From the NCBI GenBank assembly GCA_035084275.1, contig CM068775.1, forward strand, positions 682,001 to 746,000: a DNA stretch of 64,000 nucleotides, read 5' to 3'. The DNA is from Hydrolagus colliei (taxonomy: Eukaryota). Below, piece after piece: positions 1 to 64,000 of this stretch (its first letter is position 1; the number at the start of each line of letters is the position of its first letter). The notes under the pieces were generated by a model. The model saw nothing but the letters and a program-made list of their open reading frames with translations, did not search any database and was not told the origin of the DNA. Made by a program: the position numbers and the translations under genes.

Positions 1-11
1 TGGAATTCCTG
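1..11 (+). CDS. 3' end of coding exon 1 of the GPR139-like GPCR (..G-I-P-G/V, phase-1 donor at 12-13)
   Basis: (T)GGA ATT CCT G|GTAATT; near-identical to the paralogous exon end at 46586-46600 (..IYYPILVAF*IP G|GTAATT); phase matches the acceptor at 2455. Confidence 0.75.
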
Positions 12-659
12 GTAATTCTATTTGTTTTCATGTAATGCCAATCGCGAATAGATGAGTTCAATTGGCACTTGATATAGTGCCTTATCATGGCTTCTGGAAA
101 TCTCAAATTAGAAATCTCAAAGCAATTCAAAGAATATCTGGTAAATTGAAATAACTGTTGGTGAAAGGCGACAGCTATGGTAATTGTGAGTTTCCGTGTC
201 TACAAATTATCATGCATTGAACTGATCAATTTTATGATCGTTTAACAATGGATTATTTATTACCAGTGGTGGAGTAATGAAACTTACTGAAGGTTTGCCC
301 TGACCTGCCTAAAATCAAACCCAGGAGAATCGCTTCAGGACTCGGTGAATGCTCTAATCACTCAGCTACAGACTTGGCTACAGAAATGGGGATAACCAAG
401 GCTGTGAATCTAAATGTATAACTTGATCTGAGACCTGGTGCAGACTCAAAGAACCAAAATATCTCAGTTCTCTAGTAAATATATGTGATTACATAATAAC
501 TTTTCTGAATTCAATAAAACAGAATAAAAAATGGACGCAGAATTTGTAGCTTTTACCCTAGCTGAGTTATTCAGAGAAGGCACTGATTAATTGTACTATA
601 ATATTTTTGAACCATTTTGCTGGGATTTGAATATTACAAGAAGAGCAAAATTACATTGA

Positions 660-2220
660 TTCAGATCCTTTCATAATGGGAGGTCGTCCCAAGGCACTAA
701 ACAGTTCGATCAGGACTTGAGCAAGGGAGAGCAGCAGGGAGGATTGGAAGGACCTGAAAGTGAGGATGAGGATCCTGAATTCTGGGGATGGTAAGCCAAT
801 GGAGCCGGGTAAGGTTGAAATGCAGTCACAGAGCTTGATATGGATGAGGACATGAGCTGCAGAGTTCTGGATGATCTGCAGATTATGGAAAGAAGAGGCA
901 GAAAGGGTGATGAGGAGGGAGTTTCCATAGTCGAGCCTTGTTGTGATGAATGTGTGGACAACGGTTTTGGAAGACTGAGGTGTGAGGCAGTGGCAGAGTC
1001 TAGTCATGTTGAGAAGGTGGTGGAAGCAGCAGTGTTCATAGCGAAATATACGCTTCTGATTGGCTTTGTGAGGTGGAGAGTGCAGACTTGGATGCTGATG
1101 TTGCCAGTGCCTGAGGTGCAGAGCTGCTGATGTGAGCCAATCAAGAGGGCATCAGTCTTGCCGACATTCAACTGGAGAAAGTTGTCTTTTGTCCCAAACT
1201 CGTTGACACACCAGCACAACTTCAGGATGCTGGTAGTACTGGATTTGAGGGTGGAAGCAGAAAGGTAGAGCATAAGAAGTAGGAGCAGGATTAGGCCATT
1301 CGGCCCTTCAATCCTGCCCCACCATTCAATCATGGCTGATATTCCTTTCTAACTCAAGCTACCTGCTTTATCCCCATACCCCTTAATTCCTTTATTAGAG
1401 TTGGGTTTCATCCGCACACATGTGGAAATTTATCCCATGTCTGCAGATGATGTCACAGAGGGGGTGCAGAGAAGAGGACTAAGGACAGAGTCCTGAGGAA
1501 CGCCGCATGAGACAATGCAGGGGCGAGAGGAAAAGCCATTGGTGTAGGCGGTGTGAAAGATAGGACCGGAAAGAGTAAAGGACAGATCCTTGAAAGTTCA
1601 CATGGGAGGAGAGGTGGTGGATGATTGAGTGGTCAGGATATAATTTGTGACCATGACCAGAGCAGTTTCCGTGGTGTAGGCAGCAAGGAACCCCAATTGG
1701 AGGGGATCATGGAGGTAGTTGATGAGAGAAAGCAGGGAATCAGTGAGGCAACGACCATTTCAAGGACATTCATGGAGGATCTAGCGCTGATGACAGAGGA
1801 TGGGGAGACAGGTTCGAATGTGTGGAAGGAGGGATAGCGAGATATTGGGATGCGTGGAATTTGGAAGGGTGATAACAGTTAGGTGCATTCCCTCAATTTT
1901 GGACTTGAAAAAATCCAGCATCTCCTCACAGTGGGAGCATGAGGAGAGGATCTGAGAGGTGTGATGGGTAATGGTGGAGGAGCCAGTTTGTTATGGAGAA
2001 CAGGAACTTGTGGTTGTCCTTCACCTCCAGGATTATTCTGGAGTAGAAGTACGATTTGGTGGAGACCAGAGCAGAGAGGCAGTTATTGATGTGGTCCACC
2101 CAGATATGCTAGTGGACCATTAGACCAGATTTGAGCCAGGTGTGTTCAGCGGCCAGCACCTGGCCTTTGAGCAGCAGGAGGTAGCTGGTGAACTAGGGTG
2201 AGGTTTGAGAGTAAAACGTT
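660..2220 (-). mobile_element. Decayed L2 LINE fragments, with a short CR1 3' tail at ~1265-1390, inside the GPCR intron
   Basis: Minus-strand ORFs with L2 RT C-terminal motifs ([32 protein letters not shown]); CR1 tail cataagaagtaggagcaggattaggccattcggccc. Confidence 0.8.
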
Positions 2221-2455
2221 GGAAAGTAATCAGGAGAAATAATTTTGCTGATTGTTTAATGCAGGCTACCTTACAACAAGGCCACAATTCGAACCTGTAC
2301 GAAAGGGTTTGCTAAAGGTTTGAGATATGGACCATGTTCTAAATAAATTGATAAATTCAAAGAATAAACAACCAAATATGACACACCCTTAAAACTCCTC
2401 ATATCACACCTTTATTCATGTGAATAATTTTTCCTATTTTCCTTCTTTCACACAG

Positions 2456-3423
2456 TTAATTTCCTGGCAATTGTTATCCTGTCAAGAGGAAACTGTGGCC
2501 TCTCAAAGTGCGTCACTCGCTATCTGGTGGCCATGGCAGCCGCGGATCTCCTGGTTGTCCTCGTGGATGTGTTGTTAAACAAAATTAACAATCTGTATTT
2601 CCCATTAAATTTCTTATTCTACACTCCAGTGTGTAGTGTTAGAGTTGCAGTGGTGAATGCAGCAATGTTCATGTCTTTGTGGTTCACTGTTGCTTTCAGT
2701 TTTGACCGATTTGTCGTCATTTGCTGCCAAAAGCTGAAACCAACATATTGCACGGAGAGAACGGCCACAGTGGTTATTGTAACTCTGTCTGTTTTTTGCT
2801 GCTCAGTCAGCATTCCCTGTTACTTTATATTTGATCCTATGGTGATAGTTAACAATACCCCATGGTACTGCCTCTTCAAACCAAGCATTTCCATTTTGCT
2901 CACCTGGAAATTATACGAAAGGTTTATCCGTGTTTTGAATCCACTGATTGTGTTTGCTTTGATTTGCCTGTTCAACGCTGTGATTATCAGACACATTCTG
3001 ATGGCCAGTAAAGTCCGCAGGAGGCTTCGGGGTCAGAGAAATGCCGAGAAAACAATTGATCCCGAGTTGGAAAACCGAAGAAAATCCATAATTTTACTGT
3101 TCGCCATATCAGGCAGTTTTATAATTTTGTGGACAACTTATGTTCTACATTCTTTCATATGGCAACTTTCCAATTATAATTATAGTGAAACATTGATCAA
3201 TAACACCCGATATATTGTCCAAGAAACCGGAACCATGCTGCAAAGGTTGAGTTGCTGTACAAACACCTTTATATATGCATTAACTCAGACTAAGTTCAGA
3301 GAGGAGTTTAGGAAAGGGTTAGTTTATCCCTTTCATATCATTGCTAAATTAATGATAAAACATCAGCAACACAAGGAAGGAAAGAAATTGGCCACAAACA
3401 CGGTTCAACTTCAGCAACATTAG
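2456..3423 (+). CDS. Class A GPCR, GPR139/GPR142-like family, main coding exon (TM1 end to C-terminus)
   Basis: Acceptor ccttctttcacacag|TT AAT TTC CTG gives (V)NFLAIVILSRGNCGLSKCVTRYLVAMAAADLL, continuing into ORF 2527-3423. Motifs: TM2 AxxDL, TM3 SFDRF (DRY variant), NTFIY (NPxxY variant), helix 8 FREEF. No disruptions. Confidence 0.88.
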
Positions 3424-5286
3424 TGACTATCTTCACAAACAGGGAAACCTTCCAACATTATGTGCAGATATCAATGATTCACAGTTTCCTTTCAAATGTT
3501 GTAACTGTCTGTAAAGTGTAAATTCCTGCTCCATGAAACATTAAAAGTGAACTTTTCTTGAATTGGTGAAGGAATGTTTGATTGTGTATTCAATGAGGCT
3601 TTCCATCACACACATAATATGTACATTGCTGCCGTCCAAATAATTGCTGGTATTATACATTTATTACACTTCAAGTCAGGGGGATGTCCCAAGGCACTAA
3701 GTAGTGGCGGATTCATCCTGCGCTTTGTGATTGGGGAATATATTGATTGGGAAGCAATTTATTTGTAGTATATGTATAACTACTGGAAAATAAATAACAT
3801 TGATTGAGTTCTGATAACAACTATATGGCCGTCCATGACTTGCCCATCCTCATGAGATATTGGGCTGGACAGAGAACAATATTCCGAGTCACAAGAGCAC
3901 ATGATGCGAGATTTCCACCAATATCTGTGATGAAGGTGATGTGTCCATTCGCTACAGAGCTCGGGCTGTCAAAGTCAAACACTGCCAAATATTTATTAAA
4001 CAATAAAACACATGGAACTCAAGATCCCCTGAAGTTGTTGGGTCCTGTAGCATAGTGATTGGATAACAGAACGAGCAAGCAAGAGGACTCAGCTTCAATT
4101 GCCAGGCCAGATAATAATTGGACAATTTTTCATACTCCGAACACCTCTGTTTACCTAGCAGTGAGAAGTAACCCTTCTGTTGGTCGATCACTTTTCTGGG
4201 TTAATAATGCCTTCCACAGAAACAATATGAATAATTATGTGATTACTCAATCCCTAACTGTTTGTGGGACACTTGTTGTGTGTGATCAGCTACTATGGTT
4301 CACTCACAAAATACACAGTTAATTCACTTTAGAGTAGTGAAGCACTATGGGTCATCTCGAAGGTGATATATAACATGCAAGGAATATTATTATTATTGTC
4401 ATTGATACATAAGTCATCTTGCTGTCAATATCACAATTACTTTGATTGTTGATGTGTTGGTTTTATCCGCAAAATATGGAAAATTGAGGATATTAGGAGG
4501 GAACAGACAGGCTGATGAAATGGGCAAACAGACGGCAGATAAAATTTAATGCAGAGAAGTGTAAAGTGATGCCTTTTGTTAAGTATATTAATAGCGATGC
4601 AATATAATCCAATAAATACAACTTTAATGGTTGCAGAGATTTAAAATTTTACAATCTTAATGCAACAGATATACCTGTGAGTTCAGAAACATTTGGTCAC
4701 CCTCATGTGCCTACATCCCCCCCCTGTAAACCACTCCTGTACGTTTTTGTTGTTTTTGATGTTTTCCGATTTCTGGAATGTATGAGGTGACAGTTGACAA
4801 GAACCAAGGCTGGGCTCACTAGAGTGTGTGTTGGGATAGTGCTGGACACTAATCAGCTAAAACAGCAAAGTTTGTCATTGGTATGTATCACTGTCTGGCA
4901 AACGTTGCCTCTGGTACTGCAGAAACAACCAGTTAACAGGGCTGAGCAGGATGACTCCAATCCCCCAGTAATGCTCTGCCCTTCCAGGTCCTGCTGATCA
5001 GGCAGAGACTGGCTGTTCCATCGTCAGCAGTGAGAGCCTGAAAATACTGCAGACATTCCCAGCTCAGGAACCAGACATCCCAGACTCCTAACAGCTGCTG
5101 TGTAAATCGTAGGTTTCTGGAAGGGAAAATCAAACTATCACAGAACATTCTCAAATAGGGAAACCAGACCATGGCAGTTAAATGCTTGGATCACACTGAG
5201 GTAAATGTGACTATTTTAAACCTCATATAGGAATACAAAGACTTCACTTCAGTTATCTTTCCCCTCCAAAGCTCATTCACATCCAA

Positions 5287-6600
5287 TTGCCAGTTCTGGT
5301 TAAGGTTACAAATGACATCCTAACCGCCTGTGACCAGGGCTCCCTTTGCCTGCTCGTCCTCCTTGACTTGTCTGCTGCGTTCGACACAGTCGATCACATC
5401 CTCCTCCTCCAACGTCTTTCCTCCCACCTCAACCTTCAAGGCGCAGTACTTGACTGGGTCCATTCCTACCTGACCCACCGTTTACACTTTGTATCTTCCA
5501 ATGGTTTTTCTTCAAACCCCCGCAGTTTCTCACAGCGTCCCTCAGGGCTGTGTCCTCGGTCCCCTCCTTTTCACCATTTACACGCTCCCTCTGGGCGCTG
5601 TCATCCGCAAACATGGGGTAAATTTCCACATGTATGTGGACGACACCCAGCTGTACCTTTCTGCCTCATCACTCAACCCCAGACCATCGATGTTCTGACA
5701 GCATGTCTGTCCGACATTGAGTCCTGGACGAGGGACAACTTCCTGCAATTGAACGTGAGTAAGACCGAGGCCCTCCTGATCGGCTCAAGCCAGCGCCTCC
5801 GCACATCGGGCGCTGCCATCCTCAACATCCAAGGCTGCACTCTCCACCTCACAAAGCCAGTCAGTAACCTCGGCATCATGTTCGATCATAAACTCTCCTT
5901 CCTCCCCCACATCCGCGCCTTGACCGGCACCGCTTACTTCCACCTGCGCAACATTGCCAGGCTCCGTAACTATCTCACCCCCCGCGCTGCCGAAACACTC
6001 GTGCACGCATACATCACCTCACGGCTGGACTACGGAAACTCTCTCCTCGTCGGCCTCCCCAGTTCCTCCATTCACAGGCTGCAGGTCATCCAAAACTCTG
6101 CAGCCCATGTATTATCCTCCGCGACCATATAACCCCCACCCTCGCCCGTCTCCACTGGCTCCCCATCCTCCAGAGGATCGAATTCAAGATCCTCGTCCTC
6201 ACCTTCAAGGCCTTCCATGGCCTTGCCCCACCCTAGTTAACCAATTTACTCTCCCCCTACAAGCCCACCCAGACCCTCCGTTCAGCAGGTCTTGGCTTGC
6301 TCCAAGCCCCCCGCCTGAACCGCCCCACCATCAGTTTTTCTGCTCCGACTTTATGGAATTCCATCCCCCAATCCCTCCGTCTTGTTTCTTCCCTTTCCTC
6401 TTGCAAGGCCGGTTTGAAGACTTTCCTCTTCGACCGTGCCTTTTGTTCCACCCCGAATTTTTCGACCTCCCCTACATGTTTCACCCCTTCCCGTACACTC
6501 CCCTCCGAGCTCGGGTCATACGCCTCATGTGCAGCGCCTTGGGACGTCCTCCCGACGTGAAAGGCGCTTTATAAGTGTCATTTGTTGTTGTTGGTGGTGG
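5287..6600 (+). mobile_element. 5'-truncated L2 LINE (RT 3' half and 3' UTR/tail), frameshifted
   Basis: LLDLSAAFDTVDH, (VP)[33 protein letters not shown]; tail gtgaaaggcgctttataag..(ttg)n. Confidence 0.92.
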
Positions 6601-7049
6601 TGTCAAGCCAATATTGTACGCACCGTTTAGATATGAATAGCAGCAGATAAATGTAAATTTGTGTTGTATGAAAATAATTTATATGGAATACAACACTGTG
6701 TAAAGAATGCCTAGTTGATATTCAATCCATAACCTTCTCATCCTCAGGCAGAAAACCCATCTGCCACACTTAAGCCCTTTTTAGTGATGACCTCGAAGCT
6801 GGATTCCGTTGTAAAGAAATGAAAGTAACCAGATGGGATGTGGATGGTAGTGGTTCTTGGACTGGCTTGTTGGTTTTCTTCATGTTTTTCTGATGCATAA
6901 AAAGTTTCATTCATATGTTATTTGGTGTAATATTCCCACCGTATTTGGTGGTCGACAACTCAGGAAAGAACAAACACACTCAGATCAAATGACTGGTTGG
7001 GTGATATTGCGAAAAAAAAATCAAATAATTTCAGTTTAAATTGTACCTA

Positions 7050-8500
7050 GAGGGAGGTGTTTTCACTCACTCAACAACAATGTTACATTTTTATAGTGTC
7101 TTTCACGTTGGCATAATGACCCAAAGCCCTGGACAGTCAGTGTTTCAGACATGAACTGTGTTGGGAAGATGAGTGTGGAAGGAAAAGAAGGGATTTGAGA
7201 TCGGGGATTTACCAATGTGACCATCAGAGAGGAAGGTCTTGAGATGGAACTTGAAGGATGCCAGGAAAATGGGAGAGATGGAGCAATTGTGGGATAGAAT
7301 TGCAGAGGTTGGAGGCAGAGTGGCTGAAGGTTCGTCCACCAATGTTGGGGCAGAAAAATCAAGGAATACAGAGCCCACTGAGTGGAGTGAGCAGGCAGGT
7401 TGGTAGGGGATTAGGAATTCCCAGAGGTAGCGAGGGGCAAGGCAATGGACAGCTTTAAAAGTGAGGACCAGAATCTTGAATTGAATCCTCTGAGTGCTGG
7501 GAAGCAAATGCAGTTGTGTGAGAATGGAGATGGAGTCGCGGAGCTTGTTGTGGTAGAGGACAAATGCTGGATGATAATTTTGCAGACCAATGAGGAGGGT
7601 ACAGTTGGTGGTGGCGGATTGTGAGTGATGAGGCAGAGGGGTAGAGTTGACAGGGAGGTTGTGAATATGGATAAGGGTGTAGAGGTTGAACCCCAGGGAT
7701 GGGTACCTATGGACCTTGTGTGGAGAGTGGGGAATGGGGCAGTCAGAGTGACTGCTGTTGGACAGTCGGAGGCATCTGCCACAGTGTGCTCAATGGAGAC
7801 AATGAAGAGAGGAGCAGAAGGAGGTTGTGGGAAGGTCAAGCAGGGATAGGAATCAGGGCAGTCGGAGATAAAGTAGGGTTGATCGGGAGCAGTGGAGGGT
7901 GGGGACAGGGACGGGAGCATTTTGATGTGGGAGGGGGGTGCAGTGTGGGGTAGGTGTGAAGGGTCAGTGAGGCAGGGTTTGGCCTCTGGGCTGGTGTAGA
8001 TCATAACTGCTGTTTTCTCAGTGAGTCGAGGGCTGGGAAATTCAAATGACGCGGGTAGGATGACATCACACAGCTGCCGGTTTCTGGTTAGTTGAGACCT
8101 CAGTGAGTCGGTGATTGTGGTGATGGTGCTTCAGACCATCCGAGGGTGAATCCCTGGTCATCTGCACGGCCTCGGGCCTCGAGTTGGGTCTTGTGGCCAT
8201 TGAGGTTGAAATCCACAATGTTGAAGTTGCCAAAGCCTCGGGTCCGCCTGGCCACAGGTCCCCCTCACCTGTGATCCGCTTCAGGAGCTGCTTTTGATCT
8301 TGATTCAGGACCCGCTCGACTGTGACCGTGAGCCACGGGACCCACTGGAGGCAACAAGTCTCAGCCGTGCTTCAGGAGACCACACGTGAGGAGGTCACCT
8401 CCGTTCCCATTTCTGGAATTCTGGCCATGAGAGGCCTCAAACCCAAGAGCTCCCAACACCCTGGGTTGAGTTGAATCACCTACGATTGGTGACATGCACT
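7050..8500 (-). mobile_element. Decayed L2-like LINE remnant (3' UTR and more 5' portion)
   Basis: RIQFKILVLTFKAVH motif and L2-type tail near 7070; upstream part degenerate. Confidence 0.6.
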
Positions 8501-8785
8501 GAGATCACAACCACACAGTTTATTTTACTTGTTTTAATGATCATGATCGACCAGCAACTCAGGGGACCCGCCACTTACTTGCCGCCATCCTGTCAAAATA
8601 TAAATGCCAGCTCACACTTCACATCCCGATAAAAGTGAATTCAATATCTCTGCCACCACACTCTGGAAGCCTATCCAGCGATGCCAATCATATAGAAATC
8701 TATAAGATTCTTAAGAAGATTGACACAGTAAGCAGTGTGAGAATGTTTCTCTTGGTTGGAGAATCTACAAACTAGGGAGTGATAG

Positions 8786-9387
8786 TGTCGTGGAATAACT
8801 CACAAAGAGATCAGGTTATTCATGTAAAGCACAAACAGTCATTTAATATATACTAACGGCCGAAAGGAGAAATATCCTCACAGGTCAGATACCCGAGTTG
8901 GTACTTCTAAAGAACTAACAGAAATACAACGGTTTATATCTTATTCGTTTGCACACCGCATGACAGTAGTATAAGCTCCGTTAACCAATTACAGCAATCC
9001 ACCTAATCAATAAAAGTGAATGTGGGAAGAGAGTTGAACTCTATTTACACTAGCCATGGGGTGCAAAAAGGGCAGCATCTATTAAAACAAAACTAGACAA
9101 CCACAAGTTGCTAATTGATAGATTACCATTTTCAAAGAAAGAAGTAAATCGTCTTTAATGATCAGGAAGCAATTGATCACCTAAAGAATAACAAGCAGGG
9201 AATGTCTAATTTACTCAAACACAAGCCTTTCTCCCTTCTTGGTCTGGACTATGTCATACAACTGACGTTTGCTGATACCCCTATTGACCTCTGGAATTTC
9301 TAAGGGAGACTAAGAAACAGCTAACAATGTCCAGGGGAAGCTAAGAAACAGCTAACATGGTTGCCAATGTTTAACATGGTTTCCACA
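8786..9387 (-). repeat. ERV 3' LTR
   Basis: Direct repeat of 16390-16991. Minus strand TGTGGAAACC..CCACGACA; TATAAA at 8933-8938; ATTAAA at 8842-8847; 17-bp U3 direct repeat ctaagaaacagctaaca at 9310-9326 and 9341-9357. Confidence 0.96.
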
Positions 9388-9389
9388 AT

Positions 9390-9400
9390 CTCCCCTTTTT
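9390..9400 (-). promoter_or_regulatory. Polypurine tract (AAAAAGGGGAG), followed by AT and then the LTR
   Basis: Lies immediately 5' of the 3' LTR on the minus strand. Confidence 0.9.
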
Positions 9401-9427
9401 GTCCTCCTAAGGACAAATATAGTAAGG

Positions 9428-10712
9428 CTAATCAAAATTAATAGCAGCTAGCCGAGCAGCTTCTTGTTCAATAGAATCCTTATCTAGATCGAATTCTCCA
9501 GGGTAGGATAACGATAGTAATGGAAGGAGGGCAGGGACATTTAAGTTTGGAGGTCTAAACATTTGAGCACACAAACAGCGGAAGCACATGACACAAGCAT
9601 ATATCAAAACAAAAGCACAAATAATTATTATGAAACCTTGGACAAAAGTACCGCCAAGACCTCCAAACCAAGTGTACCAAGAGGTAGACCCAGTAGAGTG
9701 TAAACTGTTAACAGCAGATCGAATATGGGTGATTAGATAAGTAATGTTCTCTGAGGAATCAGGGATATAGGTGCAACATTCAGTACCTATTAAGGCACAC
9801 GTGCCGCCTTGTTTGGCCAATAAAAAATCAAGGGCCATTCTATTTTGGAGGGTGGTCGTCCGAATGGCCATTAATTCAGCACTAAGCTGTTCTAGGGCAG
9901 TCGCAGTGTCATTTGCAATTTGTTCCAATAGGGAAGATACTTTATTTACTTCTATTTGAGATTGAATTGTTCCAGAGAATGGGACAAAGGCAGAAGCAAT
10001 CATTTCCCATGTAGAAATAGATCTACGGAACTTCTGGGAAGGCAAGGCAGGTAAACTTTGCAAATGACGAACTTGTGGGATCACATAAGCCAAATAACAG
10101 GACCCAACCCAAGGGGCAACCAGGGATAGGCTTTTTGCCCACAAACAAAATAAGTGCCATTATAAGACACTGCTCGAAGGTCATCTTTCCAAATCATTAA
10201 ACTAGGGCCCGACCATCGAAGTCCACTTGTTATATTAGGCAACCCAGTAAGATTAAATATACCGAAGATAGGCCAGATATCAGTGTTATCCTTACTCACT
10301 GTGATCGTACCTATGGAAATATGGTATGAACAAAGACTGTTACCCATAAAAAGACCATGTAGTGAAGGTCGTACAAAGCAGACATGACCTAGAGTTACTT
10401 CGGTACCTTTATTTCGAGGGATAATCAAAAATGGAGGTAAATGACTTCTATTGAATAGGGGTTACATTTTTTAAATTGATAGAGCATCCATTCAACCGTT
10501 TCTGACAAATCAAAAGGGACTGATTGTACAGGAATGCCTCCTTTTGAATGGAGAGGGATATGTGAGCATACCCAACAAGCTGATTGTCCTGTGCGGTTTG
10601 CAAAAACGTATGACATGTACAAATATGTATTAGCATGAACAGAAATACGGGGTTTTACACTTAATAACTGAGTAGAACATACTAAAAGGCAATAATATAG
10701 ATTCAACATCAT
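9428..10712 (-). pseudogene. env: ERV env (gamma-type SU/TM), two frameshifts (~10460, ~10110)
   Basis: Signal peptide MMLNLYYCLLVCS; CWVC (CxxC); furin site KFRR; ISD LQNRMALDFLLAKQGGTC; CX6CC (CALIGTECC); TM helix FVQGFIIIICAFVLIYAC. ATG directly follows the pol TGA. Confidence 0.93.
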
Positions 10713-13700
10713 TCAACCAGTAAAAGGTGCTGGCTTGACGTGAGTGGCGTGAATCCAAGTATTTTGTCCTTTACACTTGACAGCAGTATGGGTTGTCAAC
10801 AGGACAAGGTATGGTCCTTCCCACCGGGGCTCCAGGCAATTCTTCCTTCGAAAGACCTTTATGTAGACGTGATCACCAGGAGTGTAATCGTGACAGGCGT
10901 CTTCAGTCGGTTTCTGCTGGGCAGCCACTACCCTGCGTGTGGAAAGTTCTAAAAGACTTCGTTAGAGCTACACAATAAGATAACAAAGCTTCATCCATAG
11001 CATGGAGAACCATTTGTCTAGTTGTTAATGGGGCGCTTATCGGTAGTCGTAAAGGACGACCCATAACTATCTCATGAGGAGATAGACCAGTTAATCTGTT
11101 AGGATTTGAACGCATGAGCATCAATGCAACCGGTAAGGCTTCTGGCCATTTCATACCCGTTTCAGCGCATAATTTAGCAATCTTATTCTTCAAAATCCCA
11201 TTATGTCGCTCCACTGCACCTGTAGACTGTGGATGATAGGGACAAGAAAAATGCTGTGTACACTGTAAGGCTCTAAGCAATTCTTTAATGATAGTGCCGG
11301 TGAAGTGAGGTCCATTGTCACTGGATAAACGCTCTGGCTCCAAACCTAGGAACAAAATCTTTAAGTAGAATCTTAGCCACTGTTATTGCATCATGTTTCG
11401 TGGTAGGGTCGGCTTCTACCCATCGAGAGAAAACATCCAAAATGACTGAAACATAAGTAAAACCCATACATGTAGGCATGTGAATAAAATCCATTTGTAA
11501 ATGGATAAAAGGTCCCCAAGGCTGCGGCTGTGATGCCGGCTGCACAGTCGGAGTCTTACCCGCATTATATTTATTACATATAACACACTGCGTACTAATT
11601 TTCACAGCCAGTTTAGCAAATCCAGGCGCATACCAAGATTGCTGAATAATGCTTAACATTCCCCCTTTGCCCGCGTGTGTATACACATGACACATATGGG
11701 CACAGCCAGGGCAACAGGCTCTTTGGGGCAACCACGCGGCCGTCGTGGGATACCCAGAGACCTGACTCGAGTTGAGAGCATCCTGCAGCCTTCCAGAGAG
11801 CAACCTCTTCAGAGGGTGACTCAGCCTGGGAATGTAGGAGAGATGACAAGGGAGAAAGATTAGACGTAGGTTTAGCAACACATAATTTTACCATAACCCC
11901 TGCATTACCATGCACAGCTGCTTTTGCGGCACGGTCAGCACGGATATTACCAAGAGAGATATCATCTATACCGGTGGTATGGGCGGCACATTTAATAATT
12001 GAAATAGATGAAGGTAACTGAAGAGCTTTTAAAAGATTATAAATCAATTGTCCATGTTTAACCGTAGTCCCAGAAGAGGTAAGGAAACCACGGGATTGCC
12101 AAATAATAGCAAAATCGTGAGCTGTTCCAAAGGCATAACGAGAGTCAGTATAAATGTTAACAGACTGGCCATGGGCTACAATACATGCTCGGGTTAAAGC
12201 AAATAATTCAGCAGCCTGGGCAGAACATGTTGAAGGCAGTTGGCCTGATTCCAGAGTTGCGGTGGGAGAACAAATCGAATAACCGACTTTGGCCGGTTTC
12301 GGAACGCGAGCAGGATCCATCAGTAAAGAGCTCTAAATCAACGTTTTGTTGAGCATAGTCCCGTAAATCTGGACGAGGCAGTGAGACCGTCTGGGTTATA
12401 AGTTCACAATCGTGTGGTTCACCGTCGTCTTCAGTGGGTAAAAGATCAGCAGGATTGAGATTGGTACAGCGAAGAATAGTAAGAGAAGGTTCAGAAAGAA
12501 GAATAGCTTCGTACTTAGTAGTTCGAGCAGCCGTAAGATGTTGAGTCACAGAACGAGTTAATAAACAGACAACAGAGTGAGGCACATGAAGAGACAAAGG
12601 GTGACCGAGAACCAAGGGTTGACAGGAAACTACAGCATGATAAACAGCCGCAACAGCCTTTAAACACCCAGGGAGCGCCTGTGCTACTGGATCAAGACGA
12701 ACGCTAAAATAAGAGATTGGTCTGTGGCGGTCACCATGTAACTGAGTCAAAACGGATTGAGAGAAACCCCGCTTTTCATTAGCAAAAAGATGAAATGGTT
12801 TCTCATAATTAGGTAACCCTAAAGCTGGTGCACTTGTAAGAGCAATTTTGAGGGATGAGAACGCTAAGTTCGCGTTTTCAGACCAGGTTACTTCATCTGA
12901 GGCGGAAGGCAGTGCCAAATCTTGGAGAGGGCGAGTAAGTTCAGCATAGGAAGGAATCCACTGCCGACAATAGCCAGTCATTCCAAGAAAATGCACAAGC
13001 TGTCTTTTATTCATCGGTCGAGGCAATGATGTAATGGACAGAACACGCTTTTCAGATAGCGAACGAGTGTGCTCACTTAAAACATGTCCAAGATACTGAA
13101 CACTAGGCTGACATAATTGAACTTTAGATTTCGAAACTTTATGTCCTTTACGGGCCAGTGCTTGGAGGAGAAGGATGGTGTCTGATTCAGAAGAAGCCTG
13201 TGAGGGTGATGCAAGAAGCAAATCATCAACATACTGAATCAGCACCGAACCTCCAGGAAATACAATATCCTGTAAATCTTGCTGAAGAATGCGAGAGAAA
13301 ATTGTAGGGCTTTCAGTGTATCCCTGTGGCAACCTTGTCCACGTATATTGTTTACCCTGATATGTAAAAGCAAACAAATATTGGGAGTCAGGATGTAGGG
13401 GAACAGAAAAGAAAGCGCCGCAAAGATCGATGACAGAATAATATTTAGTACAGGGAGGAATACAACTTAATATAGTCGCAGGGTGAGGAACAACAGGAAA
13501 AGCTGGTACCACTGCTGCATTTACCGCACGTAAATCTTGCACGAACCGCCATGTATTTCTTCCCGGTTTCTTGATGGGTAAAATAGGAGTATTACATGGA
13601 CTTACGGTTGGGATGATCACACCTTGTTGCAAAAGGTCCTGAATAACTGATTGGATTCCCAATGAAGCTTGCGGGCTTAACGGATATTGCTGTCGTCGGG

Positions 13701-14793
13701 GAAGTTGCTTAGTGACATCCACCTGGACCACGAATGGGGCTGCGGAGAGAACTTTTCCTACCTCATTCGGTCTGATGGCCCACAAACATGTAGGTACTTG
13801 GTCGAATATAATCCTGGTTACATCGTCGGAGGCCAATTGGTGTCGTTCAAAAATGCCAGTCATAGTTGTAAAAGCTAACGTAAGACAAAATTCATTATTT
13901 GGAAAAACAAAAACCTGACCTAAACAGGTAGGGATAGTTTGCAAAGGCTGTTGCTGTTGAAGTCGGAAAACCATAGACCCTAAGTCTTTTGGCACATACC
14001 CATCATTTACATAGAGAGTACAGTGAGAAACATTAGGGGTGGTTGCTTTGTTTCCAGCAACTGCTGCTGGCGAAAGATCCACATATAAAGCAATCCCTTC
14101 AAGTCCATAGTATATCGTATTTGTGGACATACAAAATGACTGTCCCAATTCACCAGTGTGCTGTTGTGCATAATCAGTGTCGTTTCCTTCTTTATCAAAA
14201 TAAGCCGTACAATGGAGATGAGAATGCCATTTATAAGGTTGAAAAGAAGGCAATAGTAAATAAGGCATTAATGCTGGTAAGTGTATTAAAGTTTGTACTA
14301 TATGTAAAAGCTCCGAAGATAACATTGGACTAACAATCTTCCACCACCAAACAATTGGACCTGACAAATCTTGAGCTTCTTGAAGTAAAGCACAAACATA
14401 GCCATATTGTTGTTCAGGAACTTGCAAACTCACACCATCATCAGTACAAACTAAAGTGCATCCAAGTTTACACAGTAAATCTCGTCCGAGTAAATTACAA
14501 GGAACACTTTCTGCGAGTAAAAATTGATGTTCCCCAGTCCACCCATGGATGCTGTACAACATATTTTCAGAAAAAGGGATAGAAATAGGCTGTCCAGTAA
14601 GACCCACTACATTAATTGTATTACCCGTTGCTTTAATACCAGGTAAAGTGGAAGGTTTTAGGGTAGAATGTGTCGCTCCTGTATCAATAAGGAACGGAAG
14701 GGAGAGACCATTAACCATCACAGAACAAAAAGGCTCATTAGAAAAATTGTCATCATCTCTCTGTGGTAATATACCGTCCGGGTTGTGGCACAG
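10713..14793 (-). pseudogene. pol: ERV pro-pol (PR, 2H-like insert, RT, RNase H, IN); open through RT, then four frameshifts (~12290, ~11700, ~11340, ~10930)
   Basis: PR FLIDTGA/NLLGRDLL; RT LPQGYTESP, QYVDDLLL; RNase H FTDGS, SAQAAEL, IYTDSRY; IN HHCC, LQMDF, SDNGPHF, VERHNG; C-terminal WEGPYLVLLTT..WIHATHVK. Confidence 0.95.
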
Positions 14794-15800
14794 TCATTGA
14801 CAATTATTCTTAGGAGGCGAATTGGGGAATGGGGCATTCATAGTAAAAGATGCCCAATTTCCCTGAGGGGTCGCATCAGATGGAGGTGGGGGTTGCATTT
14901 GATATCCTCCACTGTGCCCCTGCTGTCCTCCAACAGTACTTGGGGGGCATTCTTTAGCCCAATGTCCAGGTTGTTGGCATATATAACATAAACCAGGTTT
15001 AGAATTATTATTTCCCCAATTGTTTCCCCAGCCACGACCACGACCTCGTCCACGTCCCCGGCCGCGTCCCCTATCCTGACCCTGATAATTGTTGTAAGGG
15101 TTAGGGTTTGGATGGCCAAAAGGAGCATACTGGATCAGGACGCGTTCGGGCTTATCTTTGAATTTTTGCTGAATTTGACGTTGACAATGCTGCAGAACGT
15201 TAACAGCTTCATTCATAGACTTAGTCTCATATCCTATACAAGCAGGACAAAACATTTTCCTAATACCAGGTTGCAACCCGTTCACAATAGCACTAATCAA
15301 AGCAGGTAATCCAGCTTCTAGATTAATTCCCGAATACTTTTCAAACACATTCCGAAGACGCTCAACATAATCACCAACATCCTCATCTGATTTTTGTACA
15401 GTACAATGGATTTTACCCCAATTGACATTTTTAGGAAATTGCCCACGCAGCGCTTCGCTAATTCTAACCCACAGTTGTTTCATGTGCTCTTCATTTGAAT
15501 TATCCTGATCTAATGTCCAATCACAATTATTTTTAACCTTTTTCCATCTATGATTACCTAAACAAGCATCCAACATTGCTTATTTTTTCTAATCGCTACA
15601 CGTTTCCTTAGGACGTCTCCTAAGGCTGTGATACGATCTAAATTCCATGAACCATCTCTTGGGAAACTATTTCTCTCACACCGTGACCATTTTTCCCATT
15701 TCTTCACATACTGTATACCAGCAGAACCATAATGTACATACACATATGCACATGGAGTCCTTTTATTGGGAACCAAATCTTTACTATTACTTTTACCCAT
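14794..15800 (-). pseudogene. gag: ERV gag (MA, partial CA, NC), frameshift and probable deletion near 15570
   Basis: MGKSNSK myristoylation-type start; MHR-like QKSDEDVGDYVERL; zinc knuckle CYICQQPGHWAKEC; RG repeats; ends with TGA in frame with pol. Confidence 0.9.
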
Positions 15801-16052
15801 GTTTTACTGTAGCCAATCAAGACTTCCCGGGAAGAACAATTTTGATAATGCTAAATTTTCTTATGTCCAATCAACTGCTCAATTGTCAAACAAATATATC
15901 TTCTGGTTAATTTACCAAAAGTATTTCCAATTAACACACCAAAACAATACAAGACAAACAAACAATAAACAAGGATTTCGCGAACAAACCTTCAATATAC
16001 TATTAAACCCATAGATTGCAATCATCAACAATATATATATATATATCATAAA

Positions 16053-16197
16053 GACTGGTTACTTTATGATCGTAGGGCCTGGTTACCCTACGGAATCAGG
16101 GACTGGTTACCCCAATCCTGAATCAGGGACTGGTTACCCCAATTCTGAGTGTGGACTGGTTACCTCACTCTGAGTGTGGACTGGTTACCTCACTCTC
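16053..16197 (-). repeat. Tandem array of six CTGGTTAC-core units (24-27 nt spacing) in the ERV 5' leader
   Basis: Cores at about 16055, 16079, 16103, 16130, 16156 and 16181. Confidence 0.85.
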
Positions 16198-16322
16198 CTT
16201 ATACGTATAACAGTAAAAACACTTTGTCTATTCAACACTGATGACGTATCCACCCATTCACACACTACACAGGAGACAGACTGGTAGGAGTTGAGAGAAA
16301 ACTCTGAATCAACTCGCAATCT

Positions 16323-16330
16323 ACTCACCC
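16323..16330 (-). promoter_or_regulatory. Probable ERV major splice donor (GG|GTGAGT)
   Basis: Consensus donor about 35 nt downstream of the PBS on the minus strand. Confidence 0.6.
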
Positions 16331-16363
16331 TCTCGTGTAGGCAGAATTCAGGCAGAGTTAGTC

Positions 16364-16381
16364 ATCTCGGTGGAACCTCCA
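16364..16381 (-). promoter_or_regulatory. Primer-binding site, tRNA-Gln
   Basis: Minus strand TGGAGGTTCCACCGAGAT is complementary to the 3' 18 nt (ATCTCGGTGGAACCTCCA) of vertebrate tRNA-Gln as recalled. Confidence 0.9.
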
Positions 16382-16389
16382 AAAAGTAC

Positions 16390-16991
16390 TGTCGTGGAAT
16401 AACTCACAAAGAGATCAGGTTATTCATGTAAAGCACAAACAGTCATTTAATATATACTAACGGCCGAAAGGAGAAATACCCTCACAGGTCAGATACCCGA
16501 GTTGGTACTTCTAAAGAACTAACAGAAATACAACGGTTTATATCTTATTCGTTTGCACACCGCATGACAGTAGTATAAGCTCCGTTAACCAATTACAGCA
16601 ACCCACCTAATCAATAAAAGTGAATGTGGGAAGAGAGTTGAACTCTATTTACACTAGCCATGGGGTGCAATAAGGGCAGCATCTATTAAAACAAAACTAG
16701 ACAACCACAAGTTGCTAATTGATAGATTACCATTTTCAAAGAAAGAAGTAAATCGTCTTTAATGATCAGGAAGCAATTGATCATCTAAAGAATAACAAGC
16801 AGGGAATGTCTAATTTACTCAAACACAAGCCTTTCTCCCTTCTTGGTCTGGACTATGTCATACAACTGACATTTGCTGATACCCCTATTGACCTCTGGAA
16901 TTTCTAAGGGAGACTAAGAAACAGCTAACAATGTCCAGGGGAAGCTAAGAAACAGCTAACATGGTTGCCAATGTTTAACATGGTTTCCACA
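16390..16991 (-). repeat. ERV 5' LTR
   Basis: 602 bp; 5 substitutions relative to the 3' LTR and no indels by eye; TATAAA at 16537-16542. Confidence 0.96.
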
Positions 16992-17489
16992 ATAGTCTCA
17001 AAATTCTTTTCAAACAGAGTTGAGGAAACATTTCTTCACTCACATTTTTTGTGCAGTTACACCCCCACCAAGGTCCACGACCACATCACTCCCACTCTCC
17101 CTCGGCTTCATTGGATCCCCATCTGCCTGAGGATCAAATTCAAGATCCTCGTCCTCACTTTCAAGGCCATTCGTGGTCTTAGAATCATAGAATCTTATGG
17201 CACAAAAGGAGGCCATTTGGCCATCGAGTCTGTGGTGGGTCTTTAAAAAGAGCAATTTAATCCCACTCCCCAGCTCTCTTACCATAATCTCGCAAACTCG
17301 TCTTCCCCAAATAAACGTCTATCTTTCTTTTAAAACTGGTTATCAAATTGGCCTTCACCACCTCTTCAAGGAATACATTCCAGATTGGAACAACGTACTG
17401 AGGGGAAAAAATTCTCCTCATCTCCCCTCTGCTTCTTTTTGAAACTATTTTAAATCTGTGACCAAGAGTCAATGATACACCCACCAGTG

Positions 17490-17770
17490 CTAACCAATGC
17501 AAGACTACAGTCATTGCAGAGTATCCAGTCCCATCCAACATCACTGAGCTCCAGAGATTCATGGGAATGGTCAACCAACTTGGGAAGTTTGTCCCTGGGT
17601 TGGCAGAGATCAACGAGCCATTACGCCAGCTGCTACAGAAAGAGACAGCTTGGTCTTGGGGTAACACACAGCAGAGTTCATTTCAAATCGTGAAAGATTT
17701 GCTAATTTCATCTGCAGTTCTCGCTCAGTACGACCCGAAACGTCCAACCTTCATTGCCACTGAGGCCAGT
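17490..17770 (+). mobile_element. Ty3/Gypsy pol fragment (RT connection and RNase H start)
   Basis: FMGMVNQLGKFVPGLAEINEPLRQLLQKETAWSWGNTQQSSFQIVKDLLISSAVLAQYDPKRPTFIATEAS. Confidence 0.8.
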
Positions 17771-18099
17771 GGGGGGGCGTTGGGGGTAAGGGAGGCCAGT
17801 GGGGGTGGGGGGGGGAGGGGAGGCCAGTGGGGGGGGGGGGGGAGGGGAGGGGGAGGGGAGGCCAGTGGGGGGGGGGGGGGAGGGGAGGGGTAAGGGAGGC
17901 CAGTGGGGGTGGGGGGGGGGAGGGGAGGCCAGTGGGGGGGGTGGAATCAAACAACAACACCAATCAGCAGATGGACAGGAGGTTGAGTGTTTGCTGACGG
18001 TGAGGTTGACAGTGTTGAAGGCGGCAGGGAGGCCAAACAGGAGAAGTGGGCAGAGAGAGCAGCCATTCCCTGTGTTTGCCTGTGGCTGTCTCTCTGTCT

Positions 18100-18460
18100 C
18101 TGGGCGGCCTGGGAACCACGACATTAGACTGACAGACCTGGATTGCAGGGATGTGAACAATCGGCGCCTCCCCCGTCACCGCGCGGACCCAGTGACGTCA
18201 CACCCACAGCGGTGGCCGTTGGATTGGGCGGGAAATTTCAAAATGGGGTCGCCGCACCCGGACCCACCACCGCCCTGACCCCCCCCGCCCCCCCCCCCCT
18301 GACTCCCCCGCCCCGCCCCCCCCCCCCCCCCCCCCACTGCCCCCCCCCCCCCCTGACCCCCCCCGCCCCGCTCCTCGAGCCGCACCAGCCTCACACCTGC
18401 CGGCGGCTCCAGACACAACAACAAAAACAACCGCGGGAGCAGCGCCGCCATCTTGTGACA
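18100..18460. promoter_or_regulatory. CpG-rich promoter-like island (CRE, CCAAT, E2F/CHR-like, YY1) with a candidate minus-strand leader exon
   Basis: TGACGTCA 18193-18200; ATTGG 18223-18227; GGCGGGAAA 18227-18235; TTCAAA 18237-18242; CGCCATCTT around 18445-18454. Confidence 0.55.
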
Positions 18461-18474
18461 GTCTCCAGATAAAA

Positions 18475-19110
18475 TGGGGGAGAGAGAGTGAGTGTGTGAG
18501 GGAGAGAGAGTGAGTGTGTGAGGGAGTGAGAGAGAGTCAGAGAGAGTGAGTGTGTGTGAGAGAGAGTCAGAGAGAGTGAGTGTGTGAGAGAGAGTGAGTG
18601 TGTGAGAGTGAGTGAGTGTGTGAGAGAGAGTGAGTGTGAGAGAATCAGAGAGAGAGTGTGAGTGTGTGAGAGAGTCAGAGAGAGTGAGTGTGTGAGAGAG
18701 TCAGAGAGAGTGAGTGTGAGAGAGAGTCAGAGAGAGTGAGTGTGAGAGAGAGTCAGAGAGAGTGAGTGTGAGAGAGAGTGAGTGTGTGAGAGAGAGTGAG
18801 TGTGAGAGAATCAGAGAGAGAGAGTGAGTGTGTGAGAGAGAGAGTCAGAGAGAGAGAGTGTGTGTGAGAGAGAGAGTCAGAGAGAGAGTGTGTGAGAGAG
18901 AGAGTCAGAGAGAGAGAGTGTGTGAGAGAGAGAGTCAGAGAGAGAGAGTGTGTGAGAGAGAGAGTCAGAGAGAGAGTGTGTGAGAGAGAGAGTCAGAGAG
19001 AGAGAGTGTGTGAGAGAGAGAGTCAGAGAGAGAGAGTGTGTGAGAGAGAATGTGAGAGAGTGAGACGGAGAGCGAGTGGGAGTGAGAGCGAGAGAGAGGA
19101 GTAGAGTGAG
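18475..19110. repeat. Compound (GA)n/(GT)n/GAGTCA microsatellite
   Basis: Direct reading. Confidence 0.95.
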
Positions 19111-19839
19111 TGTGTGAGAGGGAGAGAGTGTGAAGAGGAGTGAGAGACAGTGAGTGTCTGAAATACAGAAAGAAAGAGGGTGGGGGAGTGTGTGAGAGGG
19201 AGATAGACATTGATTCAATGAGAAATAGAGGGTGAGAGAGTGTAATGACATCCTCCCGAAGTGAAAGGCGCTATATAATTGCAATTTTGTTGTTGTTATC
19301 ATGACAGGTGGAGAGAGTGAGAGAGAGAAAGGGAGAGTGTCTGAGATATGGCGAGTGTGTGAGAAAGGGTTTGAGAGAAGGGAGTGGGAGAAAGCCTTCA
19401 AAGGTTTCACACATCATGTGGGAAGCGCAGGGGATTCCTGGTAATAACTGTCCACCCAGTGAGAATCCTGTAGCTCACTGACTAGATCACTCACCTTGCA
19501 AGAGTGAGACCTAAGTTTCAAATCCAGGCAGGTCAGGGCAAAACCTTGGGCAACTTTCCGTACTCCACACCTGGTGATAATCTGACTCAAAACAATGCTA
19601 TATTAAATTAGCAATAGATCATTTTAAATCCACAACTGTTTGTGGGACGTTGCTGTGCACAATTGGCTGCCGCATTCCACCTACTAATATACAGTCAATT
19701 CACTGGTATGTTTGCCAGCGGAATGCCAGTGATCTCTATTGATCTGTAGTTCGGTTCCTGAACCAGGCAGTTCTGTGATATTCCAGGGCACTGCTGATGA
19801 CAGGACAACCCATTGCAAACACAATTTTAACAGTCTGTC

Positions 19840-20600
19840 GGAGATAGGAACATCGAATTTTATAGCACAAAAGGAGGCCATTCAACCCATCGAGTCTGTG
19901 CTGGCTCCTTGAAAAGAGCCGCTCAATCCCACTGCTCAGCTCTCTCCCCATAACCTAACAGACCTGTGCTCCCTAAATAAAGATCTAATTCTCTTTTAAA
20001 AGCTGTTATTAGATCGTCCTGGAATGCATTGCATTCCAGAACAACCCGCTGAGTGAAAGAAACAATTCTAACCCCAATTACCCTCGTCATCCATGGAGGT
20101 TTGGATACCCTACATTTTATCTTTGTTGGAGTGTTTTTGACTTATGCCCTGTGCCCATGGACTTTCAAAAGGAACTATCTTCCTTGAAGACTGCCCACTG
20201 CTCGTTAGATGTTTTACCTGCCAATCGTTCTTTCCAGTCAACCTCGGCTACGTCCCATATTAACTCACTGAAATTAGCCTTCAAGTTAAATGTCTTCACC
20301 TTTGAGCGTTCTTTATCCCTTTCCATAATTGCTCTGAATCTAATGATATTGTGATCGCTATTTCCTAGGTGCTCACCTACAGAAACCTGTTGTACTTGCC
20401 CCATCTCATTCCCCCAAACTAGATCCAGCACTGCATCCTTCCTTAGTGGACTGGAAACATATTGATCAAGAAAGTTATCCTGTACACATTTCACTACTAT
20501 TCTAGCAGTCGATGTTGAGATAATCAAAGTCTCCCATTATCACTACTCTATTGGCTTTGCATCTTTCCGAGATCTGCTTTTCTATTTCCTTATTTCTTAT
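19840..20600 (-). mobile_element. CR1 LINE remnant (endonuclease region and 3' tail)
   Basis: DNFLDQYVSSPLRKDAVLDLVWGNE..LGNSDHNIIRF; CR1 tail at ~19860. Confidence 0.85.
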
Positions 20601-21486
20601 ACAACAGATTATCTTGTATTAGAAGTACAGTTTGGCGGAGGCAAGGGTGGAGCGCAAACTTTTTGTGTGGTCCAACCAGATTCACTGTTTGGCTGTTTGG
20701 CCATGTTTGAGCCAGGTGCATTCGGCTGTGTGCATCTGACCCTTGAGGAGCAGCGGTGGCTTGTGCATTGGGAGGTGATTTGAGAGGTGACGGGGCAAGA
20801 GCATCGATGGCATTGGAGAGAGAAGTATGGAGGAGTTTGAAGAGGAGGTGACAGGGCCATCAGGAACACTGCATAAGGCTGTTTGGGGGCTGGAAGAAAA
20901 AAACATTGGCAGAATCAAATAGAAGACAGAGTGGTAGATGAGATCTGAACAAGTCAAGCACAGAACATGATGCAGTGGTCCACATTATCAAAGATGGCAG
21001 GGAAGTCCAGGAGGATGAGGATTCATTTGAACAGGACAGGACAGGATGTTGTTCTTCACCTTGACGAAAGCCGTTTCCGTGCTGTGAGTAGGGACTCATG
21101 AAGGGAGTAGTAGGGAAGTGTGGGGCAAGTGTGCATTCCTGCTCCAGGAATGGGGCAGGTCAGAGCAGAGTTATTGCAAATTGATCAATCGTACTCTCAC
21201 TGATCACCACTGACCATTGGAGTCTGATTGCATTAGAGCCGCTCATTATTCTCTTCTGCGCTATCTCTCACTGTGTGATGCTGTCTTTTCTCTAGGGGCT
21301 AACCATTGGGGCAGGTTGATACAGAAGCCACTAAACTCCACTTTCTGAGCTGGACACTGGCCGAACAGGAAGCATTTATCTGTACCATCTGCTCTGATAC
21401 TCTGTGTGTGTGGGCACAATCTCATCCCAGTGGAACCCTGGTCTGAGAGAGCAGCAGCTCACTGAGGGAAGCCCCCAGCAATTAGA

Positions 21487-21538
21487 ATGGCCAGTGAGCT
21501 CCTCACAGTTGTCTCTCTGACTCTCTGCCTTTCTGTGG
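21487..21538 (+). CDS. Leader (signal peptide) exon of the IgSF receptor
   Basis: ATG GCC AGT GAG CTC.. gives MASELLTVVSLTLCLSV, then G|GTAAGT (phase 1). Confidence 0.8.
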
Positions 21539-21975
21539 GTAAGTCCCTGTTTGGTTGGTGGGGGGAGGGTTAGTTCCTTTAAACAGGACTTTTCCTGGTT
21601 AATTTTGCCAGGGAGGCAACTGATGTCAGAACTTTTGTGTGTCTGTGTTGATCTTTATTATCCTTCTCTACAGCCTCCCTCCCTTCCTCTCCAATCCTTT
21701 GTCACCTCTCCCTTCTCCTTAAACTCTCTCTAACCCTGTTGTCAATAGCTGATATCTGTTGCCACCACTCTTGACTCTATTACACTTGCCAACGCTGCTC
21801 TACTTAGCCCCACTACAGTGACAACAGGCTGACCATATCTCACTGATTTTGTGACACTCGTATTCTTTTCCATCTCCCAAAATAACGGCTCAGAACGTGG
21901 GATTGCCACTGAATGTGGGAAGTTGTGAGTATATTGATTGGCGCTTTCTCATCCTTTAAACGTTTTCACTTACAG

Positions 21976-22329
21976 GTATAATGGTTCAATCGCCAATCCT
22001 GGTTCAGTCTCCGGAATTTTGTCCAGTCCGAACGAGTCAGATGGTGATTCTACTGTGTAGAGTTGAGAATGGTAAAGTGTCTGACGTGGACTTGGAGTGG
22101 CACATAGGCAATGAAGGTCAAGTCCAATGGGTGTTGCTACAACATTACAGAATGGAAGAAAATTTGATTAACATAATTGATGAATTTTCACAGTGTTTTA
22201 GGGACACCAAAATAAATCTCTTCAGGCTGATACTTAACAAAATTAACACTGGAGACTCTGGCGTCTATTTGTGTTATGATGCAGAACAAATAGCAATGGA
22301 ATCGGGAGTGAGGGCATTGTTGCAGGTAA
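21976..22329 (+). CDS. Ig V-set exon 1 with degenerate J-like end
   Basis: Acceptor ttttcacttacag|; LVQSP..LLC..EW..DSGVYLC..ESGVRALLQV. The donor is ambiguous (after 22325 phase 0, or after 22329 phase 1). Confidence 0.8.
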
Positions 22330-22459
22330 GTGAACGACAGACAGGACCTCAAGCAGTGGCTCTGTGCTGGGAATCCAGGGCATTGAGCCGAGCACCAAGA
22401 GAAGCAGTGAGAAACAGAGTGAGACAGAACCAACGAGAGACAAATCCAGGGAGAGAAGA

Positions 22460-22700
22460 TCAGAGATAGAATCAGATAGAGAAAACCAGAGAGAGTGAGA
22501 GAAAACCAGACAGAGAGAGATAGAGAGAGAAAACCAGACAGAGAGAGATAGAGAGAGAAAACCAGACAGACAGAAAAGAGAAAACCAGACAGAGAGAGAG
22601 AGAAACAGAAAACCAGACAGAAAGAGAGTCAGACATACAGAGAGAAACCAGACAGAGGGAGAGAAAAACCAGACCCAGAGTGAGAGAGAAAGCCAGATGG
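22460..22700. repeat. GAGAGAAAACCAGACA-type minisatellite
   Basis: About 8 imperfect units. Confidence 0.85.
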
Positions 22701-22949
22701 AGAAATAGAGATAGAGAGTCCTGTAGCTTAGTGGTTGGATCACTCGCCTTGCAAGTAAGAGAAACTGGGTTTCATTCCCTCCGATCGAAATGCTGGGCAA
22801 GTTTCCTTACTCCACTGTTTACTTAGTAGGAAATAGAAACACGATTGGTGGTATGTGTATTTGTGTGTATCTGTGTAGTTGTGTGTATGCATCTGTGTAT
22901 AAGTAGGTGTGTGTGCACTCGCATTTGTGTCTGTGTGTGTCACAGACAA

Positions 22950-24235
22950 ACGTTAATTGCAAATCAACTCCGCGCCAACCTCTCCTCCCACTCCCTCTTT
23001 GAACCTCTCCTATCCGGTTTCCGCCCTGCCCACAGTACAGACACTCCACTTGTGAAAGTCACAAACGACATTCTGTCCATCTGTGACCAGGGCTCCCTCT
23101 GCCTCCTTATCCTCTTGGACCTGTCCGCTGCTTTCGACACAGTCGACCACACCATCCTCCTCCACCCCCTGTCCTCTGTCATCCACCTCAGTGGGACTGC
23201 ACTCGCCTGGTTCGAGTCCTATCTCACAAACTGCCAGCAGTACATCTCAATAAACCTATGGGGTACCCCAAGGAACCATCCTTGACCCCCTCCTCTTCCT
23301 CAGCTTCACGCTCTATCATGGGGATGTCATCCGCAGACATGGGGCGCAGTTCTACATATACACAGATGACACCCAACTCTACTTTTCCACTTCAATTTGC
23401 GACCCCGAGTCCCCTGATGTTCTGTCAGCCTGTCTGTCAGACATCAGGAGCTGGATGAGCGCGAACCACCGCATCAGAGGCCATACTCTTTGTCTCTCGT
23501 CAACGTCTCCATTCGAACAGCTCTGACCTTCTCCACCTTCCCGGCCTGCCGCTAAAATTCTCTGAACCTTTGCATGACCTTTGCATGACCTTGGTTTGAC
23601 CCCCAACTGGCCTTCCTCCCCAACATCCAGTCCCTCACCAGCAGTGCCTTCTTCCACCTCCGATGGATCGCCCATCTCCGACAATACCCCAAAAGCCACT
23701 GAAATCTTGGTCCATGCCTTTGTCACCTCTCGCCTGGACTATTGCAACACCCTCCTCGCCGGTCTCCCATCCACCAGAATCCACAAAATCCAGCTAATTC
23801 AAAACTCTGCCGTCCACATACTCACCCACATCTAACGTCGCTTCCCCCATTATCCCAGTCCTTGCCAGACTTCACTGGCTCCCTTGTCTCTGAGAGGATC
23901 AGCTTCAAGATCCTCACCCTTGTTTTCAAATCCCTCCACTCCTCTGCACCCTCCTTACCTCTCTGATCTCCTCTCTCCCCAAACCAGCACCCGCTGCCTT
24001 CACTCCACCGGGTCTGGCCTCCTCCATGTCCCCTGATCTTCCGCTCCACCCTCGGCGGCCATCCCTTCAGCCATTACTCCCCGAGGCTCTGTCACACCTC
24101 TCTCTTTGACCGCGCACTTGGTCATCTTTCAACCCCTGCCCCTGGATCGGTCCTGCGATCTGCTACTTTGAAGTGCTCTGAGATACCGTCCTACATGGAG
24201 GGTGCTATATAAATCAAATTTGTTGTTCTTGTTGT
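22950..24235 (+). mobile_element. Decayed L2 fragment in the IgSF intron
   Basis: [31 protein letters not shown], tail ..gctatataaatcaaatttgttgtt. Confidence 0.85.
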
Positions 24236-24597
24236 GTTGGTATCTGTGTATATGTGACGCACAGAGCACACACACTGTAGTTGTGAGACAGTCGCTGTGC
24301 TCCCTAGTGACAGGTTACAACAAGCTGCTGACTGCCGGGACAGGAGACAGGACTGTGTTTGGGGCAGCAGGTGGCAGAAAATCCGATCACTGCACTTGGC
24401 TAACGTGGGTTTGTTGGGCATACCCGTGCTACCAACGTCCTCATCGACAGCCAAAGCTTTGGATCTTACTGCTCAGTCACTGGAACTTGCTTCCTCTACC
24501 CCTCCATTAGTTGCCCTCGTTCTGATTTCCAACATCTGTACATAAGGTCTGGAATAATAGCTGGGCTGGAATTTATAGTGTAATTTTTGTCTTAAAG

Positions 24598-24942
24598 CTC
24601 CGAACAGTCCATTAGTCGTTCAGTCTCCGAAGTTGATAACTGTCAGAGAGGGAGGCATGGCCAAGTTACAGTGCTCCATGGAGAAGGCACGTGTGGAGCA
24701 GAACGGTGTTCAATGGTACAGGGTGTACCCGGGACAGCTGAGGAAGTGGATGATAACACGTGAAAAAGATGGCAGGATACTCTGGGACATTGATACCGAT
24801 CAGATTCTCCAGCCATCCATAGACACATCTAAAAACACCTACATTCTGATCCTCCCAGCCGTGTCAGTCAGTGATACTGCCGTCTATCACTGCTATGTGC
24901 AAATCAATACCTGTGCGGATGGTAGTCAACTTAATGTAACCA
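24598..24942 (+). CDS. Ig V-set exon 2, germline-joined VJ type, intact
   Basis: Acceptor tttttgtcttaaag|; VVQSP..LQC..WYRVYPGQ..DTAVYHC..CADGSQLNVT; A|GTGAGT (phase 1/1). Confidence 0.88.
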
Positions 24943-25319
24943 GTGAGTACACCTATACTCGGGCCACACCCTAAATTCACACTGCTCCGAGTTAATAATC
25001 AGTGTTATCTGGGAGTTTGTGAGCTAGTTCACAACAACAACAACAACAATTTAAATTTATAGAGCGCCTTTCACGTCGGGAGGACGTCCCAAGGCGCTGC
25101 CATTAGTGTTCACCACCAGAAAATTACTCTCATTTTCAATTGTCACAGGATCTTTCATGTCCATCACATTACATCACTTTTGAAAGATGGTGTCTCCCTG
25201 ACCATTGCACGGGAGTGTGAGCTCAGCTCTAGTTTACAACCTGGACTGCCCTTTATGTCCTCTGACGCTTTTTAGCATTCAGTGCAGTTTGAAATTTTTT
25301 GATGATTTTTCCCTTAAAG

Positions 25320-25659
25320 GTGCTGTTCCTTTCCTGGTTCAGTCCCCGACCCTGGAACGTGCCACAGAGGGACACCTGGCCCAGTTACAGTGCTCCATCG
25401 AGAACGCCAGCGTGAGCAACACTGATGTACACTGGTACCGACAACTCCCAGGACAGCAGAGGGAGTGCATTTTAACATTATAAAAATGGCAGGAAGGTAG
25501 ATCACAAATATACTAATCAGCGTCTCCAGGCATCCAGAATCACCTCCAATAACACCTACATTCTGATAGTCAGACGCGTGACACTCAGTGATGCTGCTGC
25601 CTATCAGTGCTGTGTGTGGGGAGATGTCTGTGGGAACGGGACCCAGCTGAACATAACCA
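25320..25659 (+). pseudogene. Ig V-set exon 3, germline-joined VJ type, frameshifted at ~25478
   Basis: Acceptor ttttttcccttaaag|; LVQSP..LQC..HWYRQLPGQ..ILT, then shifted frame KNGRK..DAAAYQCCVWGDVCGNGTQLNIT; A|GTAAGT. TAA at 25481-25483 in the uncorrected frame. Confidence 0.85.
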
Positions 25660-26760
25660 GTAAGTAAATTTACTCCAGATTTTATTATCTGATTTCAGCT
25701 GATCAAATGTCCTCAGGAGCTTTCTCTAGGTACATATCCTAAACTCACACTGTGTGTAGGCAGAAAGTGAGGATGGAGAGGCACGAGTGAGCAGGTAGAG
25801 GCGAGGAGGGAGTGGCACTGAGTGACGGGAGTGGTGCGGACTGAGAAAGGAGTGACACAGATGAGAGAGAGGCACAGAGTGAGGAGAGAGAGGCGCAGCC
25901 TGAGGAGAGAGGCACAGTCTGAGGAGAGAGAGGAGCAGTGTGAAGAGCGAGAGGCAGATACAAACTACACAATAAATCAATCCCAAATCAACTATACCCA
26001 ACCCAACATCACCCTCAACCTTGGGGGCCAATCCAGGACTGTTGAGCACTTTTGACGTCCTCCCGATATGAAAAGCACAATATAAATATCAGTGTCTATT
26101 GTGTCAGCCACCCAAACCCCAGCATTTGTTTATCGCCTTTCAACAACAACAACTTGGATTTATAGAGAGCCCTCCATGCCAGAGAGCGATTCAGAGCACC
26201 TCACAATAAAAGAGGTAGTGGGAGGGCGAAGACAGTGACCAAAAGCGTGGTCAAAAAGAAAAGTCTTTAGGCATGAGCTGAAAACAGGACAGTGCGAGGT
26301 GATGGGATTGAGGAAGGGTTTTGCAGAGCCTTGTGGCGTAGTAGCTGAAGGTACAACAGCCGAAGATAGAATGCAAGGACTGGGGTAATTTGGCAGCAAT
26401 CTTTGATTTGGGTCACGGAATTTTGGATAACCTGGACTTTGTGAAGAGTGGAAGGATAATTGGGGGTCAAACCTGATGCCTAACTTGCATATGGGTTCAG
26501 AGAGGTTTAGCAACAGGTCAGCTAGTTGGAAAAGATGAGAGTTGTGGGATTGAATACATCGACGAGGGCCAAAGGGCATGGCCTTCACGTCGGTAGCACA
26601 TCCCAATTCCAACTTCTACATTGCTTTGAGTGAAATGAACTCTGTAATGTAAATTTATATTGTATTTTGTTTTGCTGTTTGTTTACATGTGTGACAGTGT
26701 GTAATTGTCAGTTATCTGATGCTCTGATTCTCTTATTCTCTCCACATTGTCTGAATACAG

Positions 26761-26858
26761 TGAGCAGAGAACAGATCTGGATCACCATGGGGTCTGCTCT
26801 GGGATTCCTGGCCTTTGTTGGAGCAGTTGTTCTCATCTACAAGATGTGTGGTTTGTAA
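26761..26858 (+). CDS. Transmembrane exon, copy 1
   Basis: Phase-1 acceptor tacag|; (M)SREQIWITMGSALGFLAFVGAVVLIYKMCGL*. Confidence 0.7.
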
Positions 26859-27396
26859 AGTCCTATACATAGAATCATAGAATCTTATGGCACAAAAGGA
26901 GGCCATTCGGCCCATGTAGTCTGTGCCAGCTCTTTGAAAAGAGCAACTCAATCCAACTCTATGGCTCTCTCCCCATAACCGCGCAAATCCGTACTCCCCA
27001 AATAAACTTCTACCTCTCTTTTAAAAGAGCAGCGAGTAGGACTCTGTTATCAACTCTGTTATCGAATCGGCCTCCACCATCTTTTCAGGCAATGCATCCC
27101 AGATTTGAACAACTTGCTGAGTGAACAACTCCCTACAGCTCCCCTCAGCTGCTTTTAGAAACTATTTTAAATCTATTTTACATCGAGTCACTGGCACACC
27201 CCACAGTTTCCCCGGTTTACCCTATTGAATTCCATCATGATCTTTGAAACCTCTATTAGGTCTCCTCATAACCTTTTCAGCTTCAACGAGAATAAACCTA
27301 GCCTCTCTAGCCTTTCATCATAACTGAAGTCCTCATTCCTGGTACCAACCTGGTAAATCTGCTCCCTTTCCAATGCCTTAACATCCTTCCTAAAGT

Positions 27397-29992
27397 GTGG
27401 TCCTTGAAAGAGTGGTTGCCTCCCAGCTCCGCTCCATCCTTTCAACTCACTCACTCCTTGAACCCCTCCAATCAGGTTTCCGCCCTGCTCACAGCACGGA
27501 AACTGCCCTGGTCAAGGTTACAAACAACATCCTAACCACCTGCTACCAGGGCTCCCTCTGCCTCCTCGTCCTCCTTGACCTGTTTGCTGCGTTCGACACA
27601 GTCGATCACATCATCCTCCTCCAACGTCTTTCCTCCCACCTCAACCTTCAAGGCACAGTCCTTGACTGGTTCCATTCCTACCTAACCCACCGCCTACATT
27701 TTGTATCTTCTAACAGTTTCTACTCAAACCCCCGCACAGTTTTTCATGGCGTTCCCCCAGGCCTTTGTACTTGGCCCCCTCCTTTTCACCATTTACACCA
27801 TACCTCTGGGCGATGTCATCTGCAAACATGGGGTAAATTTCCACATGTATGCGGACGACACCCAACTGTACCCCTCAGCCTCATCCATCAACCCCCAGAC
27901 CATCGATGTTCTGACAGCATGACTGTCCGACATTGAGTCCTGGACGAGGGACAACTTCCTCCAATTGAACGTGAGCAAGACCAAGGACCTCCTGATTGGC
28001 TCAAGCCAGTGCCTCCGCACATCGGGCGCTGCCAGCCTCAGCATCCAAGGCTATACTCTCCACCTCACAAAGCCAGTCAGGAACCTCGGCATCACTTTCG
28101 ACCATAAACTCTCCTTCCTCCCCTACATCTGTGCCTTGACTGGCACCGCTTTTTTCCACCTGCGCAACATTGCCAGGCTCCGCAACTATCTCACCCCCCA
28201 CACTGCCGAAACACTCGCACCCGCGTACATACCTCACAGCTGGACTACGGAAACTCTCTCCTCGTCGGCCTCCCCAGCTCCTCCATTCACAGGCTGCAGG
28301 TCATCCAAAACTCTGCAGCCCGTGTACTATCCTGCACCCGCCTCCGTGACCACATAACCCCCACCCTCGCCCGTCTCCACTGGCTCCCCATCCCCCAGAG
28401 GATCGAGTTCAAGAGCCTTGTCCTCGTTTTCAAGGCCTTACACGGCCCCACCCTATCTATCCGATTACTCTCCCCTAGGGTCTGTCGATATGGAAATTTT
28501 CTGATTTAGATATATCGACAGGCTCACATCGAGATATACCGAAATATTGATATTTGCAGGTTTTTCGTACTGTGCATGCGCAGGTGGCGGGCGCATTCGG
28601 GTGCGTGCGCATTCCTGATGTGCGTGCTTTCTGGGTGCGCGCACCTTCGGGGTGCGCGCATTCCGTGCGCGCGCATTTGTGGCCTATCTCCTCAGGAGGC
28701 AAATATATTTATCTCTGTGTCTCTCACTCTCTCCATCTCTGTGTTTTTCTCTCTGTGTCTCTCTCCTCTCTCACATCCCCCCATCTCTATCTATCTGTAT
28801 ATTATCACATCCACCCCGTCTCTCCCCCCACCACCCCACCGCCGTTCCTCTCTCGTCGTCGTCCCCCCGCCATCCTCCCCCCGCCACCGTCCCCCCCCCG
28901 CCGTGTCTCTCCCCTCCCCCACCCGCCCCAGCCGTCTATCTCCCCCCCCCCCCCCCGTCTCTCTCTCCCTGCCCCCCAGCTGTCTCTCTCCCCCTCCCCA
29001 CCAGCCACGTCTCTCCCCCTCCCCACCCCAGCCGTCTCTCTCCCCCTCCCCACCAGCCACCTCTCTCCCCCTCCCCACCCCAGCCGTCTCTCTCCCCCTC
29101 CCCACCAGCCACCTCTCTCTCCCTCCCCACCCCCAGCCGACTCTCCCCCTCCCCCCCCAGCCGACTCTCTCCCCCTCCCCCCCAGCCGTCTCTCCCCCTC
29201 CCCCCCCGCCGTCTCTCTCCCCCTCCCCCCCCCAGACGTCTCTCTCCCCCTCCCCCCCAGCCATCTCTCTCTCCCTCCCCACCCCAGCCGTCTCTCTCTC
29301 CCCCCCAGCCGTCTCTCTCCCCCTCCCCCACCAGCCGTCTCTCTCCCCTCCCCCCAACCGTCTCTCTCCCCCACCCACCCCCAGCCGTCTCTCCCCCCCA
29401 CCACCCCTTGCATACCTGTATATTGTATTCGAGGACTATGAATAGAATATGGCGGCTTTGCACCTCGGTCTATGCATTGTGTATAGAGATGAGCATTCTG
29501 GGTCTTGTAGTTCAGAGTGCGGCATTCCGATTTTTTACCTCGATATATCAACTTTTCGATATATCGATATTTTCAAAATGCCTATATCGGCGTATCGATA
29601 TGAAAATTATATCGGGTTTTAGCGATATATCGATATATCGCTGGACCCTACTCTCCCCCTATAAGCCCACCCGTTCAGCATGACTTGGTTTGCTCCAAGC
29701 ACCCCGCTCAAACTGCCCCACCATCGGAGGCCAGGCCTTCCGTTTCTCTGCTCCCAATCTATGGAATTCCATCCCCCAATGCCTCCGCCTTATTTCTTCA
29801 CTTTCCTCTTTCAAGGCCTGTCTGAAGACTTTCCTTTTCAACCATGCTTTCTGTTCCCCCCCTAATTCGTCGACCTCCCCCACGTTTTTTACCCCCTCCC
29901 GATCACTCCCCTCCCAGCTCGGGTCACACACCTCCTGTGCAGTGCCTTGGGACGTGAAAGGTGCTCTATAAGTTTAATTTGTTGTTGTTGTT
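27397..29992 (+). mobile_element. L2 LINE 3' part inserted into the CR1 (same subfamily as 5287-6600)
   Basis: [25 protein letters not shown]; tail ..gctctataagtttaatttgttgttgtt. Confidence 0.9.
28476..29650. mobile_element. Non-autonomous hAT-type element (MITE), copy 1
   Basis: Imperfect TIRs TAGGGTCTGTCGATAT / ATATCGCTGGACCCTA; 8-bp TSD CTCTCCCC (28468-28475, 29651-29658); subterminal ATCGAT arrays; internal C/T minisatellite. Confidence 0.88.
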
Positions 29993-32900
29993 AGTGACCA
30001 GAATTGAACACAGAACTCGACCTGATTCCTAACCAAAGTTTTATACAGTTTAGTCAGAACTTCCTGACTATTGTACTCTATGCCCCTATTTATCAAGCCT
30101 TGTGTCCCATATGCTTTTTTTGCAGCGTCCCAAGGCGCTGAACAACCAGGTTGGGACCCAAGCAGATGAGTGGTCGGAGTAAAGGGAAGGGGAAGGAGAA
30201 TAGGAGAGGGGAAGAGTTAGGAGGTGAACAGAAGGCACGGTCGAAGAGGAAGGTCTTGAGACCGGCCTTGAAGGAGGAAAAGGAGGAGGCGAGGCAAAGG
30301 GACTCACTGGATGGAGTTCCACAGTGTGGAGCAGAGAGGCTGAAAAACCGGCCACCAATGGTAGGGTGGTTACGGTGGTGGATGTGGAGCAGGCTAGAGC
30401 CTGCTGAACGTAGGGGACGGGCAGGTTGATAGGGAGTCAGCAGGTCAGAGAGTCAGGCAGGGGCAAGACAGTGAATGGCCTTGAAGGTGCTCAAGGTAGA
30501 TAATTCACCCGGTCTGGATGGGATGCATCCTAGGTTACTAAGGGAAGTACGGGTGCAAATAGCAAAACCCTCTAGATCTCCTTATTCCTTCACACCCCTT
30601 AAAATTGTGCTATCTAGCCTATATTGCCTCCCCTCCTTCCTCCTCCCAAAATACATCACCTCATTCTTCTCTGCATTAAACTTCATCTGCCATGTGTCTG
30701 CCCATTTTACCATTCTGTCTATATCTTCTTGCAGATGGTTACACTCCTCATCACTATTTATCATAACTTTGTGTCATCTGCAAACTTGGAAATGGTACTC
30801 CCTATAATCAAGTCCAGATCATTAATATATATTAAAAAGAGCAGTGGTCCCAATAGTGATCCCTGGGAGATGCCACTGCACACTTCCCCTCACAACAACT
30901 CTGCTTTCTGTCTCCCAGCCAGTTCTGGATCCACGCTGCCACTGTCCTTTAACGCTGTGGGTTTCTATTTTCTTTATAAGCCTTTTATGTGGCACTTTGT
31001 GAAATGCCTTTTGAAAGTCCATATAAACTACTTCAACTGTACTACCCCCATCCACCCTTTCCGTTACCTCATCAAAAAACTCATATTTGTTACGTAAGAT
31101 TTGCCTTTAACAAATCCATGCTGGCTGTCCTTTATTAACCAATATCTTTCCAAGTGAAGATCTATCTTGTCCCTGATTATAGTCTCTAGAAGTTTCCCCA
31201 CTACCAAACGTTAGACTGACTGGCCTGTAGTTCCCAGGATTGTCCTCCTGCTGCTTTTTTTACATTGGATTACCATTAGCAACCCTCCAGTCCTCTAGCA
31301 CCACCCCTGTGTCCAAGGAAGATTGAAAGATTGTGGTCAGAGCCTCTGCTATTTGCACCCATACTTCCCTCAGTAACCTAAGATGCATCCCATCCAGACT
31401 GGGTAACTTATCTATTTTGAGCACTGTCAGTCTTTTTAGTACTTCCTCTCTGTTGATACTTATCCTATCAATGTCCTCTACCCTCTCATCCGATACTGTG
31501 GCATTGGCTGCATCCTCTTCTTTTGTGAAGACAGAAGTAATCATTCCGTGCATCAGCCATGCCCTCTGCCTCCACAACAAGATTTCCTCCTTGGTCCCTA
31601 ATTGGCCCCACTCTACCTTTGACTAACCTTTTATTCTTGACATGCTTGTAAAATACCTTAGGGTTCCCTGTAATGTTACCTGCTCATGATTTCTCGTATA
31701 GTCTTTTTGCCCCTCTAATTTCCTATTTCAGTTCTCTCCTGCACTTCCTATATTCTATTTGGTTGTCTTCTGTATTTTGGGCATTACATTTGTCATAAGC
31801 CTCCTTTTTTTGTTTTACTTTAGTCCCAATTTCTTTAGTCATCCCGGAAGGTTTAGATGCCCTACTTTTTCTCTTTGTGGAAATGTATTTGTTCTGTTCC
31901 CGAACTATCTGCTCCTTGAAGGCATTCCACTGCTCCTTAGCTGTTTTACCTCCCAATCTGTCTTTCCAGTCCACCTTGGCTAGATCCCTTTTTAACTCAC
32001 TGAAATTAGCCTTCTTCCCGTTGAGTAGCTTCACCTTTGATTGTCCCTTTCCATAAGTACTTTGAATCTAATGATGTTGTGATCACAATTGCCCAGATGC
32101 TCTCCTTCTGAAACCTGCTCCACTTGCTCCACTTTATTCCCCAGAGCTAGATCCACCACTGCTTCCTTCTTCATTGAGCTGGAAACATACTGATCAAGAA
32201 AGTTATCCTGTACACATTTCAGGAATCCTTCTCCCTCCTTGCCCTTTACACTGTTACATCCTTAGAAAGGGACGAGGTGCAAGAAGGCTGAAAAACAGAA
32301 TGAGGAAGGAAGCAATGCTAATCTCGTTCTGGGGAATGAAGTGCGGCAAGTGGAGCAGGTTTCCGTCGGAGGGCATCTGGGCAATAGTGATCACAACATC
32401 ATTAGATACTCTTGATTTTGCCAGTCTATGTTGGGATATTGAAGTCCCCCATTATGACTACTCTATTGACTTTGCATCTTTCTGAAATTTGCTTGCAGAT
32501 CTGCTCGTCTATCTCCTTCCCACTATTTGTTGGTCTATAGTATAACAGTGTAACAGCTCCTTTTTTGTTCCTTAACTCTAACCAGATTGTGTGTTTAGGC
32601 CTTCTTGCAACTTGTCCTTTTCTCAGGCTGTAACTGTATCTTTGATTGATATTGCCACACCCCTACATTTTTTCCTTCTCTATCCCTCCTGAATACATTA
32701 TAGCCAGGAATGTTCAGTTCCCATTCCTGCCCTTGTTTGAGCCAGGTCGCCGTTACTGCTAGTATATCATATCCCCTAGCAGCAACTTGAGCCTGCTGAC
32801 CAATCTTGTCTGTAAAACCCCCATCTTATCCCTCTTTTTTCTGGACCACTGCTTTTTGCATTCCCCCCCCCACCCCCTCATATGTGGCTCCATATTCTAC

Positions 32901-33810
32901 CTGAACTAATCCACGTTTAAGTCCAATTTAATCACCATATTAATCCAAATTTGAATCCATCAATAGGTATCCAAGTATTGTTGTGTGGTTTCCAGCTCAA
33001 CATCCGAAAGTATCCATGTATTATTATGCCATTCCCAGTTCGATATACAAGTATATCTACAGTTGCTCCACTCATAGTCTTGATCTTCCCATTCTTCTGA
33101 AGCTAGAACATGGATTTGTGAATCCAAGTTCCAGTTTATTATTTCTCAAACTTCTTCTTTGAATGAATCTCTATCCAGTTCATTAGGTCACCTATCACCC
33201 ATTGTCCTTTGCAAGATGGTTTGTGTGCAAAATCAAATGCAACACAGCTCCCTCTCAAACTGCAGACCATTTCTCCATGAGAAAATTATTGATAAGGACT
33301 GAAACATTTTGCTGTTGATACACAATCTTTTGTTTCTTCTGCAAAGCTAGTCATAACCAAGTCCTATCATATACAATTGATTAGTTATGTCTCATATATG
33401 TATATCTGCTAATATAATTTGAGATATTATTTAACACATTAATTACAGAGAGAAGACAATCGAATAGGACATTGGAATAGTACAGCCATGAGGTGACAAA
33501 GGCATGGACCAGGGTTGTGGCAGCTTTGGGGGTGAGATATTGGCAGGAACCAGCAATGTGTCGGAGATGGAAGAAAGCGGTGCTGGTGGGGGACCGGATG
33601 TGGAGGAGGAAGGATAATTGGGGGTCAAACATGATGCCTAAGTTGCATACGGGTTTGGAGAGTTTTGGCAACATGTCAGGTAGGTGGAGGACATGAGAGC
33701 CATGGGATTCGACGAGAGCCAAAGAGTATGGCCTTCATGTCGGTAGCACATCCCAATTCCAACTCCTACATTGGTTTGTGAGAAATGAACTCCCTAATGT
33801 AAATTTATTA

Positions 33811-34936
33811 CAGTAAAAATCTGTTTATCCGTGACCTGATCAACCATAACTTCTGTATAACCAGCACCTCAAAACAATAAAGTCCCAATTCAAATAACTG
33901 GATCTTAAACGGCACAATCTCGGTGGCGCATTTAATGAGTTGATTGTCGCATGGGAGTACAGTACAATTAGTTCTGAATGCTACTAATAATGATGCTTCC
34001 ATTTTTTCTTCTTAAAGCCGCTGTTGGTTTTCCTCTCCCTCTCTTCTTTTTCTCTTTCCCTCTTTTTTTTTCCCTCTCTCCCTCTCCTTCCTTCCNNNNN
34101 NNNNNNNNNNNNNNNNNNNNNNNNNNNNNNNNNNNNNNNNNNNNNNNNNNNNNNNNNNNNNNNNNNNNNNNNNNNNNNNNNNNNNNNNNNNNNNNNNNNN
34201 NNNNNNNNNNNNNNNNNNNNNNNNNNNNNNNNNNNNNNNNNNNNNNNNNNNNNNNNNNNNNNNNNNNNNNNNNNNNNNNNNNNNNNNNNNNNNNNCCTCC
34301 CCCCCCCCTCCCTCCCCCCCTACCTCCTTCCCTCCCTCCCTCCCTCCCTCCGACGGATACTACAAATTGCCTATATAGCCTGACTGTATCATAGGTTTAT
34401 ACACTGTTTGGGTGGGCTGTGGAGTGGGAGAAGGATAGAGGCAGGGAGATAGAGAGGATGAGAAAGAGAGGAGAGGGAGAGAGAGGTGAACGAGAGGAGA
34501 TGAGATAGAGCGCGGTGGTGGGGGGGAGGGGGGGAGTTGATCAATTCAGATGGATATAAGAGTGGAGTGCGGTTGGGTTTTGAGCCAATGATATGCCAGA
34601 CTGACTGAGTGTGTTTGTGAAAGAGAGAGAGGGGAGGAGGTAGAGAAAGAAAAAAAGAGGAAAAACCGACAGTACCACTTTAAGCCACTAGCATCCGCCA
34701 TTGTAGAAGTTTGCTTTGTGATTGTGTGCTGTGTTTATAGACTGTAATCGATATTTATTGCTTTGTTGGTCAGTATCTATACAATATTCAGTTATTATTT
34801 AGTCTATTCTTAATATGGTATGTTTAAAAAAAAGTTTATGATTTTTGTGTTGCGTTTTCGGCAGCTGGCCGCCGGAATATCCGGCATTCCGTTTAACCAG
34901 CATTGGCCAGGTCCCAAGGGTGCCAGGCTTTTACTC
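33811..34936. mobile_element. Probable degraded Tc1/mariner (Tigger/pogo-like) non-autonomous element
   Basis: TA|CAGTAAAA..TTTTACTC|TA; absent from the duplicated copy at ~26660. Confidence 0.45.
34096..34295. other. Assembly gap (200 N)
   Basis: Direct reading; flanked by CT-rich low-complexity sequence. Confidence 1.
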
Positions 34937-35035
34937 TATCTTGTTTTGCTTTTTGTTTACATGTGTTACAGTGTGTAATTGTCAGTTATTGTGATGCTCT
35001 GATTTTTTCATTTTCTTCACATTGTTTGGATACAG

Positions 35036-35133
35036 TGAGCAGAGAACAGGTCTGGATCACTGTGGGAACAGCTCTGGGAAGCCTGGCCTGTGTTGGAGCT
35101 GTTTTTCTCATCTACAAGATATTGGTTTGTAAA
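35036..35133 (+). CDS. Transmembrane exon, copy 2
   Basis: Phase-1 acceptor tacag|; SREQVWITVGTALGSLACVGAVFLIYKILVCK, possible donor |GTAACA. Paralog of 26761-26858. Confidence 0.65.
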
Positions 35134-37425
35134 GTAACATCCTGTCCATGTGGCTGCATGTTCTACCTGAACTAATCCACGTTGAAGGCGAGCAGTCAGA
35201 CTTTGGGGAAATGAAGATGTAGCAAATGTAACTTGTCTTTTTACCAAGTTCCACACCGAACCTCCAAATGACAACTGATTAGTGACGAGACACATAAGAA
35301 CATATGAATTAGGAGCAGCAGTAGGCCATTCGGCCCTTCAAGCTTGCTCCGCCATTCAACAAGATCATGGCTGATCTTCTAATCTAACTCCACCTACCTG
35401 CCTTATCCCCATATCCCTTAATCCTTTTGTCCATAAGTGGACACAAAGTAAGGTTATCAAAAGAGGAAACAAGCTGTAATTTAGAGGAGACACCTTACAA
35501 ACAGTGTTGTAGTGTGGAATGCCTGGCTCTTCCAACAGTAGTGTTTACTGAGAATTAGACAAACATGGGACAAAAATATTTAAGCTTTTGAGAAAATGCA
35601 GGTTAATTGCATTATAGAGCTCCAGCAGGGAGCACGCAATAGCACAGACCCGATGGGGAAGAGAGCAGTAAATGGGGTTAGATTAGAGAGCTGCAAAGTG
35701 GAGCAAGCAGCAGCACAGACAGGACTCAAAGCTCTGTAGCATCATGGGGATGGATGTAAAGCAAGGCACCAGGGAGATTACCACAGAATCAGTCAAACAC
35801 GTGTGTCTTTAGAATTGAGTGTGTCTTAGAATTGAAAGATGTGCAAAGAGTGAGCAAGGCAGAGGGGCTGAGATAGGGATTTGCAGAAGTTAGGAATGTA
35901 GTGGCTAAAAGTACCATCACAGACACAATGGTGAACGAGCAGAATAAAGTGATAATGGAGCTGAGGTGGGGGGGAGTGAGCACCAGCACAGACACGAGGG
36001 AGCAAATGATTTTCCACTTAGGCTGTCAATGTGTCTCAGATACCCTGAGCGGGCAGCTCAGCTGGAGATCATGTGAATGTTTCTGCTTCAGGGATGTCAC
36101 CAGTGAATTAAGCTGTGACCTGGGAGAATAGAAAAGTGATTCTGCACGTTTCCTGCTACAATGGCTCTCGCCAGCCACAAACCCAGAATAAATATAGTTT
36201 CTAGCCCTCATGGGCTCGCTGTTTACCTGACACCACTGTGGGCAGAGTGGATCTGGACGCACCTGCGCATGAACAGTGCAAGCAACAAATGGGCTACACT
36301 CTGAGATCCATTGTGATTGTCTGTGTGTTTGTCTCTCTGTGAGTGTGTCTGTATCTCTTCTATATGTATATGTTTGTTGGAGTGTCTCTGTGTGAATATG
36401 TGTCTGCCTGTCTGTATGTGATATTTCTTTGTGTTTATGAGTGGGTGGGTGTCACCATCGGTCACCTCAAATCCCCTCCTCCTTTCCCTCCCCCGTTCCC
36501 ATCCCCAAATCCAGCTCAGGAATGAAACATTGGCTGTCCAACACCTTTGGTCATCCTCGTGATGTGAAGGCACTAGACAAGTGTAAATGTGTTGTTGGAG
36601 TGTGAGTGTGTGCCTTTCCAGGTGAGAATGTCTCTGTGTTTCTGAGTGGATGTGTGTCTCTTTCTGAGAGTATGTTCCTATTTGGTGTGTCTGTGTGTCT
36701 CTCTATGTCTGTGTGTGGTGCTGATCCTGAGAAGGAGGAGGAGGAGGTGGTGAGCTGCTGTAGCCTGTCTGATATCATCCCCACCCCTGCCCCCACTCAC
36801 AATCCCATAGGAAAAAAAGGAACCAAGTTTTTGTTGAAGATACAAGTAATAGTTTTTTTGCAACAATCTATTTCCTTCTGTTTGTTTCAATAAAGCTTTT
36901 TTTAAATAAGTAATAATTCTAATAACTTGTATTGTTACAGCAACTTATCACATCTCAAAGGGCTTCACACAACATACTAAGAAATGAATTGTCTATTTTA
37001 TAATAATCTTTGCAATTGATATAGCACTTTTCTCATCATTCAGATGACCACAACAACAACAAAATCACATTGATACTCACATCTGTAAGTGTCTTAAGAC
37101 ATCTCAAAGACCTTCACGGAATATACTGTAAAGTGAATTGTCTGTATATTTGTGGTTGAGGGGTGGCAGTGAATTGCATACATCAGTGATCCACAAACAG
37201 TTGTGTATTGAAGTGACCAATTTATTATGTTTTTCTTGAGGGATTAATATCAGGTATGTGGAGTAAGGAAACTTACCCATGGCTTTGCCCTGCTGGGAAT
37301 TAAACCCAGGTCTCTAGCTTGCAAGACAAGTGCTCTAACCACTGAACTACTGGACTCTATGCTGAAGATATTCAACTATAAAGCGGTTGAAAAGGGACCT
37401 GGCCTAATTGGATTAGGAACCAAGA

Positions 37426-38780
37426 TTGGTTCCTAATCCAAGGGACAAGGTAGATCTTCACTTAGAAAGATATAGGCTAATAAAGGACAGTCAACATGGA
37501 TTTGTTAAAGGCAAATCTTGCCTTACAAATCTGATAGAATTTTTTGATGAGGTAACGGAATGGGTGGATAATGGTAGCGCAGTTGATGTAGTTTACATGG
37601 ACTTTCAAAAGGCATTTGACAAAGTGCCACATGAGAGACTTATTATGAAATTAAAGGCCCATGGCGTAAAAGGGACAGTGGCAGTGTGGATCCACAACTG
37701 GCTGCGAGACAGAAAGCAGAGAGTTGTAGTGAGCGGCTGTTTTTCAGATTGGAGGGAAGTGAGCAGTGGTGTGCCACAGGGATCAGTTGTGGGACCATTG
37801 CTGTTTGTAATCTACATCAATGATCTGGACTTGGGTGTACGGAGTACAGTTTCCAAGTTTGCAGATGACACTAAGTTAGGGAGAATAGTAAATAATGAGG
37901 AGGATAGTAGCCATCTGCAAGAGGATATAGACAAATTGGTAAAGTGGGCAGACACATGGTAGATGAAGTTTAATGCAGAGAAGTGTGAGGTGATGCATTT
38001 TGGGAGAAGAAATGAAGGGAGGCAATATAGGCTAGATAGTACAATGTTAAATGGTGTGAAGGAACAGAGAGACCTGGGGATTTGTGTTAGTGACTCGTTG
38101 AAGGTGGCAGGACAGGAAGACAAGGCTGTTAAGAAGGCATATGGGATACTAGGCTTTATAAATAGTGGTATAGAGTACAAAAGTCAGGAAGTGCTGACTA
38201 ACCTCTATAGGACTTTGGTGAGGCCTCAGCTAGAATACTGTGTTCAATTCTGGTCACCACACTACAGAAAGGATGTGAAGGCATTGGAAAGGGTGCAGCG
38301 AAGATTTACTAGGATGGTGCCAGGATTGAGGGACTTCAGCTATGAGGAGAGGCTAGATAGGCTAGGGTTATTCTCTCTGGAGCAGAGAAGATTGAGGGGA
38401 GACCTAATAGAGGTTTATAAGATCATGAGGGGTTTCGACAGGGCAAATAGAGAAAAACTATTTCCACTCGTGGGTGAATCTGTGACTCGTGGTCACAGAT
38501 TTAAAATAGTTTCAAGGCGAAGTAGAGGGGAGCTGAGGAGAAATTTTTTCACTCAGCGAGTTGTTCGAATCTGGAATGCATTGCCTGAAAAGGTGGTGGA
38601 GGCTGATTCAATAACAACTTTTAAAAGGGAATTAGATCTTTATTTAGGGAGAACAGGTCTATTAGGCTATGGGGAGCGGGCAGGGAAGTGGGATTGAATC
38701 GCTCTTTTCAAAGAGCCGGCACAGACTAGATGTGCCGAATGGCCTCCTTTTGTGCCGTAAAATTCTATGAATCTATGAAT
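37426..38780 (+). mobile_element. 5'-truncated CR1 LINE, relatively young (RT split by a single TAG at 37960)
   Basis: QHGFVKGKSCLTNL, YMDFQKAFDKVPH, GVPQGSVVGP, FADDTKL; 3' UTR and (attctatg)n-type tail. Confidence 0.95.
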
Positions 38781-38989
38781 TGACAAGAAAATGGTAAATG
38801 AGCAATCGGGGCCTTTAAGCGGGAGATAGTAATTGTGCAGGTCAAACAATTCCCATGAGGGGGAATAGTAGGGCATCCAATGTAGGTGGTCCCCGGATCA
38901 CGACGGAAATTGGGATTAAGATGAAAGGTTTACAATCAATGCAGGATGAAAATACATTAGAGAATCAAACAGGATATAGAAGTGCAGAG

Positions 38990-40110
38990 GTAAATTGCAA
39001 AAGGATGAACAAGCAACACAATTGCATTTATAGAGCTCCTTTCAAGTCGGGAGGACGTCCAAAAGCGCTGAACAGTCAGGTCGGGACTCGAGCTGGTTGT
39101 GGGGGGGGGGGGGGAGTTGGGGTAAGGGTTAAGGGGAAGGGGACGGAGTGTGGGAGAGGGGAAGAGCTAGTGGGGCAGCAGAAGGCACGGTCAAAGAGGA
39201 AGGTCTTGAGACTGGCCTTGAAGGAGGAAAGGGATGAAGTAAAGTGGAGGGGCTGCGGGCTGGAGTTCACAGTGTGGAAGAGAGGTTGGATGGTTGGGCG
39301 GTTAGGGCGGTGAACGTGGTGCAGGCCTGAGTCTGTTGAATGGAAGGGTCAGGCAGGTTTGTAGGGAGACAATAAGTCAGAGAGATAGGCGGCAGCAAGG
39401 CTGGGAATGCCCTTGAAAGTGAGGCCAAGGATCTTGAATTCGATCCTTTGGGGGATGGGGAGCCAGTGGAGACGGGCAAGGGTGGGAGTGATGTGGTCGT
39501 GAAGCTTGGTGCGGGAGAGTAAATGAGCTGCAGAATTCTGAATGACCTGCAGCCTGTGAAGGGAGGAACTGGGGAGGTCGATGAGGAGAGAGTTCCGTAG
39601 TCGAACCTGGAAGTGATAAAGGCATAGATGAGATTTTTGGCAGCGTGAGGGGTGAGGTAGTGGCAGAGTCTGGCAATATTACAGTGGTGATGGAAGGCTG
39701 TGCTGGTCATGGAGCAGATGTGGGGTTTGGGGTCGAATAAGATGCCCAGATTCCTGATTGGCTTTGAGAGGTGGAGAGAGCAGCCTTGCACGCTGATGTT
39801 GTCAGTGCCTGAGGTGCAGAGGCGTTGACGTGAGCCAATCAGGAGGGCTTCCATCTTGTTGACATTGAGTTGTAGGAAATTTGCCTTCATCCAGAACTCA
39901 ATGTTGGACAGTCAGAATGACAGTGGTCCTGGAATCGAGGATTGACGTGGATGGGTAGGGTTGGGTTTCATCCGCGTAGATGTGGAAATGTACCCCATGT
40001 CTATGGATGATATTGCCCAGGGGGAGAGTGTAGAGAGTGAAGTGCAGGGGGCCAAGGGCAGATCCCTGGGGAACGCTGCACGTGACTGTGTGGGGGCTGG
40101 AGGAGAAGCC
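38990..40110 (-). mobile_element. L2 LINE 3' fragment
   Basis: NFLQLNVNKMEALLIG; tail caattgcatttatagagc on the plus strand. Confidence 0.85.
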
Positions 40111-40560
40111 ATTGGAGGAGAATAAGTGTGGATGTGAAACGATTAGTGGGTGACATAAACAGGAATACTAGAGTCTTCTATCAGCACATATGTAGTAAAC
40201 ATATGGTCAAAGCAAGGGTGGGACCAAAAAGGAAAACTTGTTGTGGACACAGAGGGAATGGCTGTGGTAGTGAATGAGTACTGTACCTTCTGTCCTCACA
40301 AAAGAAGATACCGCCACTGTCACAGTAAAGGAGGAAATAGAGAAATTGAATGTGATAAAAATAGAGAGGAGCTACTTAGGAGGTTAGCAGCACACAGAGT
40401 AGAAAAGTCACCTGATCCCGTGGAAGTCTTCCTCAGTTTCTGAGGGACGTTAGAATGGAAATTACAGTGGATTTGGCCACAATCTTTCAATCTTCCTTGT
40501 AAATGAGAGTATTGCCTGAGGTTTGAGAGGTACCAATTCTTACATCCCATACAGGACCGA

Positions 40561-40850
40561 GTGCTGTAGCTCAGTGGTTAGAGCACTCGCCTTATAAGCA
40601 AGAGACCTGGGTACAATTCCAAGCAGGGTGAAACCTTGGGCAAATTTCCTTACTCCATATTTCTGAAAATAATCCCTAACAAATATATAGTTATTTTTTC
40701 ACTTCAACCGACAACTCTTTGTGGGACACTGCTATGCATAATTGGCTGCTACAAATCGCCCACAAATGTACAGTCAATTCACTTTACAGTATCATCAGTA
40801 TCACTTTAAGACATCTAGAAAATGTGAAAAGCACTGTATCAAATCCATGG
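40561..40850 (+). mobile_element. tRNA-derived SINE with L2-like tail (representative; related copies at ~19465, 22720, 37040-37360[-], 46225, 54905-55230, 56530-56840[-], 63545-63860[-])
   Basis: A-box TAGCTCAGTGG and B-box-like GGT(A/T)CAATTCC; body gtgggac..gctgtgc..attggctgc resembles DeuSINE/SacSINE1-type 3' regions (from memory); tail gtgaaaagcgctat. Confidence 0.75.
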
Positions 40851-42559
40851 ATTACTATTTTAGAAGCGTACAGAAATAAACCAGTTAACTACAGGCCCGT
40901 CAGCCAGTGTAGCCATGGGTATACATCAGTGGTGGGGAAATATTTGGAGACCATAATCCTAGACAAAATAAATTTTAATTTAGAAACATTTAACTTGATT
41001 AATGACAGTGAACAGAGATTTGTTAAAATTGAATTGTGTGTGACAAACCCAATTGAGTTTTTAATTATTTAATGGATAGCGTTGATAAAGTTAATGGAGG
41101 TGATATTGTGTTTAAGTTACTGCATAATAGACGAGTCAGTAAAATTGAAGCCTATGTTATAAACGGGACAGTGTTAACATGGATACAAAATTGGCTGGGA
41201 GACAGAAAGCAGAGGGTAGTGATGGTGATTTTTTTTAGCCTCAACCAAAGTGTTCAGTATTGCGTCCACTCTATTGGGTATAGGGAGAGCAAAATTTTAA
41301 AGCAGATGACAAAATGTGGGAATGTGGCAAACTGTGAGGAGATTGGTGGTGGACTGCAAACTGGTAAAATGGGCAGATACGTGGCAGGTGAATTTTAATG
41401 CAGGGAAATGTGAGATGTTGCTTTTTGAGCGGTAGAAAGAGGAGCGGCAATGTATAATAAATGTTATAGTTGTAACTGGGATACAGGAGCAGAGAGACCT
41501 GGGGGTGCATACACAGATACGATCAGGAGAGATTGATCGAGCTATTAATTAATAAAGCATATGGGATCCTTGGCTTTCTAAATAGAAGCATACAGTCCAA
41601 ACCAAGGAGGTTCCGCTATCCCTACCAAGTCATTGGTTAGGCTTCAGCTGTTGTATTGTTTCCAATTCTGGGCAGCACAGTTTAGGAAGGATATTAAGGC
41701 ATTGGATGGGGAGCAGAGGATATTACCAGAATGGTACCAGGGTTGATTATTTATGTGGAGACTCGAGAAATTGCGATTTTTCTCATTGGAGCAGAGCTGG
41801 TTAAGCGGAGATTTCATAGCAGTGTTCAAAAATTATGAGGGCTTTTAGTAGAGTAGAAACTGTTACTACAGGGGGTTGGGTTAGCAACCAGGGCACATAA
41901 ATTTAAGTTAATTGTCAAAAGAACCATAGTAGATGAGGAGAAATGTATTTATACAGAGAGTTGTTACAAAAACAAACAAAACTTACGTTTATATAGCGCC
42001 TTTCATGTTGAGTGAAATACACTGCTTGAAAGTGTGAGGAAACAGATTCAACAATTACTTTCAAAAGGGAATTAGATTTGTAACATTCTGTAATTAATGT
42101 GTTAAATAATATGTCAAATATATATGTATACATTGGAGACGTGATCAATCACAAATGATGGGAGCTGATTGTGAGTAGCTTCGCAGACGAAACAAAAGCC
42201 TTTGTTTTCAGTCCTGATCAGTAATTTTTTCATGGAATTTGGTCTGCAGATGTTGAGGGTGTTGTGTTGTATTTTATTTTTACACAGGAACCATCTTGCA
42301 AAAGACAACAGATGCAATACATGCTCTTTCACCTCTTCCCAGACCACTATCCAAGGCTCTTAGCACAGTCTTTATGTGAGATAGTGATTTACGTGTACTG
42401 CAACAAATGTAATATGTTGTTTCAGCAACAAGAATAAAATTACATTTGTATAACAATATAACCAGAGATCGGTTTGAAAAAGACGGGAGAAAGGAAGAAA
42501 TTGGAACTTGAAGTCGCAAACCACATTCCAACTTCTAAAGGAAGATCAAGACTAAGTTC

Positions 42560-43070
42560 AACAACAACAACAACATCTTTGATTTATATAGTGACTTCCA
42601 CACAGGACGGCGTCTCAGAGCACTTCACAATCACAGATCTCGGGGGCGAGCCATGGGCAGGGGGAGAAAGGTCACTGAAAGTGCATTCAAAGAGAAAGGT
42701 CTTAAGCTGAGACCTTAAACTGGGAAGAGGTGAAGTGAGTGAGGAAGGAAGTTCCAGAGCCTCAGGGCATAGTGGCTGAAGGCACGGTAGCCGATGGTGA
42801 AGCGAAGGATTCGAGGGACAAGGACGAGGCCAGATGTGGTGGAACAATGGCAATAGGTGCTGGTTTGAGGAGAGAGGAGGTCGGATAGGTAGCAGTTGAA
42901 GAGGAGTGGAGGGATTTAAAAACAAGAGTGAGGATCTTAAAATCAATCTTCTCTGGGACAGTATCCAATGAAGTCTGTCAAGGATTGGGGTAATGGGGGA
43001 GCAAAGTTTGTTGCAGGTGAGAATGCAGGTGACAGAGTTTTAAATGAGTTGGATTTGATGAATTGGAAGT
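42560..43070 (-). mobile_element. L2 3' fragment (subfamily shared with 23640-24235 and 58848-59527)
   Basis: IDFKILTLVFKSLHSS; tail caacaacaac..gatttatatag. Confidence 0.8.
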
Positions 43071-43665
43071 TGTGATAACGCCACCTAGTGACCAGTGTAA
43101 AAAATATAAATAAACCACATGATGTGTGCAGTCGTTTTCCAGAACAACAGAGCATGAATGTGTGTGATACTTGTACTCCCAGAGATATCACAAATTGGTG
43201 ATAAGGATGGGGATAATGCATTCCCTAGCTATTTCTGTTTGTTGGACAAGGACTCTGCAAAGTGCGGAGAGGTGTGTGAAGACTTTTCATTTTGATTGAG
43301 AGCTACAAATCCAGTAAAGTTTGCTTTCACATGTGGTGGAACTGATACTAAAAGAAATCCAAAAATGATGACCCCCATAGCATACATCGGATGATTGGGT
43401 GAGTTTCAACAAAGCCAGGAAACGTTTAGTGTTTACATTGAGCGGTTGTAGATGTTCTTTGCTGCCAATAATATTGTTGAAATTGAAGCTTCTGAAGATA
43501 ACGCTGCAAGTGTAAATACAGCAGTGCAAGAAAGAATGAGAGCAATCTTTCTGACAGAAGTGGGTCCCGATGTGTATGAAACAGTGAAGAATTTGTTAAC
43601 CCCAGCTAAGTCTAAGGACACACCATTGAGGGACATCCTTGAAAAGCTTGCAGAACACATCTTCC
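43071..43665 (+). mobile_element. Gypsy remnant: candidate LTR (43071-43331) and gag N-terminus
   Basis: TGTGA..TCACA ends; YIERL*MFFAANNI..RAIFLTEVGPDVYETVKNLLTPAK. Confidence 0.65.
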
Positions 43666-44070
43666 CTATTGGGTTTGATTTCTGATGCTAAGGGTAACTT
43701 CGACATTGCATCCGTATTACCATGGTCTGCTGACCTATGATATTGTATGTCATACTGGTATGTTGACAAGATCAATGACCATCTTTGCATTCTGGCTGCT
43801 GCTCGAGTAGGTATCTGTGATTTTGGATTTAGGATGGCTGTCAAAGGTTTATGGTCAGTTTAAATGATGAACTTGCGACCATAACAGTATTTGTGGAATC
43901 TCCTAACTCCAAAAATCAATGCCAAAGCTTCTCTCTCTATTTGGGCGTAGTTATTCTCACTACTACTCAAAGTTCTAGAAGTGAAAGCTGTTGGTCTCTC
44001 TTCCCCTGTTTCTAACACATGAGAGATAACCGCACCAACCCCTTATGGGGGGGCGTCACATGCTAGGCTT
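43666..44070 (-). mobile_element. Gypsy pol RNase H fragment in the opposite orientation
   Basis: LACDAPP*GVGAVISH..FTSRTLSSSENNYAQIEREALALIFGVRRFH..TDHKPLTAIL..MQRWSLILSTYQYDIQY. Confidence 0.85.
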
Positions 44071-45559
44071 GATTGTCTTTGTGACACCATAGTGTACCAG
44101 CATTGTACCATCTACCAGCTGTTTTTTACACAACTTGAAAGTCTGGTCAGAACATGATGTCTCTAGGCTGACACTTCAGGGCAGCTCAGTGGGGGGATTG
44201 TGATGTCAGACTCCGACGACGGGTTTGTGGACAAACCTTGTCTTTTTCCCCTTTAGTGAAGATGGGAGAGAGGGAGAAACAGGACCTGCAGACCTGTCAT
44301 CTCAACTACGATTATACGAAAATACTGGAATAAGTCATCACGAGGAGTTCAGGATTTTAACACTGTATCTGTGGACATATACATTGACTGATCAGTACAA
44401 AAAGGAGTCAAGAAGACTAGTCTATATAATCTAGAAGATGTGAAATTCTCTATATCAAATACAAGGATAATTATTATCACGGACACAATGACTCAGCATT
44501 GTGTTTGTCAAAGTGTCAGCATGGGTTTGTGAAGATAGGTCATATCTGACTAATCCAATCAGAGTTTTTTTTGTGAGATCACGAAAATAATAGATAAGAG
44601 AGTGTCTATGGATGCTGTTTATATGGACTTTCAGAAGGCATTTGATAAGGATCCATATAAAACTATCATAGATGTTTTGACAAGCTAGTTACAAACACTA
44701 TTTCCTCTGGTGGGGAAATCTAGAACAAGGTGGCATCAGCTTATAATGAGGGCTGGGCCATTTAGAAATGAAATTAGGAGGCAGTTTATCAACCAACGTT
44801 CAGTGGAAAGCTGGAACTCACTCCTCCGAAATGCTGTGGATCTGTTCACAACATCCAGGCTATGGTGCATCAAAGTATTGAGGGATATTGGCAAGGGTGG
44901 GGGTGTGGGGTTAATTAGATGTGAGGTACAGTTCAGCCACAATCTGAAAGATTGTAGGGGATGATTACTGTTTCTGTATTTTTATTCTAAAGCCAGAATG
45001 GTTTAAATACATTTGTTTGACGAGGGAGGGCTTGTGTGCCATGCAGCTTTGAGATATCCTTGGTGTTGTGTGAAGTCCTCCTGACATGAAAGGCACTACA
45101 CAAATGTAATGTGTTAGTGTTGCTGTCAATTTGAAAGGCTAGAAAAATGTCAGTAGATTTTCTCCAGTGTGAGCGACATGGTAACGGGGTATTGTGATGG
45201 CAGAGCTGTCTATTGGCTGTTGGTATTGTGGTTGGGGGTCAGACCATGATGTCTCGAGGCTGACACGCCAGGGCAGCTCAGGGGGGAGATTGTGATGTCA
45301 GACCCCGATGACGGGTTTGAGGTCAAATGTCTGATTATCTGTTGGGGCTGAAGAGAGGGTGGCATCAGGAGGTAACAGCAGTGACTGTGTACAACATCAA
45401 GAATAGAAGAAACAGGAGGCAGGAAGGATTATCATCATTATTATTGTAATCTCTCTTCAGCCTTAGAAACATGCAGGCCGGAGACAAACCAATAATTCAC
45501 ATCCTTGCCCACCTTCATGGCAGTCATTAAACAAGTATTTTTCTACAGTCTTCATTGTA

Positions 45560-46085
45560 GAAGACACTGGAAGATACCAAAAGTAGAGGGGAATCAAGAA
45601 GACAATGATAGGAAGCAACTTAGGGAGATTAATATTAGTAAAGAGATGGTTCTAGGTAAATTGTCAGGTCTCAAAACTGATAAATCCCCTGGACCGGATG
45701 GTCTGCATCCTAGAGTTTTAAAGGAGGTGGCTACTGAGATCGTGGATGGCATGTCTATAATCTTCCAAATTTCTGTGGATACTAGAAAAGTCCCCATTGA
45801 TTGGAAGATTGCAAATGTAACTCCACTATTTAAGAAGGGTGGGAGAGAAAATATGGGAAACTATAGACCAGTTAGTCTGACGTCAGTTGTAGGGAAAATT
45901 AATGAGTCCTTAATAAAAGACGTAGTTATGGGATACCGTGAAGACCATAAAAAGATTAGGCAAAGTCAACATGGCTTTACAAAAGGGAAGTCATGCTTGA
46001 CTAATCTTTAAGAATGTTTTGAGGATGTATCCAGCAGGTTGGATAAGGGGGAGCCAGTAGATGTGGTATATTTGGATTTTAGGAA
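45560..46085 (+). mobile_element. CR1 RT N-terminal fragment
   Basis: KSPGPDGLHPRVLKE, WKIANVTPLFKKG, NYRPVSLTS, QHGFTKGKSCLTNL. Confidence 0.9.
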
Positions 46086-46526
46086 GGCTATGGATTCCTA
46101 TTGTTTATAACTATGAGGCCAAGATAGTATTGGGAAAGAGCAAGGCAGAGTTCAATAAATGTTATGTTTTTTCAGATATTCAATTTAAAAAAATAATTTG
46201 CCTCAAATATTTCATATTGTGCAGTCAGGTAGCTCAGTGTTTAGACCACTCACCGAGTAAGCCAGTGACCTAGGTTCGATTCCCAGCAGGATGAAACATT
46301 TTACAAGTTTCCTTGTACCACACACCTCTGTTTACCTAGCAATGTGCAATTATCATGTGAAAAAACTATTGTTTATTCACTGGTCTGGAACTAATTGCAT
46401 TAATTGCATTCACTATTCAAGTTGTACTTAGCATTCGCTATAAGTACAAATTTATTTCACTGTGAGCTCAGTGAGTTCATTGAAGCCTCCACTTTAGCAG
46501 GAAAATACCAGAATGTAAATCAGGGC

Positions 46527-46596
46527 ATGGAATTTCCAACAGTGTACGCTATAGCAGCTATTTACTACCCCATTCTGGTAGCATTTTGAATTCCGG
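46527..46596 (+). pseudogene. Paralogous GPR139-like exon 1 with premature TGA; no exon 2 found in the window
   Basis: MEFPTVYAIAAIYYPILVAF*IP G|GTAATT; TGA at 46587-46589 corresponds to GGA at 2-4. The intron is homologous to 12-~720. Confidence 0.8.
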
Positions 46597-48330
46597 GTAA
46601 TTCTATTTGTTTTCATGGTATGGCAATTGTGAAGAGACGAGTTCAATTGGTATTTTATATAGTGACTTATCATGTCTACTAGAAATCTAAAATCAGTTCA
46701 AGGAATATACTGTAAATTGAAATGTCTTTGTATTTGTGGGTGAAAGGCGACAGCTAATTGTGTGCTTCCGTATCCTACAAACTATCATGGATTTTAATGA
46801 TCAATTTTATTATATTTTATTGATTATTACCAGTGGTGGAGTAAGTAAATTTGCTGAATTCTTAATTGAGCCTTGATGTGATGAATGTGTGGAGTAAGGA
46901 AATTCGCTGAAGGTTAGCCCTCGCCTGGCAAGAATTGAACCAGCATGCATCGCTTGATGAATGCTCTAATCACTCAGTTATAGGACTCTGCTACAGAAAT
47001 GGGGAAAACCAGGGCTATGAATCTGAATGTACACCTTGATCTGAGACCTGGTGCAGTCTCAAAGAGCCAAAAAATCTCTGTTCTCTTGTAAATATATGTG
47101 ATTCCACAATAACTTTTCTGAATTCGAATATAACAGGATCAAAAATGGACACATAATTTGTGGCTTTTAGATGAGCTGGGTTATTCAGAGAAGGCACAGA
47201 TTAATTGTACTATCATATTATTGAGCCATTTTCTGGGATTACACCATTACAGCAACAACAAAATTACATTCATAGAGTGCCTTTCACATTGGGAGGATGC
47301 CCAAGCTGCTGAACAGTTAGGTCAGGACCTGAGCAAGGGAGAGGGAAAGGGTAGGGGGGATGGGCGGTAGAGAGTTAGGCGGGGTAGAGAGTGCAGCAGA
47401 AAGCATGATTGAAGAGCCTTGATACCAGCCTTGAAGAAAACAAGGGAGGAATCCAGGTGAAGGGAATGTGGGATGGAGTTCCAGTGGGGGAAGAGATGTT
47501 GAAATGGTACGGTGTGTCAGGTGAGTGACATGGCACAGACCAGGCCCCTGAACAGAGGGGTCTGCCAGTTTCATAAGTGGACAGCAGATTGGAGATATAG
47601 AGGCGGCAAGGACATGAATGGCCTTGAAAGTGAGAATGAGAATCGTGAATTTGATCCTCTGGGGATGGTGAGCCAGTAGAGACGGGCAAGGGTGGGAGAG
47701 ATGTGGTCACGGAGCTAGATGCAGGAGAGGACATGAAGTGCAGAGTTCTGAATGATCAGCAGATTGTGAAAGGAAGAACCAGAAAGGACGACGAGAAGAA
47801 TTCATAATTGAGCCTTGATGTGATGAATGTGTGGACAATGGTTTTGGCAATTTTGTGGTCGACTCCTTTGGCAAGGAAGGGCAGGTTTGAAATAGGGTGG
47901 TAGTGGTTTGAGTTTGAGGGAATTAAGGAAGGATTTTTGGAGGAGGGGGCGATGGCAGCAATGTTGAGTTGGGCAGGGATTGATCCAGTGGAGCCGGTAT
48001 ATACTGGTTGATGATGTCAATCAGCAGTGGGCAGAGCAGGTGGAGCCGGGCGACCAGTAAGTTGGTGGGAAGGAGATCAAGGCACCAGGTGGTGGACTTC
48101 ATTGAGGTGATGCTGCATGAGTAGAAGGAAGGAGAATCGGGAGAGAAGATATGCAGGCAGTGGGTCATGGTAGGAGCTGATTATGTGGTGGTTGAGGGGG
48201 ACGGAAAGGACGGAATGGTAGTGGTGGGTTACTAGAGGCAGGAGGATGAGGCTGCCTGGTCGATGTTGTGGAATTTGGAAGATAAGAGGTGTATGACCTC
48301 CTCACTTTGCATTTGAAGTGAAGATTGTGA

Positions 48331-48615
48331 ATCAAATGGTTACTGGAGGATGGGGTCTGGGGTGTGTGGCTGTGGGGTGAGGCATATTCGGCCATGACAT
48401 CACCTCCCACCCTCCTGCCACTGACAGTGAGACCTGGGAAGATTGGAGTTTACCTGGACTATGAGGGGAGAAAGGTGTCATTTTACAACGCTGCTACTAT
48501 GTCTCATCTCCACATTTCCATGCACAATTTCACTAAGAAACTTTATCTTCTCTTGAATCCCTGTCATAATTATGAAGAGAAGAACTCGCAGCCACTGAGA
48601 ATCTGCCAGTTATAA
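48331..48615 (+). pseudogene. C-terminal fragment of a TRIM/butyrophilin-type B30.2 (PRY-SPRY) domain
   Basis: [65 protein letters not shown]. The 5' part is replaced by L2 sequence. Confidence 0.82.
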
Positions 48616-51279
48616 CACATTAAGAGTGTCGTGGATTTATCTTAGTTTCCATGTTTAAGGGAATTTGGGGTGGTGGAGGGGAAGGGTTACAGGAGGCGAT
48701 GAGGTGAACGCGCTCTATAAACCAACTTTTGTTGTTGTTGTTGTATGTGAATCCATGTAGATCCTGTAGTAACAACCACAAAATTACACTTCTAAGCACC
48801 ATTCACATTAGTAGGATGTCGCAAGGTACTGGACACTAGTTACTGTTTTAGACATGAGCCTGGTCAGGATTTGGTGGGGTGGATGGAAAGGGGGGGATTT
48901 GGGGGTGACCAATGGGACCGTCGAAGAGGAGGTTCTTGACACAGGACATGAAGATCGCTAGGCAGAGGGCCAGGCAGAGGTTAGGGGCAGAACAACTGAA
49001 AGCTCATCAACAACACCAACAACAACTTTGATTTATCCTTGCCGGATGGCGTCTCAGAGCACTTCATAATAGCGGATCCTGGGACCGAGCCAGGGGCAGG
49101 AGCAGAAAGGTGACCAAAGGTGCTGTTGAAGAAGATGATGGGGCAGTTGCATCAGAGGAGCCTGTGGAGCAGAGAGATGGGGCAGTTTGTTTGGCCATTA
49201 GGAGGTCGCAGAGGGAGAGCGGATGGGCCAAGGCCATGAGGGCTTTGAATGTGAGGACCAGGATCTTGAATTGGAATCTCTGCCTGATAGTAATAATAAT
49301 AATAATAATAATAACAATAATAATAATCCTTACATTTATATTGCGCTTTCCACATCTTATTGACGTCTCAAAGCGTTTCACAGAATACAAAAACATCCCA
49401 AGGTAGGGACCAAAGTAGTGGGGAGGGGTTGAGGTAGGAAGAAGAAAAAGAGGGAAGAAAGGGGGGAAAAGAGGTAGGGACCAGAACAGGGAGGGAGGGG
49501 GAGGGGTAGGGGCAAGGAAAGCAGGAAAACCAAACATATATTTGTGGGCTATACGGTATTGGTAGTATATCCTAGTTATACACCTTTTAATTGTACGTTA
49601 ACCTTGCTTCACAATAAATTTTGACTGCACCAATTTGGGATCGTCGGGTCATATTTTGAATCCTCGGGATCGGAAATCCCAACAAGTTTCTGTTGGTTTG
49701 TGTGTGGATGTAATGATACCTGCATATAAAATAAATTGGTCACTTCAATCCATGACTGGTTGTTGATCACAGCTGTGTCTCACCCATGCCCCAGCCCTCC
49801 CACCACACCCTCACTGCCCTCCTACCCCTACCACCACCTTCCATCCCATACCCATTGTATCACCCCCACCTTTGCTATCCACCCTCCTGCCCTGCTCCCC
49901 CATCATCCTTGCCCAACTACCCACGCCCCCAACCCTCTATCTTCCACCTTCCCTGCTATCCTACCTCTCCCTCCCTACCCACACTCCATGTTCTCCACCC
50001 CCACACTCTCTGCCCTCCCATCCTACCCCACCTCCCGCACCCAACCTCCCTGTCCTCCACACCCACACTCCCTGCCCTTCATCCCCACCATCACTATCTC
50101 ATTCTTACTGAAGTTCTATTCCCATTCCCAAATTTCTTGGCCCTCCACTCATCAAATTTTGGCTCATTACCCAATCCATCCTCTCTCCTTTATTCCCACT
50201 CTCTTCCCCTCCCTATGTACTCCACTCTCACACTTCTTGCATAACTATCCTCAGTTCCCTTCGTCTCTCCATCTCACATCTCCATTCTCTACTTCCCTCT
50301 GTCTCTCCCTGATTCTCCAATCTCCCAACCCCCTCCATCTCGTCTTGCTTAATGATTAGCTGAAGTGCTCCATGGCCAGTACAGTGTCTCCTGTTCAAAA
50401 TGAGGAACTTATTTACTGTGAAGTCGGACTAAACTCGATTTACACAAGTGTGGAGTCCTGTCACACAATGGTTAGAGCTTCATCTCGCAAGCAAGAGATG
50501 CCATGAGTGAAATGTTAGGCAAGTTTCCTTACTCCCCACACCTGTGTTGATATAGCAGTAAATGGGAACCCGGTTATCAGTCAATCGACGGATTGCTTTC
50601 CGGGGGGAAATAAACTCTTAAAACCAATATAATAAACGCTAATAATAACAGGCTGGTCACTCAATCCTTGCCTATTTGGGGCATGACTGTGGGCAATTGA
50701 CTGACAAGACTGATGTGAGTTTGATTATAAGATGTCAAACTCAGGTGGACGCGCTCTCACTTCTGGGTCAGGGAGTTGTGGGTTCCAGCCCTGAGTCGGC
50801 TTTGAGCTGACAGTCCAGTCTGATCATTGATTGGGGGGGTCTCTCTAACTGTCCCCATAGAGAGGGGTGGGGGTGGGGGAGGGGGCCTCTCTCTAACTGT
50901 CCAACTCCACCACTACCTCACCCCCAAAGCCGCTGAAACCCTCATCCACGCCTTCATTACATCGCGGCTCGACTGTGCAAATGTCCTGTGATGCACAAGT
51001 TTTGTTGTTATTTGTGTCTCCAAGGCGGGGTGGGGGCGGGGGGGGGGGGGCTCCTCTCCTGTGTCTAACTGTCCACATTGGGGGGGGCGGGGGGGGGGGG
51101 TGCTCCTCTCTCTAAGTGTCCCCATGGTGGGGGTGGGGGTGGGGGAGGTGGGTGGTGGCTCCTGTCTCTAACTGTTCCCATGTTGGTAGGGGGTGGGGGC
51201 GGGGGCGCTTGGCTCCTGTGTAAAACAGCCGCTCCTCTCTCTAACTGTCCCCATGGGGGGTGGGAAATGAAGCTCGAGC

Positions 51280-51520
51280 TGTAACGGTTGCCTCTTGCGC
51301 TTCTCTCCCGCGCTCGCTCTCACTCATCACGTGGGGCTCCTGCTGAGTCCCCCATTGGCCGCCCGCCAGCACGTGGTCTGACACATGCGCTGCTTCCCCC
51401 CTCACCCCGCGTGCTCCTCGGCCCCAAACGGTCGGCGCTCGCTCAAGGCTTTCGCTGCCTTCAGGAGACTTGTGTTGGGGGCGATGGCAATGACGACCCC
51501 TCAAAGGGTGGGGGTGGGGG
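51280..51520 (+). promoter_or_regulatory. Second CpG-rich promoter-like island (two E-boxes, CCAAT, GC box)
   Basis: CACGTG at 51328-51333 and 51370-51375; ATTGG at 51354-51358; CCGCCC; candidate GCGATGG start at 51484. Confidence 0.45.
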
Positions 51521-52469
51521 TAGGGGAGGGAGGAGGCCTGCAGCCCAGAGACGGCAGCAGGTCAGAGGGAGAAGCCTGGAGAGCCCTGGGTTGGGTTGAG
51601 GGCCATTCGTCAGTTCTGACAAACGATCGTGGACCCGAACCGTTAACTGACTTTTCCATTCTCTATAGATGCTGCCTGACCTGCTGCGTGTTCCCAGCCA
51701 TTTCTGTTGATGTTTTATTATTATCCTCATTGTGTTCAAATCAATACGCATTCCGGGTTCCTCCACTTTAGCCCATTCTATCCAAGGAAATGAAGACAGT
51801 GTAACTCTTCATCTCTGTCAGTCTTCCCACTGGTTTCCTATTAGAAACCTGAGCTTTTATTTTGTAATTTGAGGCACAGTTTTCTGTGGCAATAATGATT
51901 ATGGGAAGAAACTGAGAAACTGGTTTTAAAGGTAGGAGAGGCCGAGCCACGTCCACACTGACGTATCAAGACTGTGTGGAGGCTGGAAGAGAAATCATTG
52001 TTGGGGACAAAGTGGAGATTGTGTGAGAGATAGGACCTGAACTAGTCAAGCACAGAACCTTGAAGGTTGAAGTGAGAGGACAGGTGGTGGAGGAGGATTG
52101 AGTGGTCCCCATGGTGTCAATGGCGGCAGAAGTTGAGGAGGATGAAGAGGCAGTGGGAGCTCTGGTCACATATGGACAAGATGTCATTTGTGATCTTGAC
52201 CACAGCAACTCACTATAAGCCACTGTAGGGGCCTCATCTGGAGAATTCTGTCAAGGTGTTGCTCACACACTTTACGAATGATGTCTGGGCCATGGGGAAA
52301 CTGCAGAGGAGATTTACTAGGATGGTACCAGGTATGTGTGACTTTAGTTACATGTAGAGACAAGATTATCAGGGATTGTTCTCCTTGGAGCTGAGAATCT
52401 TTATGGGAGATTTAGTAGAGATGGTCAAAACTGAGAGGATTTGATGGACGAGATGGGGAGGAACTATCA

Positions 52470-54330
52470 CAGTTCCTCCCTATGTGGAGGAACAAATCCG
52501 GCCTCACGGTCCACCGGCATATCTGGCTGGACCTCACATCTTCCTACAGCTCCACCCTATCCTCCGCCAAATTGTCTTTCTACTCCAAGATAATCCTGGA
52601 GGCGAAGGACAACCCACATCTTTCCTTCTCCACCACCAACCATCTCCTTCATCCACCCCGCCTCGCAGATCATCTCCTTGATCTCCCGCTGTGAATAGAT
52701 GCTGGATTTCCTTGTGACCAAATTTGAGGGAATCCGCTCTGCGATCACTTTCTCCCAAATTCCACACCCTCCCCCCCCATACCCCGTCTCTTACCCATCC
52801 CTCGTTCCACATCTTCGACCCCATCTCCCCATCCTCCGTTGTTGACACCATCTCCTCAATGAAGCTCACCACCTGTTCCTTAGATCCCATCGCCACCCCT
52901 TTCCTTACCACTCAGCTCCACCTTCTAGCACCTCTAATCACCGACACGATCAACCTATCCCTCTCACCCAGGACTGTTCTCACGCCATTCAAAACCGCCA
53001 CCATCACCCTCATCCTAAAAAAACCTTCCCTCAATCCATCAGAGCTATCAAGCTACCGGCCAATCTCCAACCTCCACTTCCTGTCCAAGTCCTTTGAAAG
53101 AGTGGTTTCCTCCCAGCTCCACTCTTTCCTCACTCATTGAAACCCTCCAATCGGGTTTCCATGCCTCTCACAGCATGAAAACTGCCCTTGTCAAGGTCAA
53201 AAATGACATGTTGATTATCTGTGACCAGGGCTACCTCTGCCTTCTCATCCTCCTCGATCTATTCACTGCCTTCGATACGTGGACCAAGCTATCTTCCTCC
53301 ACCCGCCTCTCCTCCCTCCTCAACCTGCAAGGCTCTGTCCTCGAATGGTTCCGGTCCTATATCTCCCACTGCCTTTATTTTGTTTCCTCCAACGGCTTCT
53401 CCTCCAGCCCCCGCACAATCACATGTGGTGTTCCCCAGAGCTCTGTGCTTGGTCCGCTGCTATTCACCCTCTACACTCTCCCCCTGGGTGACATCATCCA
53501 CAGATAATGGGTAAATTTGCGCATATATGCGGATGACACCAAACTCTACCTATCCGTGTCAATCCTCAATTCCAGAACCACTGGCATTCTGACTGCATGC
53601 ATGTCCGATATAGAGTCCTGGACAAGGGCAAATTTCCTCAAGATGGACGCCCTCCTGATTCATTCACGTCAGCACCTCCGCACCTGAGGAGCTAACAACA
53701 TCAGTGTTCAAGGCTGCTCTTTCCACCTCTCAAAGCCAATCTCTCCTCATCAGCCTCCCTAGCTCCTCCCTTCACAGGCTGCAGATCATTCAGAATTCTG
53801 CTGCTCATGTACTCTCCCACACCTGGCTTCGCGTTCACATCACTTCCACCCTCGCCCGTCTCCACTGGCTCCCATCCGCCAGAGGATCAAATTCAAGATC
53901 CTTGTCCTCACTTTCAAGGCCATTCACGGCCTTACCCCCGCCTATCTCTCTGACCTACTGTCTCCCTATCAGCCTGCCCACACCCTCCGTTCAGCAGATT
54001 AAGGCCTGCTCCGCGTCCACCGCCCTAACCGCCCAACCATTGGCTTTCAGCCTCTTTGCTCCCACATTGTGGCACTCCATCCTGCAGCTCCTCCACTTTG
54101 CTTCCTCCCTTTCCTCCTTCTAGGCTGGTCTCACGACCATCCTCTTCAACCGCGCCTTTGGCTGCCCACTAATTCTTCCTGCTCTCCCACTCTCCTTCGC
54201 CCTACCCCGACCCTCCCCCCCACCCCCAACCCGCAGCCCGCTCGGGTCCCAACCTAACTGTTCAGCGCTTTGGGATGTCCTCCCGACGTGAAATGTGCTT
54301 TATAAGTGCAATTTTATTGTTGTTGTTGTC
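52470..54330 (+). mobile_element. Decayed L2 LINE (RT region to tail)
   Basis: LKKPSLNPSELSSYRPISNL, GVPQSSVLGPLLF; L2 tail. Confidence 0.88.
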
Positions 54331-57300
54331 GTTGTATTACAGTTTGCAGTGCACTGCTTGGAAGGGTGGTGTGGATGGATTTGATAAGCATGTTCAAAAG
54401 GGAATTGGATATGAACTTGACAAAAGGAAAGTTTGCATGGGAAGAGAGTGGAGGAGTTGAACAGATTTGGCAGCTCTTCAATTAGCCAGTACAGGCACAA
54501 TGAGTCTAATGGTTTCCTGGTGAGCTGTAATAATCTATGATTCTATAATATCTGTCATTTGAATATAATTTTTTTTTTCAAGTTGTTTTTAACTTGTTTA
54601 ACCCGGGGCACAAAATATTGTAATATTCTTGGTAGAAACTGGCAACTTTCACCCTTTGGTTCTTCAAACTTTCCACTTCTGTCAGGTTTTATTTGCTACA
54701 TGCAATGTCTGGGTAGACTAATTGCTATGATTAGTGAACATCTCAATTGTTATTGTAGAATGTGATTACCAGGATGGTAGAAGGTGAACTAGACGGACTT
54801 GCGTCTTTTTTTTCACCTTGCAATTTCTATTTGCCTAACTGCCAAAATACCAAGTACAACTTAGAATAAAGGAAATTTTAATACTGTCAGGTGTAACCTT
54901 TTGTGGAGCTACTAGATCTCAGTGGTTAGAGCACTCGACTTACAAGCAGGAGACCTGTGTTCGAATCCAGGTAGATCAGGGCAACTTGGAAAAGTTTCCT
55001 TACTCCACATGCCTAATAATAATCCGTCCCCAAAAAATCACAACAATAATAATTGGTCATATCAATCCATGATTGTTTGTGAGATTCTGCCGTGTGCAAT
55101 TGGCTGCCGTGTTTTGCCCACAAAATATAGAGTGAATTCACTTAATGGTATATTCTGTGAAGCACTTTAAAATGTTGATAAGATGTGAAAAGCGCTATAT
55201 CAAATGCAAAGATAAATATTATTGTTATAAAACAATTCCATTATCCTTGGTATTTAAGTCAATTCACTTTGTAGCATATTCTAGAAGATGTCACTTTATA
55301 GTATGTTCTGGAAGATGTGAAGGCGCTATATCAAATGCAAGGATTATTATTTATTACAAGCTGGTAAAACAGGCATTGAAAGGAATCACTGTCTTTCAAC
55401 CAAATTGGAATTCATGCTCTAATGTAACCACTGAGCTGCGCTGCAGGAGCAATGGAGAATCTTGAACACTATCAGTGCTGTTAATCAATGGGCACAATTT
55501 GGAATTGTCTGATTCTTGAGCTGAGAAATGTCTGTCGATTTCATCATTTTTGAAGAGATTCTGAACAAAAGCTTTGTTTCTTCTGGTCACTGACCATTTG
55601 AACTAATGACTAGCAAGATCCATTGGTTTCCCATTCCCCAGAGGATCGAATTCAAGACCCTCATCCTCACCTTCAGGGCCATTCATGGCCTTGCCTCCCC
55701 CCACCTCTCCAGCCTACTGTCCCCTAAAAACCTCCCCGCCTCCTCCGTACAGCGGGATCTAGCTTGCTCCATGTCCCTCCACCGATCCACCCTACCATCG
55801 GCGGACAGGCTTTCCACCTCTCTGCCCCCACACTATGGAACTCCATCCAACGGTCCCTTCGCCTCGTTCCCTCCATCGCCTCCTTCAAGTATCTCAAGAC
55901 CCTCCTCTTCAACCAAGCCTTCTGCTGCCCTCCCAACTCTCTCCCTCCCCACATAATTCTCTCTCGCCCCTCCACCCTACGCTGACCTCGACCTTGCACA
56001 GTTCCCAACCTGACTGTTCAGCACCTTGAGACATCTTCCCGACTGAAATGCACTCTATAAATGTAACTTTGTTGTTGTTGTTGCCTTTAGAAATATGATT
56101 GACCTTTGCTGTAACCTTGCTGATCTTTATTCATAAACATTCAGCAAGATACGGAGTGCTCCGAGACGCCGACCAGCATGGAGAGCGCTATATAAATGCT
56201 AGTTGTTGTTTTTGTTATTTCCATATTCAGGTTTCAGAAAGAAACAGAAAATCTGGGAATGGTGTAAGGCTGATCAAAGGTGGTTAAGGGTTGACCTGAT
56301 ACACATCTTTTAAATTATCCAAATTGTTAATAGAGCTAATATAGAGACTTTATTACCACTGTTGGATAAACCGGTGACTAAATGGCATGAATATAAGATA
56401 GTTAGCAACTGAGCAAATGGCAAAGTTGTTTTTTTTCATGGCACAGAGTGTTTTATAGATACAGAGTGTCCTGACTGGAGTAGGTTGTGACAAGAACCAT
56501 GTTAGTTTTGAAAACAGCCAGACACATGGCTGGACTGGAGTCCTGTCGATCAGTGGCTAAAGCAAGCGTCTCACAAGCAAGAGACCAGGGTTCAATTCCT
56601 GGAAGCTCAGGGTGAAATGTTGGGTACGTTTCCTTACTCCACATGCCTCATACAAAAAGCCAATGATAAGTTGGTCACTCAATTCAGGACTGTTTGTCGG
56701 ATACTGCTGTGCTCAATTGACTGTGCGTTTCGACCACAAAATGTAAAGTGAATTCATTTTACAGTATATTCTGTGAAGTGCTTTGAGACATCTAGAAGAC
56801 TTGAAAAGTGTTAAATCAAATGCAAAAATTATTAATGTTATTATTAAAGTGGAGTCTACTGGTGCATATGAACAGAGCAAGTGAACGTGATACAAAGCAT
56901 TGCTCTTAAAAGAACCAGTTGATGTAGAATTGACCAATTTACCTTTTCTACAATGTAAACATCTTTGATACCATAAATAAGGGAATAATAGACACTAAAT
57001 TATTATTCTCTCAGATGCTGCATCACCCATGTAGGTTTTACTTGTTTTAACCCCTTCAATACACAGCAAGTCCACACAGAATATGATAATCATGCCGCAA
57101 CAACGTGATTAAGACATTGTCCGTGCAAGTCAAACATTATTATCATATAAGGTAAAAGACCATGTTGTATTGTAGGGATTGTTGGCCTGAATATCTGGAG
57201 AAATTTACTTGTTTCCCCCCAAAAGTGGTATGGAACCTATACCACAGAAATAGGCAGACCAAATCTACTTCATTAAGATAAGACAAGAATTAGGAGCAGG

Positions 57301-58847
57301 AGTAGGCCATTCGGCCCTTCGAGCCTGCTCCGCCATTCAATAAGATCATGGCTGATCTTCTCAACTAACTCTAATTACCTGCCTTATCCCCATATTACCA
57401 TTCATCCCCTGCCCTGCATTACAGTATCAGCCTGGAGTACATCAACTCCACATGCAAACATGGGGCTGGAACCCACGACTTTCTGACTGACAGGCCAATG
57501 CTTATGGTTATCGGTAAACTCTGAGTTCAAATTCTCAATGTGGGGATTGAACCCACAATATTTTGACTCAGAAGCGAGTGTCCTGCCCGATGAGACATGT
57601 TAATAAACATAGTTAGGGGCATCCTCAGCTTTCAGACAGACACAATAATCACAGCTTACTTCTTTCCATTGATTCATTGTACTCGTCTCTACAATACATT
57701 GTCAAAGATTGTTGGTAGTGTTTTAGTTTTATTCAATTTAAAAAGGTCATTGTCTGCTCTGACATCACTCTTGTTCTTCTTTTTTCTGTAACTTTAAAAT
57801 AATGCTGATCTAATAACACCTGCAAATTGTTATTCTCTCTGATGATAATTCACTTACAATTGGTTTTGATTTTTTTTTTACTTAAATAATAAACAGTTTG
57901 GGTGGAGGCAACTAGTGATACAAACATTAACTAATAAAGATTTATTAGTTGAGAAATTAAATTTCCTGAAGTTTATTCTATGTAACATGTGCACTCTGGT
58001 AATTGTCAGTGGCCTGGTGCCAGATAATATTAATGCTGTTTGTGAAATAATCTCCAATAGTTACCAAATGCCAAACAACTGTTTTTATATCCTCTGCAGA
58101 ACAATATCTGATACTTTAATTTGATCATTAGTTTATATCCACAGACATAAGGCATGTGTGGTTAATGCTCGAGTTGTTTGTTGGAGTATTTTTAACCAGT
58201 TTCTAGCAGATGGCTTTCAGGTCAGGTTACTATTAAGAGGAAGACACTCTAATTTAATGTCAGAAAGTGCTGGTGTTTCCTGCTGATAAGCAACTGACTC
58301 TTTCCCAGATCATCAGGTGGCCAATGTCAATGATTTCTTGTACGTGTTGTTTAAACGGGGGCAGCAGGATTCAGTTCAGTGTTAATTTAACTTAATTTTT
58401 TCACAAGTTATCAACTATAGATGTATGTACATTAATTTTAATATCCATATGGAGTACAGGGGAGGTAGGTATGAGTTGTGAAGTGAGGTGGGGGTTCTAG
58501 ATCAGTGTGAGTTTAAAGAAAACCAATTTTGAAAAAAAGAAAAATATGACACAGTGTTCTGAGCGGTGCAAATTTTCACAAAATCCCAAACAGTTCACAG
58601 TAAATTTACATTCTGTTCCATTCCATCCTGCTCTGCTCCAGGTCTTCCATTTAACATTAGGTTTTCAGTGACTTGCAATGACAGGATAACTGACCCGTGC
58701 TCACTTCATGTCAAAGGTTTCTTCTAAAGTGTACAATTATAGCAGGAAAAATATTTTTTAATTGTTATCTGTACTAAATAGGGTGAGTTTCAGATTATTC
58801 AAATTATTTAAAGTGTCTGCACTTTCAATTAATTTCAAGTTTATATT

Positions 58848-59593
58848 CCATCTCCGATGGATCGCCTGCTTTCTTCCACCACCGTCAGATCGCCCGTCTC
58901 CGGCAATATCTCACCCCAAAAGCCGCTGTAACCCTGGTCCATGCCTTTGTCATCTCTCGGCTGAACTATTCCAATGGCCTGCTCACCGGTCTCCCCTCCA
59001 CCACAATCCATAAAATCCAACTCATTCAAAAGTCTGCTGCCCCCATTCTCACCCGCATCAAACTTTGCTCCCGCATTACCCCAGTCCTTGCCAGACTTCA
59101 CTGGCTCCCTATCCCAGAGAGGATCGATTTCAAGATCCTCACCCTTGTTTTCAAATCCCTCCACTCCTCTGCACCTCCTCTTAACTCTCTGACCTCCTCT
59201 CTCCTCAAATCAATACCTGTTGCCTTTGCTCCAGTATGTCTGGCCTCCTCCTTGTCCCTCCGAATCCTCCACGCCACCCTCAGCGGCCTTGCCTTCAGCC
59301 ACCATGTCCCGAGGCTCTCGAACTCTCTTCCTCACTCCCTTTGCCTCGCCCCCTCTCTTCCCAATTTCAGGTCACAGCTAAAGACCTTTCTCTTCGATCA
59401 TGCCTTTGGTCACCTTTCTACCCCTGCCCTTGGCTCGGTCCTGGGATCTGTTGTTGTGAAGTGCTCTGAGACACTGTCCGGCGTGGATGGCACTATATAA
59501 ATCGAAGTTGTTGTTATATTGTTGTTGGGGTACGGGTTATATTGCCGGAGACGGGCGATCTGACGGTGGTGGAAGAAAGCAGGCGATCCATCG
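58848..59593 (+). mobile_element. L2 3' fragment bracketed by a perfect 55-bp inverted repeat
   Basis: 58855-58909 is the reverse complement of 59539-59593. Confidence 0.8.
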
Positions 59594-60723
59594 TTAGGTT
59601 GGCTCAATGATCTATTGCTAATTATTATATGCATAAATCCAACAGTAAATTATAGAACAAAATGGCCAGGACCTTGAAAGAGGTCCACATCAGTTTAGGA
59701 AGATAGCCAGCTGGTCCCCACCATCAAAAAGGTTGAGAAACACTGGTCTAAATGACTCAATGTAGAAGGATTAAATCCTTGGTGGAAAGATTGCAATGAA
59801 ATTGTGGAACTTAGTCAGTCTCGATAATCAACTTCCTGAGCCAAGTGGGTCAGACCTTCCAGGCCCTGTTGTTGACAAACCATCCAGCCTTGGCTGCCTC
59901 ATTGGCAGGACCAGAGGGCAAAGCAGTCACAGCGGCCATTGGAGATTCATCCAATTGAGGTCCTGTTTACCTAGTAGGCCAAAGCACTAACACAGAGGAC
60001 AGTTCTCACTGGTCAAGTAGCAGCAAACTTGCCAGACAGCGCATGTCAAATTTAACTTCTTAAACTCCAGCAGTTACAAGTCCAAAGCCTGACTAACCAG
60101 CATCTGAAATGCATCTGAATTAGGTTGGACAGGTTTGTTCCTCCGGGAACAATGTCTATGCAGCTTCATGATGAGATGAATCTCCATGATATGGAAATAA
60201 TTCATGGGTCGATATTCATTCTGTTTGTGTAACAAAATATACAGTCATTTCAGTAAACAGTAAATGATTTGAGATGTCTCCCAAAGTTTGATATGGCTCT
60301 ACATCAAAGGCAGAGATTATTATTATTAGAAAGATTGCAGAACTTTTTTGAAATACCAAATGTTTTGAAACCAGTACAAACTGTATCCTGATTCAGTGCC
60401 TCGGAATGTCCTCCCGGTGTGAAAAGTGATTTCCTGATGTAATTTGTGGTAGTTTGTTGCAGTTGATACCAGAAATTTGTGCAAATATATATTAAATGTG
60501 TGGGTTTGTTTTAAATTCAGCCAAGTTCTGGACTTGTTACCATACTGCATAAAGCAGTAAAGCATGACCCAAGATAAATTACTTCCCAGTTTTGCTCATT
60601 CTCAGGGAGGGGAACATTAGGAGCAAAATACAGGTATAGAGTGGCAGCTAACCAGAGGGCATGGCCTGCATTTGAAATTCTAAACAAATCTGTGGAAATA
60701 CTATTTGAGTGATACTATTTGAG

Positions 60724-61699
60724 TAGGGACTGTCGATATGGAAATTTTCCAATTTAGATATATCGATGGGCTCATATCGAGATATACCGATGTATCGATA
60801 TTTTCAGGGTTTTCGTACTCCGCATTCGCGCGCGTCGCGAAGTGCGCACGCATTCGGAGGTGCACGCGCATTCGGGGCCTATCTCCTCAGGAGGTAAATA
60901 TCACTCTCTCTCTCTGTGTCTCTCACACTCACTCTCTCCATCTCTGTGTTTTTCTGTCTGTCTGTGTCTCTGTGTCTCTCTCCTCTCTCACATCCCCCCA
61001 TCTCTATCTATCTGTATATTATCACATCACCCCCCATCTCTCCGCCGCTGTCCCTCTTTCCCCCCACCCCCCCACACCACTAACCCTCTCTCCCTCCACC
61101 TCCACTGCCGCCGTCCCTCTCTCCCCCCTCCCCCTCCTGCCACCGTCCCTCTCTCCCCCCCACCCTTCTGCCGCCATCCCTCTCTCCTCCTACACCCCCG
61201 CCTCCGTCCCTCTCTCCCCCCAACCCCATTGCCGCCATCCCTGTCTCCCACCCACCACCACTGCCGTACCTCTCTCCACCCCCCGCCGCCGCCGTCCCTC
61301 TCTCCCTCCACCCCCACCACCACCGTCCCTGTCTCCCACCACCCCAACTGCTGTCCCTCTCTCCGCCCCCACCCGCCGCCGTCCCTCTCTCCCCACCCGC
61401 CATCTCTCTCCCCCACCCCCACCACCCCCGCTGTCTCTCTTCCCCCCACCCCACACCCCTTGTATACCTGTATATTGTATTCGAGGACTATGAATACAAT
61501 ATGGCAGCTTGCATCTCAGTCTGTGCATTGTGTGTAGAGATGAGCATTCTGAGTCTTGTAGTTCAGTGCACGCGCATTCTGTTTTTTTTGATATATCGAC
61601 TTTTTCGCTATATCGATATATTGAAAATGTTTATGTCGGCAGATCGATATGAAGATTGTATCAAATATAACCGTTATATTGATATATAGCTGGAACCTA
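60724..61699. mobile_element. hAT-type MITE, copy 2 (same family as 28476-29650)
   Basis: TAGGGACTGTCGATAT..ATATAGCTGGAACCTA ends and the same internal layout; no clear TSD. Confidence 0.82.
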
Positions 61700-64000
61700 G
61701 CGAGCAGTAATTGTAAGGAATAGACTTCCCAGGGAGATGGTGGAAAGAAAATGTGTTGAATCTTTCAAAAGGAAATTGATAGATCTATTTTACGAAATAG
61801 GGGATACTGTATATAGTTTGGGACATGACGTGTGCATGTGACTGCCAGGATGGTGGAAGGTGAACTGGATGGACCATAACCTTCTATCAACTAGCAATTG
61901 TTATGTTTGTATGTTATTCCTACGTTGACAAACTGATGTGTTACAGTGGATTATCTCAGATTAAAAGGGATTATAACTAAGGATGTTAAACATACTGAAC
62001 ACAGGATAGATCAAGGGTTGTGCTTTTGTTTTAGCAGAATAATCAAGGTACACATTGCAGCACATTTCTGCACTAAGAATGTTATCAGGTTTCCCTCCCA
62101 CTGTCCCTCCGCCTCGCCCCTCCCTGGCCTCCTTCAAGTCCCTCCTCAAGACTCCTCTTTGATGGTCACATTGGTAACTCATAATCCCCCCATTCACTCC
62201 CCCACTCCTGTCCCCAGCTTGAGTCTGAAACAGTGACTGTCCAGCACCTCGGGACATCTTCCTATAAAAGTGCTATACAAGTTTACTTTTATTGTGTTCT
62301 TGTTGTTCAACAACAACAACTTCAATTTATATAGCGCCACATCTAAATTGTTCATCATGTATCAAATAGAATTAGCTGCTTAGACATACAAAAGAGGGAA
62401 CTTGGATGAACAAAGGGAACCTATATGGTATATTGGGAGAGAGATGGGATAATTTTATACGAGAGATGAATAAATACTCATTTGGAAAAAAACGACAGGC
62501 AGCAACGGCCAAAAAAACGTGAAACCAAATGTGCTTCTGTGCAGGGACATTCTGTGTTACTGTGAAATGCTGACAAGTGAGGGCTGCTATATAAACACAA
62601 CTTGTTGTTGTGTAAAACAGCAATGTACTGTGACATTTATAACTACAATCATGTGGTTTCAAATGATATTTCCTTGTTGCGCTCACTCTTTTACTTAAAT
62701 CTGCACCATCCATCCTGCATTCAAGCATTTAGTGTGAAAACAGTAAAATAATTACACTTGGAAAACAAAAGCAGCTGCTGATCACTGGATCAGCAGCTAA
62801 GACTACTAAGACACAACTCAAGCGGAAACATTGATGGCGTTCTCAGCAAAACCCTAACTGATGTTGGACAGTTCATTTCACAGCTTTTGTTTAATGCTGA
62901 GCTTCTGTGTATCTGAACCATTTGGAAATCAGAAGCCAAGACACACTTGAGACAAAATTAACAGGAAAGAGAGGGAACAAACAGCTCACTAAGTTTGATC
63001 ATTTATTGATAATTCAGGCAAACAAGCATACAGTGTCTGTAGGCACTATGATACAGGAGCAGAATACAATATGTACAGCTTCAGATTGAAATCAAAGGAC
63101 AGAGTATAACAGCCTCTGTCTTTCTGTATCATTACACCTCACACATGGTAAACAGCAAATAAAGAATATCAGATAGGTGTGATGTTAAATGAAATCCCAA
63201 CATGATTTGTTATTCCCAAAAGCCCACTGTAATATGAACCAACAATAAGAAAAGTCACTAAAATTCATGGAGCTGCACAATACTATGTTTAATTCCTGTG
63301 ATTTTGTAAAATGTGTGAAACAAAACATCACATAATCCGTCACAAGACATTGGTGATAAACATAAACACACGAGGCACATCTGTGACGTTAAGGTTAAGA
63401 AACTCATTTTACCTGGAAAATAGAAGTAAACATAGGATCAATAATTTCAGCCTTTGTGGCAAGATGGTATTTAAGTTTGTTTTTATTGATGTATAATAAT
63501 CCACAGATAGATGCACACACACATACAACTGATAAGAATAAGAATAATCCTTGCATTTGATATAGCGCTTTTCACTTCTTGTATCTGTTTCAAAATATAT
63601 CACAGAATATACCATAAAATCAATTGACTCTATAATTGTGGGTGAAACGTGGCAGCCAATTGCACACAGCATTTTCCCACAAACGGTCGTGGATTGAAAT
63701 GACCAATTTTTATTATTGCTTTTTTGAAGGGATTATTATTAGGCATGTTGAGTAAGGACATTTTCCCAAGGTTTAGCACTGACTTGACTGGATTTGAACA
63801 CATGTCTCACACAGCTTGTAAGGCAAATGCTCTAACCATTGAGCTGCAGGACTGAGCTACATTAATAATAATAATAATAATTATAATCCTTGCATTTGAT
63901 ATAGCGCTTTCCACATCTTATCAACGTCCCAAAGCGCTTCACAGAATATACTGTAAGGTGAATTGACTGTATATATTTGTGGGCAATTGCGTACAGCAGT

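Follow-up and report, generated by a model that had tools for sequence, protein, structure and literature searches.

[quoted passage not shown] Four further ERV families of this genome, recovered by stepwise searches, have the domain at the same place in Pol (hereafter B, C, D and E, the family of the window provirus being A), and in two of them, C and D, it is under purifying selection. We consider with moderate confidence that this predicted enzyme domain carries out CNPase-type hydrolysis of 2′,3′-cyclic phosphate.

That fish retroviruses carry 2H domains was already known: WDSV is among those described as having one (PMC9503650, citing Mazumder 2002), and CNPase open reading frames (ORFs) occur in ray-finned fish epsilon-like ERVs (PMC4977317, citing Basta 2009). 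A preliminary description of this DNA had pointed to such a precedent, and this literature bears it out; teleost ERV homologs were found here as well. What is added is the presence of five families in one genome, with relatives in skates and teleosts, and a sharper prediction, namely CNPase-type chemistry and not destruction of 2-5A. In the searchable full-text literature, which leaves subscription papers outside, we found no functional test of a retroviral 2H domain, and the accessible text of a paper on elephant shark ERVs (PMC4422223) yielded no passage on such a domain. What a 2H domain does in the Pol of fish retroviruses is an old question, for which the domain offers a small, assayable enzyme; it may also shed light on the role of CNPase outside myelin.

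A Pol insert in a young provirus

The window, a 64,000-nucleotide stretch of contig CM068775.1, contains a young class-I provirus on its minus strand, with gag, pol and env each broken by frameshifts (Table 1). Its class I (gamma/epsilon-like) character is seen in the LTRs, the primer binding site, the one-knuckle gag, the in-frame stop before pro-pol and the gamma-type env, and in the PDB its RT matches p80 RT/RNase H chains best (E = 4e-77). One minus-strand ORF of 861 residues (12208–14793) is open across PR (RVP, residues 19–114), the insert and RT (RVT_1, residues 407–571). The match to tRNA-Gln starts several bases off the apparent LTR end and does not abut it (region 16364–16386 of the window); the LTR ends are approximate. 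Just outside the 5′ LTR lie fragments (17257–17893) that we take to resemble a Ty3/Gypsy RT–RNase H and a LINE 3′ end, and farther on an ORF (21960–22469) that presumably resembles an Ig V-type exon.

Table 1. Features of the provirus in the window (positions count from the first base of the window)
Feature	Position	Strand	Basis or remark
5′ LTR	16387..16993	-	ends approximate by a few bases; 6/607 mismatches with the other LTR
3′ LTR	8783..9389	-	ends approximate
Primer binding site	16364..16381	-	match to tRNA-Gln(CUG)
gag, one zinc knuckle, frameshift-broken	14797..15800	-	ORF and Pfam scan
In-frame UGA at gag/pro-pol junction, likely readthrough	14794..14796	-	context UGA-CUG
Retroviral protease (PR)	14452..14739	-	Pfam RVP, E 3e-11
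CNPase-like 2H phosphoesterase domain in Pol (predicted)	13830..14356	-	motifs, conservation, profile homology
First H-C-T motif, HCTAYF (in HLHCTAYF)	14206..14214	-	Phe where CNPase has Phe235
Second H-C-T motif, HCTLYV (in VSHCTLYV)	14017..14025	-	conserved Gly 15 residues on
RT and connection, frame breaks before RNase H	12208..13785	-	Pfam RVT_1, E 2.5e-27
RNase H and integrase, three frames (broken)	10903..12332	-	ORFs, Pfam
env (part of SU, plus TM), broken	9428..10461	-	Pfam TLV_coat, E 4.6e-13

The preliminary description had counted about 170 extra residues between PR and RT and had located two H-C-T motifs in them, and both observations hold. In the RT clade closest to this provirus, five loci (L086–L089 and L112) have their PR and RT matches about 55–62 codons apart, as against 233 here, and because the gap in this sister clade is short, the roughly 170 residues represent a genuine insert within the stated limits. 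The motifs lie exactly where they had been placed, at domain residues 50 and 113 and thus 63 codons apart in the open Pol frame. Taken alone, such a pair goes only modestly beyond chance, as 462 of 20,000 shuffles gave two HxT/S–hydrophobic motifs 55–95 residues apart; it is conservation, and not the motif pair, that carries the case. Conservation in related ERV copies, on which the preliminary description had made its reading depend, is indeed found, with both histidines kept across families. Within family A, motif 2 is intact in all 18 distinct copies; 16 of these extend over motif 1, which is intact in 13, the exceptions being one HGT, one HCA and one out-of-frame copy.

Relatives and homology to CNPase

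Searched alone, the domain of the window gave no Pfam, NCBIfam or PDB match, and Pfam shows nothing significant between PR and RT. Word-indexed protein searches with the domain and locus scans (two viral, one metagenome) found no relatives, and single-sequence PDB searches and a three-family profile against the PDB gave nothing useful. The Hydrolagus genome itself holds at least 18 copies of family A, with unbroken matches at 91–95% identity; the cores of the five families are 18–46% identical to one another, with H50, T52 and H113 invariant. A search of 1.84 billion representatives with a profile of families A–C retrieved 146 proteins. Of these, 102 retain the two motifs, with a spacing of 63 in 51, and 65 have PR before the domain, RT after it, or both (23 PR–2H–RT, 24 2H–RT and 18 PR–2H); another 79, mostly short fragments, have neither neighbour, and 2 are irregular. 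The named clusters (seven of ten looked up) comprise one from skates, which is the best of them, and six from teleosts. Two proteins have other layouts. P0121, a metagenomic protein of 587 residues, has a P-loop (AAA_33) followed by the 2H domain, a kinase-plus-phosphodiesterase order like that of full-length CNPase or RNA-healing enzymes and a possible link to the donor lineage; in P0013, from a catfish, a coiled-coil region precedes the domain, and neither PR nor RT is matched.

For comparison with solved structures we used an alignment of 58 rows, 5 from this genome and 53 of the 146 homologs, the latter picked as short proteins and 51 of them having both motifs. Every one of the 58 rows, which were chosen largely for the motif pair, has the two histidines, and the residue two after the first histidine is Thr in 97 of 100 sequences. 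Against the PDB, the 58-row profile matched CNPase at E = 2.1e-7; 23 of its 24 matches at E ≤ 10 were CNPase or G-RICH, aligned in register over both motifs. A five-family profile built from this genome only likewise placed G-RICH and CNPase first (20 of 22 matches, best E 0.0067), and host CNPase exons scored 26.3 and 11.4 bits with the profile as against a maximum of 5.4 in 1,000 shuffled controls. ESM Atlas neighbours of two family members were tRNA-ligase CPD clusters (0.95; recognition under the 2300 mark). The earlier assignment to the 2H phosphoesterases is accordingly strengthened by two conserved HxT/S–hydrophobic motifs together with a significant profile match to a solved member, CNPase.

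Other branches of the superfamily, to which mouse hepatitis virus (MHV) ns2, the rotavirus VP3 C-terminal domain (VP3-CTD), AKAP7 and phage Acb1 belong, were barely reached. None of the 24 PDB matches at E ≤ 10 was a 2′,5′-phosphodiesterase (AKAP7, ns2 or VP3), and Acb1, the sole match outside CNPase and G-RICH, scored E = 0.13 over one motif, with a Pfam E of 0.14 in 1 of 10 rows. Pfam scores for LigT and 2_5_RNA_ligase2 in families B and C were weak (E 0.008–0.1). The CNPase family PF05881 matched 3 of 60 scanned homologs below its cut-off (best E 2.7e-4), and the window domain not at all.

Like vertebrate CNPase and G-RICH (PDB 2xmi, 1woj and 2i3e; PF05881), the window domain has two HxT motifs in register, an aromatic residue at the place of Phe235 and a loop running to a conserved Gly. 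Phe235, Arg307 and Val321 are determinants of CNPase, to which the β5–α7 loop and helix α7 are unique (PMC4643303). The Phe235 place holds Phe in the window and an aromatic residue (Tyr or Phe) in 86 of 100 sequences, the Gly at 15 residues after the second histidine is kept in 87 of 100, and the β5–α7 loop aligns to CNPase without gaps up to that Gly. Unlike CNPase and G-RICH, the domain has 16 fewer residues between the motifs (63 as against 79), lacks an N-terminal P-loop domain and is embedded in a viral polyprotein; Arg307 is replaced (Val in the window; Ala or Val commonest overall), as is Val321 (Lys in the window, Lys or Arg overall). Because Arg307 and Val321 are not kept and the spacing is shorter, the substrate may differ from that of CNPase. 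We do not file the domain in the CNPase family proper, outside which these two replacements and the missing PF05881 gathering score would place it. AlphaFold returned two low-confidence models (pLDDT 38.9 and 33.6), and a Foldseek search with the second, too poor for a meaningful search, found no match; as neither model is usable, the 2H fold rests on sequence homology.

WDSV and the teleost epsilon-like ERVs resemble the window provirus as class-I fish retroviruses with a CNPase-like 2H domain and an in-frame gag/pol stop; the host here, however, is probably cartilaginous. WDSV was compared by description only, and the accessible passages of the reviews are silent on where in its genome the domain lies. 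The UGA at the gag/pol junction of the window provirus is shared with SSSV, ZFERV and RMEV, for which it is on record (PMC13517186).

Selection and evolutionary history

Shared variants in the domain give a pN/pS of 0.12 in family C (13 copies, p = 2e-18; RT 0.03) and of 0.08 in family D (10 copies, p = 4e-5), which shows purifying selection in both. In family A, shared variants among 17 copies number 12 non-synonymous and 3 synonymous (pN/pS 1.2; p = 0.19 against RT), and pN/pS among singletons is 0.46 (p = 0.003). The values for family B (0.56 and 0.68) are not significant, and in family E the domain and RT both look neutral. Among 7 open copies of family A pairwise dN/dS reached 2.97; given the few copies, a dS of only 0.0075 and a 17-copy count that does not differ significantly from that of RT, we set aside positive selection as its explanation.

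In an RT tree of 30 rows, none dropped, a clade without the domain is sister to family A (93/94). The tree is unrooted and contains no named reference viruses, and its D+E, B+C and A-plus-no-domain clades meet at an open fork. The domain tree is too long-branched for more than a test of congruence between D+E and A, B and C. One gain and at least one loss is the simplest reading: the ancestor of families A–E probably had the domain, and at least one lineage later lost it. This count leaves out 7 loci in which no PR is recognisable as well as L106, which belongs to family C and has a deletion. Lost in this way, the domain would be helpful, not essential. Deletions have removed PR and/or the 2H domain from individual ERV copies (L125, L113 and L106), and in L125 RT starts directly after the gag stop.

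Predicted chemistry, its rivals and a second UGA in family D

The domain would likely be made within Gag-Pro-Pol through readthrough of the UGA and likely be packaged with Pol, because a place in Pol behind a leaky stop entails packaging and synthesis at a low level, as is established for gammaretroviruses. The viral protease would free it from PR and perhaps from RT. In 2H chemistry one histidine activates water and the other protonates the leaving group; both His-x-Thr motifs presumably act as in CNPase, so that 2′,3′-cyclic phosphates would become 2′-phosphate/3′-OH ends. Most speculatively, the domain could heal cyclic-phosphate ends cut by metal-independent RNases on the packaged genome, the primer tRNA or host tRNA, with the outcome that nuclease damage would harm reverse transcription less. 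Clearing of 2′,3′-cyclic nucleotides is an alternative, also speculative use. A 2′-phosphate/3′-OH end may be unusable by RT, which counts against the healing role. Readthrough in epsilonretroviruses lacks verification (PMC13517186, section 4.1.2). Behind three stops that were examined, no stable RNA structure was seen (z = −1.0, −1.0 and 0.15).

The preliminary description had offered several substrates, and RNA-end processing is the option that fits better; the subfamily points away from its lead idea, an attack on OAS–RNase L, the nearest solved relatives being 2′,3′-cyclic phosphodiesterases. An enzyme acting as coronavirus ns2 or rotavirus VP3-CTD does, a 2′,5′-phosphodiesterase that would block RNase L by destroying 2-5A, seems to us quite unlikely. 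The superfamily is the same, the host has OAS-like genes (at least five in tandem on C28, G000:C28:1805710–1843942, L126–L128, and a match on C1), the OASa–RNase L pair of the chimaera C. milii is active in yeast (PMC10400998), and the weak LigT and 2_5_RNA_ligase2 scores point the same way; against this stand the lack of any 2′,5′-phosphodiesterase among the 24 PDB matches and a KEN-domain search of the genome, admittedly insensitive, that found two IRE1 loci only and no RNase L. Moreover, OAS–RNase L was lost in the ray-finned fish ancestor (PMC10400998), yet teleosts supply six of the seven homolog clusters that have names, and because ERVs of fish without the pathway carry the domain, the idea is weak as a general explanation. 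In the Hydrolagus host, with its OAS cluster, 2-5A destruction is possible.

Degradation of cyclic dinucleotides (2′3′-cGAMP) made during reverse transcription, Acb1-like and damping cGAS–STING, is doubtful to the same degree. Fish have cGAS–STING, which detects retroviral DNA, and host conflict could lie behind the surplus of shared non-synonymous changes in family A, but that surplus is not significant, and the single-motif Acb1 match is not significant either, whereas homology is clearly to CNPase. It is also rather unlikely that the domain processes ADP-ribose 1″,2″-cyclic phosphate, or binds RNA as an RT-linked module or spacer in which catalysis matters little. The compound cADPr is listed among 2H substrates (PMC9503650), fish ERVs also capture macro domains (PMC4977317), Lys or Arg stands in place of CNPase Val321, and the sister lineage manages without the domain; nevertheless, a Pfam scan of the window provirus saw no macro domain, and the invariant histidines and near-constant Thr favour catalysis. 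That the domain is a decaying passenger without current function in family A is very unlikely: shared-variant pN/pS is near or above 1 there, but the frame is open, nearly all copies retain the two motifs and singletons show constraint, albeit on small counts.

CNPase-type hydrolysis, the reading we prefer, gains a further aspect from family D (L132–L151), in which a second TGA, again in frame, separates the 2H domain from RT in all 20 copies (for example at L115:4351, a locus outside the window). Its context is TGA-CTA in 15 copies, TGA-CGA in 2 and TGA-CTG in 2, and one is cut by a deletion; the gag stop of the family is TGA-CTA in 13 of the 16 copies that cover it. UGA-CUA is a type II readthrough context, and the accessible text of the same 2026 review of viral readthrough yielded no double readthrough or second stop (PMC13517186). 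Three family D copies about 9% diverged also have the second TGA, and sister family E has no stop at that place. RT behind the second stop has a pN/pS of 0.09–0.15 in one analysis and of 0.11–0.18 in another, and of about 0.1 even against the copies 9% diverged. Since RT is selected behind a fixed stop, the second UGA is likely read through as well; the keeping of one codon over about 9% divergence is not in itself unlikely. Less likely alternatives would be splicing of the pol message, or a defect that was inherited and is complemented.

If the second stop is read through, it would be a new retroviral way to set enzyme ratios, and more PR–2H than RT would be made, as suits an enzyme working apart from RT. 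A broader proposal, which we offer tentatively as possible and less than probable, is that the CNPase-derived enzyme of class-I retroviruses in fish and sharks serves them as a dose-controlled counter-defence of their own and not as an RT appendage, that family D makes three tiers of product (Gag > Gag-PR-2H > Gag-PR-2H-RT-IN), and that the target is an RNase L-independent signal, a cyclic phosphate or cyclic nucleotide, within the innate immunity of fish. One family D copy (L100:2400–3201) adjoins a (TTAGGG)n-like repeat array.
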